A DNA stretch of 64,000 nucleotides from Candidatus Saccharimonadales bacterium (GCA_038245195.1 JBBRSU010000001.1:64121-128120), one strand, 5' to 3'; shown: positions 1 through 64,000, counted from the stretch's first letter. The notes: generated from the letters alone by a model not told the origin. Made by a program: numbers and translations.

Positions 1-1
1 T

Positions 2-424
2 AAGAAAATCTCATATGAGACCGGACAGACCACCGAAGCGGCTCATCGACTATATGAATCAGAGAGTTTTAATCTACCCTTGATTGCTTATATTGAAAAT
101 CTGCATAAAAAATATAAAACCGCCATTTTAAGCAATGCTAGTCAGGATTTTTTCTCGCCACTTCTCAAGCAAGCTGGCATAGAAAAATTCTTCGATGAAA
201 TAGTTGTTTCTTCAACTATCGGAATCGTAAAACCAAATCCAAAAATTTTCGAGTATGTCGTCCAGAAACTTGGGGTTGAAGCAAGGCAGTGCGTTTTTAT
301 AGATGACATTCAGCGGTATCTGTTGGGAGCCGAAAGCCTGGGCATGAAGACAATCCGGTACCAGAATTTCCCGCAAATGAAGACAGAACTTGAAAAGATA
401 CTAGTGCCCGTAGCGGATAATTAG
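2..424 (+). CDS. HAD-superfamily hydrolase, C-terminal part (5' end outside window)
   Basis: The reading frame stays open from nt 2, upstream of the listed ATG at 80. GIVKPNPKIF matches HAD motif III (Lys) and CVFIDD matches motif IV. Confidence 0.65.
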   Translation, partial: KKISYETGQTTEAAHRLYESESFNLPLIAYIENLHKKYKTAILSNASQDFFSPLLKQAGIEKFFDEIVVSSTIGIVKPNPKIFEYVVQKLGVEARQCVFIDDIQRYLLGAESLGMKTIRYQNFPQMKTELEKILVPVADN

Positions 425-679
425 CTTTTTCTTAATTCGGCAGGCTTCAATCATCCTTCGCTGTTCCAGATGAAGCGTGGCAGCCAAGGCCGAGCTGGGG
501 ACTCTCACAATTAACACATCGCGCTCCACCCGTACCTGGCTTTTACTTTTATAACGACGCAAGATAAACTCCTTCACGGCCGCAATTTCGTCAGGAGGCC
601 TAAAATTTCTCTTTCCCAAAATCTCTTGTAGCGAATCCATTGTCTGAGTATAACCCGAAAAATCTATTGTACTAACCAC
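401..679 (-). CDS. DUF721/DciA-like small protein
   Basis: 92-aa ORF. The C-terminal pattern QVRVERDVLIVRVPSSALAATLHLEQRRMIEA resembles DUF721 proteins. The call rests on motif memory only. Confidence 0.4.
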   Translation of the reverse strand: MVSTIDFSGYTQTMDSLQEILGKRNFRPPDEIAAVKEFILRRYKSKSQVRVERDVLIVRVPSSALAATLHLEQRRMIEACRIKKKLIIRYGH

Positions 680-724
680 TGTTTAAGCGTAGTTTTAAAT
701 TTAAGACTAACCACAACAAAAAAG

Positions 725-1039
725 ATGTCGAATCCAAACCAAGAAGTGCCCAAGATTACAGTAAATTTTATTGATGACCCCGAATCCGGTGAACTTACTC
801 CTCACTGGTATATGAATCATCAAGATATGGGGCAGGTAGATTGGGCAATGACTAGCGATGAACAGCATGGCTTTGTGGATTTCCTGGGTCATACAAGCTT
901 TATACTAGAAAAACGTCTTGGAAGGCTGATTTTACCGGCTCTGGCCAAAGATTTCCGTGCTATCTATCCGCGGTTAGAAACCATAGATTTCCCTCCTGAG
1001 TTCCACGACCACCAGGAAGTCTTCGAAAACGTAACCTAA
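725..1039 (+). CDS. hypothetical acidic protein
   Basis: 104-aa ORF that fills the gap between flanking genes. No recognisable motif. Confidence 0.4.
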   Translation: MSNPNQEVPKITVNFIDDPESGELTPHWYMNHQDMGQVDWAMTSDEQHGFVDFLGHTSFILEKRLGRLILPALAKDFRAIYPRLETIDFPPEFHDHQEVFENVT

Positions 1040-1068
1040 GAGGTTTTCGGCGAGTATAATTAACGGGT

Positions 1069-1944
1069 ATGCCGGAGTTACCTGAAGTTGAAACAATTCG
1101 TACCGGCCTGGCCAAATTATTACCCGGTCGGGTAGTTAAAGATGTCTGGTACGACTGGGATAAGTCATTCCCGAACGCCCCGGCCGATGTGGCCCGTTTC
1201 TTGGTTGGTGCCAAGGTCCAAAAAATCCGTCGCAGAGCCAAGGTATTAATAATTGAGTTAAGCGGTGGCTGGGCCCTAATAATCCACCTTAAAATGACTG
1301 GTCAACTGATATTTGTAAGCCAAAAACAGCGATTTGGAGCTGGGCACCCTAGCCAAGATATGATTGGCGAGCTACCAGCCAAATCCACTAGGGTAGTGTT
1401 AGATTTCACAGATGGAAGCAAGCTTTATTTCAATGACCAGAGAAAATTCGGATGGATGCGGTTGATGCCGGCCTTAGAAATCCCAGAAATCGATTTCTTC
1501 AAAAAAGTCGGCCCCGAGCCACTAGAGGATGATTTTACAGTCGATAAGTTCATAGGACGCTTGCAAAGACGCAAAAACAGCAATATTAAAGCTGTTCTGC
1601 TAGACCAAACGGTTATTGCAGGGATTGGGAACATCTATGCTGATGAGTCGCTGTGGAGTTCTAAAATCCATCCTTCAACACTGGCCGGCGAGATTCCAAA
1701 ACCGAAGCTGGTATTGTTATATAACGCGATTCGTGATGTATTGAATCTAAGTATAAAAAAAGGCGGTAGTACCGACAAGAATTACTTGGATGCCGAAGGC
1801 AAAAAAGGTAGTTACTTAGCTTTTGCCAACGTCTTCCGCAAAGAGGGGCAACCATGCCCCCGCTGTGGTACGCCAATCGATAAAATTAGAGTTGCCGGCC
1901 GTGGCACCCACATTTGCCCGCATTGTCAGAAAGCTCCCAAATGA
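1069..1944 (+). CDS. mutM: formamidopyrimidine-DNA glycosylase
   Basis: N-terminal MPELPEVE catalytic motif and C-terminal zinc finger CPRCGTPIDKIRVAGRGTHICPHCQ. Confidence 0.95.
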   Translation: MPELPEVETIRTGLAKLLPGRVVKDVWYDWDKSFPNAPADVARFLVGAKVQKIRRRAKVLIIELSGGWALIIHLKMTGQLIFVSQKQRFGAGHPSQDMIGELPAKSTRVVLDFTDGSKLYFNDQRKFGWMRLMPALEIPEIDFFKKVGPEPLEDDFTVDKFIGRLQRRKNSNIKAVLLDQTVIAGIGNIYADESLWSSKIHPSTLAGEIPKPKLVLLYNAIRDVLNLSIKKGGSTDKNYLDAEGKKGSYLAFANVFRKEGQPCPRCGTPIDKIRVAGRGTHICPHCQKAPK

Positions 1945-2855
1945 TTACTACTTTAGCTGGTAATAACTTCTACCTATTAAAGCGGCGGATGGATGAGATA
2001 GTTGATAAATTCGTGACCGAACACAACGAGCTGGCATTAGAGCGAATCGATGCCGAAGAAACTGAGTTACCGGCCATCCTGGAAGCCATTCAGAGCCTTC
2101 CATTCCTATCTAACCGCAAACTGGTGGTTGTTAGGGGACTGTCCTTTCACAAAAGTGCCACAGATATTATTGAGCAAATTATTGACTCAGCCGGGGGCAC
2201 TACCGATATTGTTTTTTACGAACCTAAACCAGACAAGCGAACTAGTTTTTTTAAGGTGTTAAAATCTAAAACTCAGCTAGAAGAGTATAACGAAATGGAT
2301 TCTTACGGCTTGGCTAAATGGCTGGTAGACGAAACTCAAAAACTTGGTGGCTATCTGAGCCTAGCTGACGCCGATTACTTAGTAGACAGGGCTGGAATTA
2401 ACCAAGAATTACTAGCTAATGAGTTAGATAAACTACTCGTATATAATCCGGCTGTTTCGCGTCAGACTATCGAGTTATTAACGGTTAAAAATCCCCAAAG
2501 TAAAGTCTTTGAGCTACTCGATGCAATTTTTTCTGGCAATAAGAAGCAAGCTATTGAACTCTATGACGAACAGCGAGCCCAAAAAGTTGAGCCCCAGGCG
2601 ATTATCGCTCTACTGGCGTGGCAATTAGAACTTATCGCCTTAGCAATCTATGGCAAAGGCAAAGACGCTAATCAAATTGCCAAAGATGCTGGCGTTAGCC
2701 CTTACCCAGTCCAAAAGGCTCAACGATTAGCGTCTAAAATGACTGAAAATCAACTTAAAGAAGTAGTTCAAAGAGTACTAATAATGGATGAGCAGAGCAA
2801 AACTACCGCCCTAGACCTAGACGAAGCCCTCAAAACTTTTATTATTACTTTATAA
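1941..2855 (+). CDS. holA: DNA polymerase III delta subunit
   Basis: HolA-like layout (LPFLSNRKLVVVRGLS, C-terminal helical domain). The ATG at 1941 overlaps the mutM stop (ATGA), so I prefer it to the track start at 1914. Confidence 0.72.
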   Translation: MITTLAGNNFYLLKRRMDEIVDKFVTEHNELALERIDAEETELPAILEAIQSLPFLSNRKLVVVRGLSFHKSATDIIEQIIDSAGGTTDIVFYEPKPDKRTSFFKVLKSKTQLEEYNEMDSYGLAKWLVDETQKLGGYLSLADADYLVDRAGINQELLANELDKLLVYNPAVSRQTIELLTVKNPQSKVFELLDAIFSGNKKQAIELYDEQRAQKVEPQAIIALLAWQLELIALAIYGKGKDANQIAKDAGVSPYPVQKAQRLASKMTENQLKEVVQRVLIMDEQSKTTALDLDEALKTFIITL

Positions 2856-2859
2856 AAGT

Positions 2860-2896
2860 GCCCGGTTTCGATCCCTTGTGGGGACCGAAACCGGGC
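2860..2896. terminator. bidirectional hairpin terminator between convergent genes
   Basis: Perfect 10-bp stem cccggtttcg (2861-2870) / cgaaaccggg (2886-2895) directly after the holA stop and the stop of the 2906 minus-strand ORF. Confidence 0.6.
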
Positions 2897-2905
2897 GTGT
2901 AGCTC

Positions 2906-3106
2906 TCAGATGGGCTGGTTCCTTGGATCTCTCGCGTAGCGAGTCCCGAACATCGGGTCTCCCTCGCACTTGTCGAGCTCGCGACGGCTGTGAGCCACAA
3001 AAACAGGTACCACAATCAGTGCATAGCCGATCGAGATGAGAAGCAGAAGACCTGTGAGGTCCTCCACCACCCCCTGATGACTCAGCACAAACTGCGAAAA
3101 ACTCAT
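2906..3106 (-). CDS. small single-pass membrane protein (66 aa)
   Basis: One hydrophobic helix (LTGLLLLISIGYALIVVPVFVA). GGAAAGGA lies about 7 nt upstream. The start overlaps the stop of the upstream 55-aa ORF (ATGA). Confidence 0.45.
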   Translation of the reverse strand: MSFSQFVLSHQGVVEDLTGLLLLISIGYALIVVPVFVAHSRRELDKCEGDPMFGTRYARDPRNQPI

Positions 3107-3270
3107 TTTGAGTCCTTTCCGTTGCTGATGTGAATGGTCACGTCATAGTGCGTGTTAAAGAGTTTAAAGAAGATGGTCCATAGGACCACGGCTACGATTA
3201 GGACACAGATACTCACGACGAGCGTGTGTCTTATCTCTTTCGGAAACCTTGCGGGCTCCGATGCTGCCAT
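3103..3270 (-). CDS. small single-pass membrane protein (55 aa, below ORF-track cutoff)
   Basis: Hand translation gives MAASEPARFPKEIRHTLVVSICVLIVAVVLWTIFFKLFNTHYDVTIHISNGKDSK. GGAG lies 9 nt upstream of the ATG at 3270. The stop is coupled to the next ORF by an ATGA overlap. Confidence 0.4.
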   Translation of the reverse strand: MAASEPARFPKEIRHTLVVSICVLIVAVVLWTIFFKLFNTHYDVTIHISNGKDSK

Positions 3271-3379
3271 TTTTCTTCTCCGATCCGACGGCTGCGTTGT
3301 GGGAGAGAACTATTACATCTCGGGAGTTAGGTAGTGCGTTCGGCTAACCGAAAACTCTTCGACTCCAGAGAAGTATCGT

Positions 3380-3408
3380 ATTATAACATAAGTATTATAG
3401 AAATACAA
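3380..3408 (-). promoter_or_regulatory. sigma70-like promoter for the small-ORF pair
   Basis: On the minus strand: TTGTAT (3408-3403), 17-nt spacer, TATAAT (3385-3380). Confidence 0.35.
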
Positions 3409-3440
3409 TGCATTCCTGGGCTCTTTAGGGAGTTAGTGAC

Positions 3441-3821
3441 TTATTTTGTTGGTTTTTTAATAGAGGCTTTTTTGGCAACCGGCTTCTTAGTGGTGGCGGT
3501 TTTTTTAGTAGTAGGTTTTGCTACCGGTTTTGACTTAGGAACATTCTTGACAACTTTTGCACCGGCAGTTTTGGCAGTCAGCGAAACTGCAGCTTTTTGA
3601 CGAGCAGCTTTGTTCTTGTGAATAATATCTTTCTTAACAGCTATGTCTAAAGCACTGACAACATCACGTTGGGTTTTTTGAATATCGCTCGGTTTCCCAG
3701 CTTCAACAGCCTTAGAGAAGGCCTTTAGCGCATCTCTAAGCGTCCGCTTAGTACGGACATTGCGAACATTTGCCTTAGCGGCAATTTTGACACGTTTCTT
3801 GGCTGATTTAATAATCGGCAT
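3441..3821 (-). CDS. rpsT: 30S ribosomal protein S20 with Lys-rich C-terminal extension
   Basis: MPIIKSAKKRVKIAAKANVRNVRTKRTLR is the canonical S20 N-terminus. An extra tail of about 40 aa rich in K/T/P/A follows. Confidence 0.9.
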   Translation of the reverse strand: MPIIKSAKKRVKIAAKANVRNVRTKRTLRDALKAFSKAVEAGKPSDIQKTQRDVVSALDIAVKKDIIHKNKAARQKAAVSLTAKTAGAKVVKNVPKSKPVAKPTTKKTATTKKPVAKKASIKKPTK

Positions 3822-3963
3822 AGAGCCCTACTATACAGATTAGCCACCCCGTTGTCAAAGAGTTATGAATCATCATTATAAATACTATTGCACTCATGTT
3901 TGCAAAGTGCTAATCTGTGGCTAAGAAGTTAGCTAACAAAAACCTTCTTAAATAAAAAACAAT

Positions 3964-5805
3964 ATGGATCCAGCGGCGGCAAAACAACAGATAGCTGAGC
4001 GCGTTAAACAGTCCAATAAATTCTTGGTTACCGTTAACGCCAATCCGACAGTAGACCAACTGGCGGCTTGTATTGGTTTAACACTGCTTTTAAATAAGAT
4101 GGGCAAGCACGCCACAGCCGTATTTAGCGGCCGGGTACCAAATACTATAGAGTTCCTGCAACCTGAAAAAACTCTTCAAAAAAACACCGATGCCTTGCGC
4201 GACTTTATTATTTCACTCGATAAAAACAAAGCCGACAAGCTACGTTATAAGGTAGAAGATAACGTGGTTCGGATATTTATTACCCCTTACCGCACCAGTC
4301 TAAGCCAGAAAGATTTAATCTTTAGCGATGGCGACTTTAACGTCGAAGCCGTAATTGCTTTGGGAGTTAACCAGCGCACTCAACTCGATTCTGCTATTAC
4401 TTCCCATGGTCGTATTTTGCACGACGCCACAGTTATATCGCTTAACGCTGGCCTGCCCAAAGCCCCCGATATCGGGCAGATTAATTGGGTTGACCCCATG
4501 GCCAGCAGTTTATCGGAAATGTTAGTTAGTATAAGTGAGGCTTTTGGCCCAGGGTTAATTGATAGCCAGATGGCTACGGCTTTCCTGACCGGAATTGTGG
4601 CCGAGACCGAACGCTTTAGTAATAAGAAGACCTCACCCAAAGTTATGACGATGAGTGCCCAGCTGATGGCCGCCGGTGCGAATCAACAGTTGATTGCTGA
4701 GAAGCTGGCGCCGCCACCTCCACCGCCACCTAAACCCAAACCGCCTGAAGCCCCTAAAAAGCCGATTCCACCGCCCAAACCCAAACCGCCACCTCTCAAA
4801 CCAGAAGGTGTAATTAACGTACCCCACGACGATGATAAGAAAAAAGATAAAGCCGATGTCGAGCTAGGCACCACCGAGATTCATATAGATGACCAAGGCA
4901 ACTTAATTGCCGACCAAATTGTGCCACCGCCATTCACAGAATTGCCCCATGATATAGAACTGCCCACCCCAGAATCTACAGAGCCGGAACCGGAACATCC
5001 CGAAGAACCCCCAGCACCCGCCGCTTGGACAGCACCACCGGCACCTCCAGTGGCCCCATTAGCAGCTATTCCGAGTCCACCTGTCACAGCTCTTCCGCCA
5101 GCCGAAACACCACTACCTCCTCAAATATCTCAAGTTAGAGCTACCGAATCCGCCCAAACGCCAAGTGCATTGCCCACTCTACCACCGCCGGCTCCATTAC
5201 CGAGCACTGAACCACAGAATCACCATGCTTTTATGGGCAGTACAGCCCAGCCGGGTGTTGTGGGTATCCCGTTTGCACCAGTCCCCGGACAGCCCGACTG
5301 GGCAGCACCCTATGATTTAGTGCCCATGGACCCAATGCGCGAAGCCGGGGCGGTTAACTCCGAATTTGGCAGCTCGCCTGCCGCCGTTAACCCCGAGGTT
5401 TCTCAGAATAATTTTTCGCAAGGCCATGGCGTAACACCACCTCCCGAGCTGACAGCTAGCTTTTCAACTGCACCACCTGCCTCCGCTAATGACGCCCGCA
5501 GTGCAGTCGAGCAAGCCATCGCCGCTGCACCTTTCGACCCAGCTTTTGGGGCTCCAGTACAAGCTCTAAATGCTCAACCAATGAGCCCTGTACCGATTCA
5601 TAACGAAGCCCCGCCAGCCGAAACCAACCTGCCTCCGCTAAAAACCAGCGACACCCCAATGCTAGTTTTGCCCACAGATAATTCCAGCTCGGTTACTGCC
5701 ACCCAACCAATTGCTACCCAAACACCACTCGTGCAACAACCAGTTTCTGGTGTAGCCCCACCACCAATGCCGCCACCCTTGAATGTGGCTCAGCCACCCC
5801 GATAG
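3964..5805 (+). CDS. protein with degenerate DHH-like N-terminal domain and ~370-aa proline-rich C-terminal region
   Basis: VTVNANPTVDQLAACIGLTLLLNKMGK aligns by eye to DHH motif I/II (hsH.nPDgDaiGSalal) but lacks the DxD/His residues. From about aa 245 the sequence is PPPPPPPKPKPPEAPKKPIPPPKPKPPPLKPE, then EP-rich and PxP-rich low complexity. Confidence 0.55.
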   Translation: MDPAAAKQQIAERVKQSNKFLVTVNANPTVDQLAACIGLTLLLNKMGKHATAVFSGRVPNTIEFLQPEKTLQKNTDALRDFIISLDKNKADKLRYKVEDNVVRIFITPYRTSLSQKDLIFSDGDFNVEAVIALGVNQRTQLDSAITSHGRILHDATVISLNAGLPKAPDIGQINWVDPMASSLSEMLVSISEAFGPGLIDSQMATAFLTGIVAETERFSNKKTSPKVMTMSAQLMAAGANQQLIAEKLAPPPPPPPKPKPPEAPKKPIPPPKPKPPPLKPEGVINVPHDDDKKKDKADVELGTTEIHIDDQGNLIADQIVPPPFTELPHDIELPTPESTEPEPEHPEEPPAPAAWTAPPAPPVAPLAAIPSPPVTALPPAETPLPPQISQVRATESAQTPSALPTLPPPAPLPSTEPQNHHAFMGSTAQPGVVGIPFAPVPGQPDWAAPYDLVPMDPMREAGAVNSEFGSSPAAVNPEVSQNNFSQGHGVTPPPELTASFSTAPPASANDARSAVEQAIAAAPFDPAFGAPVQALNAQPMSPVPIHNEAPPAETNLPPLKTSDTPMLVLPTDNSSSVTATQPIATQTPLVQQPVSGVAPPPMPPPLNVAQPPR

Positions 5806-5820
5806 CCTATAATCTTTTAA

Positions 5821-6498
5821 ATGGATGGAATTTTACTGGTTGATAAACCTGCCGGTTGGACGTCTTTTGATGTAGTCGCCAAAGTCCGTGGAATTATAAA
5901 GGCCGAAACTGGTCAAAAGATAAAAATTGGCCACACTGGCACTCTAGACCCGATGGCTACTGGCTTGTTGTTATTAGTTTTGGGTTCTTATACCAAGCGG
6001 GCAGGTGAGTTTAGCAAGCTAGATAAGGTTTATGAGTCTGAGATTACGCTCGGCAGTTCTAGTACAACCGGTGATAAAGAAGGCCAAATCACCAAAATAT
6101 CAGACAAGAAAATATCGAAACAGCAGATTGATGAAGTCCTAAGCCAGTTTTTAGGCAAAATTCAGCAAACTCCCCACAAATTCAGTGCGATTAAGCTTAA
6201 TGGCCAAAAAGCTTACGACATGGCCCGGGCCGGGAAGGAATTCAAACTAGAAGCTAGACAGGTTGAAATTTATGAAATAACAGATGTAAGCTACAAATAT
6301 CCGACGTTAAAATTCACCACTAAAGTTAGCAGTGGCACCTATATCCGTTCCTTGGCCGAAGATATCGGGCAAAACCTCGGGACCGGCGCCTATATTTCGG
6401 CTTTGCGCCGTACCAAAGTCAGCAATTTGACGTTAGAAAATGCTATAGGGATTAAAGGACTATCTCTATTGACGATCAAAAATAACTTGCAAAAATGA
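5821..6498 (+). CDS. truB: tRNA pseudouridine(55) synthase
   Basis: LLVDKPAGWTSFDVV and the GHTGTLDPMATGLL catalytic Asp motif. Confidence 0.93.
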   Translation: MDGILLVDKPAGWTSFDVVAKVRGIIKAETGQKIKIGHTGTLDPMATGLLLLVLGSYTKRAGEFSKLDKVYESEITLGSSSTTGDKEGQITKISDKKISKQQIDEVLSQFLGKIQQTPHKFSAIKLNGQKAYDMARAGKEFKLEARQVEIYEITDVSYKYPTLKFTTKVSSGTYIRSLAEDIGQNLGTGAYISALRRTKVSNLTLENAIGIKGLSLLTIKNNLQK

Positions 6499-6541
6499 TT
6501 TAAGTATGCTACTATATTTTTGTTAATCAAAAAGCAAAAAA

Positions 6542-7117
6542 ATGTTTGGCCGAGAAAAATACCCATCGTACGAAACACACGCAGAGAAAGCGAAGAAAGC
6601 CGCTAAGGCTGCTGGTAGCATAGCCCTAGCTGCTAGTGTTGCAGCTGGAGCATTTGCGCTGGCCTACGAAGGCTCGAACGGCACGATTAGTTCTCGATCA
6701 GCTCCTATTGAACGGATGATGAAACAGTACCCCAACGTTGTTAATCAAAGTGCTGAGGTTGGCGACAGCCAGATTATCGCTGCGGGTGAGTGGGAAAAGT
6801 CACATCCGGAGGTTAAGAGAGTTGTAATAGAGGAGGTTGACGACAACTACGGTCATGATACAAATGGCGATGCAGCAGAGAAAGCGACCAGCACGCTAAA
6901 ACTTATATATAAAGATGGCAAATTCACCGAGGTGACTGGTATTGGCGAACAAAACTATACCGGCACGGGCAGTGATTTGATAGATAAAAAACTGACACAT
7001 CTTGAAGATCGTTTAGGCATGTCTGGCGGAAACGCAGCAGTTGAGGATTCAGCCAAAACCCAAGCCATTGAAGACGCATTATCCAACACAGGTGTTGAGC
7101 AGAGTACGGTTAAATAG
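6542..7117 (+). CDS. hypothetical membrane-anchored protein
   Basis: 191-aa ORF with an N-terminal Ala-rich hydrophobic segment (GSIALAASVAAGAFALA). No known motif. Confidence 0.5.
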   Translation: MFGREKYPSYETHAEKAKKAAKAAGSIALAASVAAGAFALAYEGSNGTISSRSAPIERMMKQYPNVVNQSAEVGDSQIIAAGEWEKSHPEVKRVVIEEVDDNYGHDTNGDAAEKATSTLKLIYKDGKFTEVTGIGEQNYTGTGSDLIDKKLTHLEDRLGMSGGNAAVEDSAKTQAIEDALSNTGVEQSTVK

Positions 7118-7163
7118 TTCTGAGTTGCAAACTCACCCCTGATTTGCTACAATTGACCCCTGA

Positions 7164-7430
7164 ATGATTGCTAAGGAGAAGAAGGCCGAGGTCGTTAAAG
7201 ACCTTAAGGCCCATGATAAAGACAGTGGTAGCCCTGCAGTGCAGGTGGGTATTATGACGGCCCGGATTGCCGAGTTAACCGACCACATGAAGAAGAACAA
7301 GCACGACTTTGCAGCCCGCCGCCGCTTATTACAGCTGGTTGGCAAACGCAAACGATTGCTCAAATATATTGCCGAACAAAGTGGTGACGATTACTTAGCT
7401 CTTATCAAAAAGCTCGGTATTAGACGCTAA
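7164..7430 (+). CDS. rpsO: 30S ribosomal protein S15
   Basis: GSPAVQVGIMTARIAELTDHMKKNKHDFAARRRLLQLVGKRKRLLKY is canonical S15. Conserved rpsO-pnp synteny. Confidence 0.95.
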   Translation: MIAKEKKAEVVKDLKAHDKDSGSPAVQVGIMTARIAELTDHMKKNKHDFAARRRLLQLVGKRKRLLKYIAEQSGDDYLALIKKLGIRR

Positions 7431-7446
7431 AGCGCCCAAACTACAT

Positions 7447-7462
7447 TTCCGCAGACGCGGAA
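7447..7462 (+). terminator. short hairpin after rpsO (attenuator/terminator-like)
   Basis: ttccgc-agac-gcggaa forms a 6-bp stem with a 4-nt loop, 17 nt after the rpsO stop. No clear U-tract. Confidence 0.3.
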
Positions 7463-7582
7463 CAAGCTTGTGCACATTAACTAAAATCGCAATTTGCGGG
7501 CAGAGCCTCAGATATATCAATTGCACAGGGGTATATTTGCACCCTGGCCGTAAAACACGCGGAAAGGACACTTATTAAATAT

Positions 7583-9727
7583 ATGTCAGACATAATTAAC
7601 CCGTTTGGAAAAAAAATAATTAAGATTAGCACCGACTTTTGTGGTCGGGAGCTGAGTTTAGAAGTCGGTCGGCTGGGTTTTAGAACCAGTGCCTCGGTCT
7701 TAGCCCGCTATGGTGACACCGTAGTGCTCGGCACGGCTATGGTTAGCCCCGAAACCGTAAAAGGTATGGATTATTTCCCTCTAAGTATCGATTACGAGGA
7801 GAAGTTTTACGCCGCTGGTAAGATTAGTGGTAGCCGGTTTATTAAGCGTGAGGGCCGGCCATCCGATGAAGCGATTTTAATTGGCCGGCTAATTGACCGA
7901 CCTATCAGACCACTGTGGCCAAAGGGTTATCGCCATGAAGTGCAGGGCGTAGCCAGCGTTTTAAGCCTAGACCCCGAGTTTAGACCAGATGCCATTGCTA
8001 TGATTGCCATGAGCACCGCCTTTATGCTCACCGGCGTGCCATTTGACGGTCCAATCGCCAGTGTTAGGGTTGGCCTAGAAGCTGGCAAACCCAAAGCCTT
8101 TATGAGCCTGGCTGGTTACGACGAAGGCGAGCTTGATTTGGTAGTTGCTGGTACCAAAGACGCCATTATGATGGTGGAAGCCGGTGCTAACGAAGTTTCT
8201 GAAGATGTAATTATCGAAGCCTTAGCTTTTGCTCAAGAGGCAATTCAGCCAGCTATCGATTTACAGAATCAGTTGGTTGAAAAAGTTGGCGTAACCAAAC
8301 AAACCTTCGAGCTATTACTGCCTAGTGAAGATATTATCAAGTCAGTTGAACAGTGGACCAAAGGTAAGTTGGGCAAAGGTCTGCGAGCACCTTACCCAGA
8401 GCGTAATGACCTTGTGGCTGATTTACGCGTTAAAATGCACGAGCATTTCGAAAAAGAACTGGGCGAAACCGAGTTTGCCGAGCTTAAATCGGTTTACAAT
8501 GAAGCTTTCGAAATGGCCATCTTTAAGGATGTTCGCGAAGGCATCCTTGGTGAAGAAGTTCGACCCGATGGTCGAAAAACTACCGAAATTAGGCAGTTAT
8601 CGAGCCAAACCGGCTTGTTACCACGGGCCCATGGCTCAAGCATATTCACCCGAGGCGTTACCCAGGCTTTAAACATTGTTACGCTGGCACCGCTTAGCTA
8701 TTCCCAGATGGTAGATACCATGGAGCGCGAAGGCGAACGCCGATTTATGCATCATTACAACGCCCCCGGCTATACCGTTGGTGAAGTCCGACGCTTAGGT
8801 TCACCGGGACGCCGAGAAATCGGCCACGGCTACCTGGCCGAGCGGGCTCTTAGTGCAGTTTTGCCAGCCGAAGCCGACTTTCCGTACGCTATGCGCTCAG
8901 TAACCGAGATAATGAGCCAGAATGGTTCTACCAGCATGGCAGCCACTTGTTCAGCCTGCATGGCCTTAATGGACGCTGGCGTGCCCCTAAAAGCCCCAGT
9001 TTCTGGAATTGCTATGGGTTTGATGACCGATGGTAAGAAGTTTGTTATTCTATCGGATATTGCCGATGCCGAAGACTTCGCCGGCGATATGGACTTTAAA
9101 GTGGCCGGCACGGCTAAAGGGATTACGGCTTTACAGATGGATATGAAAGTCCACGGTTTACCGGTTGAAATTCTCAAAAAAGCCTTGATGCAGGGCAAAG
9201 CTGGCCGGGCCGAGATTTTAGAACACATGCTAAGCGTTATTCCTGTAAGTAATAAAGACCTCAGCCCTTATGCACCAAGAGTCGAAGCTATCACCATTAA
9301 CCCCGAGAAAATTCGAGAAGTAATTGGTAAGGGCGGTGAAACTATCAATAAGATTATTGCCGAGACCGGTGCTGAAATTGACATTAAAGACGACGGCACT
9401 GTAATGATTGCTAGCCCCGATAAGACCAGCATTGATGCGGCTATTTTATACATTCGAAACTTAACAGCCGAACCAGAAGTTGGTAAGATATACGAAGATT
9501 GCCGTGTGGTCAGTGTCCTGGATTTCGGTGCATTTGTGGAAATAATGCCGGGTAAGGAAGGACTGGTCCACGTTAGTGAAATGAAAGACGAACGAGTGGA
9601 AAAACCTAGCGATGTAGTTAAAGAAGGCGATAAAGTTACCGTTAAGTTGGTAGCGATTGATGATCGCGGCCGGTTACAGCTCTCCATGAAAGCCGCCGCT
9701 CGCGAACAAAACGGAGGAAAAGTTTAA
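7583..9727 (+). CDS. pnp: polynucleotide phosphorylase
   Basis: Two RNase PH domains, FAGDMDFKVAGT motif, KH domain (GKGGETINKI) and S1 domain (GKIYEDCRVVSVLDFGAFVEI). Confidence 0.97.
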   Translation: MSDIINPFGKKIIKISTDFCGRELSLEVGRLGFRTSASVLARYGDTVVLGTAMVSPETVKGMDYFPLSIDYEEKFYAAGKISGSRFIKREGRPSDEAILIGRLIDRPIRPLWPKGYRHEVQGVASVLSLDPEFRPDAIAMIAMSTAFMLTGVPFDGPIASVRVGLEAGKPKAFMSLAGYDEGELDLVVAGTKDAIMMVEAGANEVSEDVIIEALAFAQEAIQPAIDLQNQLVEKVGVTKQTFELLLPSEDIIKSVEQWTKGKLGKGLRAPYPERNDLVADLRVKMHEHFEKELGETEFAELKSVYNEAFEMAIFKDVREGILGEEVRPDGRKTTEIRQLSSQTGLLPRAHGSSIFTRGVTQALNIVTLAPLSYSQMVDTMEREGERRFMHHYNAPGYTVGEVRRLGSPGRREIGHGYLAERALSAVLPAEADFPYAMRSVTEIMSQNGSTSMAATCSACMALMDAGVPLKAPVSGIAMGLMTDGKKFVILSDIADAEDFAGDMDFKVAGTAKGITALQMDMKVHGLPVEILKKALMQGKAGRAEILEHMLSVIPVSNKDLSPYAPRVEAITINPEKIREVIGKGGETINKIIAETGAEIDIKDDGTVMIASPDKTSIDAAILYIRNLTAEPEVGKIYEDCRVVSVLDFGAFVEIMPGKEGLVHVSEMKDERVEKPSDVVKEGDKVTVKLVAIDDRGRLQLSMKAAAREQNGGKV

Positions 9728-9732
9728 CCCCC

Positions 9733-9951
9733 ATGGCCAGACGAGTTAGCCGCCGCACAAACGAACAAATTCTAATGCAATCCTGGTGGGTTAGGAGCGG
9801 CTTAGCAATCGCTTTCATTGGCCTGGCTTACGGCTTTGCCAGCCTAGCCATCGACTCTGGCAGTTTGTTAGAGTACGCGGCAGCGATTTTCTGTATCTGG
9901 TACGGCTTTCATAACACTATCCGGGCCTTCCGTTTGGTTTTTTTCAACTAG
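9733..9951 (+). CDS. small membrane protein (72 aa)
   Basis: Two hydrophobic segments, tightly packed between pnp and the UDG gene. Confidence 0.45.
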   Translation: MARRVSRRTNEQILMQSWWVRSGLAIAFIGLAYGFASLAIDSGSLLEYAAAIFCIWYGFHNTIRAFRLVFFN

Positions 9952-9955
9952 ATAT

Positions 9956-10522
9956 ATGTCCAAGTCCAAAACCCAGTCATTAGACGAAATTAAGGAGATG
10001 ATAATTAAACAAAAAATTTGTCCAAAGCTCGCCCAAGGAGCTACTCAGCTAGTTTTTGGCGATGGTAACCCAGATGCCGAACTGGTATTTATTGGCGAAG
10101 CCCCCGGTAAAAAAGAAGATGAGCTGGGCTTGCCGTTTGTGGGAGCCGCTGGCAAATTTTTAGATGAAATGCTGGGCTATATCGGGCTTAAGCGAAAAGA
10201 TATCTATATTACTAACATCGTAAAATATCGCCCGCCTGATAATCGCGACCCGCTGCCAGAAGAAAAAATCGCTTTTTTACCTTTTTTGCGTTCCCAGCTA
10301 GATGTTATTGCCCCCAAACTTGTGGTTACCCTTGGTCGCCACAGCATGGATAGCCTGTTGCCGGGCCTGCAAATCAGCCAAGTTCACGGCCAGCCCAAAC
10401 GCTACCAAGGCCGAGTTTACTTGCCGCTGTTTCATCCGGCGGCAGCCCTTTATAACGGAGCTTTGCGCCAAACTTTAATTGACGACTTTGGACGAATACC
10501 AACAGTCCTGGCGGCAATTTAA
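9956..10522 (+). CDS. uracil-DNA glycosylase, family 4
   Basis: [27 protein letters not shown] and [10 protein letters not shown] motifs, typical of family-4 UDG. Confidence 0.9.
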
Positions 10523-10573
10523 ATAATTTGAAATCTATTAAATCTCTAAAGATAAGAAAGGAAAAATATATAG

Positions 10574-12634
10574 ATGAATCCAAATAACAACAAACCAGCT
10601 CCTAAACGGAGCAACCCAAAAAATTCCAACCGCGGCCAAACAGCCACTGGTCGGAATATTAGCCGCGGTGCGGCCTTACGGGCCCAAAAACAGTCCGTAC
10701 AAGATGCCAACCGCGTAGCTAATCAATATTTAGATGCGGCCACTAAAGACGGCGACAAACCGCGCCGTGCCAACGTCATAGATGATAGCCCCCGACTTAA
10801 AATAGTTGGTTTGGGCGGTTTTGACGAGGGCGGAGCCAAAAATATGATGGTAATCGAATACCAAAACGATGCGATTGTAATTGACTGCGGAAGCGACCTA
10901 GGTGTCGACTTGCCGGGTATCAATTACGGCATCGCCGATACCACCTATCTAGACCAAATCAAATCCAAAATTCGTGGTTTTGTAATCACCCACGGTCACT
11001 TAGACCACATGGGTGCCCTACCGCACATTTTGCCCAAATACTCAGTGCCGGTATACGGCAGCCGCTTTACTATCGGCCGAGTAGAGGAAATCTTTGAAAA
11101 CTTTGGTGTTCCAATGCCTGACGGCTTTGAGCTAAAGACCGTGGTCATGAATGAAGACAGCCACGAACGACTTAAACTGGGCGAGTTCTTTATTGAGCTA
11201 ATCCGGGTGACCCACTCAATCCCTGGCAGTACCATGGTGGTGGTAGACACTCCGGTAGGACGCTTAATTAACACTGGTGACTTCCGCCTAGACCCTAACC
11301 CTTTGGATCATGAACGAACCGACATCCCACGCTTAGAAGAGTTGGCTAAAGAGGGCGTGTTTGCACTTTTAAGTGAATCGACCACTACTGAACGACCTGG
11401 CCGAACCCCATCGGAATCGACCATCGAGAAAAGTTTCATAGATATTATGGACAATGCCCCTGGTAGGATTTTTGTCGGCCTGTTTAGTACCAATATGAAC
11501 CGTGTTCAAATGATTGTTAATGCCGCCGTGCACCACAATAAGAAAGTGGCCATGGATGGCCGTAGCATGATTTCAACCTTGGAAATGGCTGTTAGAAACG
11601 GTTTCATGAAAATTCCTAAAGGGACTTTTGTGCCGATTGCTAGCGTACCAAGTCTAAAAGACGACAATGTCGTCGTAGTTTGTACCGGTAGCCAAGGTGA
11701 ACCTAACTCGGCGCTGATGCGTATGAGCACCGGCGACCACAAACACATTAGCCTAAAAGAGCAGGACACTGTGATTTTATCGAGTAGTCCAATTCCATAT
11801 ACAGGCAATGACTCTTTGGTTAGATCCATGGTGGATGACTTAATGCGTAAGGGCGTGCACGTACATCGGCACGAAACTCACATTGCCGATAAAGGCGGTC
11901 CTCTGCACGTATCCGGGCACGCCAGCCAAGACGAATATAGCGAAATGATAACTCGCATAAAACCGAAGTTCTTCATTCCAATTTACGGCGATTACACCGC
12001 CAAAAAATATCACATCGATTTAGCTGTCGAACAAGGTATTCCCAGAGCCAGCACTATCAATGCCGGCAACGGCGACATAATTAGCTTTACTAAAGACAAA
12101 ATGGAACTTGTAGGCCAAACCCCCCATGGAACGATTTTGGTCGACCAAACTGGGGCAATTGTAAGCACTATCGTAGTTAAGGACCGAGTGTTACTGGCCG
12201 AAGAAGGCCTTGTAGCAGTAGTGCTGACAATCGATAAGAAAAACGGTGCATTGCTAACCAGCCCAGATATCATTAGCCGTGGTTTCATTTACATGAAAGA
12301 TAACGAAGAGCTAATGAATGCCTTCCGTAATGAGCTACGTCGAGCCGTCCAACAACGCTTCAAACGAGTTGACTTAGACCGCTTCAAAGCCGAACTGAAA
12401 GATTACGTGACGCACTTTCTGTATGAACAAACTCAACGCAGCCCAATTGTAATCCCAGTGGTTAATATCATTGGCGGTCGCAATGAAAAAGCTAACAACG
12501 ATACCCATAAACCAGCTGCTAATGGCGAAGGGCCGGATGTGCCTAAGACTCCTGAAGAAATTGGCTTAGAGCAACAGCGGCGATTTGCCCAGATGCGCCA
12601 ACGCCTACTGAATCAGGATGCACGAGTAGATTAG
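10574..12634 (+). CDS. rnj: ribonuclease J
   Basis: Metallo-beta-lactamase HGHLDHMG motif, beta-CASP region and a SGHASQDE-type motif. Carries a basic N-terminal extension of about 75 aa. Confidence 0.93.
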   Translation: MNPNNNKPAPKRSNPKNSNRGQTATGRNISRGAALRAQKQSVQDANRVANQYLDAATKDGDKPRRANVIDDSPRLKIVGLGGFDEGGAKNMMVIEYQNDAIVIDCGSDLGVDLPGINYGIADTTYLDQIKSKIRGFVITHGHLDHMGALPHILPKYSVPVYGSRFTIGRVEEIFENFGVPMPDGFELKTVVMNEDSHERLKLGEFFIELIRVTHSIPGSTMVVVDTPVGRLINTGDFRLDPNPLDHERTDIPRLEELAKEGVFALLSESTTTERPGRTPSESTIEKSFIDIMDNAPGRIFVGLFSTNMNRVQMIVNAAVHHNKKVAMDGRSMISTLEMAVRNGFMKIPKGTFVPIASVPSLKDDNVVVVCTGSQGEPNSALMRMSTGDHKHISLKEQDTVILSSSPIPYTGNDSLVRSMVDDLMRKGVHVHRHETHIADKGGPLHVSGHASQDEYSEMITRIKPKFFIPIYGDYTAKKYHIDLAVEQGIPRASTINAGNGDIISFTKDKMELVGQTPHGTILVDQTGAIVSTIVVKDRVLLAEEGLVAVVLTIDKKNGALLTSPDIISRGFIYMKDNEELMNAFRNELRRAVQQRFKRVDLDRFKAELKDYVTHFLYEQTQRSPIVIPVVNIIGGRNEKANNDTHKPAANGEGPDVPKTPEEIGLEQQRRFAQMRQRLLNQDARVD

Positions 12635-12652
12635 TTAAGCACAGGTTTTGTA

Positions 12653-12681
12653 TTGACTTCTGATGGTTAAGGGAGTGTAAT
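12653..12681 (+). promoter_or_regulatory. sigma70-like promoter upstream of the 12737 ORF
   Basis: TTGACT (12653-12658), 17-nt spacer, TGTAAT (12676-12681). Confidence 0.35.
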
Positions 12682-12736
12682 CAAAATTAATCAGTCTCCA
12701 CAATAAACAAAGACTGAAAACAAAAGGGGCTTAAAA

Positions 12737-13405
12737 ATGAGTGAACTGGCAACCGGCTCCGCGAAAGCGGAAGCATCATTACGTTTGTTACATTACGCGC
12801 AGATGGCTGACTACTTTTTAGACAAAGGCCATGCAGAATACTCTAAAACCGTCCAAGAACTTGAAAAGAGTCTAGTGGCAATTCAATATGCCTCAATGCT
12901 AGAGGTTCCACAGTACACTACAATTCGATTGCCTTTGCGGCCACGTACCGAAATACCCTTCAGCTTTTACGAGCAAAAAAGTAAGCGTGCAAAAGAAGCC
13001 ACAGATGGTCTTAGAGTCTACTATGAGGATGATGTGCCGGCTGAGACTAAAGATTTATTATTAATGAATGAATTAATAACCCATAGTCAAGTCCTGGATG
13101 ATGCTCGCGACGAAAAAGGTGACGGAGAGGTGTTGAGTAGGGGTTTTTATGATGAAACAACGCTTTATTTTGTCGAGCAATATGGTGAAGACTCGGTAGG
13201 TAAATATTTGACTTGGTCGGCTACTAATTTAATGCCAAAATCATTTATTGCTAAGCCAAAAGCTATGAATAACATGCCCTTTTTGACTTCAAAGGATCGT
13301 AATGACTTTGCTAATAATATTTTTGATTCAATTGACGAATTACCAACGGCGACGATTGACGAATCAGAAGTAGTTCGGACTTGGATACATCGAAAAGCCG
13401 CTTAG
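12737..13405 (+). CDS. hypothetical protein (orphan, acidic)
   Basis: 222-aa ORF with its own promoter-like signal. No recognisable motif. Confidence 0.5.
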   Translation: MSELATGSAKAEASLRLLHYAQMADYFLDKGHAEYSKTVQELEKSLVAIQYASMLEVPQYTTIRLPLRPRTEIPFSFYEQKSKRAKEATDGLRVYYEDDVPAETKDLLLMNELITHSQVLDDARDEKGDGEVLSRGFYDETTLYFVEQYGEDSVGKYLTWSATNLMPKSFIAKPKAMNNMPFLTSKDRNDFANNIFDSIDELPTATIDESEVVRTWIHRKAA

Positions 13406-13406
13406 C

Positions 13407-13436
13407 TTGACAGTTTAAGCATAAACGTGTTATAAT
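13407..13436 (+). promoter_or_regulatory. consensus sigma70-like promoter upstream of ftsK
   Basis: TTGACA (13407-13412), 18-nt spacer, TATAAT (13431-13436). Both hexamers match consensus perfectly. Confidence 0.5.
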
Positions 13437-13490
13437 TACAACGCTACCATCATCTGTTAAGATGGTATTAAACAGGTTATACTTAATCGC

Positions 13491-15680
13491 ATGGCAAAAA
13501 AAGCAAAACGTGGCCGGCCAGTTGGCAAAAAAGCCATAAAAAAATCTAAAAGTAACTCGGGTTTCTGGCGAGCTGTTAGTGCCGTTTTTTTGATAATCTT
13601 CGGTGTTGTGCTTTTATTCGGAGCTTTTATTACTGCTCCGATTCCACACAGTATTTGGAACGGTTTTTGGTGGGCCCTGGGTGGTGCCACAATTGTCGCC
13701 CCAGTTGCCCTTGTTTATCTAGGACTTTTAAAGTTTATTAACGAGGAACAACGGATTCCGTTACCTAATATGGTCGGTACCCTAGGTCTGCTGACTTTTT
13801 TGGCTAGTTGGTTACATGTGGCTTTCTTGCCTAACGGTCATGGTGGACAAGTTGGCCAAACCGTAGGAAACGTATTGGCAAATTCTTTGGGCGACTTCTT
13901 GGCTGGGTTGGTTTTCTTTTTACTAACCGTCTTTTCATTCTTATTCACTTTTGCTATCGACCCCCGTTCCTTGCTCAAATTACTGAATATATTTAAGCGT
14001 GAACCCAAGGAAGAAATCGACCAAGAAGACTTGGGCGAGCTTAAGAAAAAAATGGCACCCGATTTTCAACTTCACGAGGGAGTACCAGTGGAACATCATG
14101 GTGCCCAGGCTCGAATGACCAGCTTACGTGGTAGTGCCGAAAAGTTGACACCAACTAACAACCAAGCCGCTTTAACCACCCTCAATGACCCCGATTGGCA
14201 ATTCCCATCGCTAGAGTTACTCAGCACCAAGCAAGATAAAGCCGACGCCGGCGATGTCAAAGGCAACGCCGAGATTATTAAAGATACCTATTCAAACTTC
14301 GGCATAGATATAGATGTTGAGGGTGCTAATGTTGGCCCAAGAGTTACTCAGTACACCTTAAAACCACCTGCCGGTGTAAAACTAACCAAACTAACCGCCC
14401 TAGAGCACAACTTGGCTTTAGATTTAGCTGCCACCAGCCTGCGAATGGAAGCACCAATCCCTGGCAAACGAGCGGTTGGCATTGAAGTCCCTAACGTAAA
14501 GGCCGCAACAGTTACGTTGCGAGGTCTACTAAGTAGCCCAGAATGGTCAGAAGCAAAAGGTGCACTTTCGTTCGTGGTTGGCAAAGATATTGCCGGCTTA
14601 CCAGTGGTGGCCGACCTGGAGGAAATGCCCCACTTACTAATCGCCGGACAAACCAAGTCTGGTAAGTCAGTAATGATAAATACCTTGCTCGCCAGCTTCT
14701 TGTACCGTAATACTCCTTCTGATCTAAAGTTGATATTGGTAGACCCGAAGCACGTTGAAATGGCACCCTATGAGGATATCCCCCATCTTTTGGCACCGGT
14801 AGTAACTGAACCAGAAAAGTGCATTAGTGCCCTAAAGTGGGCAGTGGCCGAGATGGAACGCCGGCTTAAAACCTTCGCCGAGGTTAAACAACGTGATATT
14901 CAGGGCTATAACGCCCTCAAAAAAGAAGAGGGGATGCCCCACATTGTGATCGTGATTGATGAGCTGGCCGATCTTATGATGGTCGCTAGCCGTGACGTTG
15001 AGGCTTTGATTGCCCGGATTGCCCAAAAAGCCCGGGCGGCCGGCATTCACTTAGTACTAGCTACCCAGAGACCGGATGCCAATGTGGTTACAGGCATTAT
15101 CAAGGCCAACGTGCCGGCCCAAATTGCTTTCGCCGTCAAAGACCAAATTAACAGCCGAATTATTATCGACCAACCTGGCGCCGAAAAACTGCTGGGCAAA
15201 GGTGATGGTTTGTTTAAAACTACTGATTTACCACGACCAATCCGTGTCCAGGGGGCCCTGATAACTGGTGATGAAACCAACAAAGTTTGCGATTTTCTGC
15301 GTGGCCAACGACCGCCAAATTATGACAATGAAGTTATCAGCCAGCCGGTTCAGCTAGGAAAAGGCGGAGTGGTGGCCAGCACCGATACCAGCGGCGATGA
15401 TGATGAAACCTTGCGCGATGCCGTAACGGTTGTAGTGGCCGCTGGTAAAGCCAGCACCAGTTTGTTGCAGCGTAAACTGCGGGTTGGTTATGGCCGAGCC
15501 AGCCGAATTATGGACGTTATGGAAGAACGCGGCATTATTGCCATGAGTGACGGTACCAATCGGCCACGTGAAGTTTTAGTTAGTAGTGCCGATGAAGTGT
15601 TTGGCAACGGTGAGACCGAGCCAGTTGGCGCTGTGCCGGCTGGTGATGGCGATGTCTACGATGACATGCCCAATGAGTAA
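13491..15680 (+). CDS. ftsK: DNA translocase FtsK/SpoIIIE
   Basis: N-terminal TM helices, Walker A GQTKSGKS, Walker B IVIVIDELADLM and a C-terminal gamma winged-helix (LLQRKLRVGYGRASRIMDVMEERGII). Confidence 0.95.
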   Translation: MAKKAKRGRPVGKKAIKKSKSNSGFWRAVSAVFLIIFGVVLLFGAFITAPIPHSIWNGFWWALGGATIVAPVALVYLGLLKFINEEQRIPLPNMVGTLGLLTFLASWLHVAFLPNGHGGQVGQTVGNVLANSLGDFLAGLVFFLLTVFSFLFTFAIDPRSLLKLLNIFKREPKEEIDQEDLGELKKKMAPDFQLHEGVPVEHHGAQARMTSLRGSAEKLTPTNNQAALTTLNDPDWQFPSLELLSTKQDKADAGDVKGNAEIIKDTYSNFGIDIDVEGANVGPRVTQYTLKPPAGVKLTKLTALEHNLALDLAATSLRMEAPIPGKRAVGIEVPNVKAATVTLRGLLSSPEWSEAKGALSFVVGKDIAGLPVVADLEEMPHLLIAGQTKSGKSVMINTLLASFLYRNTPSDLKLILVDPKHVEMAPYEDIPHLLAPVVTEPEKCISALKWAVAEMERRLKTFAEVKQRDIQGYNALKKEEGMPHIVIVIDELADLMMVASRDVEALIARIAQKARAAGIHLVLATQRPDANVVTGIIKANVPAQIAFAVKDQINSRIIIDQPGAEKLLGKGDGLFKTTDLPRPIRVQGALITGDETNKVCDFLRGQRPPNYDNEVISQPVQLGKGGVVASTDTSGDDDETLRDAVTVVVAAGKASTSLLQRKLRVGYGRASRIMDVMEERGIIAMSDGTNRPREVLVSSADEVFGNGETEPVGAVPAGDGDVYDDMPNE

Positions 15681-15695
15681 TAAATGAGTTGTGTC

Positions 15696-15740
15696 GGCGT
15701 GAGCCCGAGTGCATTTCTGCATCCGGACTCACGCCTTTTC
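15696..15740. terminator. hairpin terminator after ftsK (shared with the convergent gene)
   Basis: ggcgtgag (15696-15703) pairs with ctcacgcc (15728-15735), with an inner tgca...tgca pairing, followed by tttt. Confidence 0.55.
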
Positions 15741-16235
15741 GGTCTGTCTTTTGGCTAGTTGCAACCCGCTCAGGACATCCCTTAGTGTGATCTGGCCAAA
15801 AACAAACTGATCGTTTAGCCAGAACATAAACGGGTTCATTAGAAGACCTTCCGGAATGAGAATCAGTTTGGTGATTGGCATCGGAATCCCGAGTAGGCCA
15901 CTCAGAATTAATGCCAGTCCTTGATTCTTGGTGAACATTATTACCTCAGTACCAGCGTTCTTGACTGTGCAGATTCTCAAACGGGTCTTGCGGTGTCGCC
16001 AGATCCAAATGTTTACACCGAAAGCACCGCATCCCCAGGTAACGGTGACGCACGCGTTTACAATCAAGCCATGGCCATAGTCGGCCACACCCACGAAAAT
16101 GATTACGTACTTTACGGTCCATTGGCCGGCACTACTGATATTAGTCTTCCACCACTCCGGATTATGGCTCAGCCCCCTAAGGTATCGGAGGAGACGGTTC
16201 TGCGGCATTGGCACATCAAATACTAGCGTGCCCAC
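15729..16235 (-). CDS. hypothetical protein (orphan)
   Basis: AAGGAGG lies 6 nt upstream of an in-frame GTG at 16235, so that start is preferred over the track's TTG at 16259. Trp-rich sequence with no known motif. Confidence 0.45.
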   Translation of the reverse strand: MGTLVFDVPMPQNRLLRYLRGLSHNPEWWKTNISSAGQWTVKYVIIFVGVADYGHGLIVNACVTVTWGCGAFGVNIWIWRHRKTRLRICTVKNAGTEVIMFTKNQGLALILSGLLGIPMPITKLILIPEGLLMNPFMFWLNDQFVFGQITLRDVLSGLQLAKRQTEKA

Positions 16236-16420
16236 TTGTTCCCTCCTTTTTGGTTGCAAATTTTTCGAAGACCTAGTCCAAAGCGCCTCCGCGCTAAGAC
16301 TTAAGCTAACACTACAACTTAATTGTTAGGCTAGCAAACATAAACATTTTACTTGCATTTTAGTCGATCACTTTTTATAGTTATGTTTAGAGTGAAAATA
16401 AAAATCGGAAATCAAAAAAT

Positions 16421-17296
16421 ATGGCAGAAGGTAGACTAGCACCAGCCAAGCATCAATCACGGGAACATGATGTATCCGCGCCCCAGAATGGCGCGGATTT
16501 TTTATTCGCCGAAAAATATAAAAAAATCCTGAAATCACTTCACTATCACAAAGGCTACCAGTTTACTCCCATGGATGAAACTACGATGATCCCTTATCCA
16601 CTTTTACCCCATGAAGGATCGCCGGCAAAGTTAAGCCTACACCATGCGGCCCACCCACGGGGCAGAAAAGAATTGATTAATACCGATAACGGGGATGTTA
16701 TACGTACTGCCAGAATGCAATGGGTAGCTGGACCTGCTGGGAGTGTTGCTTTAGGCAAAAAGCCTACAGACCTTCATCAACCTCATCAGCGGTACCACTA
16801 TTTCTACAAGGGGCTGGAGTGGCTGCCGTCTACAGAAGATGAGCAGTTTGCCTATGGAGTTTGGGCGGGGTCGTTATATGTCCCAGATTTTGGCCTGGAT
16901 GTAAGCGGCGAAAAAGCTAAAGTCAGAAAATTAACTGAAGCTCAGAAGGATCTTCTTCACGCGGGACAGATAAAAATTGGTGCACCCGAATACCTTAACT
17001 TATTCCTGAGGCGTTATGTTATTAAGCATGGTGTGCCCTATGTCGACGGCATGATAATTGATGACTTTATGAATACAGAAGATAACGATTCAAGGATTAA
17101 CATTGGAAGAAAGATACTAAGGCAGGCTAGTGAATCTGTAACTGAGCCTATCCAAACGGACTTCGAGAAAGCTCATAGAAGGCATAGAATCAGCCCGTAT
17201 CTCGGCATAAGTGCTGCCCAGGCTGTAAATATAAATATTGTTAATGGCAATCAAGAAAAACTCGTACGACAACTACGCACCGCTATTGCTGCATAG
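16421..17296 (+). CDS. hypothetical protein (orphan)
   Basis: 291-aa ORF with no recognisable motif. AT-rich upstream region. Confidence 0.55.
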   Translation: MAEGRLAPAKHQSREHDVSAPQNGADFLFAEKYKKILKSLHYHKGYQFTPMDETTMIPYPLLPHEGSPAKLSLHHAAHPRGRKELINTDNGDVIRTARMQWVAGPAGSVALGKKPTDLHQPHQRYHYFYKGLEWLPSTEDEQFAYGVWAGSLYVPDFGLDVSGEKAKVRKLTEAQKDLLHAGQIKIGAPEYLNLFLRRYVIKHGVPYVDGMIIDDFMNTEDNDSRINIGRKILRQASESVTEPIQTDFEKAHRRHRISPYLGISAAQAVNINIVNGNQEKLVRQLRTAIAA

Positions 17297-17402
17297 GCTT
17301 TACAAACAGGGGTGAATAAGGTACAATTAGCAGCGTAAACAACTAATTCAGGTTGGGGCAATCAACATGGCGCCCAGCCTTAAACCAGAGGAAGGAGTTC
17401 AT

Positions 17403-17822
17403 TTGAACCAATACGAAATTGCGGTGCTTTATCACCCAGATTTAGAAATAGATTTGGAAAAAGCCGAAAACCGCGTCAAGAAAATCATTGCCGATAACGG
17501 TGGCAAGATTACCAAGACCGACAACTGGGGTAAACGAAAGCTGGCTTACACAATTGCTAAGCAAGAGTTTGCCGTCTACGTTTTTTATACAGTCGAAATC
17601 CCGGCCGAGAACGTCGCCAAGGTTGAACAAACCTTTAATATAACGGATGAGATAATTCGTTTCTTAATCACTAAGCCCGATTTGAAAGCAGCCGAGAAAG
17701 CCGAGGTTCTTCGAGTTGAGAAAGCCAAGAAAGCCGCCGAGCGTGGTGATCGAGCCGACGACGATGATGAACCCGAGGATGAACCTACTCGGCGGCCACG
17801 ACGTAATAGAACAGAAGTATAA
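17403..17822 (+). CDS. rpsF: 30S ribosomal protein S6
   Basis: A TTG start at 17403 (AGGAG 5 nt upstream) gives the canonical S6 N-terminus MNQYEIAVLYHPD. The track's ATG at 17367 would add 12 aa. An acidic/basic C-terminal tail is present. rpsF-ssb-rpsR synteny. Confidence 0.9.
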   Translation: MNQYEIAVLYHPDLEIDLEKAENRVKKIIADNGGKITKTDNWGKRKLAYTIAKQEFAVYVFYTVEIPAENVAKVEQTFNITDEIIRFLITKPDLKAAEKAEVLRVEKAKKAAERGDRADDDDEPEDEPTRRPRRNRTEV

Positions 17823-17839
17823 GCGAGGATATTAAAGAC

Positions 17840-18319
17840 ATGGCACGAAGTTTTAACCAAGTAACCCTGATGGGCAATTTAACAAGGGACCCAGAACTGC
17901 GCACCACGCCAAACGGTGCCAGTGTTTGTAGTTTTAGTTTGGCTCTAAACCGCAGCTATAAGAACGCCGAAGGCAGTTGGACCGAAGCTACCGATTTTAT
18001 CGACATTGTAGCTTGGGGCCCGCTGGGCGAACGAGTAGCCCAATACCTTACCAAAGGCCGGCCAGCCTTAGTTGCCGGCCGGCTGCAAAGCCGTAGCTGG
18101 GAACAAGATGGCAACAAACGCAGTAAAGTTGAAGTCGTGGCCCAAGACGTAACCTTCTTAGGCGGTGCACCTGGTGGCAGTGGTGCCCCGACCGGCAACG
18201 ACGACCAAGTTTCAGCACCGATACCCAGCAAACCGGCCAAAAAATCAGATAAGCAGGATGATGTCGTTATAGAAGATATTGGTGATGAGCCAATCAACCT
18301 TGACGATATCCCCTTTTAA
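17840..18319 (+). CDS. ssb: single-stranded DNA-binding protein
   Basis: OB-fold N-terminus (NQVTLMGNLTRDPELR), Gly/Pro-rich linker and the C-terminal acidic tip DDIPF. Confidence 0.95.
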   Translation: MARSFNQVTLMGNLTRDPELRTTPNGASVCSFSLALNRSYKNAEGSWTEATDFIDIVAWGPLGERVAQYLTKGRPALVAGRLQSRSWEQDGNKRSKVEVVAQDVTFLGGAPGGSGAPTGNDDQVSAPIPSKPAKKSDKQDDVVIEDIGDEPINLDDIPF

Positions 18320-18328
18320 GGAGAACAG

Positions 18329-18532
18329 ATGGCAAAGATATTTAAACACCGAACCGACGTAGCCTTTTTTGACTACAAGGATTTTAAGACCTTGCAACGC
18401 TACATCAATCAATACGGACAGATTGAACCACGCAAGCGCAGTGGTCTAACCGAGAGCAAACAGCGCCAATTAGCTAAAGCTATTAAGCGAGCTCGACACA
18501 TCGCTCTATTACCATTCGTTCAAAATGGCTAA
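18329..18532 (+). CDS. rpsR: 30S ribosomal protein S18
   Basis: The RKRSGLTESKQRQLAKAIKRARHIALLPF motif is canonical S18. Confidence 0.93.
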   Translation: MAKIFKHRTDVAFFDYKDFKTLQRYINQYGQIEPRKRSGLTESKQRQLAKAIKRARHIALLPFVQNG

Positions 18533-18857
18533 CGACGCACCAGCCCAGGTCGTTAAACATATAGATAACCAGGTTAGTATGATATTGCGTACGATTAACC
18601 AGCATGAACTTTCTGAAAAACCCAAGAAGGCTTTGGTTAAATTGAAGCAAGCCTTAATTGACGCCCGAGTTTATTCACGAGATTACGAACTTAGTGAAAC
18701 CCGCGAAGAACAGATAGATAATGCTAAAAAAGCTAATAAATATTTAGAGCAGATTAGGCAGTCAATTCTGCGAACCAGTGAGTTCAATGTGTTTGGCCCG
18801 ATTGATGTTGCCCTTATAACCGCTCAAATCGATTCCGCCAAGGCAGACCTAAAATGA
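18525..18857 (+). CDS. hypothetical protein
   Basis: 110-aa helical-looking ORF that overlaps both neighbours by a few nt (operon-like). Confidence 0.5.
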   Translation: MANDAPAQVVKHIDNQVSMILRTINQHELSEKPKKALVKLKQALIDARVYSRDYELSETREEQIDNAKKANKYLEQIRQSILRTSEFNVFGPIDVALITAQIDSAKADLK

Positions 18858-19255
18858 GAGAAAAGGTTGCGGTCGGCGTAGTTTGGCACGGAGCTGAATT
18901 AGTAGTCCAGAAGAAAATCTATAAAAAACCCAGCGACGAAATTGTCGAACGCTATGAGTTCCCATCAAAAAAAATTGAACCTGGAGATAAATCTCTAAAC
19001 ACATTAGTCAAGTCATTAAACGTACAGCTCGGTTTCCCATTTACAGCCGAATCGTTCGGTAAGTTAAGGACCCAAAGAAATGCAAAGCACATAGCTTTTT
19101 ATCATGAAGCATTGTTACCATATGGGACCAATTTACATTCTACCGACAAAAAGTATGGAGAAATAGAATTTTGGACTAGGGATAGATTTGATGAAGCCTT
19201 AGAAGAAGAAAGCTTGTCGCCATTTGTTACTATGTACGTTGAAAGACATTTATAG
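18854..19255 (+). CDS. hypothetical protein, possibly Nudix-fold with degenerate Nudix box
   Basis: SKKIEPGDKSLNTLVKSLNVQLGF aligns by eye to GGkvEpGEs..eAl.RElkEEtG, but the RE..EE catalytic residues are replaced. Confidence 0.4.
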   Translation: MREKVAVGVVWHGAELVVQKKIYKKPSDEIVERYEFPSKKIEPGDKSLNTLVKSLNVQLGFPFTAESFGKLRTQRNAKHIAFYHEALLPYGTNLHSTDKKYGEIEFWTRDRFDEALEEESLSPFVTMYVERHL

Positions 19256-19822
19256 ATGGCATTATCGATAACTAATCTAAAAAAGGGCACAGTTTTTCAG
19301 CTAGATAGTGTGCCATACCGAGTGGTGGAATACAGCCAAAAAGTTATGGGGCGGGGTGGCTCGACAGTCAACGTCAAAATCAAAAGCTTAATCGACGGTA
19401 AGGTTCTGACTAAAACTTTTCATGGCAACGACAGCGTTGATAGTGCCGATGTATCTAATCGCCCAATGCAGTACTTGTATAACGACAATGGTAAGTTTTT
19501 CTTTATGGACCCGGTAAGCTATGAACAGTTTGAACTAGAAGCCGAGGCTATGGACGACAAAGCCGGGTTTATTAAAGAAGGCGATAGCCTAACCGCCCAG
19601 TTTTTTGATAACCGTATAATTAATATCGAGCTGGCCAAAAATGTTCCACTAAAAGTTACCTACACCGAAAACGCCGTGCGTGGCGATACCAGCTCAGCAA
19701 TAACCAAAGACGCCACGCTAGAAACCGGGTTAACCATAAAAGTGCCCGCTTTTATCAAACAAGGTGATTTACTGTCAGTAGATACCACCACCGGAGCTTA
19801 TCGTGAGCGCATTAAAGACTGA
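19256..19822 (+). CDS. efp: elongation factor P
   Basis: LKKGTVFQLDSVPYRVVEYSQKVMGRGGSTVNVKIKSL is the canonical EF-P domain I. Confidence 0.95.
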   Translation: MALSITNLKKGTVFQLDSVPYRVVEYSQKVMGRGGSTVNVKIKSLIDGKVLTKTFHGNDSVDSADVSNRPMQYLYNDNGKFFFMDPVSYEQFELEAEAMDDKAGFIKEGDSLTAQFFDNRIINIELAKNVPLKVTYTENAVRGDTSSAITKDATLETGLTIKVPAFIKQGDLLSVDTTTGAYRERIKD

Positions 19823-20300
19823 TAAATACCGTTACATGATTGTCTACATGCTAGATGATCTAGATGTTGGTGAACACTTTAAACCAACTGCGCTACACAT
19901 AAGTATCTTGCCGTGGTTTGCGCTAGAAACCGATGAAGCACCGTTTGTTGATTGGTTTTATAAACATTTTGACGCTGTAGAAGCTTTTGAGGCAGTTGCC
20001 GATAAACAAGCCATGTTTGGGCCTCGCCAGGACGTGCCTGTAAGCATTGTGGAGCCACAAAAAAAGTTTTTGGCACTGCATAAAACCGCCTTAAGTTGGT
20101 TTGGAGCGGTGGGGGCTCGATGGGCCGAAAACGACCCCTATGTGGGTGATGATTTTATCCCTCACATAGCTCAGCGCGACGGCTATATATTAGACGATAG
20201 TAAAATGGTGCACATCAATTCGCTTACTTTATTCAAAGCCAACCGACATGAGGATCAAATAAGAACGGTAGTGGCCAAAGCCATTTTCCATGAAAACTAG
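19803..20300 (+). CDS. hypothetical protein (weak 2H-phosphoesterase-like HxS/HxA motifs)
   Basis: HISILPWF and IPHIAQRD loosely resemble the two HxT/S motifs of the 2H superfamily. An alternative ATG start is at 19836. Confidence 0.4.
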   Translation: MSALKTDKYRYMIVYMLDDLDVGEHFKPTALHISILPWFALETDEAPFVDWFYKHFDAVEAFEAVADKQAMFGPRQDVPVSIVEPQKKFLALHKTALSWFGAVGARWAENDPYVGDDFIPHIAQRDGYILDDSKMVHINSLTLFKANRHEDQIRTVVAKAIFHEN

Positions 20301-21009
20301 ACTAGATGTAGCTTTGGCGAAACGGGGATTGGCGACTAGCCGTAGCCAAGCCGAAAATTATATTAAACTAGGAAAAGCTAGTGTTAATGGCATAATACTT
20401 AACAAGTCAAGTATTATGGTTGGCGATGATGACAAGCTTGCGATACAACAGGACGTTCAGTATGTTAGCCGGGCTGCACTAAAGCTAGCCAGTGTGGCCG
20501 ACAAGTTTGAACTCAATTTTAAAACCAAAATCGTTTTAGATGTTGGTAGTAGCACCGGCGGCTTTAGTGATTTTGCACTCAGGCATGGTGCCAAAAAAAT
20601 TATTGCAGTAGATGTTGGTACTGATCAGCTACACCCAAGTTTGCGTACAAACCCCCTAATTGAGCTACACGAGAAAACCGACATCAGGCAGTTTAGCTCA
20701 ACTCAAACAATCGATATAGTGCTAATAGACGTCAGCTTCATAAGCCTTCGACAAATTTTGCCGGCGGTGATTAAACTATCAAATGATTCAACTCAAATAA
20801 TTGCTATGTTAAAACCACAATTCGAAGCCGGTACTAACGACATCAACAAGGGAATTATCAAAAATGATTCAATCCGGCGGCAAATTATGAAGGACTTCGA
20901 AACCTGGGCTAGCCGACAGTTTTTAGTCAAAAATAAAGCCGACAGCCAGGTGACCGGGGCCAAGGGTAATCGCGAAAAATTCTATTTGCTGAAGCGGATT
21001 AAAGCTTAA
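20290..21009 (+). CDS. tlyA: TlyA-family rRNA 2'-O-methyltransferase
   Basis: N-terminal S4 domain (RLDVALAKRGLATSRSQAENYIKLGKASVNG) and SAM-binding motif LDVGSSTGGFSDFAL. Confidence 0.9.
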   Translation: MKTRLDVALAKRGLATSRSQAENYIKLGKASVNGIILNKSSIMVGDDDKLAIQQDVQYVSRAALKLASVADKFELNFKTKIVLDVGSSTGGFSDFALRHGAKKIIAVDVGTDQLHPSLRTNPLIELHEKTDIRQFSSTQTIDIVLIDVSFISLRQILPAVIKLSNDSTQIIAMLKPQFEAGTNDINKGIIKNDSIRRQIMKDFETWASRQFLVKNKADSQVTGAKGNREKFYLLKRIKA

Positions 21010-21014
21010 GATTA

Positions 21015-21043
21015 TTGACTTCTAAGGAGTTACGTGCTAATTT
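21015..21043 (+). promoter_or_regulatory. candidate promoter giving a ~190-nt leader for the Rpf-like gene
   Basis: TTGACT (21015-21020), 17-nt spacer, TAATTT (21038-21043). Confidence 0.3.
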
Positions 21044-21237
21044 ACAGGCACGGTCGCCAGACCGGTGTGAACATATGTCTGTCAGAAAGTAAGTTTACTT
21101 GCACCACTCTGATGGGCTCACACATAGAGATTTTTCGCTGGCTTCGGCTATGCGGCTATACAATCTCTCAACCTGGTGATTAAGACCACAAACCCGCTTA
21201 TAAGGGTTTGCGAACCTCGATATGAAAGGAGACGAGC

Positions 21238-21924
21238 TTGACTGCTCGGATTAGCCTAATCTTGGCGCTGTCTATCGTGATTTTTGCGGCGACGGCCCAA
21301 GTCTCCAAAGCCACCGCCGCGACGGCGGCCACCGCTTGCGGCCACCAAGCCGCATACAGCCATAAGGGCCAGGCTCTTAGGAGTTTGAGTTCTGTAAAGA
21401 GTACCAAGCTTCACCGGTTTTGCACAAAGTTCGTAGAACTACGTACAAAAGCCAAGACCATCAAGCACCAACGCTTGCTGGTCGCCCCCCGCTACAAGTA
21501 CTGCTGGAAAGTACCCGATAAGAAATGGCGGGCCAGCGTTTGTAGGGCTCGGGCCAAGCTGAGGCGGATTCTAACTAAGGATTTGCCCTGGCTGGACCAA
21601 CGCATCAAGGCCCTTCTGCCCCAACCCAGATTCCCTAAGTGGCTGTTAGATGCCTTCATATGCATCCACAACCACGAGGGAGCCTGGAACTCCAAGACCG
21701 GTAACGGTTATGACGGAGGCCTGCAAATGGATGCTACTTTCCAGGTTCAATATGGACCAGAGTTCGTCCATAGGTGGGGGTCAGCTGACAAATGGCCTAT
21801 CTGGGCCCAGATGACGGCTGCAATTCGAGCCTATACCGGCTGGGTTGGACCAGATCCACGGACTCGTACAGCCCGTGGCTTTGGACCCTGGCCGAATACT
21901 GCACATTCCTGCCGCCTCATCTAA
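21238..21924 (+). CDS. secreted Rpf-like (resuscitation-promoting-factor-type) transglycosylase-domain protein
   Basis: TTG start with AAGGAG 7 nt upstream, and a signal peptide. ICIHNHEGAWNSKTGNGYDGGLQMD...RGFGPWPNTAHSC aligns by eye with the Rpf core CESGGNW..NTGNG.YGGLQ...GPGAWP.C. Confidence 0.72.
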   Translation: MTARISLILALSIVIFAATAQVSKATAATAATACGHQAAYSHKGQALRSLSSVKSTKLHRFCTKFVELRTKAKTIKHQRLLVAPRYKYCWKVPDKKWRASVCRARAKLRRILTKDLPWLDQRIKALLPQPRFPKWLLDAFICIHNHEGAWNSKTGNGYDGGLQMDATFQVQYGPEFVHRWGSADKWPIWAQMTAAIRAYTGWVGPDPRTRTARGFGPWPNTAHSCRLI

Positions 21925-22017
21925 GCAAATATCGAGATCCACTGGGGACGGGTGCGCGGAAATATCCAGCGCACTCGTCCCACGGTTATGGCGACCGTAA
22001 ACCTATAAAAATTTACT

Positions 22018-22665
22018 TTATAAAAAGGCTTGTAAAGCCGGCAAATCCTTTAGCACAATGTACGATTTGCGATTACTAATTAGGCCCTTACGCTCCAAGG
22101 CAGCAATTTCCCGGCTGGCGGTTTCGCGACTAGCATTTATGGAACTGGCGATATCTTGATGGCGCAAGGGCACTTCAATGACAGTGCCGTCTTCAGTTTC
22201 GTTACCGAAGCGGTTAGCCATAGTTAGCAGAAATGAAATCAATCGCTCTCTAACGGTACGATATTCTAAGTTTAAAATTCTCTCCGAATGAATCCGATAC
22301 ATCTCAGTAACCATATCCAGGATAGGAGCCAGTGCACTAAGGTGACTATGTAGGTAGTCGAGGTAGACCTCTTGTCGGATACGCCAAACGACCGACGTAT
22401 CCATGGCTTGATAAATAATATCTCTCTCTTGGTTGGTCAATGCCCAAATTAGCGGGAAAATCTCTTTATGTTTACGGATAATGAGCAGGTTTTCTTCACC
22501 ATATTTACTGATGTTAAAGGCCTTAACTAAGCCCTCTTCTAAATAAAAAACGGCGCTAGGCGCCTCTCCTGGCCGGATTATATACTCACCTTTCTTATAG
22601 GTGAGTCGCGTGCCGCTCCTGAACAACCCCACCAGCGCGGCCGTTTGTTTATCGCTCGCCAGCAT
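22018..22665 (-). CDS. Crp/Fnr-family transcriptional regulator
   Basis: N-terminal cNMP-binding-like barrel (VFYLEEGLVKAF) and C-terminal HTH (RHQDIASSINASRETASREIAALERKGLI). Confidence 0.9.
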   Translation of the reverse strand: MLASDKQTAALVGLFRSGTRLTYKKGEYIIRPGEAPSAVFYLEEGLVKAFNISKYGEENLLIIRKHKEIFPLIWALTNQERDIIYQAMDTSVVWRIRQEVYLDYLHSHLSALAPILDMVTEMYRIHSERILNLEYRTVRERLISFLLTMANRFGNETEDGTVIEVPLRHQDIASSINASRETASREIAALERKGLISNRKSYIVLKDLPALQAFL

Positions 22666-22702
22666 ATCTAAATTATCCCATTAATAAGCTTGATTTGCCA
22701 TG

Positions 22703-22716
22703 TGTGATATAAATCA
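22703..22716. promoter_or_regulatory. candidate Crp/Fnr-type operator
   Basis: TGTGATATAAATCA contains the palindromic core TGAT-N4-ATCA, in the divergent region between the Crp/Fnr gene and the 22794 gene. Confidence 0.25.
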
Positions 22717-22793
22717 TCATTTTAGCGTGTTCAAAGTTACAGCGCTAAAACTAAAATTACTGCATTATATAAATACCATTAAGGAGAAACGCA

Positions 22794-23507
22794 ATGGTAC
22801 ACCCCAGTTTAATCGAGGCCAGATTGGGTGAGCTTGGGTTCAAAACCAGCCGCTGGTTTCATGCCGAGATACGTGAACTAGAGCACATATTAATGGATGA
22901 TGAGAAAATCATCTCGCTAGTTTGCGGTCGTTATTACGGGAGTTTTGCATTGTTGGTTGCCACTGACCAACGCCTTTTGCTAATCGACAAACGAGTCTTC
23001 TTTATGACTATAGAGGATACCCGCTACGACATGATTTCGGAAATTGACTATAACTCCCAAGCCTACAATGCAACCGTAACAGTTTATACCATGAACAAAA
23101 CGCATAAGTTTACTTCCATCAAATTTAAACGTGAGCTTAGGCAGTTAACTAACTACGTCCAACGCCGTGTTTGGGAATTTAGGCAACAACAATCCTTTGA
23201 TACTCCTAATATTAGCCAATCTGGTTCAACCAGGTTTATCCCAACGGATAGTGCATTGCCGCCAAGCCCCTATCACGCGACCGCAATTGTGCAACCTAAG
23301 TCTGAACCGATTGCTACTGACGACTATTATGTCGTTCAACAGCCAGGCGGGCGTGCTTGGCGTGGTCAGTTAGGTCATGTCGCTCATATGGTGGGGTCGG
23401 CCGCTACTCGCTCGGCACACCACCACACAACCTATAGGCCAATGCACCCTTATTCGCAGGGTTCGCTAATGACTCGCAAGCCACTCAGTACTCCGGGCGA
23501 CTATTAA
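22794..23507 (+). CDS. bacterial PH-domain (YokE-like) protein with low-complexity C-terminus
   Basis: LMDDEKIISLVCGRYYGSFALLVATDQRLLLIDKR...DTRYDMISEIDY matches the bacterial PH (bPH) pattern. AAGGAG RBS. Confidence 0.5.
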   Translation: MVHPSLIEARLGELGFKTSRWFHAEIRELEHILMDDEKIISLVCGRYYGSFALLVATDQRLLLIDKRVFFMTIEDTRYDMISEIDYNSQAYNATVTVYTMNKTHKFTSIKFKRELRQLTNYVQRRVWEFRQQQSFDTPNISQSGSTRFIPTDSALPPSPYHATAIVQPKSEPIATDDYYVVQQPGGRAWRGQLGHVAHMVGSAATRSAHHHTTYRPMHPYSQGSLMTRKPLSTPGDY

Positions 23508-24574
23508 ACGTTGAATCTAAATTCAACCACATCATCGGCTTTCATGATGTAGGTCTTGCCTTCGGTGCGTAGTTTGCCAGCGGCTTTAGCAGCCTGCTCA
23601 CTTCCAGCCGATACTAAGTCCCTATAGTCCACCACTTGGGCGGCAATGAAACCGCGTTCAAAATCGGTATGAATAATACCGGCTGCCTGGGGGGCGGTGG
23701 CACCTTTGGGTATCGTCCAGGCACGGACTTCTTTTTCGCCGGCTGTCAAATAACTTTGTAAGCCCAAAACGGTATAAGCGGCATGGATAACTTGGTATAG
23801 ACCGCTCTGGGTCTGGCCGTAGCTTGCCAGCAGTTCTTGGCGGTCAATTTCATCTAGGTCCTTTAGTTCGGCCTCGATTTTCGCGCTCACAAATATCGCC
23901 TGCGCAGGGGTAACCAGGCTGGCCAGTTCGGCCTGTTTGGTTGGCTCGGCCATGGTTGGCTCATCTATATTAAAAACATAAATCATTGGTTTGGTGGTTA
24001 TTAGCTGAAGTTCAGCCAGATGTTCCAGATCTAGGTCTTGGCCGAATAATGAAGTGCCAGAATCAAGCAACTGCTTAGCGATTTTGTAAGTGTTTAAAAC
24101 CGGCATAAGTTTAGCGTCAGCCCGAGCTTCTTTTTCTAGGTAGGGTAGGCGTTTATCAAGGGTTTGTAAATCGGCCAAAACCAGCTCGGTGTTGATAATT
24201 TCAATGTCTTTTTTGGGGTCGTCGGTACCGCTATTTTGGACGTCACTATCGGCAAAGGCACGCACCACATGGCAACTCGCATTAGTGCTGCGAATATGGG
24301 CTAAGAATTGGTTGCCCAGGCCTTCACCTTGGCTGGCACCAGCCACTAGCCCGGCAATATCTACGAATGTTACAGTTGCTGGTACAATTTTTTGGCTTTT
24401 ATAAATCTCAGCCAGCTTTGCAAGGCGCTCATCGGGAATCGGTACTATGCCAGTATTGGGCTCAATAGTTGCGAACGGATAATTTGCCGCCAAAACATCA
24501 GCGTCGGTCAATGCGTTAAATAAAGTACTCTTGCCCACATTGGGCAACCCCACGATTCCAATACTCAAAGCCAT
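23504..24574 (-). CDS. ychF: ribosome-binding ATPase YchF
   Basis: G1 motif GLPNVGKSTLFNALT, and the C-terminal YchF domain ending in KADDVVEFRFNV. Confidence 0.95.
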   Translation of the reverse strand: MALSIGIVGLPNVGKSTLFNALTDADVLAANYPFATIEPNTGIVPIPDERLAKLAEIYKSQKIVPATVTFVDIAGLVAGASQGEGLGNQFLAHIRSTNASCHVVRAFADSDVQNSGTDDPKKDIEIINTELVLADLQTLDKRLPYLEKEARADAKLMPVLNTYKIAKQLLDSGTSLFGQDLDLEHLAELQLITTKPMIYVFNIDEPTMAEPTKQAELASLVTPAQAIFVSAKIEAELKDLDEIDRQELLASYGQTQSGLYQVIHAAYTVLGLQSYLTAGEKEVRAWTIPKGATAPQAAGIIHTDFERGFIAAQVVDYRDLVSAGSEQAAKAAGKLRTEGKTYIMKADDVVEFRFNV

Positions 24575-24608
24575 TTATCTATTCTAACAGGGGTGGTAAT
24601 ATATTGGT

Positions 24609-25130
24609 ATGCCTAAATTTATAGCATTTCTGCGGGGTGTTAATGTTGGTGGCCGAATTATTAAAATGGCCGAGCTTAAGACAGCTTTTGAAACGGCCGG
24701 TTTTAAGAAGGTTTCAACATTTTTACAAACGGGCAATGTGACATTTGACAGCCACCTTAAAGAATCGCTGCTTAAGGCTAAGATTGAGCGAATGCTAGCT
24801 AAAGCCTTTAGATATCCGGCTAAAGTTCAGGTTGTTTCATTTGAAAATTTAGCCAAAATAGTTGCGGCCAACCCATTTAGCGAAGCCTCGAGCGATTATC
24901 ATCAATACGTAATATTTATAGAAAACCAATTAGAAATTGCTTTAGTTGCCGAAGCCGGCAAACTACTTGGTGAAGAGCTGAAGATCGGGCAGGGGGTAGT
25001 TTACTGGAAAGTCAAAAAAGGCCAAACCCTAAAAAGTCCGTTCGCTAAATTACTAACCAAAACTAAATACAAAGACTTTAATACGAACCGCAATATCAAC
25101 ACTCTTCAAAAAATTATCAAATCAAGCTGA
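24609..25130 (+). CDS. DUF1697-family protein
   Basis: The N-terminus FLRGVNVGGRIIKMAELK is the DUF1697 signature. Confidence 0.78.
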   Translation: MPKFIAFLRGVNVGGRIIKMAELKTAFETAGFKKVSTFLQTGNVTFDSHLKESLLKAKIERMLAKAFRYPAKVQVVSFENLAKIVAANPFSEASSDYHQYVIFIENQLEIALVAEAGKLLGEELKIGQGVVYWKVKKGQTLKSPFAKLLTKTKYKDFNTNRNINTLQKIIKSS

Positions 25131-27729
25131 AAAACAAACTACTAACTAACAAGAAGCACAGTAAATAAACAAAGTATCGGGTCGGGATTTTTAAATACGT
25201 CGAGTCGTTAATCTTGAATAGAGCTGGCTTGGACGTACTAGCACCGAGCACTTTTGGGCTACTAGGTTGAGTTTTTATCGTCGCAGCTGTATTGATAGAC
25301 GACACTGAATTGTTTGTTGGGTTTTGACTAGCTCTAGCGACCCCTGCATCAGCATCCGTGGATATTAGGCTAGCTGTAGCCGATGTCGGTTTATTTGTAT
25401 TAGTTGGTTGAGGGCCGATGTTACCGTCACAGGCGTCATCCAGCCCGTCTTGGTCGTAATCTTGATTAGATGGCTCAATACCCACACATTTTTGGCTACT
25501 GTCTGAAGTATTATCACCGTCAATATCGTCCGCAGTTTTAGCTATATAAATGTCCTTGTATATGTCTACGGCTTGCCCAAAGATATCTATACCGTAAAAA
25601 TGCAGGCTGTGGTAACCGGCCGGAACGCTTCCGGGAATAGCCAATTGAGTTAATAGGTTCCCGCCAATGTCGTTCGTAAAGCTCCCCAAGCCGATAGAGT
25701 CTGAGTGTATCTCGGCTTTCAATACTGTATTAGGAGCTAGAGCATGTTGGGCTCCGTTAATCTCAATGTCTATCGGAGTTTGCTGGTAGGCAAAATCGGT
25801 AGCTAGAGTTGGCTCGTACTCTATAGAATTAATTGTCCGCCCGGTGTGGTTGATATTCAAGAAATCTAAATTGGTCTCTGAAGGCAGGCCATATGAAGAA
25901 CTGGCAACTGGCATAGGATTTGTTAAATTATGTGTTTTTGAAAGTACTGTGTTTTCCAATAACTGGTGCCCAAAGGCGTTTGGATGATAGCTCTCGTTCC
26001 CAAAAGGTCCTCGAAGAAAACCCGGAGCATCGTTGCCCGATGTTAGTGCGTTTACGGCAACCGACCCAGGCTCGGCTTCACATAGTTTATGGCCGTCTAA
26101 ACTATCCTGAGTATTGACATAGTAGGCACCCGATTTATCGGCCGCCAGTTTAACTACATCATCCAGATAGCTTATTATTTGCTGGGCAAAGTATAGTTCT
26201 TCCTGATTCAAATGGACATTGACAGCGCAATTGCCGTCGGTTTTGGCAATTTGAGGATATCCAATAATATATAGCCGCATATCGGCAGGACCGGTGGCTT
26301 TAAGTTTTTGATAAGTTTGGAGTAGTCGGGGGTACACAGTGTAGTTAACCGACCGAACAAGCTCCAGTCTATCCTCATAAGAACCGTAACAAGTCCCGGG
26401 CTCCAAGCACTTTCGCAATACGGCCGAAAAGCCCATGTCATTACCGCCAACCGACAGCACTACTGACCGCGGTTGATATTGAGTAACAAAATCTAGTTGA
26501 GCCCTATAGCCTGGCAAAAAATTTGTATAAATTTCATCATTATAGGAAATCTGGGTTTTTAATTTTGCTTGCGAGTGTTTAACGCCATTGGGTATTGAAG
26601 TGTCGTAAATATCGGCGGCGACTGCTCCGGAACAGGCCACAGAATGATACGAATTGAAGCCTAAGTCGTTTCCAATTAAGTATGGGTATGAGGACAAAGA
26701 CAGATGACAACCATTACTGGGTAAATCGGTAGTGGCCTGATAGTTAAAAGCACCTTCGCCGGATATGAATGAATCACCCAGGGCCAGATAATCTATCTGG
26801 GAGATAATACTGGAGTTGCTAAGAATGTAACGAGCCGTGCTACTAGATGTGCCGTATAGACTTAGTGTGTCATCATTCAAAAACCGGACATCATTAACAA
26901 GAACATCGCCTCCGGCTTGCTGATTCATGAAAGCTTTTAAACTTCGATTCTGACATGGAACCGGCCCGGTTATTACTCCGGGGGTAGTTGAGCAAGTGCT
27001 AATATCATAGATTTCAAACCGATTAAACTCATTTGAGCCTACAACTGCGTAGCGGCCGTCGTTTGATATCGCATTTTGAACGGCAGGGTCTAAACCAATA
27101 CTATAATTAAAGCCAGCAGCAAATGGGGTAACCTCAAAAGTCTGTAGGTTTATTCGTAACATCGCAACATTTGGCTCAGATACCACCATCCACTGACCAT
27201 TGGATGAAAAACTAATTGATGAATAGTCAGCCGCTAATTTTTGGTTTGATTTATCACTTAGCTCAGCGTCCGGCAGACGAGAGACTTTATAGTATTTATC
27301 CGCTCCACTGGTCTCTAATGTTAGTGAACTTGAAAAATTATAGTTGAAATACAGATTAAAACCATACACTGGATCGGCGGTATAGGTTATCGCTGTCGAA
27401 GAATTAGAGATTGGCAAAAAATGTTGGCGATTATCAACATTACTAATTACCGGCAAATAATCAGGGGTACCATTTAATCTAAGCTGGCTATTCTGGGTAG
27501 CGACTCCATAAAGCGTAGGAACGGTACAGCCTGACTTTCCATCATCTATGCAGTCAATGTTGCCATTTAGGGTGTTGGGTAGTAATTGGGTGTTTACTTG
27601 CTTCTGAATAAACAAATCAGAACTTATCCACGCTGATGCAGTTTGGGCTTTCACTATAAATCCACTTGTAAAAACGGCAGTTACGACAGCTGTCATAAAC
27701 ACCACCCTTAAGCGATTTAGCCTGCTCAT
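25117..27729 (-). CDS. large secreted SGNH/GDSL-hydrolase-domain surface protein with C-terminal hydrophobic anchor
   Basis: Signal peptide. SGNH blocks ALGDSFISGEG (I), SVGGNDMGF (III) and ESYHPNAFGH (V). Asp-rich DIDGDNTSD...DYDQDGLDDACD calcium-binding-like motifs. Terminal hydrophobic segment YFVYLLCFLLVSSLFFSLI. Confidence 0.75.
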   Translation of the reverse strand: MSRLNRLRVVFMTAVVTAVFTSGFIVKAQTASAWISSDLFIQKQVNTQLLPNTLNGNIDCIDDGKSGCTVPTLYGVATQNSQLRLNGTPDYLPVISNVDNRQHFLPISNSSTAITYTADPVYGFNLYFNYNFSSSLTLETSGADKYYKVSRLPDAELSDKSNQKLAADYSSISFSSNGQWMVVSEPNVAMLRINLQTFEVTPFAAGFNYSIGLDPAVQNAISNDGRYAVVGSNEFNRFEIYDISTCSTTPGVITGPVPCQNRSLKAFMNQQAGGDVLVNDVRFLNDDTLSLYGTSSSTARYILSNSSIISQIDYLALGDSFISGEGAFNYQATTDLPSNGCHLSLSSYPYLIGNDLGFNSYHSVACSGAVAADIYDTSIPNGVKHSQAKLKTQISYNDEIYTNFLPGYRAQLDFVTQYQPRSVVLSVGGNDMGFSAVLRKCLEPGTCYGSYEDRLELVRSVNYTVYPRLLQTYQKLKATGPADMRLYIIGYPQIAKTDGNCAVNVHLNQEELYFAQQIISYLDDVVKLAADKSGAYYVNTQDSLDGHKLCEAEPGSVAVNALTSGNDAPGFLRGPFGNESYHPNAFGHQLLENTVLSKTHNLTNPMPVASSSYGLPSETNLDFLNINHTGRTINSIEYEPTLATDFAYQQTPIDIEINGAQHALAPNTVLKAEIHSDSIGLGSFTNDIGGNLLTQLAIPGSVPAGYHSLHFYGIDIFGQAVDIYKDIYIAKTADDIDGDNTSDSSQKCVGIEPSNQDYDQDGLDDACDGNIGPQPTNTNKPTSATASLISTDADAGVARASQNPTNNSVSSINTAATIKTQPSSPKVLGASTSKPALFKINDSTYLKIPTRYFVYLLCFLLVSSLFFSLI

Positions 27730-27831
27730 TAACTAATTCGAATAATTAGTCAAATTATCTCAGTTTTTAAACAATTATAATAAGGCTTGTGCTAAATTTA
27801 GATTTATTTAAGCTAAATTGTTGTTGTTTGG

Positions 27832-28341
27832 TCAGGGCTTGGCGACGGAGAAGCTGTTGACGCCATCGCCGGTAATTTTGCCGACAGAATCGCTGTTGTA
27901 GTAGTAAAGTGGCATGCCCTTGTAAGCATATTGTTTGCCACCATCACTGCGAGTGATAACTGTAGCATTATCGGGCAGGGTGGTTGGGGCTTTGGAAGCA
28001 TCGTAAATCGGCCAAGCCGTTAAGCAGCTACCGGAACAATTACTAACTCCGGTTGTGTCGGAGGCGTAGGTGTACAAAGGTTTGCCATTACTACCGGCAA
28101 GGTATTGGCCCAGTTTGGAATCGGTTTTGGTAGTAACTACTTGGGCGGCAACTGTGGTTTTAGCCGTGGACTTTTTGGGAATCGGTGTTTGGTAAGCCGC
28201 CGCGTTATCCAGTGTAGCCCTTGTATCACTATTAGTATGGAAGACATACCAGGTAATAAAGGCTAATAAGCCGACAATTACTAAAACTAGAACAGTTTCC
28301 ACAGGCGAAAAACCGCTTTGATTAAACTTTTTCATTTCCAA
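27832..28341 (-). CDS. type IV pilin-like protein fused to two Y-x-(FWY)-x-x-D 'secreted repeat' (COG4315-like) modules
   Basis: Prepilin signal MEMKKFNQSG|FSPVETVLVLVIVGLLA (G-1, F+1, E+5). Two repeats follow: GKPLYTYASDTTGVSNCSGSCLTAWP and GMPLYYYNSDSVGKITGDG. Confidence 0.7.
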   Translation of the reverse strand: MEMKKFNQSGFSPVETVLVLVIVGLLAFITWYVFHTNSDTRATLDNAAAYQTPIPKKSTAKTTVAAQVVTTKTDSKLGQYLAGSNGKPLYTYASDTTGVSNCSGSCLTAWPIYDASKAPTTLPDNATVITRSDGGKQYAYKGMPLYYYNSDSVGKITGDGVNSFSVAKP

Positions 28342-28484
28342 AAACTCCCCATTAATAACTTAAATATAGTCCAACTTCGATAAACGAGCAATAAGCTGAG
28401 GTGGATTTTTAGAGGTGTAAATAAGAGTCGACATGTAGTAATATTTATTAGACAAATAGTCTATAAGATAGTATAATTAAATTA

Positions 28485-28754
28485 ATGGAGAATTTAAGTA
28501 CCGGACCGCAGTTCGCTATGGATCAGAGCCAAATAATTGAACATATGGAAAGCCATTTGGAAGAGCTTAGAATTGGTTTTTATGACTTTCTAGGACCTGA
28601 TTCTGTAAGTGAATTAGCTAAATATTATCGAGAGGCACTTAGTTTTTTCTGTAATCCTAGCCTAATCGATAATATGTCACCGGAAGCACTTGAAGCAAGA
28701 TATTACTCGATCGTTAATGAAGCCAACGACCGGTTGGCAGAACTAATAACTTAG
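28485..28754 (+). CDS. hypothetical protein
   Basis: 89-aa ORF in an AT-rich region. No motif. Confidence 0.4.
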   Translation: MENLSTGPQFAMDQSQIIEHMESHLEELRIGFYDFLGPDSVSELAKYYREALSFFCNPSLIDNMSPEALEARYYSIVNEANDRLAELIT

Positions 28755-28797
28755 ACGGCATAGCACACTGAACGGGCTTAGAGCCAAAATAACAATC

Positions 28798-29160
28798 TCA
28801 ATTTAGCAGTTTGGATCGGTAGACATAAAAATACAAAGCTACGAACAATGGGATAAGCGGTACAAACGTAGTTAATCCATCAATCGTACTTGTGGCCGGA
28901 GATGCTCCATATCTTTGATCAAGCTTGAAACTATAAGCTAACTGATAGATTAAGGCAGTTATGGCAAATAAGATCCAGAAGCTTTTTGATATTAATCTAT
29001 GCTTATACGCATAACCGTATACCCCTATCAGCCCGACTATCATGAAGAATATGTTCAGCCAATCTACTAAATGTAACTTCCAGGTTACGTTGTTCCCGGT
29101 CACCAAAATGGCGGCTATTATAAAGGCTACCAGCAACCAGAAATAGACTTTCCAAATCAT
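28798..29160 (-). CDS. hypothetical polytopic membrane protein
   Basis: 120 aa with about four hydrophobic helices. Confidence 0.5.
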   Translation of the reverse strand: MIWKVYFWLLVAFIIAAILVTGNNVTWKLHLVDWLNIFFMIVGLIGVYGYAYKHRLISKSFWILFAITALIYQLAYSFKLDQRYGASPATSTIDGLTTFVPLIPLFVALYFYVYRSKLLN

Positions 29161-29191
29161 GTAATAAACAAAGCATAAAGTTCTTGTGCTT

Positions 29192-29268
29192 TGGTACGCG
29201 TGGCAGGATTCGAACCTACGACCTTCGGCTCCGCAAGCCGACGCTCTATCCAGCTGAGCTACACGCGC
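29192..29268 (-). tRNA. tRNA-Arg (anticodon GCG), CCA encoded
   Basis: Hand-folded cloverleaf: acceptor GCGCGTG/CACGCGT, D arm GCTC-AGCTGGATA-GAGC, anticodon arm TCGGC-TTGCGGA-GCCGA, T arm GTAGG-TTCGAAT-CCTGC, then A-CCA. Confidence 0.88.
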
Positions 29269-29311
29269 ACAACAGGGGTAATTCTAGCAAATTACAGAGA
29301 TAAAAGCCAGT

Positions 29312-29881
29312 TTACAGGCGCAAGCGGCGGGATAATCGGTCAACCGCGTCCATCTTGCGCTCTTCGTAAGGCAAGTAATCACCAAGCGAATCGATAATCT
29401 TTTCTCCGTCTTTTGGATCGAAATAAGCAGAGACTGGTGGCATGAACCGTTTGAGCGGAAAAAAATTGACACTGCTGAGCGGTCCTTCTTGCAGAACCGC
29501 GAATGATTTAAAAGAGCCATACGGGTAATTTTTGCCATTAACGCTAAGGCCGGCATCGGAAATTTGGTATTGCACCTTGCTAGGCTTATGGCCAGCAAAA
29601 ACCGCCACAATCACCCCAACTACCAAAATGGTACCGGTAGCAAAAAAGTCTTTTGACATCAGATAAACTAAGCCGGCGAGGAGTACAGTGCCAACCGCTA
29701 GAGTCATATACCAGCTGGAGGGGTGGGGGTGTTCAATAAACTCAGCGGCCTGCCACGAAATTTCAGCTGGCCGTTTGATATGGTTGGCCGGAGCTGAACT
29801 GCCTAATGAACTATTATTAGTATCTACTGAGGTTGTGCCGTTGGGTTTGTATTCCCATGGTGAGTTTTGATCTTGGTTCAT
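29312..29881 (-). CDS. hypothetical membrane protein
   Basis: 189 aa with two central TM helices (WYMTLAVGTVLLAGLVYL, GTILVVGVIVAVFAG) followed by a soluble C-terminal domain. Confidence 0.55.
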   Translation of the reverse strand: MNQDQNSPWEYKPNGTTSVDTNNSSLGSSAPANHIKRPAEISWQAAEFIEHPHPSSWYMTLAVGTVLLAGLVYLMSKDFFATGTILVVGVIVAVFAGHKPSKVQYQISDAGLSVNGKNYPYGSFKSFAVLQEGPLSSVNFFPLKRFMPPVSAYFDPKDGEKIIDSLGDYLPYEERKMDAVDRLSRRLRL

Positions 29882-29993
29882 AATTTAAGCTTTAGCTTGT
29901 AGAGATATTGTATCTAATTAGAGCCAGTAAGACCATCTGGTCATCGAAGGTGTTTATTTGATATACTTACCTCTGTTCTTTCAGCCCTACCAA

Positions 29994-30079
29994 GGAAGGG
30001 TGACCGAGCGGTTGAAGGTACCGGTCTTGAAAACCGGCAAACGAAAGTTTCGTGGGTTCGAATCCCACCCCTTCCGCCA
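29994..30079 (+). tRNA. tRNA-Ser (anticodon TGA), CCA encoded
   Basis: Class II tRNA: acceptor GGAAGGG/CCCTTCC, anticodon arm CCGGT-CTTGAAA-ACCGG, long variable arm, T arm GTGGG-TTCGAAT-CCCAC. Confidence 0.92.
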
Positions 30080-30089
30080 GTTACATCGA

Positions 30090-30182
30090 GGAGAGGTACC
30101 CAAGTGGTTGAAGGGGTCGGTTTGCTAAATCGATAGTGGGGCGCAAGCTCCAGCGAGGGTTCGAATCCCTCCCTCTCCGCCA
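30090..30182 (+). tRNA. tRNA-Ser (anticodon GCT), CCA encoded
   Basis: Acceptor GGAGAGG/CCTCTCC, anticodon arm TCGGT-TTGCTAA-ATCGA, long variable arm, T arm GAGGG-TTCGAAT-CCCTC. Confidence 0.92.
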
Positions 30183-30217
30183 AAATAAATACTTAACATG
30201 TTAAGTATTTATTTTTT
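30183..30217. terminator. perfect AT-rich palindrome / bidirectional terminator
   Basis: aaaataaatacttaaca|tgttaagtatttatttt is a perfect 32-nt palindrome followed by ttt. It sits between the tRNA-Ser 3' end and the comFC stop. Confidence 0.6.
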
Positions 30218-30899
30218 ATAAGCGCTTAGCAAAAAGCACAGCATCAACTCGACTGGCTCCAGCCATCTTTAGAGCTTTTGTGGCAGCGATAATGGTGCCG
30301 CCGGTGGTAAGCACATCATCAACTAGTAGAATTTTTCGCCCTATAATTTGATTAGCGTTTTTGGTAGCAAAACTATGGGCCAGCTGAACAAGCCGATCCT
30401 CTCGCTTAGCCCCCAGCTGTCGGCTCTGCCCTAGGCGACGCAAATTATTTGAATACTCCAATTTAAGTTTTGACGCCAAGTTTTTGGCCAACAGCTCGCT
30501 ATGGCCAAAACCACGCTGACGTATCCGGCTGGTGGCCGTTGGTACCGGCACTACCAAATAATTCACCCTGGGCAACCCATAGCTATGAAAAGTTTTAACC
30601 ATCAGCCGAGCAATTGGCTCGGCGGCGGCTCGCAAATGTCCAAATTTATATCGTCTAACAAGTTGCTGGGCCACAGCTTCGTAATTAGTAGTTATCCACA
30701 CGTAGCTGGGCCCGCCCACATGGTGACAGTTATCGCAGGTCTTAGCATTCAAACTTAGTTTATTACAACGCCAGCAGCGCTCGCCGAAAGGCATAATCAC
30801 AGAGGCGGAACAGCCTAAACAAAGCACCAGCGATTCTTGCCCGCACACTAGGCAATCTGGCGGTGCTATCCACCCAACAAAAGTCTCAAGTACGCTCAT
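30216..30899 (-). CDS. comFC: ComF-family protein (phosphoribosyltransferase domain)
   Basis: N-terminal Cys4 zinc-finger pattern (CLVCG...CLGC...CWRCNK...CDNC) and PRT motif ILLVDDVLTTGGTI. Confidence 0.85.
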   Translation of the reverse strand: MSVLETFVGWIAPPDCLVCGQESLVLCLGCSASVIMPFGERCWRCNKLSLNAKTCDNCHHVGGPSYVWITTNYEAVAQQLVRRYKFGHLRAAAEPIARLMVKTFHSYGLPRVNYLVVPVPTATSRIRQRGFGHSELLAKNLASKLKLEYSNNLRRLGQSRQLGAKREDRLVQLAHSFATKNANQIIGRKILLVDDVLTTGGTIIAATKALKMAGASRVDAVLFAKRL

Positions 30900-30937
30900 G
30901 TTGTATATAATCCGTTGTAAATAATCGTATCAAACTG

Positions 30938-30967
30938 TTGCACCAGAGAAAGTGCCTAAGCTATACT
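30938..30967 (+). promoter_or_regulatory. sigma70-like promoter upstream of hsp20
   Basis: TTGCAC (30938-30943), 18-nt spacer, TATACT (30962-30967). Confidence 0.4.
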
Positions 30968-31024
30968 AGCATTAACACAAAGACGCAAATCCTAAAATTA
31001 ACCTAACTTGTTTGGAGGGATGAT

Positions 31025-31504
31025 ATGGCTCGAAGTAGCCAACCACAGGACGATCTTTTGATGGGCGACGATATCACCGCTGCGTTTTTGAGTGAAGATG
31101 AAACCACGGTTTCTACGGCTCAAGAAGCACCGCAATCGGTGGCTGATGATAATGACGAATGGGACGAGGGTGAACCCGTAGCCGGACAGCTAGCAGTTGA
31201 CGTTTATGAAACCAAGGAAAAATTGGTTGTAAAAGGCCGAGTCGCAGGTGTTAATAAGACTGATTTAGACGTTAGTATTTCTGATAATACCCTAACTGTT
31301 CGTGGCACCCTGAGTGCCGGCAACGAGGATGGGGTAGAGAACTACTTTTTGCAGGAATGTTACTGGGGTGAATTTAGCCGTAGCTTGGTTTTACCGGTCC
31401 CGGTTAAAGAAGATGAGATTGAAGCTGTACTCAAGGACGGCGTGCTAACGGTTAGCTTCGCAAAAATGAAGCAAGACACAGTTAAGAAAATCGAAGTCCT
31501 TTAG
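31025..31504 (+). CDS. Hsp20/alpha-crystallin small heat-shock protein
   Basis: Alpha-crystallin domain: LAVDVYETKEKLVVKGRVAGVNKTDLDVSISDNTLTVRG...FSRSLVLPVPV...AVLKDGVLTVSFAK. Confidence 0.92.
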   Translation: MARSSQPQDDLLMGDDITAAFLSEDETTVSTAQEAPQSVADDNDEWDEGEPVAGQLAVDVYETKEKLVVKGRVAGVNKTDLDVSISDNTLTVRGTLSAGNEDGVENYFLQECYWGEFSRSLVLPVPVKEDEIEAVLKDGVLTVSFAKMKQDTVKKIEVL

Positions 31505-31542
31505 ATCTTCGTAGGTATTTGGTCTTAGGCAATAGGTCATTT

Positions 31543-31568
31543 AAAAACTCTCCGGAAGGAGAGTTTTT
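31543..31568. terminator. bidirectional rho-independent terminator
   Basis: aaaaactctcc-ggaa-ggagagttttt forms an 11-bp stem with A/T runs on both sides. It lies between hsp20 and the last pilin gene. Confidence 0.7.
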
Positions 31569-31594
31569 AATATATCCCTAAGAACTATGTAATA

Positions 31595-32020
31595 TTAACC
31601 GGTTGTCAGTTTACTCAGGGTAAACCGCACGATTAATTGGGCCAAAGCTACTACCACTAGGCCTATGATGGCATAAAGAATCGTGTTCTTAGCACTAGTT
31701 ACGCTGGTATCATTCCCGCCGCTAGTAATGTATCTAAAGCCGCCGACAATAATCATAATCACTGCCACAATGCCCACAATTGCCGATAACAGATTAACAA
31801 TTGTGTGAACAATACTGTTTATCCTATCTGTGGCATCACTTCCGGCAGATGAACACTGGCCCGGGCTTTCGGTAAACTGAAGGTTGGAACCAGCACACAG
31901 ACCATTATTTATCTGCTGTTGGGCATCCTGGGCAAAAACTGGTACAGCTAGACCGCCTGCAATCAGTACAGTGGCCACAAAGCCGCCAAGCCATATTTTA
32001 AACTTCTTCATACCCACCAT
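31595..32020 (-). CDS. VirB2/TrbC-like T4SS pilin paralog 1
   Basis: Signal peptide, Cys pair in the variable region, then a two-TM hairpin with the loop GGFRYITSGGN...SAKNTILYAIIGLVVVALAQ shared by all seven paralogs. Confidence 0.7.
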   Translation of the reverse strand: MVGMKKFKIWLGGFVATVLIAGGLAVPVFAQDAQQQINNGLCAGSNLQFTESPGQCSSAGSDATDRINSIVHTIVNLLSAIVGIVAVIMIIVGGFRYITSGGNDTSVTSAKNTILYAIIGLVVVALAQLIVRFTLSKLTTG

Positions 32021-32051
32021 TATATTGGAATATTATTCTCTATCCTAGTAA

Positions 32052-32492
32052 CTAGCCAGTTACGTTAGTAGTATTGTTCAATACAAAGTGAACAATAATT
32101 TGTGCTAGTGCTACGATGACTAGCCCAATGATTGCATATAGGATGGTATTCTTCGCTGATTTAGCACCTTCTGGGTTACCCGCACTGACAACATAGCGGA
32201 AACCACCGATAATTATCATTACTACCGCGATAGCACCGATTATAACCGATAACACGTTAATTACGGTTCTGATCAGCTTGCCTATGCCACTACTTCCTTG
32301 ATCGCAACCTTGCGTCCCTCCAGTGAGATCGATATTAGATCCGCTACACAGACATTGATTGGTATTGCTCGGGGTTACAGTAGTACCCGTGGTACAGTCA
32401 ATGGCCATAACCGTAACTGGTATTGCGGCAGTAAGGCTGAACATTACAACAGCAATCATGGATAGTGCGATTGATTTGATTTTGTTTATCAT
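32052..32492 (-). CDS. VirB2/TrbC-like T4SS pilin paralog 2
   Basis: Signal peptide, four Cys, GGFRYVVSAGN...SAKNTILYAIIGLVIVALAQ. Confidence 0.7.
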   Translation of the reverse strand: MINKIKSIALSMIAVVMFSLTAAIPVTVMAIDCTTGTTVTPSNTNQCLCSGSNIDLTGGTQGCDQGSSGIGKLIRTVINVLSVIIGAIAVVMIIIGGFRYVVSAGNPEGAKSAKNTILYAIIGLVIVALAQIIVHFVLNNTTNVTG

Positions 32493-32565
32493 TTTTTAGT
32501 TATTCCTTATTTATATTGTTTAAGTATATATTCTCTTGTAGCATAGTCAACTTGCTTACGGCAAA

Positions 32566-33015
32566 CTATTTACACTGGCCGGTCACAGTTTTCCCTTTCG
32601 GGCAGTCCTGAACACCGTTAATTACAAACTGAACAATGATCTGCGCGAACGCAACTATTACTAAGCCAACTAAGGCATATATTATCGTGTTCTTGGCACT
32701 CTTCGTGGCCTCGGCATTACCAGAGCTTGTAACATAACGGAAACCACCGACAATTAGCATAATCACTGCGGCGGCTCCAGCAAACACTGACATTATGTTT
32801 ATAACTGTTTTGATTGTATCGCTAACCGTCGTAGGTGCTCCGGATGGATCGCAATTTGCGGCGGTGCCATTGGCTTCACAGGTCCCACATTGAATCTGTT
32901 CTTTAGAACTTGCGGGTGCACTACAGTTGATTGCCGCATAAGCAGGCGACAAAGGGAACAGTGAGCCAGTGATTAGAGTCACAAGCAAAGTTATTTTTAT
33001 TATAAAGTTTTTCAT
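32566..33015 (-). CDS. VirB2/TrbC-like T4SS pilin paralog 3
   Basis: Signal peptide, four Cys, GGFRYVTSSGN...SAKNTIIYALVGLVIVAFAQ, plus an extra C-terminal Cys pair (DCPKGKTVTGQCK). Confidence 0.7.
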   Translation of the reverse strand: MKNFIIKITLLVTLITGSLFPLSPAYAAINCSAPASSKEQIQCGTCEANGTAANCDPSGAPTTVSDTIKTVINIMSVFAGAAAVIMLIVGGFRYVTSSGNAEATKSAKNTIIYALVGLVIVAFAQIIVQFVINGVQDCPKGKTVTGQCK

Positions 33016-33025
33016 ACTTACCTAT

Positions 33026-33433
33026 TTACTTTAACAGCCTATCTGTTACAAAAGAAATAGTGGTCCAAGCTAGAGCAACTATTATCAACCCAATTACAGC
33101 ATAAATAATTCTTTTTCTAGCGTTGGCTACAGCTTCGGCATTGCCCGAGGAAGTTATCATTGTAATACCGCCGAGAATTATATACACAACTGCAGCCACG
33201 CCAGTAGCAATTGCGATAATTTCAGTAGCGGTTTTAATAACTTTATTTACTGGATTAGTTGATGTACCCGAACCGATATCTTTACATACCGCACTGTTGG
33301 CCGCAGTGCTCCCCGATTTACAAATCTGAAATAATTGGCTGTTAGTGGTTGCTGCAAGTGTAGGACTTCCTAAAGCTAAAGTACTGTAGGCTATCAATGC
33401 TACCAGAAGAATTGCTGAAAATATTCTATTCAT
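33026..33433 (-). CDS. VirB2/TrbC-like T4SS pilin paralog 4
   Basis: Signal peptide, two Cys, GGITMITSSGN...NARKRIIYAVIGLIIVALA. Confidence 0.65.
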   Translation of the reverse strand: MNRIFSAILLVALIAYSTLALGSPTLAATTNSQLFQICKSGSTAANSAVCKDIGSGTSTNPVNKVIKTATEIIAIATGVAAVVYIILGGITMITSSGNAEAVANARKRIIYAVIGLIIVALAWTTISFVTDRLLK

Positions 33434-33705
33434 GGTGCTCTATTCAATACGAAATTCACAATTGTCGCTGCCAATGCTATTACCACTAAGCCCACGAGCG
33501 TATAAGTTATCATCCGCTTGGAATCAGCTACCTTAGTCGCGTCGCCCTGGGAAATAGTATAGCGGAATCCAGCAATCACTAGCATGAGTAGTGCGAGGGC
33601 TCCCATTATTCCCAAAATAATGTTGATAATGTTTGTGATGTCGTTAGCCTTGGCGTGTGGCAAGTTTGATGCGTCTACCAATATGGAAAAAAGGCCCATG
33701 CTCAA
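33430..33705 (-). CDS. VirB2/TrbC-like paralog 5 (short, no signal peptide or Cys region)
   Basis: 91 aa. AGFRYTISQGD...DSKRMITYTLVGLVVIALA. ATGA overlaps with both neighbours. Confidence 0.6.
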   Translation of the reverse strand: MSMGLFSILVDASNLPHAKANDITNIINIILGIMGALALLMLVIAGFRYTISQGDATKVADSKRMITYTLVGLVVIALAATIVNFVLNRAP

Positions 33706-34094
33706 CCTAACCTACTTCCAATAAATGAAACAGCCGCCGTAGCTACCAGCACCACTCCCAAGCCTAGCAATGAGTTAACTATTCTTTTACGCGAAGCTGT
33801 AATCTTATCAGAACTACCGGCAGCGGTTATGTAACTTATGCCTGCGACTATTATGGATATAACCGCCGCCAAGCCCGCTAAACGTAGTAGCATATCGATA
33901 ATTGCCAAGCCCACAAGCCAAGTATCACCTGGAAAATTAAAAGCCGGTACACACTTCCCCAGTGGGTCCTTTTCGGTCCCAAGATATTCCCACCAATGCG
34001 GGAAACCAAAAAATGAGCTCTTTGTTATAGTACAGACCGGTGCAGAAGCCGCCAGAAAAATGAACGGAATTTTTAGTAAAGCAAGCAGGTACAT
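33702..34094 (-). CDS. VirB2/TrbC-like paralog 6 (divergent, Trp-rich N-region)
   Basis: FFGFPHWWEYLG segment, two Cys, AGISYITAAGS...ASRKRIVNSLLGLGVVLVA. Confidence 0.55.
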   Translation of the reverse strand: MYLLALLKIPFIFLAASAPVCTITKSSFFGFPHWWEYLGTEKDPLGKCVPAFNFPGDTWLVGLAIIDMLLRLAGLAAVISIIVAGISYITAAGSSDKITASRKRIVNSLLGLGVVLVATAAVSFIGSRLG

Positions 34095-34538
34095 CTAGAG
34101 TCCCCCGGGAATTAGCCATTGCAGGAATGCAAAAGTGAAAATAAAAGCAACTAGTGCGATTAGACCATCTGATATTCGTTTCTTAGCCGCACCAGTTGCT
34201 GTTGAGTTATCTCCTGCGAGGCTATATTGAATGCCGCCAACAATAATTGAACCAATCACTACAATTGCCACGCCAGCCGATAAAAAGTTAACTATTAGGT
34301 TTATGTCCTTAACTATCGGGTCGGTTGCTATGCATTTTTGAACACCAACATCAGTAGAGTTATTACAGTTAGGGTTTGTCACTGTGGTGGTGGTAGCTGA
34401 GCCGCTAGTATCGCTCCCCGAGGAGTTGGATAACAATGCTAAAGTAGATGGAACAGTCATATTTAGACATATAAGAATCGCAGTCGCTAGAATTACTTTC
34501 TTAGATATTTGTTTTAGAGCTTTTTTCAATTGTTTCAT
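34095..34538 (-). CDS. VirB2/TrbC-like paralog 7 (first gene of the minus-strand array)
   Basis: Signal/anchor, Ser/Thr-rich region, two Cys, GGIQYSLAGDN...AAKKRISDGLIALVAFIFTFA. Its stop abuts the start of paralog 6. Confidence 0.6.
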   Translation of the reverse strand: MKQLKKALKQISKKVILATAILICLNMTVPSTLALLSNSSGSDTSGSATTTTVTNPNCNNSTDVGVQKCIATDPIVKDINLIVNFLSAGVAIVVIGSIIVGGIQYSLAGDNSTATGAAKKRISDGLIALVAFIFTFAFLQWLIPGGL

Positions 34539-34596
34539 ATTAAGATTGTTTAGTTAGAAATATAACATAATTATATAGATTTTTCTTGTGTTAAGC

Positions 34597-34617
34597 CGAC
34601 AGATTGACGACAGATTG
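34597..34617. repeat. tandem direct repeat CGACAGATTG x2 (11-bp period) in the divergent T4SS promoter region
   Basis: cgacagattg at 34597-34606 and again at 34608-34617. The repeat overlaps the -35 region of the plus-strand promoter. Confidence 0.6.
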
Positions 34618-34643
34618 TTGACTTATGCCTCTTATGCTATATT
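34615..34643 (+). promoter_or_regulatory. candidate extended -10 promoter of the plus-strand T4SS operon
   Basis: TTGTTG (34615-34620), 17-nt spacer, TGcTATATT (34635-34643). An alternative -35 TTGACT is at 34618. Confidence 0.35.
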
Positions 34644-34665
34644 TTAAATAAGCAGAATTGCAAAA

Positions 34666-37600
34666 ATGAAAACTTACAAAAAAATAAGTATTGGACTTAG
34701 CTTAGTGGTCGTGGTGCTATCGTTGTCTTTTGCTATTATAAGGCCCAGCTTAGCACTTGCCGATGCTACAGCCGGTGACCTGGGTGCTAGCATAGATACT
34801 TTCTCGGCTTTAGATTCGGCTACAATCAAGGCCAACTTAGGATCAAGTGGAACATATAACTTTATTGATAATAATCCGTATCCACAGGATTCTACATTTA
34901 ACTTTGTACCTCAGCCTAAAACCGTAGACGGACTGTGCGATCCCGGTAATGTGAAAGATCAAAATGGTGTGAGTGGATCAATAAAGTATGGGGTAACTCT
35001 ATTCCCAAACCCAAAAAATGCAACTGGACTTAAAGTCGATCCTATAAGTGCAGAAGTTAAATTAGGCTACACACCTGCTGGTGCACTTGGTTGTTCGGCC
35101 GTATTATTTAAAACCATGGTTAGCAACCCTAATGGGGTAGCGGCAGCAACTTATGAATATAGCGGGAATAATATTATTAACGCCCCAGGGTTCACTTCTG
35201 CCAACCTGAAGCCTGTTCCGAGTTCGAATAATGTATATGCCGCTGATACAACCGCCGGTACATGCGGTGGCGGTAACTTGATCGTAGTTAGTGCAACAAA
35301 CTTCAACTCTGGAACAAGATATGATCTAACATCGAATAAAAATAATGGTGGCCCAGGCACTGATGCTCATACTATTCCGGCCTTATCCAGTGTATTCCCG
35401 GCAGGCAATTGTTATTTAGCCCAAGCACCACTGGCTGAAACCATTGCCGGTTCGCCCGGCGGCACCGCCCCGGGTGGTACACCTGCCGGGGGGAATACCG
35501 TTGCCGATACTTCGTGTGAAGCACAATACACAGGTGCGGCCCACGTACTTAACTGGATTTTGTGCCCCATCCTGGATGGGATGGATTCAATATTCAACAC
35601 AATAAATGGGCAGGTCGAGGCACAATTGAACGTCTGCACGGGTATATCCAGTACAACAGGCTCGACCTGTGGTAATAATTTACTTACACCCCAAGTCAAA
35701 AAGTCGTGGGCAGTCTTCCGCGATCTGGCAACAGCTCTTTTAGTCATCGTTATGCTAATCATGGTTTTTTCACAGGCCATAAGTTTTGGGCCTTTCGATG
35801 CTTACACCGTTCGGAAAATGCTGCCCAAGATTGTTGCGGCGGTCATCCTCATGCAGATTTCTTGGCCACTTTTCAAATTTTTCGTAGACCTCTCGAACGA
35901 CTTGGGGCACGGTATACAGAATCTCATGCTTGCACCATTTGGTGGGACTGGTCAACTCCAATTCGATGCATTAATAGCAGCGGCAGGCAGCTTTGCACCT
36001 GCTGTTGCCACTGTTGGACTGTTTACAGCTTTAGCGATTGGAACCGTTCTTAGCGGTATTACGATTATGGGTGTGGCTCTATTAGGAGTTAGTGCAATTG
36101 CGTCGGTAATAGTTGGCCTTTTAGTATTACTTTTTAGGCAGATGTTAATAATTATGTCTATGATTCTGGCACCAATTGCACTTTTAGCCTGGATATTACC
36201 TGGTACTCAAAAATACTGGAAGCTCTGGAGCGATAACTTTATCAAATTATTATTTATGTTCCCGTTGATAATGGCTATGATTGCAGCTGGCAAGATTTTT
36301 GCGAAGATTGGTGTCGATACTGGTACTGGTATATTCGGAGTTATTATTGTTTTTGTTGGTTTCCTGGGGCCACTGTGGTTCTTGCCGAAAACCTTCAAAT
36401 GGGGCGGCCAAGTATTTGCTGCGGCTGCCAATGGTACCATGGGGGCTACCAAGAACCTGCGTAATTCTCCTGGTAAATATGCGCTATCTGGCGCAAAGAC
36501 TAACCGTGAACAGCGTGGCTTTGATCGTGCAGAGCGATTGGCTAATAACAGGGGAAGACGCTTTGATAGTGTTTTTGCCGGCAGATTCAATAGGACATTA
36601 GGCCAATCCGCTTTAAGAAATAGGTTCCAGGATACTCTAGAAAAAGGTCGCAAAGCCGCTGATGAGGCAGCTCAACGCTCAACACTTGGCGGTCCATATG
36701 AGAGATTAGACCACCCTGATAAAGTTGGCGCAGACATACTTGTAGCTCAAGGAAAACTCGACACTCAGTTTGGTACGGGCATGGATGGGCGACATGCCGC
36801 GACCCAGCGAGCGGCACTTGAGCGACTAGCTAAATATGGTGACTGGGACGCTATCTCTGCAGTCAGAGATGGGGGTTACATGGGCGAAGAGGGTGAACGA
36901 GTTTGGCAAGATTTTGTAGCAAAGAATATCAGTGCAATTCACCAAAACACTCCGCACCTTTCACCGCAGCGTACAGATCTAAGTGTATTAGGCCGAAGAG
37001 AATTCTCGGCAGTTAAAGATTATGAATGGGAAGAGTATACCCGTGCTGCCGAGAGCGGACTAACTCGTAACGGCACCACCGGCTTGCCTGAGCCTGCGGG
37101 TGACCAAATAGGCCAGCGGTCCCGATTTATTGCTCAAGCTAAAGCGATGGAAGCAGACACTCAGTTTATGGCGACCGTAAGTCAACGTGGGCAAGAAGCA
37201 ATTGCTCGTGTAGCAGCTTTGAATAACTGGAGTCCAAACGTCAGCTTAGAAGGAGGGGCACTTCACCTGCCTGTACAGGCGTTCGAGTCGACAGCTACAC
37301 CCGAGGAAAGAACAGAAGCATTGCAAAGTATTAATGATCATTTGTTTAGACTTACCCCCGACGGGAAACCGACTAATGCCGCCAAATCAACTAGATCCGA
37401 GCTCGGAAGATTGCTGGGTAGCGGTACTTTACCCGCCAATGCCCAAACCGCGTTAGAAAATCATTTGGTAGACATCCGATTGCAGGCTGCCAGTTCACCG
37501 CAAGCTAAAGAAGTATACGATGATGTAGTAGGCAATATTGAAGGCGAGTTGCGAAACCGGGATGCTAGGATTCGCGCTGGTGTTGCCTCAGAAGTCCGAG

Positions 37601-37695
37601 CTACCCCAGCGAATGTTGAAGCTGCAAGCAATGTGGTGCAAGGCCAGGTAAATGAAACTCGCACAAGAATGCGCAGTAAGGGCTTGGACGTATAG
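34666..37695 (+). CDS. giant VirB6/TrbL-like polytopic membrane protein (secreted N-domain, ~6 TM core, ~400-aa cytoplasmic C-domain)
   Basis: Signal/anchor, an N-terminal domain of about 300 aa with Cys residues, then a dense TM block around aa 345-590 typical of VirB6-type channel proteins. The C-terminal domain is unrecognisable. The call rests on topology and context. Confidence 0.55.
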   Translation: MKTYKKISIGLSLVVVVLSLSFAIIRPSLALADATAGDLGASIDTFSALDSATIKANLGSSGTYNFIDNNPYPQDSTFNFVPQPKTVDGLCDPGNVKDQNGVSGSIKYGVTLFPNPKNATGLKVDPISAEVKLGYTPAGALGCSAVLFKTMVSNPNGVAAATYEYSGNNIINAPGFTSANLKPVPSSNNVYAADTTAGTCGGGNLIVVSATNFNSGTRYDLTSNKNNGGPGTDAHTIPALSSVFPAGNCYLAQAPLAETIAGSPGGTAPGGTPAGGNTVADTSCEAQYTGAAHVLNWILCPILDGMDSIFNTINGQVEAQLNVCTGISSTTGSTCGNNLLTPQVKKSWAVFRDLATALLVIVMLIMVFSQAISFGPFDAYTVRKMLPKIVAAVILMQISWPLFKFFVDLSNDLGHGIQNLMLAPFGGTGQLQFDALIAAAGSFAPAVATVGLFTALAIGTVLSGITIMGVALLGVSAIASVIVGLLVLLFRQMLIIMSMILAPIALLAWILPGTQKYWKLWSDNFIKLLFMFPLIMAMIAAGKIFAKIGVDTGTGIFGVIIVFVGFLGPLWFLPKTFKWGGQVFAAAANGTMGATKNLRNSPGKYALSGAKTNREQRGFDRAERLANNRGRRFDSVFAGRFNRTLGQSALRNRFQDTLEKGRKAADEAAQRSTLGGPYERLDHPDKVGADILVAQGKLDTQFGTGMDGRHAATQRAALERLAKYGDWDAISAVRDGGYMGEEGERVWQDFVAKNISAIHQNTPHLSPQRTDLSVLGRREFSAVKDYEWEEYTRAAESGLTRNGTTGLPEPAGDQIGQRSRFIAQAKAMEADTQFMATVSQRGQEAIARVAALNNWSPNVSLEGGALHLPVQAFESTATPEERTEALQSINDHLFRLTPDGKPTNAAKSTRSELGRLLGSGTLPANAQTALENHLVDIRLQAASSPQAKEVYDDVVGNIEGELRNRDARIRAGVASEVRATPANVEAASNVVQGQVNETRTRMRSKGLDV

Positions 37696-37704
37696 GTATA
37701 ATCT

Positions 37705-39123
37705 ATGTCATCGCCTGAAAATCCTCAATCAAATTCGCAAGAACCAAGCTATAGCAGAGGCGATCCCGTACGCGTTTACCGTGAAAGAGACGGCACCATC
37801 CAACCCGAAGATGATTGGGAATATAGATTGTATGACGAGTGGAAAGATCACGAGGTGGCTTCTAGGCATAACGAAGAAGGTGGAGTAACCGAATTTGAGC
37901 ACACTCCAAAAAAAGTATTTGATAGTTGGCAAAGAGAAAAAGCCGCCGCCGAATCCGGCAGGCTAATAACTGAGGGTTCCGTCGTGACTTCTGGGAAAGT
38001 AGCGGAAATAATTCTCAGAGATGAAGCAGATTTAGTTGACAATTCTCATACCCCTCCGATCGAATCAGACATGGATGGCTCACCGGAAGAACCAATAGAA
38101 AAGCCGACTAATCGCATTGATAGCGAACCCGATGATCTGACTGATATCCCCGAAGAGGTCCGAGAATTGTCAGAAAAACATGGATATCCTATTGAAGTAT
38201 TTTTACGAGCACAAACCGATCCCGACATTGCTGATATCTTAAGGAGTAAAGGTATTGATTGGGGTGCAGTGCACGACTCCGCAGAATTATCAGAGGACAC
38301 ACATCATGAAGTTACTCAATATCAGCTTGATAAGGCTGAGAAATTACACGGGGTCCGAGTATCAGCTGAGAATATCAGATTCGCAAGGCTAGAAGCACAA
38401 CAAGGCAATCTTCGGCCAGCGGATTACTTGGCGGGCGTTGGAGTTGACTTAGGTTTTCCGCGCCTAGATCCGCCAGATCCTGTCATACGTTTGAGTGAGG
38501 TCGGTCGGAAACGCCGTGAGGATGTAGTGAGATTAATAGCTCGTATCGAAGAAGACCCGGCGGAAGTAAAAAAATCACTTAGACGCCCCGGAGAGTTACC
38601 CATAGGCCTACTAAATCTTTCACCTATACGAGCGGTCAACAAAAGGTTATTAGCTTGGAAAATATCTAGAAAAGAAATTAATGACCGGCCCGGTGTTATT
38701 AGTAATTTACAGGCTGAGTATGCAGCCCTAGAGGCTTTGGGGGACAGGGACGAACTACAAGAAAAAGAATTTAAGAAGTTAGAATCGCAAATTAGTAAAC
38801 TCAAAAGTCAACAATATAATGATGGGCTACTCGGACTAGGATTACCTAAATATGTTCTTTACCGCGATTACATTAATCGGCTTGATGAAAGCGTAAAAGC
38901 ACATAAACGAAGGTTAGGCTTATTGCAGCGCCATAAGCTAAAAGACTCAGTTACAACGCGTCGAGATCTCGCATATAGAATCTCAGATAGCGACAGGTCA
39001 GTGAAGGATTTGAGCAGAGGTGTAATACATGATTACGATAATCCAGAAAGTGTGCATGACCACGAAAGATTTAAAAACGATAACTCATTGTTCAGGACCA
39101 GTCTCGATAAAAGAAACCGATGA
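37705..39123 (+). CDS. hypothetical soluble acidic/coiled-coil protein within the T4SS operon
   Basis: 472 aa with no TM segment, no NTPase motif and no recognisable family. Starts 9 nt after the upstream gene. Confidence 0.55.
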   Translation: MSSPENPQSNSQEPSYSRGDPVRVYRERDGTIQPEDDWEYRLYDEWKDHEVASRHNEEGGVTEFEHTPKKVFDSWQREKAAAESGRLITEGSVVTSGKVAEIILRDEADLVDNSHTPPIESDMDGSPEEPIEKPTNRIDSEPDDLTDIPEEVRELSEKHGYPIEVFLRAQTDPDIADILRSKGIDWGAVHDSAELSEDTHHEVTQYQLDKAEKLHGVRVSAENIRFARLEAQQGNLRPADYLAGVGVDLGFPRLDPPDPVIRLSEVGRKRREDVVRLIARIEEDPAEVKKSLRRPGELPIGLLNLSPIRAVNKRLLAWKISRKEINDRPGVISNLQAEYAALEALGDRDELQEKEFKKLESQISKLKSQQYNDGLLGLGLPKYVLYRDYINRLDESVKAHKRRLGLLQRHKLKDSVTTRRDLAYRISDSDRSVKDLSRGVIHDYDNPESVHDHERFKNDNSLFRTSLDKRNR

Positions 39124-39190
39124 CTGTAAAGCAAAAGCTTGTTGGAATGCTGAGTTGCGCTGGGATTTAATCTATTAGATACTTGATGCG

Positions 39191-40192
39191 ATGGCTGTAT
39201 ATAAGGTAATTCAAGATGTCGAGGCCGAGGACAAACTACTTGGCCCTCTAAGCTTTAAGGCATTTATTTACGCAATCATTGCCGGCCTTTGCGGATTTAT
39301 AAATTTTAAACTGTTGTTTTTAGGGACTCCCATTAAGTGGGCAATTATGCCTCTCCTCTCATTCCCTATGATTCTTTTCGGCGTTTTGGCATCACCCCTA
39401 GGCCACGATCAGCCAACCGAAGTTTGGCTTTTATCAAGAATCAAGTTTTTCCTAAAGACAAGAAAACGAATTTGGGACCAGGCAGGCTTAGAAGAACTGG
39501 TGACAGTAACAGCTCCTAAGAAACTAGAACAGCATCTTACTAAGGATATTACTCAGAGTGAGGTCCATAGCCGACTCAAGACCTTAGCTAGTACTTTAGA
39601 CACCCGCGGCTGGGCAATCAAAAACGTCGATACAAACCTTAACACAACCGTACCCAATAACCCGGGGCTAAGCCAATCATCTGATAGGCTGGTGGCAAAT
39701 GCTGGGTATACACAGCCGGCGACGGTTATTGATGTACGACCAGCCGATGATATTTTAGACGAACAAAACAACCCCACCGCTCAAAAATTCGCCAGCCTTA
39801 TGCAGCAGGCTGATTCGAATCGCAAACAAACGGTTTTAGAAACCATGCAAAACTTAATTAACGACGATGACCAAGGTGATGGCATTAAATTATCCGATGC
39901 AAATGACTTCCAAAGCCGAATGGCCAAGGCTAGGGCTAGCTTTAGTAACCAGCACAGCAAAGATTCAAAACATGCTAATTCACAACATAAAGTTATTGAT
40001 TCAAAAAACGTCCACCACGAACCGCCAAAAAAAGCTGAGCCAACCCCGATGACAAGCGAACGCCAAGCTGTTAATATGGAGTTAGCCCAAAGCGGTAGTG
40101 CTTTTAGTGTATCGACTTTGTCTCAGCTGGCCAATCGCCAGCCCCGGATGGAGCAAACTGGGCCCAACGAAGTTACGATTTCACTGCACTAG
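39191..40192 (+). CDS. PrgI-family (VirB3-like) membrane protein with long C-terminal extension
   Basis: The N-terminus MAVYKVIQDVEAEDKLLGPLSFKAFIYAIIAGL..., two TM helices, then DQPTEVWLLSRIKFFLKTRKRIW match the PrgI/VirB3-analog pattern of monoderm T4SSs. Confidence 0.55.
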   Translation: MAVYKVIQDVEAEDKLLGPLSFKAFIYAIIAGLCGFINFKLLFLGTPIKWAIMPLLSFPMILFGVLASPLGHDQPTEVWLLSRIKFFLKTRKRIWDQAGLEELVTVTAPKKLEQHLTKDITQSEVHSRLKTLASTLDTRGWAIKNVDTNLNTTVPNNPGLSQSSDRLVANAGYTQPATVIDVRPADDILDEQNNPTAQKFASLMQQADSNRKQTVLETMQNLINDDDQGDGIKLSDANDFQSRMAKARASFSNQHSKDSKHANSQHKVIDSKNVHHEPPKKAEPTPMTSERQAVNMELAQSGSAFSVSTLSQLANRQPRMEQTGPNEVTISLH

Positions 40193-40237
40193 GCTAATTA
40201 AACAGCCTAAACCAAAAACGGGTGGTAAAAATTAAAG

Positions 40238-41101
40238 ATGAACCCAGCTAGTCAACCAACTACCAACACGCCTGGCCCTCAGCCAGTTTATTCTGGTGAG
40301 GATTTTGTACCAGGTACAGTTAATGCACCCAATGCACCAGGTATAGTCCCCCCACAGCAATCTATTACCAACCCTAACAGTACCCAAAACGCCCTTCAGA
40401 TTAGTGAAATACGCGACGGCATAGTGATTATGAACGACGGCAGTTTTAGAGCAGTAGTAATGTGTAAGTCCATTAATTTCGATTTAATGAGCCCCCAGGA
40501 ACGTGAAGCCGTAGAGTTTAGCTACCAGGGCTTCCTAAACTCCCTATACTTCCCAATCCAAATTTTTGTAAGAAGCCAAAAAGTCGATATGCGTCCCTAC
40601 CTGGAAAAACTCGATAAAATCCGGACTGGCCAGGATAACATGTTGCTGGGTTTGCTTATGGAAGACTACATCGCATTCCTGGCTGACATCGTCCAGCAAA
40701 CAAACATTATGGATAAGAAGTTTTACATAGTTATAAAATTCCCAGATGTTGAAGTTGATGTGCGTAAAGCCTTAAAACAAAGCACCAGTTTCTTTACCGG
40801 CTTAGGCGAGCTATTTAGCTCCGGCAAAACCGCACATGTAACAATCGATGAGTCTACCTTAGAAAAAGCCAAAACCGAGCTTCGTAACCGGGTCCAGGCT
40901 GTTATGCAGGGCCTGGCTCAGTGCGGAGTACAAAGTTTGCCGTTGGATACCGAGGAGTTAATTGAGCTTTACTACGATGCCTACAACCCCGATACCGCCA
41001 CTCGGCAACAGATTAAAGACTTTAAAGACTTAACTGCACCGGTGATTTCAAAGGGCGTGGGCCCAGCACCTCAGCCTAATTTAAATGGAGGCCCAAGCTA
41101 G
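40238..41101 (+). CDS. VirB4 N-terminal-domain-like protein (separate ORF)
   Basis: ISEIRDGIVIMNDGSFRAVVMCKSINFDLMSPQEREAVEFSYQGFLNSLYFPIQIFVRSQKVDMRPYLEKL resembles the first ~200 aa of monoderm VirB4/TcpF/Orf16-type ATPases. Its stop TAG shares one nt with the GTG start of the ATPase. Confidence 0.5.
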   Translation: MNPASQPTTNTPGPQPVYSGEDFVPGTVNAPNAPGIVPPQQSITNPNSTQNALQISEIRDGIVIMNDGSFRAVVMCKSINFDLMSPQEREAVEFSYQGFLNSLYFPIQIFVRSQKVDMRPYLEKLDKIRTGQDNMLLGLLMEDYIAFLADIVQQTNIMDKKFYIVIKFPDVEVDVRKALKQSTSFFTGLGELFSSGKTAHVTIDESTLEKAKTELRNRVQAVMQGLAQCGVQSLPLDTEELIELYYDAYNPDTATRQQIKDFKDLTAPVISKGVGPAPQPNLNGGPS

Positions 41102-43005
41102 TGGCACTACCATTTGGTAAAAAAAATCCGGCACCGATTGATCCGATAGTCATGGAGAAGCAAGAGGTTGCGGCCGCGTTTGCCAAGGGGGTGACTGCAC
41201 TACGCGATTTTATTGCACCAAGCTCGCTACAATTTGACGGTAACTTCTTCCATCTAGGCACCCGCTATGCCAGGACCTACTATGTTTACGGCTACCCCCG
41301 CCAGCTATACACCGGCTGGTTATCGGGAATGGTTAACTTAGACGAAGTAATTGATTTATCAATGATTGTCCAGCCGGTTGATAGCCAAGTGGTACTTAAT
41401 AATTTACGCAAAAAAGTCAGCCAGCTGGAGGCCGGTATCCAGATTAACTCCGAAAAAGGCAAAGTACGCGACCCCGGTATGCAGGCCGCCGTGCAAGACG
41501 CTGAAGAACTACGCGACAAATTGCAGGTCGGCGAAGAGCGGTTTTTCCGCTTTGGTTTATATTTTACAATTTACGGTAATTCTTTGGAGGAGCTGGAGTT
41601 TATCAGCCATAAAGTTGAGAGTATGCTGGGCCAACAACTGGTTTATTCCAAGCCGGCCAGCTCCCAGCAAGAACAAGGCTTATCTAGTACAGTCCCTCAG
41701 TTTATGGACCAGCTACAGATTTACCGAAACATGAATACCGGTGCGATATCTACCACCTTTCCATTCACATCGGCCGATTTGACCCAAGACAACGGTATTT
41801 TATACGGCATTAATATGCATAACTCCGGTTTGGTTATTTTTGATAGATTTAGCCTAGAAAACGGCAACAGTGTGGTGTTCGCCAAGTCTGGTGCCGGCAA
41901 AAGCTTTACCGTAAAACTAGAAGCCCTGCGGTCAATGATGTTCGGCACTGAGGTATTTATCATCGACCCCGAAAACGAGTACCAAAAAATGTGCGAGGCC
42001 GTGGGTGGCGCCTATGTCCGGCTGAGCTTAAACTCGTCCACCAGAATAAACCCCTTCGATCTACCCCAAGTAATCGATAACGACGAAGCCGACAACGCAC
42101 TCCGTTCAAACCTAATAACACTTCACGGATTGCTTCGCCTGATGATGGGCGGTGCCCAGGCCCAAATGCTCCAAGGTGGGGTTACCACTATGCCAGCACT
42201 GAACCCGGCCGAAGAAGCCGACTTAGATGCTGCTTTAATTGAAACTTACGCTAAAGCCGGTATTACCAACGACCCACTTACCCACGGCTCAACTCCTCCA
42301 ACCATTAGCGACCTATACGACACGCTGCTTCATATGGGTGGCACCGGCCCACAGCTAGCCCAACGTTTGCGTAAGTATACTTCAGGAACATTTGCGGGCA
42401 TCTTCAGCCAGCAAAGCAATGTGAATGTGAATAACCCAATGGTAGTATTCAATATTCGAGACCTTGAGGATGAACTACGACCCGTAGCAATGTATATTGT
42501 GCTGAATCATATTTGGAATCGAACTAAGATCGATAAAAAACGGCGTATGTTAATCGTCGATGAAGCCTGGCAACTAATGCGCTATGAAGACAGTGCCAAC
42601 TTTATGTTTAGTATTGCGAAGCGGGCCAGGAAATATAACTTAGGCTTAACTACCATCACCCAAGACGTCGAAGATTTTATGGCCTCGCGGATGGGTAGGG
42701 CAATTGTGGCTAATGCCAGTATGCAATTCTTATTAAAACAATCGCCGTCAGCCGTTGATGTACTATCTGATGTGTTTAAGCTAACCAGCGAAGAGAAGAA
42801 ACGCCTCAGCCAATTCCCGGTTGGCCAAGGGTTGTTCTTTGCTGGCCAAAACCATGTGCACATTCAGGTTATCGCCAGCCCCACCGAAAACGAGCTGATC
42901 GCAACAAACCCCTCCCCTACGAAACCAGCACTGCAGGGCGAAGTTAATTTCCAGTCACAGTCGACCTCCGTTACGACACCGCCTTCTCAACAAGGTGCTG
43001 TATAG
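41101..43005 (+). CDS. virB4: VirB4-family T4SS ATPase
   Basis: YARTYYVYGYPRQLYTGWLSGM, Walker A KSGAGKSF (about 41881-41910), Walker B MLIVDEAW (about 42547-42570) and a TTITQDVEDF sensor-like motif. Confidence 0.88.
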   Translation: MALPFGKKNPAPIDPIVMEKQEVAAAFAKGVTALRDFIAPSSLQFDGNFFHLGTRYARTYYVYGYPRQLYTGWLSGMVNLDEVIDLSMIVQPVDSQVVLNNLRKKVSQLEAGIQINSEKGKVRDPGMQAAVQDAEELRDKLQVGEERFFRFGLYFTIYGNSLEELEFISHKVESMLGQQLVYSKPASSQQEQGLSSTVPQFMDQLQIYRNMNTGAISTTFPFTSADLTQDNGILYGINMHNSGLVIFDRFSLENGNSVVFAKSGAGKSFTVKLEALRSMMFGTEVFIIDPENEYQKMCEAVGGAYVRLSLNSSTRINPFDLPQVIDNDEADNALRSNLITLHGLLRLMMGGAQAQMLQGGVTTMPALNPAEEADLDAALIETYAKAGITNDPLTHGSTPPTISDLYDTLLHMGGTGPQLAQRLRKYTSGTFAGIFSQQSNVNVNNPMVVFNIRDLEDELRPVAMYIVLNHIWNRTKIDKKRRMLIVDEAWQLMRYEDSANFMFSIAKRARKYNLGLTTITQDVEDFMASRMGRAIVANASMQFLLKQSPSAVDVLSDVFKLTSEEKKRLSQFPVGQGLFFAGQNHVHIQVIASPTENELIATNPSPTKPALQGEVNFQSQSTSVTTPPSQQGAV

Positions 43006-43016
43006 GCTTGTAGCTT

Positions 43017-46000
43017 ATGGCCCAGGGGATAAGAAATAAAAAAAACGCTAACGAACTTGGCGACAAAAATAACCAGGAGGAATTAGTCTCCCCCGGAGAA
43101 GCTAAAGAGCTGCAACAGCTATTTAATTTACCTTCTGCTAGGTTGTCAGATAATAATTCAAACTCTACCGAATCGACTAACTCAGAAGATAGCGACAAAA
43201 AACTTACAAGAAATGATATAGAACAAGCTGAAGCCTCTGGAGGAGACCAGAGTGAAAATGCCTCTACGGAAACAGGCCCTACGGGGTCGCCCCAGGAGCA
43301 AGCATATGAGGACAGGGTCGGAAAGGGATATACGGGGGATAAAGGAAGTGCTTCAAATCGAGCTAGAAACTATAGAAGAATAGCCGCAGTTGGCGGTCTT
43401 ACTGGTGCAATTATTACGATAATGGTATTACTATTCAACTTTCTAAATGTATTTAAATTGGATGGGCTAATGTCAAATATCGAACAGAAGTCATTTTTGA
43501 GACACAACGCATCATTAAACACTCGCTCGAGTAAGTGGATATCGGCCTATGTCGAAGCACGAATGATGCAGTTCGGAGACAACCCAACTAAAAATCCTCT
43601 ATTCAGAAGTAATCGTGTTGATACTAACAGCCCTTTCACTGACTGGTATAGAACATTGCGTGCCTCTAACTTTGAACAAGATGTTTTTGAAAAACATGGT
43701 ATTAAGTTTACATCCTATTTTGATGCTAATGGTTCACCTAGACTCGGTAAAATTGATATAAGCGTCGCCGGCACAACGGACTCTATGAATCTAAAAATCC
43801 CGGATGGCGACCTTGAGGCAATAGCTAAAGGAGATCTGAAGGTTTTAAGTAATTATCAAGACTATTTTAATATGGAAAAGTTAGATAGCCATAAAGCAGG
43901 TCGACAGGCTATAAAAAAGGTTGTTAATGATAATACCCACTGGTCACAGGTATACAAACGAAGGTTTTTAAGAAGATCAATCCAGAACATGACCGGTGTT
44001 CGTAGTTGGCGTTTCTTTGAGAATACTCGTGATAAAATAACTGCTAAAAAACTCGATATTCGAAATAGGATTATCACTTACATGGTGCCGGATTCGAATG
44101 TTCTAGGTAGGGTAACTCGCTGCTTATTCGGGATTGATAATTGCACTCCAAGTCGTGACACGGCGGATCCAAAAGAACAGGTTAATGTTACTAGCGACGA
44201 ATTTGGGGCCCAGCAGCCGACTGATACGAGCACCCAAGCTCAAAAAGATGCCGAAAAAGCGCTAGCTACTGAATCAACTAAATTAGATGAAGCTGCTCTC
44301 TCGGAAACATTGCGAAATGTTTTGAAGAATGCAGGAATAATTAATCAGATTATTAACATCCCAAATACATTGGACATGTTTGCGAGTATAGACAAAGGAG
44401 TCCAGCACCTTGTGAAATACGTAGTTATCGCACGGGGCGCCCAAGCGGCCGGGCTTTTCCAGGTTTTTCAAACATCGCGAGACCAAATTAAAACTGGTCA
44501 AGTGAGCAGTGAAGAAGTTAACGCATTTATGCAGGGGATAGACACCGCGGGCAGTAGTGCCGCTTACAGCCAAGTTATAAGCGGTAACAGTACTACCCAG
44601 CCCGGTACCACTCAAAGCGGTGGTCAGTGCACACAAGCCGCTCAAGCCCTACAAGAGAAAGACCCCCAAGCTTATCTTAAGCAATTCAAAACGGACTATG
44701 CCCCGCTGTGTGCCGACCAGCAAATCGGTAGTGCCTCAAATGCTCAAAAAATTCAGGATGCCTATGATAATGGGCCTAAACAGGTGGTCCATCCAATAGT
44801 TGCATTATGGGAGTCAGCGAAAAGCAATGGATTCTTCGGGGCGATAATTAATGCCGTGGAGTGGTTCACGAATCATATATTTAATGCGTTGGCTAGTACG
44901 TTAAACGCTATCCTTGACATACTTGGGCTGAAGGGCGATTTTCAAGGTTTAGTAACTTGGGTTTTTACTAAAGTATCCAGTTTTCTTGGAGTTTCAATAT
45001 TAAAAGGTTATGAATCTGCTGGCACATTATTCAACTGGCTGGTCCAAGGTGGGGCATATTCAGCGGAATCGTCTAGCAGACAGGAGGGAGCCGCAGTGAC
45101 TAACACTGCAAGCCAAGCTAGTGCACAAAATACGATCGCACAATACATTACTGATAAGCGTACCCAGACCAGTCTTTACGATAAGTTGGCGTCACTTAAT
45201 AACCCTGATTCTCTTGCTTTCAAGGGAGCGACAATGCTAAGCAATACTAAAAGTGACCCTAGCACTGCTTTGATGGCGGGAATACACAGCTTATGGACTG
45301 GGGCTATTAAAAATATGGGAGCAATATTTAGTGGCCGACTTTTAGCAGCCTCGTCAAACGGATACGCCGCCAGTCAGTTTGCGGGCATAGAGACATATGA
45401 CTACCCCCAGAAGTGTTACGACCTAGACCCAATCACCGAGCAACCAATTGACGGCACGAATGCACCAGATATCTTACGACAGAATAATATTTCAGTACCT
45501 GAGTCACTTTATAATTGGGATACCGAACGAAGCTCAAGTATGTTTTATGCCGCGATTTATGCCGCCATTGGAGAAAACACGACAGATGGAGATAATATCG
45601 CAGTCCAGATTTATAACTGCAACCTACTTGATACCGCCGTTCGGGGCAGTCTTGGCTACTTATACGGCTACAATGCCGACGCTACATCTCAAGTTATTGA
45701 TAGTACGAACTCCACAAGCGGAGGCTCAGGCGGCACAACCCCAGGAGGTTGTGGAGGCAGTGGCAAATACTCCGCCATCGTAGATAACGGCGCAAGCTTC
45801 GCAGGCATTGACCAAGGCATTGATTTCACACCTCAGACCAGTGCCGGTTTTAATATTTGTGCACCGGGTCCCGGCACAATAACGCTTGCTGACCAAACCG
45901 GTCACAAGTTTGAAAAAACTGATGGGACGGCCGAGATAATAGAAAGGCTGGATGCACCTCCAGGCCCGATACCAAGCATCAGTCGCCAATTTATATATTA

Positions 46001-46196
46001 TGCAGAAATTATTCAGCTTGATGGGGCGATAAAAGTCGGCGCCCATGTCGCTAAGGGTGATCTGATAGGACACAATAATAAAAGCCCGGGGATAGAGGTT
46101 GGCTGGGCTCCTAGTGCAACAGCCGGCTTTGGCTGCTCCGTAGGTGGACAAACGGCATGCGGAACTGATTTCAATGATTGGGTCCAGGTGCAGTAG
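43017..46196 (+). CDS. large membrane-anchored extracytoplasmic protein with C-terminal LytM/M23-like (non-canonical) domain
   Basis: Single TM (IAAVGGLTGAIITIMVLLFNFL) after a cytoplasmic N-tail of about 120 aa. The C-terminus IDQGIDF...PGPGTIT...GDLIGH...GIEVGWAP is paralogous to the C-terminus of the next gene. Confidence 0.55.
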   Translation: MAQGIRNKKNANELGDKNNQEELVSPGEAKELQQLFNLPSARLSDNNSNSTESTNSEDSDKKLTRNDIEQAEASGGDQSENASTETGPTGSPQEQAYEDRVGKGYTGDKGSASNRARNYRRIAAVGGLTGAIITIMVLLFNFLNVFKLDGLMSNIEQKSFLRHNASLNTRSSKWISAYVEARMMQFGDNPTKNPLFRSNRVDTNSPFTDWYRTLRASNFEQDVFEKHGIKFTSYFDANGSPRLGKIDISVAGTTDSMNLKIPDGDLEAIAKGDLKVLSNYQDYFNMEKLDSHKAGRQAIKKVVNDNTHWSQVYKRRFLRRSIQNMTGVRSWRFFENTRDKITAKKLDIRNRIITYMVPDSNVLGRVTRCLFGIDNCTPSRDTADPKEQVNVTSDEFGAQQPTDTSTQAQKDAEKALATESTKLDEAALSETLRNVLKNAGIINQIINIPNTLDMFASIDKGVQHLVKYVVIARGAQAAGLFQVFQTSRDQIKTGQVSSEEVNAFMQGIDTAGSSAAYSQVISGNSTTQPGTTQSGGQCTQAAQALQEKDPQAYLKQFKTDYAPLCADQQIGSASNAQKIQDAYDNGPKQVVHPIVALWESAKSNGFFGAIINAVEWFTNHIFNALASTLNAILDILGLKGDFQGLVTWVFTKVSSFLGVSILKGYESAGTLFNWLVQGGAYSAESSSRQEGAAVTNTASQASAQNTIAQYITDKRTQTSLYDKLASLNNPDSLAFKGATMLSNTKSDPSTALMAGIHSLWTGAIKNMGAIFSGRLLAASSNGYAASQFAGIETYDYPQKCYDLDPITEQPIDGTNAPDILRQNNISVPESLYNWDTERSSSMFYAAIYAAIGENTTDGDNIAVQIYNCNLLDTAVRGSLGYLYGYNADATSQVIDSTNSTSGGSGGTTPGGCGGSGKYSAIVDNGASFAGIDQGIDFTPQTSAGFNICAPGPGTITLADQTGHKFEKTDGTAEIIERLDAPPGPIPSISRQFIYYAEIIQLDGAIKVGAHVAKGDLIGHNNKSPGIEVGWAPSATAGFGCSVGGQTACGTDFNDWVQVQ

Positions 46197-47519
46197 ATGT
46201 TTAAGCTTTTGGATAAATCGAAGAGGTTAAAGCTTGATAACTCATTGTTTATATTAGTGGCTTGCATTATCTTCCTTGGTCCCGTTAGAGTGAGTTTTGC
46301 TGCTACTTTACCTAGTGATGACACCAATAGTATTTATAATGACACGGTTTGGTACGACCCTAGCAATAGCGTCAGCAATAGCTCGGCATATGACTGTTCT
46401 ACCACCTATGGTTCTGTGTCGACCACCCAAGCCCAATCAGATATTATTAAGATCATAATCGGCATTGCTAAAACAGATAATCTTGGCAAGACTGGAGCTG
46501 TAATCGGCCTGATGGCTGGCGATGATGAGTCGGGTTTTAAAATATTAGCAAATTCCAATGTGCCAGTTTCACTTAGTATCCCCAACCAGGGGGTTGGGAG
46601 TAACGGAAACTCAGTGGGAGTCTTCCAGCAGCAGCCAAATTACGGATGGAGCACTATAGACACCGGAACTTCTGCGCTTACCAATCGCGCAGCTCTTGCA
46701 CAGCTAATGGATCCCGCCTATTCAGCTGAGGCATTTTTTGGAAGCCCCGCGGGTTCCAACGCACCGAGTGCTCTTAGTAAAGGATTACAGAATATTAACT
46801 GGAAATCAATGAGCCCCGCTGAAGCGGCTTCGACAGTACAAGGTAACCTCGCTGGTGCATCGGTTTATGCCAATTTTCAAGCGGACGCCGAAGCATTTGT
46901 GAACCAATACTGGGACTCCAGCCCGGCGGTACCTTTACCCGTACCCCTAAATAATACTGGCACTCCGGGCACTGACATATCTGGGGCTCAGCTATGTTCT
47001 GGGAGTACCCCACTTGGTACCTATAAAAATCCGTTTCGTGCGATTCAGCAAGCGGGAAAACTTAGAGCGGAACGAATCGATGAAGGCGTAGACTATGGTG
47101 GCGAAGGCCCAGTATATGCACTAGGCGATGGAAAAATTACAAACCTTACTAACTCCGGATGGAATTTTGGTGGCTATGATGCATTCGTAGGAGAGCTGTT
47201 AACTAGTGGCCCGGCTAAGGGTTTGTATGTATATATGGCTGAGGCCTGCGTACCTAGAGCAAGCCTACAGATTGGGGATGTCGTAAATGCGGATACAATT
47301 ATCTGCGATATGATAAATCCTACGGATACTGGGATTGAGACGGGTTGGGCAGCACCTCCAGGTGTCGGTGCTGCAATAGCTAACGGCCAATACGACAAAG
47401 GAGCTACAGCATATGGTGTTAATTATAATCAGCTCCTAGTAAAACTGGGAGCTCCCTCGGGGATTAATGAAACTAATTCAGTAACGGGAACCCTGCCAAC
47501 CGGCTGGCCGAAATGGTAG
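46197..47519 (+). CDS. secreted cell-wall hydrolase-like protein: lytic-transglycosylase-like N-domain + LytM/M23-like (non-canonical) C-domain (VirB1/PrgK analog)
   Basis: Signal/anchor. The DDESGF ... VGVFQQQP ... AYSAEAFF spacing recalls the SLT motifs E-S / GLMQ / AY. The C-terminus is IDEGVDYGGEGPVYALGDGKIT...GIETGWAAP. Confidence 0.55.
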   Translation: MFKLLDKSKRLKLDNSLFILVACIIFLGPVRVSFAATLPSDDTNSIYNDTVWYDPSNSVSNSSAYDCSTTYGSVSTTQAQSDIIKIIIGIAKTDNLGKTGAVIGLMAGDDESGFKILANSNVPVSLSIPNQGVGSNGNSVGVFQQQPNYGWSTIDTGTSALTNRAALAQLMDPAYSAEAFFGSPAGSNAPSALSKGLQNINWKSMSPAEAASTVQGNLAGASVYANFQADAEAFVNQYWDSSPAVPLPVPLNNTGTPGTDISGAQLCSGSTPLGTYKNPFRAIQQAGKLRAERIDEGVDYGGEGPVYALGDGKITNLTNSGWNFGGYDAFVGELLTSGPAKGLYVYMAEACVPRASLQIGDVVNADTIICDMINPTDTGIETGWAAPPGVGAAIANGQYDKGATAYGVNYNQLLVKLGAPSGINETNSVTGTLPTGWPKW

Positions 47520-47522
47520 CAT

Positions 47523-48233
47523 ATGGATAAATCTATGGAACATGTAAAGAATATGAATATAAAGCGGGTGGGACTACTGGTATTACTATTACTGCTAGGC
47601 TGGGGTGTTTTTATATTTTATGAAAACCTGCATTTCAGGATTATCAGTACATCACCAGGCCCAAATCAAATGAGTATCTGGACCCCGATCTTTAAGATCG
47701 AGCTGAATAAGCCAGTTTCAAATTCCGGCACTTCAATTACAGTGAGCCCGGACATAATCTACAATCATAAGGTGACGGTTTCGGGTAAAACAGTTACTGT
47801 TTATTTAAATGTCCCCCTCGATAGTACGAAAACCTACACAATTGATATCCATAACATCACTTCGACTAGTGGACAGAAAATCACCGACAAACATTTCACC
47901 TTCAATCCTATACAAAATGACAGGGGAAACCTACCAGACGATCAAAGGGAAGAGTTGATCCGACGCAATCAACAATCGGATATATATAGCGACCCGATAC
48001 TAGCTAATTTGCCATATCGCAACGTTGACTTTAGCTTAGTGAGCTCATTTGGTACTTCCAATAATAATCAGCCCTCGTTAAATCTCCAGGCACAGTTATT
48101 GATACATGCAGCCCAGTCTGGAGATAAGGCTGCTGCTGTTGCTTCCGGTAAGCAGGAAGTAGTTGATTATATAACATCGCTCGGCTTGGATCCTAATAAA
48201 TACAAGATACGATATACGATACTCGGGCCATAA
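47523..48233 (+). CDS. membrane-anchored protein with Ig-like (SbsA/Big-like) domain, last gene of the T4SS operon
   Basis: N-terminal TM (VGLLVLLLLLGWGVFIF). The beta-rich segment SITVSPDIIYNHKVTVSGKTVTVYLNVPLDSTKTYTIDIHNITSTSG resembles bacterial Ig-like domains. Confidence 0.45.
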   Translation: MDKSMEHVKNMNIKRVGLLVLLLLLGWGVFIFYENLHFRIISTSPGPNQMSIWTPIFKIELNKPVSNSGTSITVSPDIIYNHKVTVSGKTVTVYLNVPLDSTKTYTIDIHNITSTSGQKITDKHFTFNPIQNDRGNLPDDQREELIRRNQQSDIYSDPILANLPYRNVDFSLVSSFGTSNNNQPSLNLQAQLLIHAAQSGDKAAAVASGKQEVVDYITSLGLDPNKYKIRYTILGP

Positions 48234-48243
48234 ATTATATTTT

Positions 48244-49284
48244 TTATAAAGGGATGAGGTTGTGGGCTTCGGAGAAGTATTCTAGGACGGCTTCGGCGTC
48301 GGTGGTGGTGATAATTGTTTGGTAGTTTCTTAAACTAGCTACAAGGGCCCGGCGTCGGGAGCCGTCTAGTTCGGAAAAAACATCATCCAGTAAAAAAATT
48401 GGTTTTTGGTTGCGGGCATTTTCTATTAAACCTAACTCGAAGATTTTTAGTGCCAGTAGCAGGCTGCGGGTTTCACCGCGTGATGCACTTTGGCTGACTA
48501 GCTGGCCGTTAAGACTAAATAAAAAATCTTCACGGTGCGGCCCGTAGGCCGTAAAGCCACGCTCAAAATCGGCGGGCGCATGGTCCTCCAACTTCGATAA
48601 CAATCGGCTAGCATAATTGTTCACTGGGAACTGGCTGTCGTATTTAAGCTCAACTTTAGACTTATGTTTGGCGATCTGGCTATAGTTTTTGGCGAGCGTC
48701 TTATTAATTTCATCAGCTAGGTCCTGACGAGCTAAAGCAATTTGGGAACCTAGTTGGCTGAGCCGGACATCCCACGCAAACAGCTGCTGGACGGCCTGGC
48801 GACGTTTGTACTTAAGCAAAGCGTTGCGTTGAGCCAAGGTGCGTTTGTAGCCAGCCGACAAGCTCTTAAAAGCCGGTAGGCTGCGTTCCAGTAAGTCATC
48901 GAAGTACTCACGGCGTTGGTCTGGCCCCCGAGTCATAAGTTGCAAATGGTTTGGCTCAAAGTAAACTACCGGCACCGTTTTTTCTAGACTAAGCCGCTTA
49001 TATGGATTATCGTCAATGATAAAACTTTTGGCCGAAGGTTCAATCTTGGCCGTTCTGGTATGTTTTTCAAATGCTCCTTCCAGTCGGGCCCAGGGCTTAT
49101 CAAATTTAATCAGCTCAGCATCGCGGGCTCGGTATGAGCTAGCCCTGCACAGCACTAAGACTGCTTCTAAAAGATTCGTTTTCCCGCTGGCATTTGGCCC
49201 AACCACAATATTAACGCCTGGGTCGAATTCAAAAGACTCATCTGAGTAAGACCGGAAGTTCTGGAGCCTAAGTGATGTAATCAT
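48244..49284 (-). CDS. recF: DNA replication and repair protein RecF
   Basis: LRLQNFRSY, Walker A GPNASGKTNLLEA, an SGGE-like signature and LLDDVFSELD Walker B. Confidence 0.93.
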   Translation of the reverse strand: MITSLRLQNFRSYSDESFEFDPGVNIVVGPNASGKTNLLEAVLVLCRASSYRARDAELIKFDKPWARLEGAFEKHTRTAKIEPSAKSFIIDDNPYKRLSLEKTVPVVYFEPNHLQLMTRGPDQRREYFDDLLERSLPAFKSLSAGYKRTLAQRNALLKYKRRQAVQQLFAWDVRLSQLGSQIALARQDLADEINKTLAKNYSQIAKHKSKVELKYDSQFPVNNYASRLLSKLEDHAPADFERGFTAYGPHREDFLFSLNGQLVSQSASRGETRSLLLALKIFELGLIENARNQKPIFLLDDVFSELDGSRRRALVASLRNYQTIITTTDAEAVLEYFSEAHNLIPL

Positions 49285-49317
49285 TAGCCCTAGCTTACAG
49301 CTTTAGCCAAAGGGGTT

Positions 49318-50409
49318 CTAGCTTCGGAGGGGCATTATTAGATGAAGATAATTTGGTTCGCTGGCTGAGCGTAAAATGCAGGGTTCTAGCTTTCCATTAA
49401 AACAAAATTCAATTTCCTCTGACGAAAACACATTAAGTGCCTCGATTAAATATCGTGAGTTTAAAGTTACCTCGCCACCGCCAATAACACTAGCTTCGGC
49501 CGTGGCAGTATTTTCACCTAGTTGTGAGGCAATGGCATTGATACTCACTACTTTTGCGTCTTTGTCAGCTTTGATAGTGATGCTACCAGCACTTTCTCTA
49601 GCAAACAAACTAGAAACTTTAGCTATGTTGAGTAAATCGGCCCGAGCAAGTTTGGCAACCGTTTCGAATTTTGCCGGGATTAACTTGCGGTAATCCGGGT
49701 AATTGCCTTCAATTAATCGAGCCACCAAGCTAACATCACCAACCTGGAATAAAACTTGCTGATCATCATGGGTGACCACCACTTCTTTTTCGGTATCGCT
49801 GATTATTCGCAGTAAATCTTGGGCGGCACTGGCCGGCATAAGGAAGTTAATAGCCTTAGCTGATTTGGTTATTTTAGTTTCGGCTAAACGATAACTGTCG
49901 GTGGCCACAGCCATAGCTTGGCCGGCGGTGCTATGAAAATAAACTCCATTTAATACTGGTCTGGAATCATCGGCACTGGCCGCAAACACAACTTGAGATA
50001 AAGCTTTTTTAAAATCTCCAGCAGGGCTTTTCCAGGTCACACCCCCTTTAATGGCCGGCATAACCGGGAAGTCATCGGCCACAATTCCATTAATAGTCGA
50101 CTGGTACTGGTCGTTATTTATGTGAAGCTTATTCTCCGTAAGCTCTAGGTTTAAAATACTATCCGGCAAGCTACTCACAAAGTCTTGCATTAAACGAGCC
50201 GGAACCGTTATAGCCCCGTCTTGGCTGATTTTTGAGCCTATAAAATGGGTGATACCAATATCTAAGTTAGTGGCCGCGATACTCAGCCGGTTGTTCTCAG
50301 TTTTTAGTAGCACGTTTGAAAGTATCGGTAGAGTATTGCGAGTATTAGCCACACGGGCAACGGTGCTTAAGGCTTTGGCTAAGTTGGCTTGGGTAACTTG
50401 AAGCTTCAT
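49318..50409 (-). CDS. dnaN: DNA polymerase III beta subunit (sliding clamp)
   Basis: Three-domain clamp pattern (LPILSNVLLKTENNRLSIAATNLDIGI...). Conserved dnaA-dnaN-recF synteny. Confidence 0.95.
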   Translation of the reverse strand: MKLQVTQANLAKALSTVARVANTRNTLPILSNVLLKTENNRLSIAATNLDIGITHFIGSKISQDGAITVPARLMQDFVSSLPDSILNLELTENKLHINNDQYQSTINGIVADDFPVMPAIKGGVTWKSPAGDFKKALSQVVFAASADDSRPVLNGVYFHSTAGQAMAVATDSYRLAETKITKSAKAINFLMPASAAQDLLRIISDTEKEVVVTHDDQQVLFQVGDVSLVARLIEGNYPDYRKLIPAKFETVAKLARADLLNIAKVSSLFARESAGSITIKADKDAKVVSINAIASQLGENTATAEASVIGGGEVTLNSRYLIEALNVFSSEEIEFCFNGKLEPCILRSASEPNYLHLIMPLRS

Positions 50410-50652
50410 TAATATAAATCCTTTATTAATTTAGTATTAGTAATAGGTCCTGTGGAAAGCGTGTAGAACTTTAGCCCCAACAGTTTAAAACGGCCGTAAA
50501 TAGGCTGTGCAAACAAACTAAGCTTAGTGGTAAAAGCTGTGCTATTAAGCATGTACAAACTAACCACCAAAAACCGTAAAACCAGACGGCCTGTGGATAT
50601 TGCGTACAAGTTAAAAACTTGTACCAAGCTTGTACTCAATTTATCCACTAAC
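50410..50652. other. candidate oriC element in the dnaA-dnaN spacer (DnaA boxes, DnaA-trio-like repeat, AT-rich unwinding region)
   Basis: TGTGGAAAG (50451-50459), TGTGGATAT (50592-50600), TTATCCACT (50641-50649). TAG-TAT-TAG-TAA-TAG (50432-50446) plus GTCC lie adjacent to a box. AT-rich 50410-50431. 9-bp-stem hairpin at 50604-50624. Confidence 0.55.
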
Positions 50653-52032
50653 TTATGCATATAGTCGTTCCTTCAACTCATTAACATATTGGCGGATTGG
50701 GCCATCATAGCTAATTTCTCGCTGGATTTTTTCAATCGAATGGATGGCGGTGGTGTGGTCTTTTCGGCCCAGCTCATGGGCAATTTTAGGAAACGACAAA
50801 TGTAGCTCTGAGCGCAGCATATACATAGCGATTTGGCGGGGGACAACAATATCTTTATCGCGTTTAGGGCCCAATATGTCGTCTATCGAGATATGAAAGT
50901 GCTTGGCGGTTCGTTCAATAATAACCCTGGAACTTATATGCTTAGGCCGGCCACGGGTGCCTTCGAACATTGTATTAGCGATTAATATGTCAGGTTCTAC
51001 ACCCCGCATCTCACAAAAAGCTATTAGCTGATTTAGGGCACCCTCAAGCTCACGAATGTTACTTTGAATTCTAGTTGCTAAAAATTCGATTACGTCTTGG
51101 GGCAGCTGAATCTCTTGGCCATTAGCTTTTATCTGTAAAATTGCACAGCGTGTCTCAAAATCAGGCGTCTGCATATCGATAGTCATGCCCCAAGCGAACC
51201 GGCTGCGTAGCCTGTCCTCTAGGGTTGGGATATCTTTGGGGGGCTTGTCGCTACTCATAATCAACTGTTTGTTGCCCTGGTAGAGGGTATTAAAAGTGTG
51301 GAAAAACTCTTCTTGCACCCGCTCTTTACCAGCCAAAAATTGCACATCATCCACAATCAGCACATCGGCGTTGCGATAAAAACTGGCAAAGTCACTAGTG
51401 TTCTTTTTAATCCTTAGCGAATCAACAAACTCCTGGACAAACTGCTCGGTTGAAGCATAAACAATTCGGGCCTCGGGCCGGCTAGCCAAAACTGCGTTAC
51501 CAACCGCTTGGATGAGATGGGTTTTGCCAATGCCCACACCGCCATACAAAAATAAAGGGTTATATTTGGTGCCCGGCTTAACTGATATGGCTTGGCAGGC
51601 TGCAAACGCTAACTCGTTGCCAGCCCCCACCACAAAGTTTTCAAAAGTATAACGCTGGTTTAAGCCCTGGCGATAAGAATGGCTAATATTAGCGATATTG
51701 GCTCGGGGTTTTGGCCGGGCGTCCAGCTGAAGCCCGCCGCCGGCATATGCAGAGACCGGTTCATTAGCTTTGTTTTGGGCAGCTATGCCGGTATGAATCT
51801 TATACTCGACTCGCTCGGGCTTAATACCATTTTTGGCCAAAACTTGTAGCACTAAATCATTAAATTTACGTTCCAGCTGGTTTTTTACAAAGATATTTGG
51901 CACGCCAACGACTATGACATCGTCTTTTTGGCGGACCAACTCAGTATTTTTGAACCATGTAATATAGTTGCCGTGCGACACGGAAAGTTCAATCTCGCCC
52001 AATACTGCCTGCCACAGGCCGGTCGCTTGCAT
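50653..52032 (-). CDS. dnaA: chromosomal replication initiator DnaA
   Basis: AAA+ Walker A GGVGIGKTHL, Walker B LIVDDVQFL, and the C-terminal DNA-binding domain (HTTAIHSIEKI). Confidence 0.97.
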   Translation of the reverse strand: MQATGLWQAVLGEIELSVSHGNYITWFKNTELVRQKDDVIVVGVPNIFVKNQLERKFNDLVLQVLAKNGIKPERVEYKIHTGIAAQNKANEPVSAYAGGGLQLDARPKPRANIANISHSYRQGLNQRYTFENFVVGAGNELAFAACQAISVKPGTKYNPLFLYGGVGIGKTHLIQAVGNAVLASRPEARIVYASTEQFVQEFVDSLRIKKNTSDFASFYRNADVLIVDDVQFLAGKERVQEEFFHTFNTLYQGNKQLIMSSDKPPKDIPTLEDRLRSRFAWGMTIDMQTPDFETRCAILQIKANGQEIQLPQDVIEFLATRIQSNIRELEGALNQLIAFCEMRGVEPDILIANTMFEGTRGRPKHISSRVIIERTAKHFHISIDDILGPKRDKDIVVPRQIAMYMLRSELHLSFPKIAHELGRKDHTTAIHSIEKIQREISYDGPIRQYVNELKERLYA

Positions 52033-52348
52033 ACCCTTATTGGTTACCCCGTTTTAACTTTTAAGCTACTTCTAATATAGACTACCGAGCCCTAGTTTTT
52101 CCACAGGCCAGTGCAAAAATACTACAACTTTAACCAAAAGCCGGGCCTAAGAGGATGAGTTGTACACAGCAAAACTCGCTATCTGTTAAATTGTGGATAA
52201 GACTTTCAAAACCGTGTACAAACTCCTTAATACTGTGGTTTTTTGTCGTTAATTCTACGTAAACGTTAATAAAACTCAACTGTTTTTTGATAAAGCTAGA
52301 ATCGCTAAGTTTTGAGGCCTAGCCGGAGTCGTATATAGTATTACGGAT
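52033..52348. other. DnaA-box cluster upstream of dnaA (second oriC/autoregulatory element) plus rpmH promoter region
   Basis: Perfect TGTGGATAA at 52192-52200. TTTTCCACA at 52097-52105. Weaker TTGTACACA and TGTGGTTTT variants. Confidence 0.5.
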
Positions 52349-52486
52349 ATGCCAAAGCAAACTTACCAACCCAAAAAGCGCAAACGCTCCCGAGAGCATG
52401 GTTTTATGAAACGCATGGCCAGCCGAGCTGGACAAAAAGTACTAGCCCGACGCCGAGCCAAAGGCCGAGCCCGCCTGACTCATTAG
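52349..52486 (+). CDS. rpmH: 50S ribosomal protein L34 (45 aa, absent from ORF track)
   Basis: Hand translation gives [45 protein letters not shown]. Canonical position upstream of rnpA. Confidence 0.93.
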
Positions 52487-52579
52487 CTTGCAGTGTCTAA
52501 ACACTGCACTTAAATTTGTAGGCTAAGGACATGTGACAGCTAACTTTACCCTACAACTTAAACCCTATAGTCTATTGAT

Positions 52580-52933
52580 ATGATTTCACGCAAAAATCGG
52601 TTTCATGGTTATAACAGCTTGCGTCAGGTTTACCGTACCGGCCGGATGGCCCGGGGCCCGGCTTTTGGCGTAAAGGCTGTCCCGAACCTTAAACGACCGG
52701 TTTATCGGGCAGCCGTGGTGGTTAGCCGTAAGGTTAATAAATCAGCCGTGGCTCGTAACCGAATACGCCGGCGACTATATGAGGCCATCCGGCAGCTAGA
52801 TGCCCAAATGGCCGGTCCACACGACATCGTTATAACCGTTTTTCACGACAGCGTCATGGAAATGCCGCCCGCCGAGCTGTCCGGCCAACTAAAAAAGCAA
52901 CTCAAAGAGCTCAAAATTCTCTTACCCAAGTAG
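52580..52933 (+). CDS. rnpA: ribonuclease P protein component
   Basis: Basic 117-aa protein with the SAVARNRIRRRLYEA RNR-motif region. rpmH-rnpA-yidC synteny. Confidence 0.85.
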   Translation: MISRKNRFHGYNSLRQVYRTGRMARGPAFGVKAVPNLKRPVYRAAVVVSRKVNKSAVARNRIRRRLYEAIRQLDAQMAGPHDIVITVFHDSVMEMPPAELSGQLKKQLKELKILLPK

Positions 52934-52997
52934 TTTTTACGCTGTTTTATAGGGGTTATCATGTTATTATAGGTCCAGTTCAAGGAGCACTGCCCCC

Positions 52998-53978
52998 ATG
53001 TTTGCTAATATTTTTACGACCCTAATCGTCCAGCCTATCTTCAACCTTTTGGTATTTATTTACGCCATTCTGCCGGGCCACAACTTCGGTTTGGCGATTG
53101 TGCTATTTACGATTTTTGTTCGCCTAGCAATGTGGCCACTGGTTAAAAAACAGCTCAATCACGCCAAAGCTATGCGCGAGTTAGCCCCCGAGATCAAGAA
53201 AATCAAAGCCGCCGCTAAAGGTGATCGGCAAAAAGAGTCGGCCATGACTATGGAGCTGTATAAAGAGCGTGAAATCAACCCGTTTGCCAGCTTGGGTATT
53301 GTTATCGTGCAGTTGCCGATACTTATCGGACTTTATAGTGGGCTAAATCGGATTATTCATAACCCACACCAGATCATTAGTTTTTCATACCCCTTCATCC
53401 AGCACTTGGGTTGGATACAAACCCTGTCGCATAATATCCACCGGTTTGATAACACCTTTTTGGGCTTCGTCGATCTGACTCGCACAGCTCTTGGCACTAA
53501 AGGCATTTATTTCGCGGGGCTCCTAATCGCCGCCGCCAGTGCCTTGGCCCAGTATCTGCAGGCTAAACAGTTGATGCCCCAATCTAAGGAGTCACGGGGA
53601 TTACGCCAAATCCTAAGCGAGGCCGGCAAGGGCAATGCTGCTGATCAGTCCGAAGTTAACGCTGCAGTCGGCCGTAGCACTATGCTGCTGGTGCCGGCCA
53701 TGGTTTTCGTGTTTGCCATCCGCCTAGCCTTAGCTCTGCCGTTATACTGGCTGACAAGCAGCGTGGTGGCCTATATTCAGCAGTCACGGGTTCTACGCGA
53801 AGACGCCGCCGAAGCCGATGCTTCAGTAACTATCCCCAAAGCCAAAACCCCTCAGGTTCCAAAAACTCTCACCACCTCATCTGGCTTAAAAGTTACTCGA
53901 AAAACTCTAAATCAAGCCAAAACCCCTCAACCAACTCAAAACAAAAAAGCCTCGCGTAATAAAAGGAGACGAAAATGA
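52998..53978 (+). CDS. yidC: membrane protein insertase YidC/Oxa1 family
   Basis: NFGLAIVLFTIFVRLAMWPLVKKQ signature helix, five TM segments, basic C-terminal tail. Confidence 0.92.
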   Translation: MFANIFTTLIVQPIFNLLVFIYAILPGHNFGLAIVLFTIFVRLAMWPLVKKQLNHAKAMRELAPEIKKIKAAAKGDRQKESAMTMELYKEREINPFASLGIVIVQLPILIGLYSGLNRIIHNPHQIISFSYPFIQHLGWIQTLSHNIHRFDNTFLGFVDLTRTALGTKGIYFAGLLIAAASALAQYLQAKQLMPQSKESRGLRQILSEAGKGNAADQSEVNAAVGRSTMLLVPAMVFVFAIRLALALPLYWLTSSVVAYIQQSRVLREDAAEADASVTIPKAKTPQVPKTLTTSSGLKVTRKTLNQAKTPQPTQNKKASRNKRRRK

Positions 53979-54592
53979 ACCCAGCCGACAACGAACAGGT
54001 AGTTAATTCCGAGACCCCCAATGGGCACGTGTTCAATGAGTCGATGGAGGAGGCTATAACCTACGCCAAAAAATATGTCGAGGATTTATTATCTTTCTTT
54101 GGTCTTAACACCGATGTCCATTCCACCACCGAGGACAATGAAGTTATCGAGCTAGATATCCCCTCAACTCACCTCAACGGCTTCTTAATCGGCCAACGCG
54201 GTGATACATTGCGGGCCTTGCAATACACCACCAGCACTGCTTTAAAGAACCAAAACTTCGCACACACTAGAGTGAATATCGATGTAGCTGGTTATAAGAA
54301 ACAGCACGCCGAGCGGGTCGCCAAACAGGCCGAACTATGGTTCGAACAAGTCAAAACCTCTGGCCAGCCCAAAAATCTAGAACCGATGAGCCCAGCCGAT
54401 AGGCGGGTAGTACATAAAGCTGCCGAAGATTTTGGCCTAACTACCGAATCGCTGGGCGAGGGCAGGGACCGCCACATTGTTATCAAGCCCGGCAGTGAGC
54501 TTTTGGAATCGTCAGACGATGTAGTGGATACCAAACCTAAAACAAAACCGGCTACCAAAAAACCGGCCGCCAAACCAAAAACCAAAACCTAA
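53975..54592 (+). CDS. jag: Jag/KhpB-type RNA-binding protein (KH + R3H)
   Basis: R3H region MSPADRRVVHKAAEDFGLTTESLGEGRDRHIVIKP. Downstream of yidC as usual. Lys/Pro-rich tail. Confidence 0.88.
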   Translation: MNPADNEQVVNSETPNGHVFNESMEEAITYAKKYVEDLLSFFGLNTDVHSTTEDNEVIELDIPSTHLNGFLIGQRGDTLRALQYTTSTALKNQNFAHTRVNIDVAGYKKQHAERVAKQAELWFEQVKTSGQPKNLEPMSPADRRVVHKAAEDFGLTTESLGEGRDRHIVIKPGSELLESSDDVVDTKPKTKPATKKPAAKPKTKT

Positions 54593-54610
54593 TCCCCCGT
54601 TCGCAAGTAG

Positions 54611-54638
54611 ATAAATACTTAACAAGTCAAGTATTTAT
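54611..54638. terminator. AT-rich hairpin after jag, member of a recurring palindrome family
   Basis: ataaatactt / aagtatttat forms a 10-bp stem with an 8-nt loop. It shares a 22-nt exact match with 20394-20415 and strongly resembles the 30183-30214 palindrome. Confidence 0.4.
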
Positions 54639-54744
54639 AGCAGATAGACTCAGCCTGCATAAATAAGCGAACTCTCAGTTTAAAACTTTAATCTGGCCAT
54701 GTTATTAATGCTCATGTTAAAATATTAGCCACAGTACTAAAAAA

Positions 54745-55956
54745 ATGAAAAACACCAAAGACCGAGTCATCGCATTAGATTATTTCAGGGGCATCCTGAT
54801 TTTAATGGTTATTTTGAATCATTCGCTTATTTTCTCAATGCCTTTTACTATTTTAGCAGGCGCTGGAATTCTCTGGACCACAGCTGCCGAACTTTTCTTA
54901 CTTATAAGCGGTATAACACTCTGGGTTGTACGTGGCGACGCGATCGAGGCTAGCCTTAGGGAGACAACGCAAAAGATATGGAAGCGTGCAGCGCTAATTT
55001 ACCTGATAAATATAACTGTGGTGTCCCTGTCTCTGCTTTTGGCATTATATCTAACATCTAGGGGTTTAACCAATGATGTGGACGGAGCCCTGCCGGCAAA
55101 AACCTCTATTGGGCTATTGGCGGATATTCTGAGCTTCAAGTACACGATAGGTTGGGCAAATTTCTTGATGTATTTCTCCCTAATGTTATTTTTAGCGCCG
55201 TTCGTGATGTACGGCCTTAAAACAAAAATTTGGCCGATAATAACCGCTCTATCCCTATTAATTTTTAGCTATTTCGTGTTCCGTACAGCTCGGTATGGGA
55301 TATACGGCACTTTTGGGATTTGGCAAGTCTACTTCTTCCTAGGTCTAACAATTGGACGATTCAGAATACCAATTCTGCAATGGTACTGGAGCTTATCTAA
55401 AAGATCAGCATCGTTACTGGCTAACTTTGTAGCCGGTATAGGCTGCACTGCTCTCTTGCTAAGTATTTTTCTCGAGTTTAATCTTTACCCATATGTATCC
55501 CGAATGGCAGAATCAGGCTGGTTACCACTTAAATTCCAAACAGCATATATACATTACCTAGGGCATAAAGGACAGATAGACTACTTCTTCGTAAATAGTC
55601 GTGCCGGTATTCTTCGACCTCTTGCAGCAGTTTTATTTCTAGCGACTGCCTATATGCTTTATCAGAAACACAAAGGCTTTCTGATAAGAAATACGGGTAA
55701 TTTCGTAAACGCTTTTGGTCGAGATACTCTTTGGATTTTTGTCGCACAGGCTTTTGCGATTCCTATATTAGCCGCTCTACCATTGCGGCGCACATTATTT
55801 ACGAACTTTTTTTTAACAGCGACATTGATAATACTGATGTGGGCGATTACTAAACGTCGATTAGCGTGGCAGTTGTTTCAAGCGTATAATTCAAGCCTAA
55901 AACTTAGCTATATCCAGGCAAAGCAGAATTATCTACAGCAGTATCAAGACGGCTAG
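54745..55956 (+). CDS. acyltransferase-3/OpgC-like polytopic membrane protein
   Basis: The N-terminal LDYFRGILILMVILNHS motif and about 10 TM helices. Confidence 0.55.
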   Translation: MKNTKDRVIALDYFRGILILMVILNHSLIFSMPFTILAGAGILWTTAAELFLLISGITLWVVRGDAIEASLRETTQKIWKRAALIYLINITVVSLSLLLALYLTSRGLTNDVDGALPAKTSIGLLADILSFKYTIGWANFLMYFSLMLFLAPFVMYGLKTKIWPIITALSLLIFSYFVFRTARYGIYGTFGIWQVYFFLGLTIGRFRIPILQWYWSLSKRSASLLANFVAGIGCTALLLSIFLEFNLYPYVSRMAESGWLPLKFQTAYIHYLGHKGQIDYFFVNSRAGILRPLAAVLFLATAYMLYQKHKGFLIRNTGNFVNAFGRDTLWIFVAQAFAIPILAALPLRRTLFTNFFLTATLIILMWAITKRRLAWQLFQAYNSSLKLSYIQAKQNYLQQYQDG

Positions 55957-57047
55957 TCCCGTACATATCGCTCATAGATCTGCAGGGTTTGTTGGGCAGT
56001 CTTCCTCCACGAATATACAGCAGCTTGTGCCCGGCCACTCTTCACCATACTTCTTCTTAAATTACTGTCAGTAAGAACGCTATCGATTTTCTTTGCCATA
56101 TCTTTCGTATCGTTCGGATTAAAATATATTGCCGCATCGCCGTAAATCTCTGGCAGGCAAGTGGCACTGCTACTCACTACCGGGGCACCATGAATCATTG
56201 CCTCTAATCCAGGTAAGCCAAAGCCTTCACTCAAACTCGGGAACACGTAGGCGGCAGTGTTTTGGTACATCCACCGTAATTGTCCTTCGCTTATAAAATC
56301 GGTAAACACCACCTTATCGGCTAAACGAGCTCGGCTTACTAGCTTTTCTAAGTGTCGGTAATTGTCATCCATCTTCCCCGCTAAAGCCAATTTCAGGTTG
56401 GGGTATTTGTGCCTGAGGATTATGTAGGCCTCCACCAAACGCTTTAGGTTCTTGTGCGGTGTGGCCCGGCCCACGTACATAATGAATTGCTGGTCTTTTA
56501 GCCTGGGCACGGTTTCAGCTTTAGCAGATATCTTATCGGCAGCTTCGTAAATAACTGTAATTTTATCGGGACTGAGGTTGGCGAATCGCTCCAGGTCTTT
56601 TTTTACAAACTCGCTAGCCGTTATTATATGCTCTGATTTTTTAGCAACCCTTTTTATCACTAATTTAAATACTTGTTGCTTGAACTTATAGATAACTCTA
56701 TTTTTTGTAGGATTATCAAAACGAATGGCGGTAAGGTCATGCATGGTAGTGATAGACTTGGATTTATATAGAATTGGTTGTTGGATTATTGCAAAATGAA
56801 TTAATTTGGCTCGCAGTTTATTTACTTGTCGTAAGTAACCGAGTTGTTCAGAGAAGGTGAACTCTTTGAAGTCGCATGAAATCGCTTTAAAATTAGGGGT
56901 AATTTGTTTAAAGAAATTCACCCTATGGCTTTTTGTAAGAATAATAATCTCATAACTAGGCTTAAGACTATGGAGATTCTCCAACAACTTATCTACATAC
57001 CTTCCAGTGCTCGTTCCTGATTCCCGGGCATCTATAGCTAATCTCAT
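55953..57047 (-). CDS. glycosyltransferase family 4 (GT-B, group 1)
   Basis: C-terminal E-x7-E region FPSLSEGFGLPGLEAMIHGAPVVSS. Confidence 0.85.
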   Translation of the reverse strand: MRLAIDARESGTSTGRYVDKLLENLHSLKPSYEIIILTKSHRVNFFKQITPNFKAISCDFKEFTFSEQLGYLRQVNKLRAKLIHFAIIQQPILYKSKSITTMHDLTAIRFDNPTKNRVIYKFKQQVFKLVIKRVAKKSEHIITASEFVKKDLERFANLSPDKITVIYEAADKISAKAETVPRLKDQQFIMYVGRATPHKNLKRLVEAYIILRHKYPNLKLALAGKMDDNYRHLEKLVSRARLADKVVFTDFISEGQLRWMYQNTAAYVFPSLSEGFGLPGLEAMIHGAPVVSSSATCLPEIYGDAAIYFNPNDTKDMAKKIDSVLTDSNLRRSMVKSGRAQAAVYSWRKTAQQTLQIYERYVRD

Positions 57048-58414
57048 TTTGCCTTAGTCGATTCTTTAATAACGGGGGGCATTGTGGTAACAGCTAGCAA
57101 TAAACCAATTACTACCCAAAGACGGGTAAGTAATAATGATTGAAAAAAATTACCCTGTACTAACATACCTATTAAAATTAGAGCAAACGGGGCTAGTTGA
57201 CTACTCCAGCTAGATTTGAAAAGACGCATAATAACCAGAATCAAGGATATGAATAAAGGGCCGAAAAATATAATTGCCAATAAACCCAATTCAACCACGA
57301 GTGCTATCAGGTCATTATTGAATGGCTGGAGTTTATTAGGACTAACCCCCCTTTTATAATCTGCCAGATCCAATCTTATACGACTGTTATTTGCACCCAC
57401 GCCATCTAATGGACGTTCTTCAATAAATTTTATGGATTTTGGCCAAAGGTCGTAGCGAGTGCGTGCCGAGCCATCGTTTACATCTACGGCATGTCCGCCA
57501 AAGAGCCTTAAGCTACCGAACCCGGAATCGTTATATCTAGCATTCTTGGGTATATATATCGCCGCGATACCGCTGGTTAGGACTAGCAACAGCGCAATTG
57601 CAAGTGACGCTGCCCATCGCTTAGCCATAAGTACAAGAAACTCTCTTTCTTTGGAAAACCAATGTAGGGCCCACAAAAAAACCAAACCTGCAATGATAAG
57701 TGATATGCTCGCACTCCGTGCCACCGTTAAAATAAATAATGTACCACTAGCTATAAATAGAAGCCGTAATCGCTTGTCTCTTCTAGACTTATTATTACGC
57801 AAAAAATCAAATGTAAGCAGCCAAATCGGAATCATAAGAAAATGGTCAAAATATAATGGCTCCAGAGCCGAAGAATATACCCTAGGGAATATATAAGTTG
57901 AATTAGAAGTACAACAATTTCTCAAGTCAGTAAGCTTAGTTGGTGCTCCAAAAACGTCAAAGAAAAATTGGAAAAAGCCAAATGTAATCACTACGGCGGT
58001 GGTTATATAAATCGTTTTCCGTATTGTCAGCCATAAGTTGGGGTTTTCCGAAACTAACACAAGAAAACAAAAAGCCCTTAGTGTGACTGCCAACAAAGTT
58101 TTGGTCGCACTGAGTGCGTAGGGTTTATCTATGGCGTAGAACGTACTCAGCAAGTAACCAGCTACAGGTAGAGCCAGCAGGGCACCAAGCAGAATATATC
58201 TTTTAAGCCTTGAAAAGTCCTTTCTGGCTACGGCATCAAGAAGTCTACGCCCCGTGGCGATCAGTAAGAGGGCTAGTGATATTAAGCCTAAACCGAAAGG
58301 AGTGTAATGGACATAGGGCAGGCGGTCAACCGGTAGCAGTGCAAGGGTTATAGTAACTCCTAAAAGCTCTGCAATATTAGCAAATTTTCTCAAATACAAT
58401 CCTAACCTTTGCAC
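57044..58414 (-). CDS. O-antigen ligase/polymerase-like (Wzy_C) membrane protein
   Basis: About 11 TM helices. ARSASISLIIAGLVFLW and RYDLWPKSIKFIEERPLDGVGANN match the Wzy_C loop pattern. Confidence 0.7.
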   Translation of the reverse strand: MQRLGLYLRKFANIAELLGVTITLALLPVDRLPYVHYTPFGLGLISLALLLIATGRRLLDAVARKDFSRLKRYILLGALLALPVAGYLLSTFYAIDKPYALSATKTLLAVTLRAFCFLVLVSENPNLWLTIRKTIYITTAVVITFGFFQFFFDVFGAPTKLTDLRNCCTSNSTYIFPRVYSSALEPLYFDHFLMIPIWLLTFDFLRNNKSRRDKRLRLLFIASGTLFILTVARSASISLIIAGLVFLWALHWFSKEREFLVLMAKRWAASLAIALLLVLTSGIAAIYIPKNARYNDSGFGSLRLFGGHAVDVNDGSARTRYDLWPKSIKFIEERPLDGVGANNSRIRLDLADYKRGVSPNKLQPFNNDLIALVVELGLLAIIFFGPLFISLILVIMRLFKSSWSSQLAPFALILIGMLVQGNFFQSLLLTRLWVVIGLLLAVTTMPPVIKESTKAK

Positions 58415-58493
58415 AAAACTATCTTATCACGCTTAATCTGTGGCTCTCTAGGATATAATATAGTTTGAACTTGAAGAAAGGCGTTACAAGAAT

Positions 58494-59492
58494 ATGTCCA
58501 AAAAGCGTGCACTAATAACAGGGATTACCGGCCAAGATGGCTATCACTTATCGGAGCTTTTAAATAACAAAGGCTACGAAGTTTTTGGAGTTATACGGGG
58601 GCAACAAAACCCAAAGAGGGAGAGAGTTGAGCGAGAACAGCCTTATTTAAAACTCATTGAAGGTGACTTAACGGACGAGTCCTCACTTTTTAATGCATTC
58701 GAAATATCCGAACCAAACGAGGTGTATAATCTTGGCGCTATTAGCCATGTCGGTTACTCATTTAAAAACCCGGAGCTTACAGGAAGGGTTACGGGCATGG
58801 GGGTACTGAATATACTCGAGGTGATTAGAGTTACAGGAATGGCTAAAAAAACTCGCTACTACCAAGCTTCAACCTCAGAGATGTTTGGCGGTTTAGATTA
58901 TAATCGGCCCGGTAAAGGCTATGACGAAAATGCACTTTTCCATCCACGGAGTCCATATGGGGTGGCTAAACTATACGGACACTGGATTACTAAAAATTAC
59001 CGAGAAAGTTACGGTATACATGCTAGCTGCGGCATACTATTCAACCACGAAGGTCCGCGTCGCGGAGTAGAATTCGTAACCCGAAAAATCAGCAATTCGG
59101 TCGCCCGTATCCATTTAGGCAAGCAAGACCACATAGAACTAGGCAATCTTGATTCTAAACGAGACTGGGGTTACGCTGGCGACTATGTAGAAGGTATGTG
59201 GCGTATGCTACAGCAGGATAACCCCGATGACTATGTTTTAGCTACAGGTGAAACGCACACTATAGGCGAATTTCTAGACTTAGCTTTTAGGGAAATCGGT
59301 ATTAGCAACTGGAAGCCATACGTAAAGCATAATCCAGCGTTTATGCGTCCAGCTGAGGTTAATATCCTTCTAGGTAATCCAGCCAAGGCCGAGCAAGTAC
59401 TTGGCTGGAAGCGCAAAGTAGACTTTGATGGACTAGTTAAAATGATGGTCAAGCACGACCTAGAAATAGAATCCAACGACCGACTCGTCTAA
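58494..59492 (+). CDS. gmd: GDP-mannose 4,6-dehydratase
   Basis: ALITGITGQDGYHLSELL, YQASTSEMFG, SPYGVAKLYGHWITKNYRESYG and ILFNHEGPRRG. Confidence 0.95.
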   Translation: MSKKRALITGITGQDGYHLSELLNNKGYEVFGVIRGQQNPKRERVEREQPYLKLIEGDLTDESSLFNAFEISEPNEVYNLGAISHVGYSFKNPELTGRVTGMGVLNILEVIRVTGMAKKTRYYQASTSEMFGGLDYNRPGKGYDENALFHPRSPYGVAKLYGHWITKNYRESYGIHASCGILFNHEGPRRGVEFVTRKISNSVARIHLGKQDHIELGNLDSKRDWGYAGDYVEGMWRMLQQDNPDDYVLATGETHTIGEFLDLAFREIGISNWKPYVKHNPAFMRPAEVNILLGNPAKAEQVLGWKRKVDFDGLVKMMVKHDLEIESNDRLV

Positions 59493-59497
59493 GTACA

Positions 59498-60427
59498 TTA
59501 GATTTTATTGCGCCAGTAGTCCAGAGTCTCTTTGAGGGTTTGTGCCAATGGCATATGTGGTTCCCAACCGGTCGCCTCTGTTAGTTTAGAGTGATCGCCG
59601 TACAGATCCGCTATATCAGATGGCCTCATTCTGTTTTGGTCGATAGTAACGGTTATCTTGCATTTTACTTGTTCGATTAATAGGCTAAGAATTTCTTGTC
59701 CCGATACTGACTTTCCGGAGCAAATATTATAAACCTCTGTTACTTTCCCTTTCATCATTAATCCGACGTATGCCGAAACGATGTCTCTTACATCAGTAAA
59801 ATCACGTTTTGAAGAGAGGTTACCGACTCTTATTTCGGCAGGACCACTGCCTGCCTCAGCTTTTACAATTTGATTGGCTAGGTCGGATACTAGAAATCCG
59901 AGACTTTGACCGGGCCCAATATGGTTAAACGGCCTGGCGATAATGCTCTCAAAACCCCTGTTTCCATAGTAGGCGGCTAAATTTTCTTGAGCCAACTTAG
60001 CCACAGCATAAGGGCTGTTGCTATCCAGTGTTGATTCTTCATTCAGCGGCAGCCTACCAGTTTTGCTGTAAATTTGGCCACTGCTAACAACCAGCACTCG
60101 GGGCGTGATGCCAGCTAGGATACATGCCTCAAATAAATTGACCTGGATGGCGATTGTCTCATTTATAGACTTAAGAGGTTCTTTAAAAGATTCGCCAGGG
60201 GAAGAATATGCTGCCAAGTGATAAATTTGATCGGGCTCGATCGAGTCAATCAATTCGTTAACTGCTAAGGTGTCTAGTAAGTCGCATTGGTGCCAGTGCA
60301 AGTTCTCTGATTCTGATGTTTTATCAGTCTGCGTAGTTGCGTAGACGGCATTATCTGGCTGAGTAGCCAACTCTCTAATTAAATAGCTGCCTGCAAAGCC
60401 CGAGGCGCCCGTTACTAATATTTTCAT
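59498..60427 (-). CDS. rmd: NAD-dependent SDR, probably GDP-4-keto-6-deoxy-D-mannose reductase (Rmd-like)
   Basis: [23 protein letters not shown] and [11 protein letters not shown]. The [13 protein letters not shown] and VYNICSG pattern looks Rmd-like rather than Fcl-like to me. Adjacent to gmd. Confidence 0.62.
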
Positions 60428-61605
60428 TTGTTCGTCACTTTCTCTAGCAAGTTTAGCAACTCACGCGCACTTTTTTGCCAACTAAATTTTTGGGCCTGCA
60501 TAAGACCCTTTTCACGCATACTTTTAGCGAGTTGGTTGTCTGTTAATACGTGCTCAATTTGTTTACTAAGTTCTTCGTTGTCTTCTGCCTTAACCATTAT
60601 GGCCGCACCTCCTACGACTTCCGGCAAAGATGAGTTATTGCTGGTAATTACCGGTGTGCCGCAGGCCATAGCCTCAAGTGGGGGCATGCCAAAACCTTCG
60701 TAAAAAGCAGGAAAGACAAATACCGAGGCGCCGGAATACAAAGCCGGCAAATCTTCATCAGGTATGTAGCCAGTTTTTATCAAATCGTATTTGCTCGCCA
60801 ATTGGGCATACTTTGCTTCAATCTCTCCATCAAGCCAGCCCTTTCCCCCAACTAAAACTAGCGAATATTTATTTTTAAGATTCTCGGGGAGTTTATCGAA
60901 TGCATTTAATACACCCACTAAATTCTTACGTGGTTCCAGTGTGCAGACTGATAAAATATAAGCTTTCGTAATGCCGTACCTTTTGGTTGCTCCAGCTATG
61001 CTATTTCGGCCTTGGGGCTTAAATACCGCGTGGTCAACTGCCGGATTAACAATTGTAATTTTATCTTCAGGAACTTTGTAGTATTCCATAATTTCGTGCT
61101 TAGAGTTTTTGGATATAGTAATAATTTGGTTAGCTTTTTTGATAGATCGCGGAACGAACTTAAGCATGTAGGGCAAGTTTTTTTCCTGCGTATACTCTGG
61201 GTGATATACAAAAGACAAGTCATATATAACTACAATACTTTTAGTCTTTCGGAGGAGGGGAAACGCTACGAAGTTAAAAAATAGCATAACTTTATATTTT
61301 CTTAACGCCACTAAGTCGTACGGTGGCGCCCAGCCGACTCTTTTAAACATCTGATAGTAGATAATCGGCGGTAACCACCTAATAACCCTGTAAGTAAGGT
61401 GAGTACTTTCTGTTATCGGAGGAACGAAATCTCGGTGAGGCATTAAAGATCGTATTATCTCGAAGTTTATTGAAGAATTTTCCTCCATTTTGCTAGCGGT
61501 CTCGACTAGTCGTTTTGCATATTGTCCTATACCACTTAGTGTGCCAAAAAATGGTGCTCCTTCTACTCCAACCTTTTCTTGATTAATCATTCTCATTAAG
61601 CTCAT
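60424..61605 (-). CDS. glycosyltransferase family 4
   Basis: [26 protein letters not shown]-x7-E motif. Confidence 0.85.
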
Positions 61606-62698
61606 TATATAAAGGTATTATCTTATTCTCGACGATTTTTTGAATGTTAAAGTATCTTTTAGCCTTAAGCTGAGCCGCTTTACCTAGACGATCTCTTAGT
61701 TGCTCGCTATTTAGTAAACGGATAACTGGCTTGCTAATAGCCTCTGCGTTTTTTGGCTCAATAAGAACGCCACAATTATTATCAATTATTTCCGGCGTCC
61801 CGCCTACTCGTGTGGCCACTATTGGCCTAGCCAACATTGCGGCTTCAATTATGGCCAAACTAAAGGCTTCGTGATAGCTAGCGTGTACGAACACGTCCAT
61901 TGAAGCCACCACGTCGCTAGGGCGCTCTACATAATTGAATATTTTTACTCGATCAAAAATTTTAAGACTGCGACACAAATCTTCGTACTTCTGTTGGTTC
62001 CCGCTCGTTCCTCCAAGAAGCCACAAATCTACATCTAAGCGGTCAATATTTGCAAAACTTTCAATCAGTTCAGCAATGCCTTTACTCTCAACCAGTCTGG
62101 CGTTCGTGCCAATAATGAATTTATTGGTTTTAATAACCGGCGTTATTCCATCGGCTGGGAATACTCCGTTATGTATGGTTTTTAGGTTTTTGATTTCTGG
62201 GGCTACTGTTTGAATCTCGTGTTTCTCATTTTCGCTGGCACAGATGATAGCCTTAGCCTGGACGGAGGCTTTTATCAGCCACCGGCGCATCCTCGGATTA
62301 TGGTGCTTTATGTCATCTAAGGCGTATTTTAGGTCAGCATGATCTGTCCAGACCACAGGTTTTCGCAATAAATGAGCTGCTTTGGTTGCAAAGATAAAGT
62401 CATCACGCCCCTGGGGGTGCACCGCATTAATTCTACGAAACAAGATTATGCTCATATACCAAATTGTAAAAACGGGATAACGTAAATAATACCAGCGATC
62501 CCATTTTTGTGTATTGTGCCAGGGCCCAGATATAGATTCTATTTGTGCTTTGAGAGCTTTTTCGTGAATTTTCTTCACCTTGGTGACGAGTAGAGGCTGA
62601 TGCCCGGCAATCTTTAGTGCAACTGCTAAATTAAGTGCATATTGCTCGGCGCCCCCGACATCTTGTTGATAGGCATTTCTGATTATCAGAACCCTCAC
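61583..62698 (-). CDS. glycosyltransferase family 4
   Basis: HASYHEAFSLAIIEAAMLARPIVAT motif and an N-terminal GT4-like GGAEQY. Confidence 0.82.
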   Translation of the reverse strand: MRVLIIRNAYQQDVGGAEQYALNLAVALKIAGHQPLLVTKVKKIHEKALKAQIESISGPWHNTQKWDRWYYLRYPVFTIWYMSIILFRRINAVHPQGRDDFIFATKAAHLLRKPVVWTDHADLKYALDDIKHHNPRMRRWLIKASVQAKAIICASENEKHEIQTVAPEIKNLKTIHNGVFPADGITPVIKTNKFIIGTNARLVESKGIAELIESFANIDRLDVDLWLLGGTSGNQQKYEDLCRSLKIFDRVKIFNYVERPSDVVASMDVFVHASYHEAFSLAIIEAAMLARPIVATRVGGTPEIIDNNCGVLIEPKNAEAISKPVIRLLNSEQLRDRLGKAAQLKAKRYFNIQKIVENKIIPLYNELNEND

Positions 62699-63675
62699 TT
62701 AAAAGATCTCCCTACTCTACGTGGAAGAGACAATAGCTTTACTCTGATTCGCAAAACTGTGCCAGAAACTTCTTTAAATAAAAAACTCGGTGCTCCAATC
62801 ACTGCAATTGCTGACTTGATAGCATCCGGGAGACTTTTCTCGTTACGGAATATTCTAATGAACAAGGCCTGATCTTCAATGAATCTTATATAGGATGCAT
62901 TATTGATGTTTTTGTAATATTTTCTTTGCTTCAAGATATAGCTTAAAGTTACGCTGTATTTGTGCGTGCGCCGGAATGAGGTTGCTAGTTCAGACGCCTT
63001 AGTATGCTGTAAGGAAGAATTAGTTTGTGATATCCCCGACGGATTGATACGCCATTTATATAGAAAATCTGGTAAGCCAGCCATTGTGCTTATTTTGGCA
63101 AAACGTAGCCAAAGATCATAATCCTCAACTGGCCCTACGTCATTGCTATAACCGCCAAGTTGATTAAAAATCTCTCTCCTCATCATTACGGACCCATGGC
63201 CATACGGATTTCTAAGACATAACTCCCGTTTAATATCAGCATCGTTTACTAGCACGCCTTGTCTGCCCAATTCGGATCCATTTGAGTTAAAAAAAATAAA
63301 TCCGGTTCCCAGAATATCAACTTTTGACATAGAGTCAAGAAACTTAACTTGTTTTTCGAGCCTTGTGGGCATACTTATATCATCTGCATCCATCCTTGCT
63401 ATGTATTTGCCAGATGCTTTTGATATCGCTTTATTAAGCGACGTTACTAAACCCTCGTTTTCCTGATCAATAATTTTAATACGTGAGTCATTTTTTTTAG
63501 CGCGGTTTATAATATTTAAGCTATTGTCCGTGGACCCATCATTAACAATCAAAAATTCAAAGTCTGTATATGTCTGAGCTAGAATGCTATTGATGGCCTT
63601 ATCTAGAAACTTCGCTCCGTTGTATACGCTCATTACTACTGAGACGACTGGAGCTTTGTTCATAGTCTTATCCAT
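62695..63675 (-). CDS. glycosyltransferase family 2
   Basis: VSVVMSVYNGAKFLDKAINSILAQTYTDFEFLIVNDGSTDNS and a DADD (DxD) motif. Confidence 0.88.
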   Translation of the reverse strand: MDKTMNKAPVVSVVMSVYNGAKFLDKAINSILAQTYTDFEFLIVNDGSTDNSLNIINRAKKNDSRIKIIDQENEGLVTSLNKAISKASGKYIARMDADDISMPTRLEKQVKFLDSMSKVDILGTGFIFFNSNGSELGRQGVLVNDADIKRELCLRNPYGHGSVMMRREIFNQLGGYSNDVGPVEDYDLWLRFAKISTMAGLPDFLYKWRINPSGISQTNSSLQHTKASELATSFRRTHKYSVTLSYILKQRKYYKNINNASYIRFIEDQALFIRIFRNEKSLPDAIKSAIAVIGAPSFLFKEVSGTVLRIRVKLLSLPRRVGRSFK

Positions 63676-64000
63676 CTTCGTGGGACTATCTCAGTTTCGG
63701 AATTTGAGGCTTTGTTTCTAAACCAGTTTTTGGGAGCGATAACAATTTTGCCAGGATTATCGTTAAGCCAAGCCCCCCACCAGCTAAAGGAGCTATTGGC
63801 GATAATGTTGTGTTTGCAATGTTGCATTAGATAAATATCTTCGTGTGATTTGTCTGTCACATTTCCTTCAACAAAGACTGGCCTATTACCTAACCTCAAG
63901 TTATTCTTGCACCAATCTATATCATCCGAAAATACGAAAAAACGTAGCTCAGCTTGTCTATCACGCAAAAACTTAATTGATCTTTCGTAGTAACTAATTG
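63660..64000 (-). CDS. GT11-family (alpha-1,2-fucosyltransferase-like) glycosyltransferase, 5' end outside window
   Basis: The frame stays open to the window edge (..ISYYERSIKFLRDRQ..). FVFSDDIDWCKNNL and IIANSSFSWWGAWLN are GT11 motifs. Confidence 0.8.
   Translation of the reverse strand, partial: ISYYERSIKFLRDRQAELRFFVFSDDIDWCKNNLRLGNRPVFVEGNVTDKSHEDIYLMQHCKHNIIANSSFSWWGAWLNDNPGKIVIAPKNWFRNKASNSETEIVPRRWIRL

Follow-up and report, generated by a model that had tools for sequence, protein, structure and literature searches.

The C-terminal domains of two proteins encoded side by side in the origin-proximal T4SS locus of a Saccharibacteria-type genome, directly 3' of virB4, form, as judged from profile comparisons and predicted structures, a distinct branch of the M23/LytM superfamily that has yet to be curated; in this branch, four near-invariant carboxylates appear to occupy the positions of the zinc-peptidase active site. 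The reading favoured here, to which we give about an even chance, is that this 'acid domain' cleaves peptidoglycan as an active hydrolase module built around a carboxylate or hard-metal centre and serves the origin-proximal T4SS. The features on which the analysis rests, all from one 64,000-nucleotide stretch of DNA ('the window'), are collected in Table 1.

Table 1. Features of the T4SS locus, with positions counted from the first nucleotide of the window.
Feature	Position	Strand	Basis
Array of six T4SS pilin (VirB2-like) genes, same T4SS region	31595..34538	-	Pfam T4SS_pilin
PrgI/VirB3-like gene	39191..40192	+	Pfam PrgI, E 8e-8
287-aa gene; TraC-like at equivalent position of related loci	40238..41101	+	Gene order
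VirB4 ATPase gene	41101..43005	+	Pfam P-loop_TraG, E 8e-27
Gene for 1059-aa T4SS-locus protein	43017..46196	+	ORF; membrane helix and C-terminal wall-enzyme slot
Acid-substituted M23/LytM-like domain, copy 1 (aa 925-1059 of 1059-aa protein)	45789..46193	+	Family profile, AF2, Foldseek
Gene for 440-aa two-domain wall enzyme, putatively exported	46197..47519	+	ORF; N-terminal hydrophobic segment
GH184-like muramidase core (matched aa 77-150 of 440-aa protein)	46425..46646	+	phmmer against PDB
Acid-substituted M23/LytM-like domain, copy 2 (aa 276-440 of 440-aa protein)	47022..47516	+	AF2, Foldseek, hhalign
Gene for 236-aa membrane-anchored Ig-like (Big_5) protein	47523..48233	+	Pfam Big_5, E 7.6e-6

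Flanked by PrgI, VirB4 and a pilin array in which all six ORFs match T4SS_pilin (E 1e-15 to 3e-4, with four of the six reaching the curated Pfam cut-off), the two acid-domain genes lie inside the T4SS gene cluster. The gene order of the T4SS core (39191..43005) recurs in two related loci, L005 and L006, in which a Pfam TraC-like match falls on the gene following PrgI; the synteny of the two wall genes with T4SS genes is repeated in four other loci, and syntenic homologues of the 440-aa gene are found in L001, L005 and L006. The Big_5 gene is the final operon gene ahead of recF, and L004 has the same family at the equivalent position. The ATG of the 440-aa gene directly adjoins the stop codon of the 1059-aa gene, to which it is probably translationally coupled. 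Hydropathy indicates one strong membrane helix in the 1059-aa protein (aa 121-151), the long part C-terminal of which would be extracytoplasmic, and a hydrophobic signal or anchor at the N-terminus of the 440-aa protein (aa 11-39); because each of the two proteins has such an N-terminal anchor, both acid domains are predicted to be exported.

The same layout is seen in 'Ca. Southlakia epibionticum' ML1: a pilin array, PrgI, a 293-aa gene (TraC-like in related loci), VirB4, a large protein (~1,100 aa) that ends in a peptidase module, a lysozyme protein of several domains and recF-dnaN-dnaA. In that strain, SEML1_0006 and SEML1_0007 occupy the positions of the two acid-domain genes, that of the 1059-aa gene being taken by SEML1_0007; according to Tn-seq both are essential to epibiotic growth (PMC10633639; PMC12102498), and the equivalent pilin array is essential as well (PMC10633639). 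By analogy, the two acid-domain genes may be required for T4SS function. The modules themselves differ: the large ML1 protein has an M15B (Hedgehog/DD-peptidase) module where the 1059-aa protein has an acid domain, and the next ML1 protein combines two lysozyme-like domains with a cysteine peptidase, whereas the 440-aa protein combines a GH184-like muramidase with an acid domain. The analogy with VirB1/PrgK wall enzymes drawn in the initial annotation is apt, and like genes of that type the two lie in a T4SS cluster beside virB4. In contrast to VirB1/PrgK/TraG-type enzymes, however, neither the 440-aa nor the 1059-aa protein has a Pfam SLT or CHAP match, and GH184-like lysozyme and acid domains are found instead.

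The N-terminal half of the 440-aa protein had been described as SLT-like. The E-S and G-V-F-Q-Q elements of that description are present (DDES at 109-112 and GVFQQ at 141-145), but Pfam SLT is unmatched and phmmer against the PDB matches aa 77-150 to 8b2h (E 1e-9) and 8b2e (E 2e-9); on sequence grounds, this half is better described as a GH184-like muramidase, the domain probably extending to about aa 240. E111, within DDES, aligns to the catalytic Glu41 of KsGH184, which is essential in that enzyme (PMC10394673), and the position of KsGH184 Asp66 is taken by Asn136. The closest structural relative of GH184 is the N-terminal lysozyme-like domain of phi29 gp13, which is followed by a C-terminal LytM-like domain (PMC10394673), a two-domain layout like that of the 440-aa protein. 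While gp13 is a phage tail protein whose C-terminal domain is described as LytM/M23-like, the 440-aa protein is chromosomal, belongs to a T4SS locus, has an acid-substituted site and finds no sequence match in the phage collection.

That the C-termini of the two proteins are paralogous, as originally proposed from shared motifs, is borne out by BLASTP, which pairs aa 931-1053 of the longer protein with aa 294-411 of the shorter at 30% identity (E 4e-5), and by an independent profile of outside homologues of the 440-aa domain (window sequences and relatives of the 1059-aa copy being left out), which gives E 1.3e-9 at aa 931-1035 when the 1059-aa protein is the single target. Run against the six-frame ORF segments of the window, 259 in all, this profile recovers the 1059-aa copy (E 3.3e-7) and gives no other match among them, and the family profile matches the 1059-aa protein at aa 926-1059 (E 5e-32). 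Both proteins contain the motifs that had been quoted for them: IDQGID at 931, YYAE at 994-997 and GIEVGW at 1025 in the longer, and IDEGVD at 294, YMAE at 346-349 and GIETGW at 379 in the shorter. The initial annotation missed that the copies are old paralogues from two subfamilies, which are ~27% identical, rather than the product of a local duplication.

The assignment of the shared domain to an M23/LytM scaffold (LytM, lysostaphin; PF01551; LAS metallopeptidases) is upheld by fold prediction. With AF2 models of copy 1 (pLDDT 88, pTM 0.85) and copy 2 (pLDDT 84, pTM 0.81), the top Foldseek matches in the PDB are all M23/LytM (TM for LytM 0.57-0.59, normalised to target), with DipM, EnvC, PrgK-LytM and 3csq (phi29 gp13) also among them; a BFVD structure search returned M23 peptidases alone, and profile-profile comparison by hhalign relates copy 2 to LytM and lysostaphin (94%, E 1e-7). 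The elements follow the M23 order, from a ligand strand (xxGxD) through a PVYA strand and the hybrid-motif hairpin V-x-x-G-x-x-I-G to a last strand and a C-terminal helix; as in M23, the Asp ligand is retained and the proteins are putatively exported and wall-directed, often with fused lysozymes. Matches to Pfam Peptidase_M23, by contrast, stay under the cut-off: neither full-length protein matches at E<=1, the trimmed 440-aa domain scores 14.1 bits against a gathering cut-off of 28.7, and family members that were inspected score 23.3 and 19.3 bits. Such sub-threshold matches occur in 20 of 21 trimmed domains and in 64 of 75 members, spanning profile positions 4-79 of 96. HMMER separates the acid family from canonical M23, matching only about 2,100 clusters, and neither Pfam nor NCBIfam contains a model for it.

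At the former active site, hhalign places D295 of the 440-aa protein on LytM His210, so that the HxxxD histidine is Asp, as had been noted, and D299 on the retained Asp214 ligand; E349 aligns to the catalytic His260. This third position, an invariant Glu in the family, had been missed in the initial annotation. The proposed replacement of HxH by I-E-x-G-W stands as regards the strand, which is the sole beta-strand remaining after the hairpin and ahead of the C-terminal helix, like HxHF in M23; the register of E381-x-G383-W against HxH comes from element order rather than superposition, the Glu corresponding to either the first or the second His. Relative to M23, then, the family has His210 replaced by Asp, His260 by Glu and HxH by E-x-G with an invariant Gly, and its main subfamily adds a Y-x-N-P-L-R lead and, at the C-terminus, a helical extension; in copy 2 these are seen as a conserved Y-x-N-P-x-R lead and an extension terminating in LPxGWPxW. 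The key residues are D932, D936, E997, E1027, G1029 and W1030 in copy 1, and D295, D299, E349, E381, G383 and W384 in copy 2.

Neither the HxxxD nor the HxH zinc-ligand motif is present in the acid domains, by hhalign or by sequence. An ordinary zinc M23 endopeptidase with merely misaligned ligands would account for the fold and for the weak Pfam M23 matches, although these stay below the gathering cut-off (14 bits against 28.7); it is refuted by the sequences themselves, and we give it practically no credence. The 440-aa protein contains no histidine from aa 251 to 440, so that a corrected alignment cannot restore His ligands and the claim of replaced ligands survives, and the three histidines of copy 1 are neither at ligand positions nor conserved in the family.

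Among 271 domains, Asp is found at the D295 position in 266 of 267 non-gap cases, D299 and E349 are each kept in 270, E381 in 269, G383 in all and W384 in 267, whereas His is never seen at the substituted positions. The few departures at acidic positions (D to A, D to N, E to V or Q) resemble sporadic loss of an active site. The four carboxylates (D, D, E, E) are kept in at least 98% of domains from subfamilies as divergent as these two, and the acidic site is under strong selection. The family comprises 2,099 clusters at 50% identity with E<=1e-3 (1,599 with E<=1e-10), from Saccharibacteria-type genomes and from high-G+C, actinobacteria-like genomes, and near-invariance across so large a family, another point missed in the initial annotation, argues against simple degeneration. 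Usually the domain shares a protein with lysozyme, SLT or esterase modules, Phage_lysozyme2 being the most frequent partner (22 of 64), followed by SLT_2, SLT, GH73, Amidase_3, GDSL esterase and LysM. A literature search returned no report of enzymatic activity or metal binding for any member.

An Asp/Glu-only site is typical of glycoside hydrolases, and this, with the consistent lack of His in many members, would fit a switch of substrate in which two carboxylates serve as acid and base of a glycosidase or lytic-transglycosylase-like enzyme (cf. MltA and RlpA-type folds). We regard such a switch as very unlikely: no glycosidase fold was matched by the acid domains in the PDB and BFVD searches, where all matches were M23, and the lone GH75 Pfam match falls outside the domain. 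In nearly all cases, moreover, the acid domain has a dedicated glycan-cleaving domain as its fusion partner, beside which a second would be redundant.

The domain might, alternatively, be a non-catalytic LytM factor. It would bind peptidoglycan or a partner hydrolase and would target or regulate the muramidase next to it or further wall enzymes of the T4SS; EnvC and NlpD act in this way on amidases, DipM on lytic transglycosylases and PrgK-LytM (pCF10) on the PrgK muramidase. The acidic cluster would then serve to bind a ligand, such as the basic amine of a stem peptide, a helix of a partner or a structural calcium ion. Both copies have lost their His ligands, as have these four proteins, which share the LytM fold and three of which are among the structural matches given above. 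To our knowledge, every LytM domain without His ligands (EnvC, NlpD, DipM, PrgK-LytM) is non-catalytic. PrgK is a monoderm-type T4SS wall enzyme whose LytM domain, like the acid domain of the 440-aa protein, adjoins a fused muramidase; that LytM domain is inactive and damps its neighbour (PMC11323569), and other such LytM domains are likewise described as inactive and regulatory. These facts, together with the loss of all canonical metal ligands except one Asp, speak against an active hydrolase. Degenerate LytM factors, on the other hand, are defined by loss of the active-site motif, whereas in the acid family the former active-site positions are not free to vary, contrary to what would be expected of such factors. 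We know of no degenerate LytM factor reported to have conserved substituted ligand positions. A LytM factor is the main rival to the favoured reading, a real possibility if one well short of even.

The orthologues of the 1059-aa protein (n=71, retrieved with its N-terminal 800 aa) differ in their C-terminal module, which is placed after a conserved linker, IYNCNLLDTAVRG. This slot holds VanY/M15B in 17 of them, a canonical M23 domain with HxH in 7, CHAP in one and GDPD in one; it is empty in about 20, and others have the acid domain. A pure binding module (LysM, SH3b) is found in none, and a slot otherwise given to catalytic modules argues against a LytM factor. In related loci, the acid domain is combined with a glycosidase domain and lies on one or the other gene of the pair.

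The active hydrolase favoured here would most likely cleave the peptide part of the wall, like the M23, M15B and CHAP modules found in the same slot. The carboxylate cluster would activate a water molecule, probably with the help of zinc or of a hard metal ion (Ca, Mg, Mn) held by Asp/Asp/Glu in place of His/Asp/His, and the domain and the muramidase would jointly make a local opening in the wall for the T4SS with its pilus, the wall in question being the epibiont's own and possibly the host cell's too. The all-carboxylate site could instead hold calcium in a structural role or for the binding of sugar. Cultivated Saccharibacteria usually have Actinobacteria as hosts, and a more far-reaching proposal, which we consider unlikely but worth stating, is that a new catalytic type has arisen from M23 zinc peptidases: an all-carboxylate hydrolase, metal-assisted or metal-free, that is a stand-alone housekeeping wall enzyme in Actinobacteria and was recruited in Saccharibacteria, possibly by gene transfer from the host, into an essential T4SS to cut actinobacterial-type wall at the contact between epibiont and host. 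The stand-alone actinobacterial members consist of an anchor and the domain, an architecture that an enzyme and a regulator fit equally well.

M23/LytM domains have so far fallen into two groups, zinc enzymes (with a His/Asp/His site) and 'dead' regulators. The acid domain that ends both the 1059-aa and the 440-aa protein (an M23/LytM-like domain in which the zinc-binding histidines are replaced by conserved Asp/Asp/Glu/Glu) would form a third, with about 2,100 sequence clusters and a strictly conserved site; conservation of that kind is what marks out a site that still works, but by other chemistry. The domain belongs to a T4SS locus, and the sole genetically tractable Saccharibacterium cannot live as an epibiont without its counterpart of this locus; orthologues fill its 'slot' (the C-terminal module position of the 1059-aa protein) with known wall peptidases. 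Two questions are raised: whether a LytM fold can hydrolyse without histidines, and which wall bonds the T4SS of Saccharibacteria must cut, their own or those of the host. For Patescibacteria, M23 modules and wall enzymes linked to T4SSs are on record already (PMC12102498); the all-carboxylate LytM-like family is absent from the sources searched, and neither an acid-substituted LytM domain nor M23 in a Saccharibacteria T4SS is described in the literature searched.

The kinship of the two C-termini, proposed in the initial annotation, was borne out: BLASTP aligned them at 30% identity over ~125 residues (E 4e-5), and a profile made solely from outside homologues of the 440-aa copy picked up the 1059-aa protein (aa 931-1035) with E 1.3e-9 when this was the single target. 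Searched over all 259 ORF segments of the window, the profile found the 1059-aa protein at E 3.3e-7 and no further match. Since the copies are only 27% identical to one another and each groups with a separate subfamily (the 1059-aa copy with a small one, that of P0121 and P0122, at 56-66% identity; the 440-aa copy with the main one, at 45-73%), they are old paralogues, not the outcome of a local duplication.

Both domains were modelled from family alignments with AF2 (aa 251-440 of the 440-aa protein, pLDDT 84 and pTM 0.81; aa 911-1059 of the 1059-aa protein, pLDDT 88 and pTM 0.85). All significant Foldseek matches in the PDB were M23/LytM structures, among them LysTt72, lysostaphin, Csd3, phi29 gp13, DipM, EnvC, PrgK-LytM and LytM itself (TM ~0.58, normalised to LytM), and in BFVD the top matches that bear a name were M23 peptidases, or lysins and tail proteins that contain M23, each of them a distant one (10-20% identity). 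The M23/LytM fold suspected from the sequence is thus what structure searches with both models return. Pfam Peptidase_M23 matched 64 of 75 full-length members and, when trimmed domains were scanned, 20 of 21; the matches inspected all scored below the gathering cut-off and were confined to profile positions 4-79 of 96. Searching the PDB sequences with a profile was weak, reaching M23 only at E 2.7, and hhalign against LytM and lysostaphin (reference sequences verified against PDB) was therefore used; it aligned the trimmed family alignment at 94% probability and E 1e-7.

In that alignment, the LytM zinc ligands His210 and Asp214 fall upon D295 and D299 of the 440-aa protein, and the catalytic His260 upon E349; the 1059-aa protein has D932, D936, E997, E1027, G1029 and W1030 as its equivalents of the key residues. 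The confidently aligned region ends after the hybrid-motif hairpin, beyond which each model contains a further strand (I-E-T-G-W-A in the 440-aa protein, G-I-E-V-G-W in the 1059-aa protein) followed by a helix. The same order of elements is seen in M23 domains, where the HxHF strand precedes a C-terminal v-D-P-x-x-y-L helix, so that E381-x-G383-W384 takes the place of H291-x-H293-F294. On this modelled correspondence E381 would replace His291, and an invariant glycine the ligand His293; it is the best match for the aromatic residue, and a shift of two residues is possible. Forcing hhalign to run globally through the C-terminal part gave zero-confidence, mutually conflicting alignments. One such alternative, pairing T-A-Y-G-V-N-F with T-A-P-H-V-H-F, was rejected: both models fold this segment confidently into a helix, the Asn within it varies (N/S/D/A), and the segment matches the C-terminal helix of M23 better than the HxHF strand. 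That the domain is an ordinary M23 peptidase whose ligands were simply mis-aligned is unlikely, because aa 251-440 of the 440-aa protein contain no histidine; the replacement of the His ligands, as first claimed, accordingly held upon realignment.

Among 271 aligned domains, D295 is conserved in 266/267 (non-gap), D299 and E349 in 270 each, E381 in 269, G383 in all 271 and W384 in 267; the rare exceptions are single substitutions to A, N, V or Q, of the kind that occurs in dying enzyme copies. The initial annotation had picked out a real feature and read it essentially correctly as a substituted M23 domain; only the description 'degenerate' gave way, the acid residues being conserved instead. 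The acid domain is thus a branch of M23 in which the acid substitutions have been conserved and the site has not degenerated. When the domain profile was run with HMMER over the full set of 1.84 billion cluster representatives, 2,099 clusters reached E<=1e-3, 1,599 reached E<=1e-10 and 400 reached E<=1e-30. The family is a discrete one, without bleed into canonical M23, which is very much larger. Since neither Pfam nor NCBIfam has a model for it (with NCBIfam, neither the window proteins nor 75 family members gave a match), its members go through annotation pipelines as hypothetical proteins; a few JGI records name them 'MepM/NlpD'. A scan of the genome contig collection found a single related locus, and tblastn of the domain against plasmid and phage collections gave no match, so that a phage or plasmid origin is not supported within those collections.

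Ahead of the domain, the main subfamily carries a nearly invariant Y-x-N-P-(L/F)-R motif (Y276 invariant; N278, P279 and R281 at least 90% conserved; high model confidence) that is missing from the 1059-aa copy. This lead may cover the site as a lid, in the way of the occluding segment of latent LytM, or may help to form the substrate groove.

With the query limited to the first 800 residues of the 1059-aa protein, a search found 71 orthologues, which share a conserved linker (IYNCNLLDTAVRGSLGY) and then differ in their C-terminal ends. The extra module is absent in ~20 (proteins of ~880 aa); it is VanY/M15B by Pfam in 17 (with others showing M15 H-x6-D...HxH motifs), canonical M23 with HxH in seven (P0336 also having a textbook HxxxD), CHAP in one and GDPD in one; M23 plus Exo_endo_phos also occurs, and the acid domain is found in the 1059-aa protein and in P0317. 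Modules have clearly been shuffled here behind a junction that stays fixed, and the acid domain swaps with proven peptidase families and never with a pure binding module. Its placements are paired with glycan enzymes (in the related locus L004 the large protein carries it and a GH73-like protein is adjacent; in L001, L005 and L006 it is only on the 440-aa-type protein), so that the locus appears to require both a glycan-cutting enzyme and a module of the peptidase type.

The slot interchange is the strongest argument, though an indirect one, that the domain may be catalytically competent; the carboxylate cluster would be functional as a catalytic or metal centre, and the bond that it cuts would probably lie in the peptide moiety. 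The main rival, a LytM factor that acts as a binder or regulator, has a precedent in PrgK, where a degenerate LytM domain without activity of its own dampens the muramidase, and others in DipM, EnvC and NlpD; it is also favoured by the fact that, to our knowledge, no LytM domain lacking His has ever been shown to be active. Both the conservation pattern of the acid residues and the slot test argue against such a role, and in favor of a working centre.

Features of the T4SS locus (window positions)
Feature	Position	Strand	Remark
Six consecutive T4SS pilin genes	31595..34538	-	VirB2-like, PF18895; upstream of operon
Two large genes, 1009 aa and 472 aa	34666-39123	+	between pilin array and prgI
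PrgI/VirB3-like gene	39191..40192	+	
287-aa gene	40238..41101	+	TraC-like at equivalent position of related loci
VirB4 gene	41101..43005	+	
1059-aa protein gene	43017..46196	+	
Linker IYNCNLLDTAVRGSLGY.YGY	45600-45790		~aa 860-925 of 1059-aa protein; seen in P0279-P0348
440-aa protein gene	46197..47519	+	
Y-x-N-P-(L/F)-R lead	47022-47039		aa 276-281 of 440-aa protein
236-aa Big_5 protein gene	47523..48233	+	
recF, dnaN, dnaA	48244-52032	-	directly beyond T4SS operon

The acid-domain genes lie within a tightly packed operon, and since recF, dnaN and dnaA adjoin it the T4SS sits at the replication origin, a location reported for Patescibacteria; it is the origin-proximal T4SS described for Saccharibacteria, and close orthologues of the window proteins carry the label Candidatus Saccharibacteria. 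Pilins are normally absent from monoderm-type T4SSs. In the 1059-aa protein, basic residues precede a single strong hydrophobic helix (aa 121-151), and the 440-aa protein has an N-terminal signal or anchor (aa 11-39); from these segments both acid domains would be extracytoplasmic. In 'Ca. Southlakia epibionticum' ML1, SEML1_0004-0019 have the same layout and are essential for epibiotic growth (PMC10633639; noted in PMC12102498), the first gene after virB4 encoding 1113 aa that end in a peptidase domain of the M15B type, and the second a protein with two lysozyme-like domains and a cysteine peptidase (PMC10633639). The six-pilin array of the window mirrors the essential pilin array of ML1, and the 1009-aa and 472-aa genes, which have no Pfam match, correspond by position to SEML1_0011 to SEML1_0013, one of which is annotated as VirB6-like from structure.

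In the 440-aa protein the acid domain is partnered by a GH184-like muramidase (E 1e-9 to PDB entries 8b2h and 8b2e), in which E111 aligns with catalytic Glu41 of KsGH184, a residue essential in that enzyme (PMC10394673). In structure GH184 comes nearest to the lysozyme domain at the N-terminus of phi29 gp13, a protein that has a LytM-like domain at its C-terminus (PMC10394673); the 440-aa protein, with its lysozyme-type domain followed by a LytM-like one, thus repeats the gp13 architecture. A 444-aa homologue in L001 (9986-11320, MAG MAS3.bin45) retains the acid domain, and its N-terminal half, which looks unlike the GH184-like one, has a W-S-E-G-G motif and no Pfam match; it may be another unrecognised lysozyme-like module.

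Lower-G+C family members are longer than high-G+C ones, and among 64 that were scanned there are fusions to Phage_lysozyme2 (22), SLT_2 (5), SLT (4), GDSL esterase (5) and, in single cases, GH73, Amidase_3, LysM, GH3 and GH75. The last of these, a Pfam chitosanase match, would point to a glycosidase-type enzyme; domain-only sequences give no GH75 signal, so that the match belongs to a separate fused domain and such an enzyme is unlikely. Unusual fusions are seen in P0142, P0256 and P0135: the first carries a GDSL esterase, a phage-tail lysozyme and then the acid domain (possibly an O-acetyl-peptidoglycan esterase paired with a muramidase), and P0135, at 2367 aa, has two domain copies, one having lost its last Glu.

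The main subfamily is also abundant in high-G+C, actinobacteria-like genomes (L002 8001-8900; L003 8001-8819; P0007-P0120), where members are mostly 230-330 aa long and consist of a membrane anchor joined to the domain by a Pro/Ala-rich linker. As cultivated Saccharibacteria have Actinobacteria for hosts, genes may have passed between host and epibiont. These stand-alone anchored proteins are 45-52% identical to the Saccharibacteria copy; both of the contexts inspected are housekeeping ones, one adjoining aceE and a fabD-fabH-acpP-kasA cluster.
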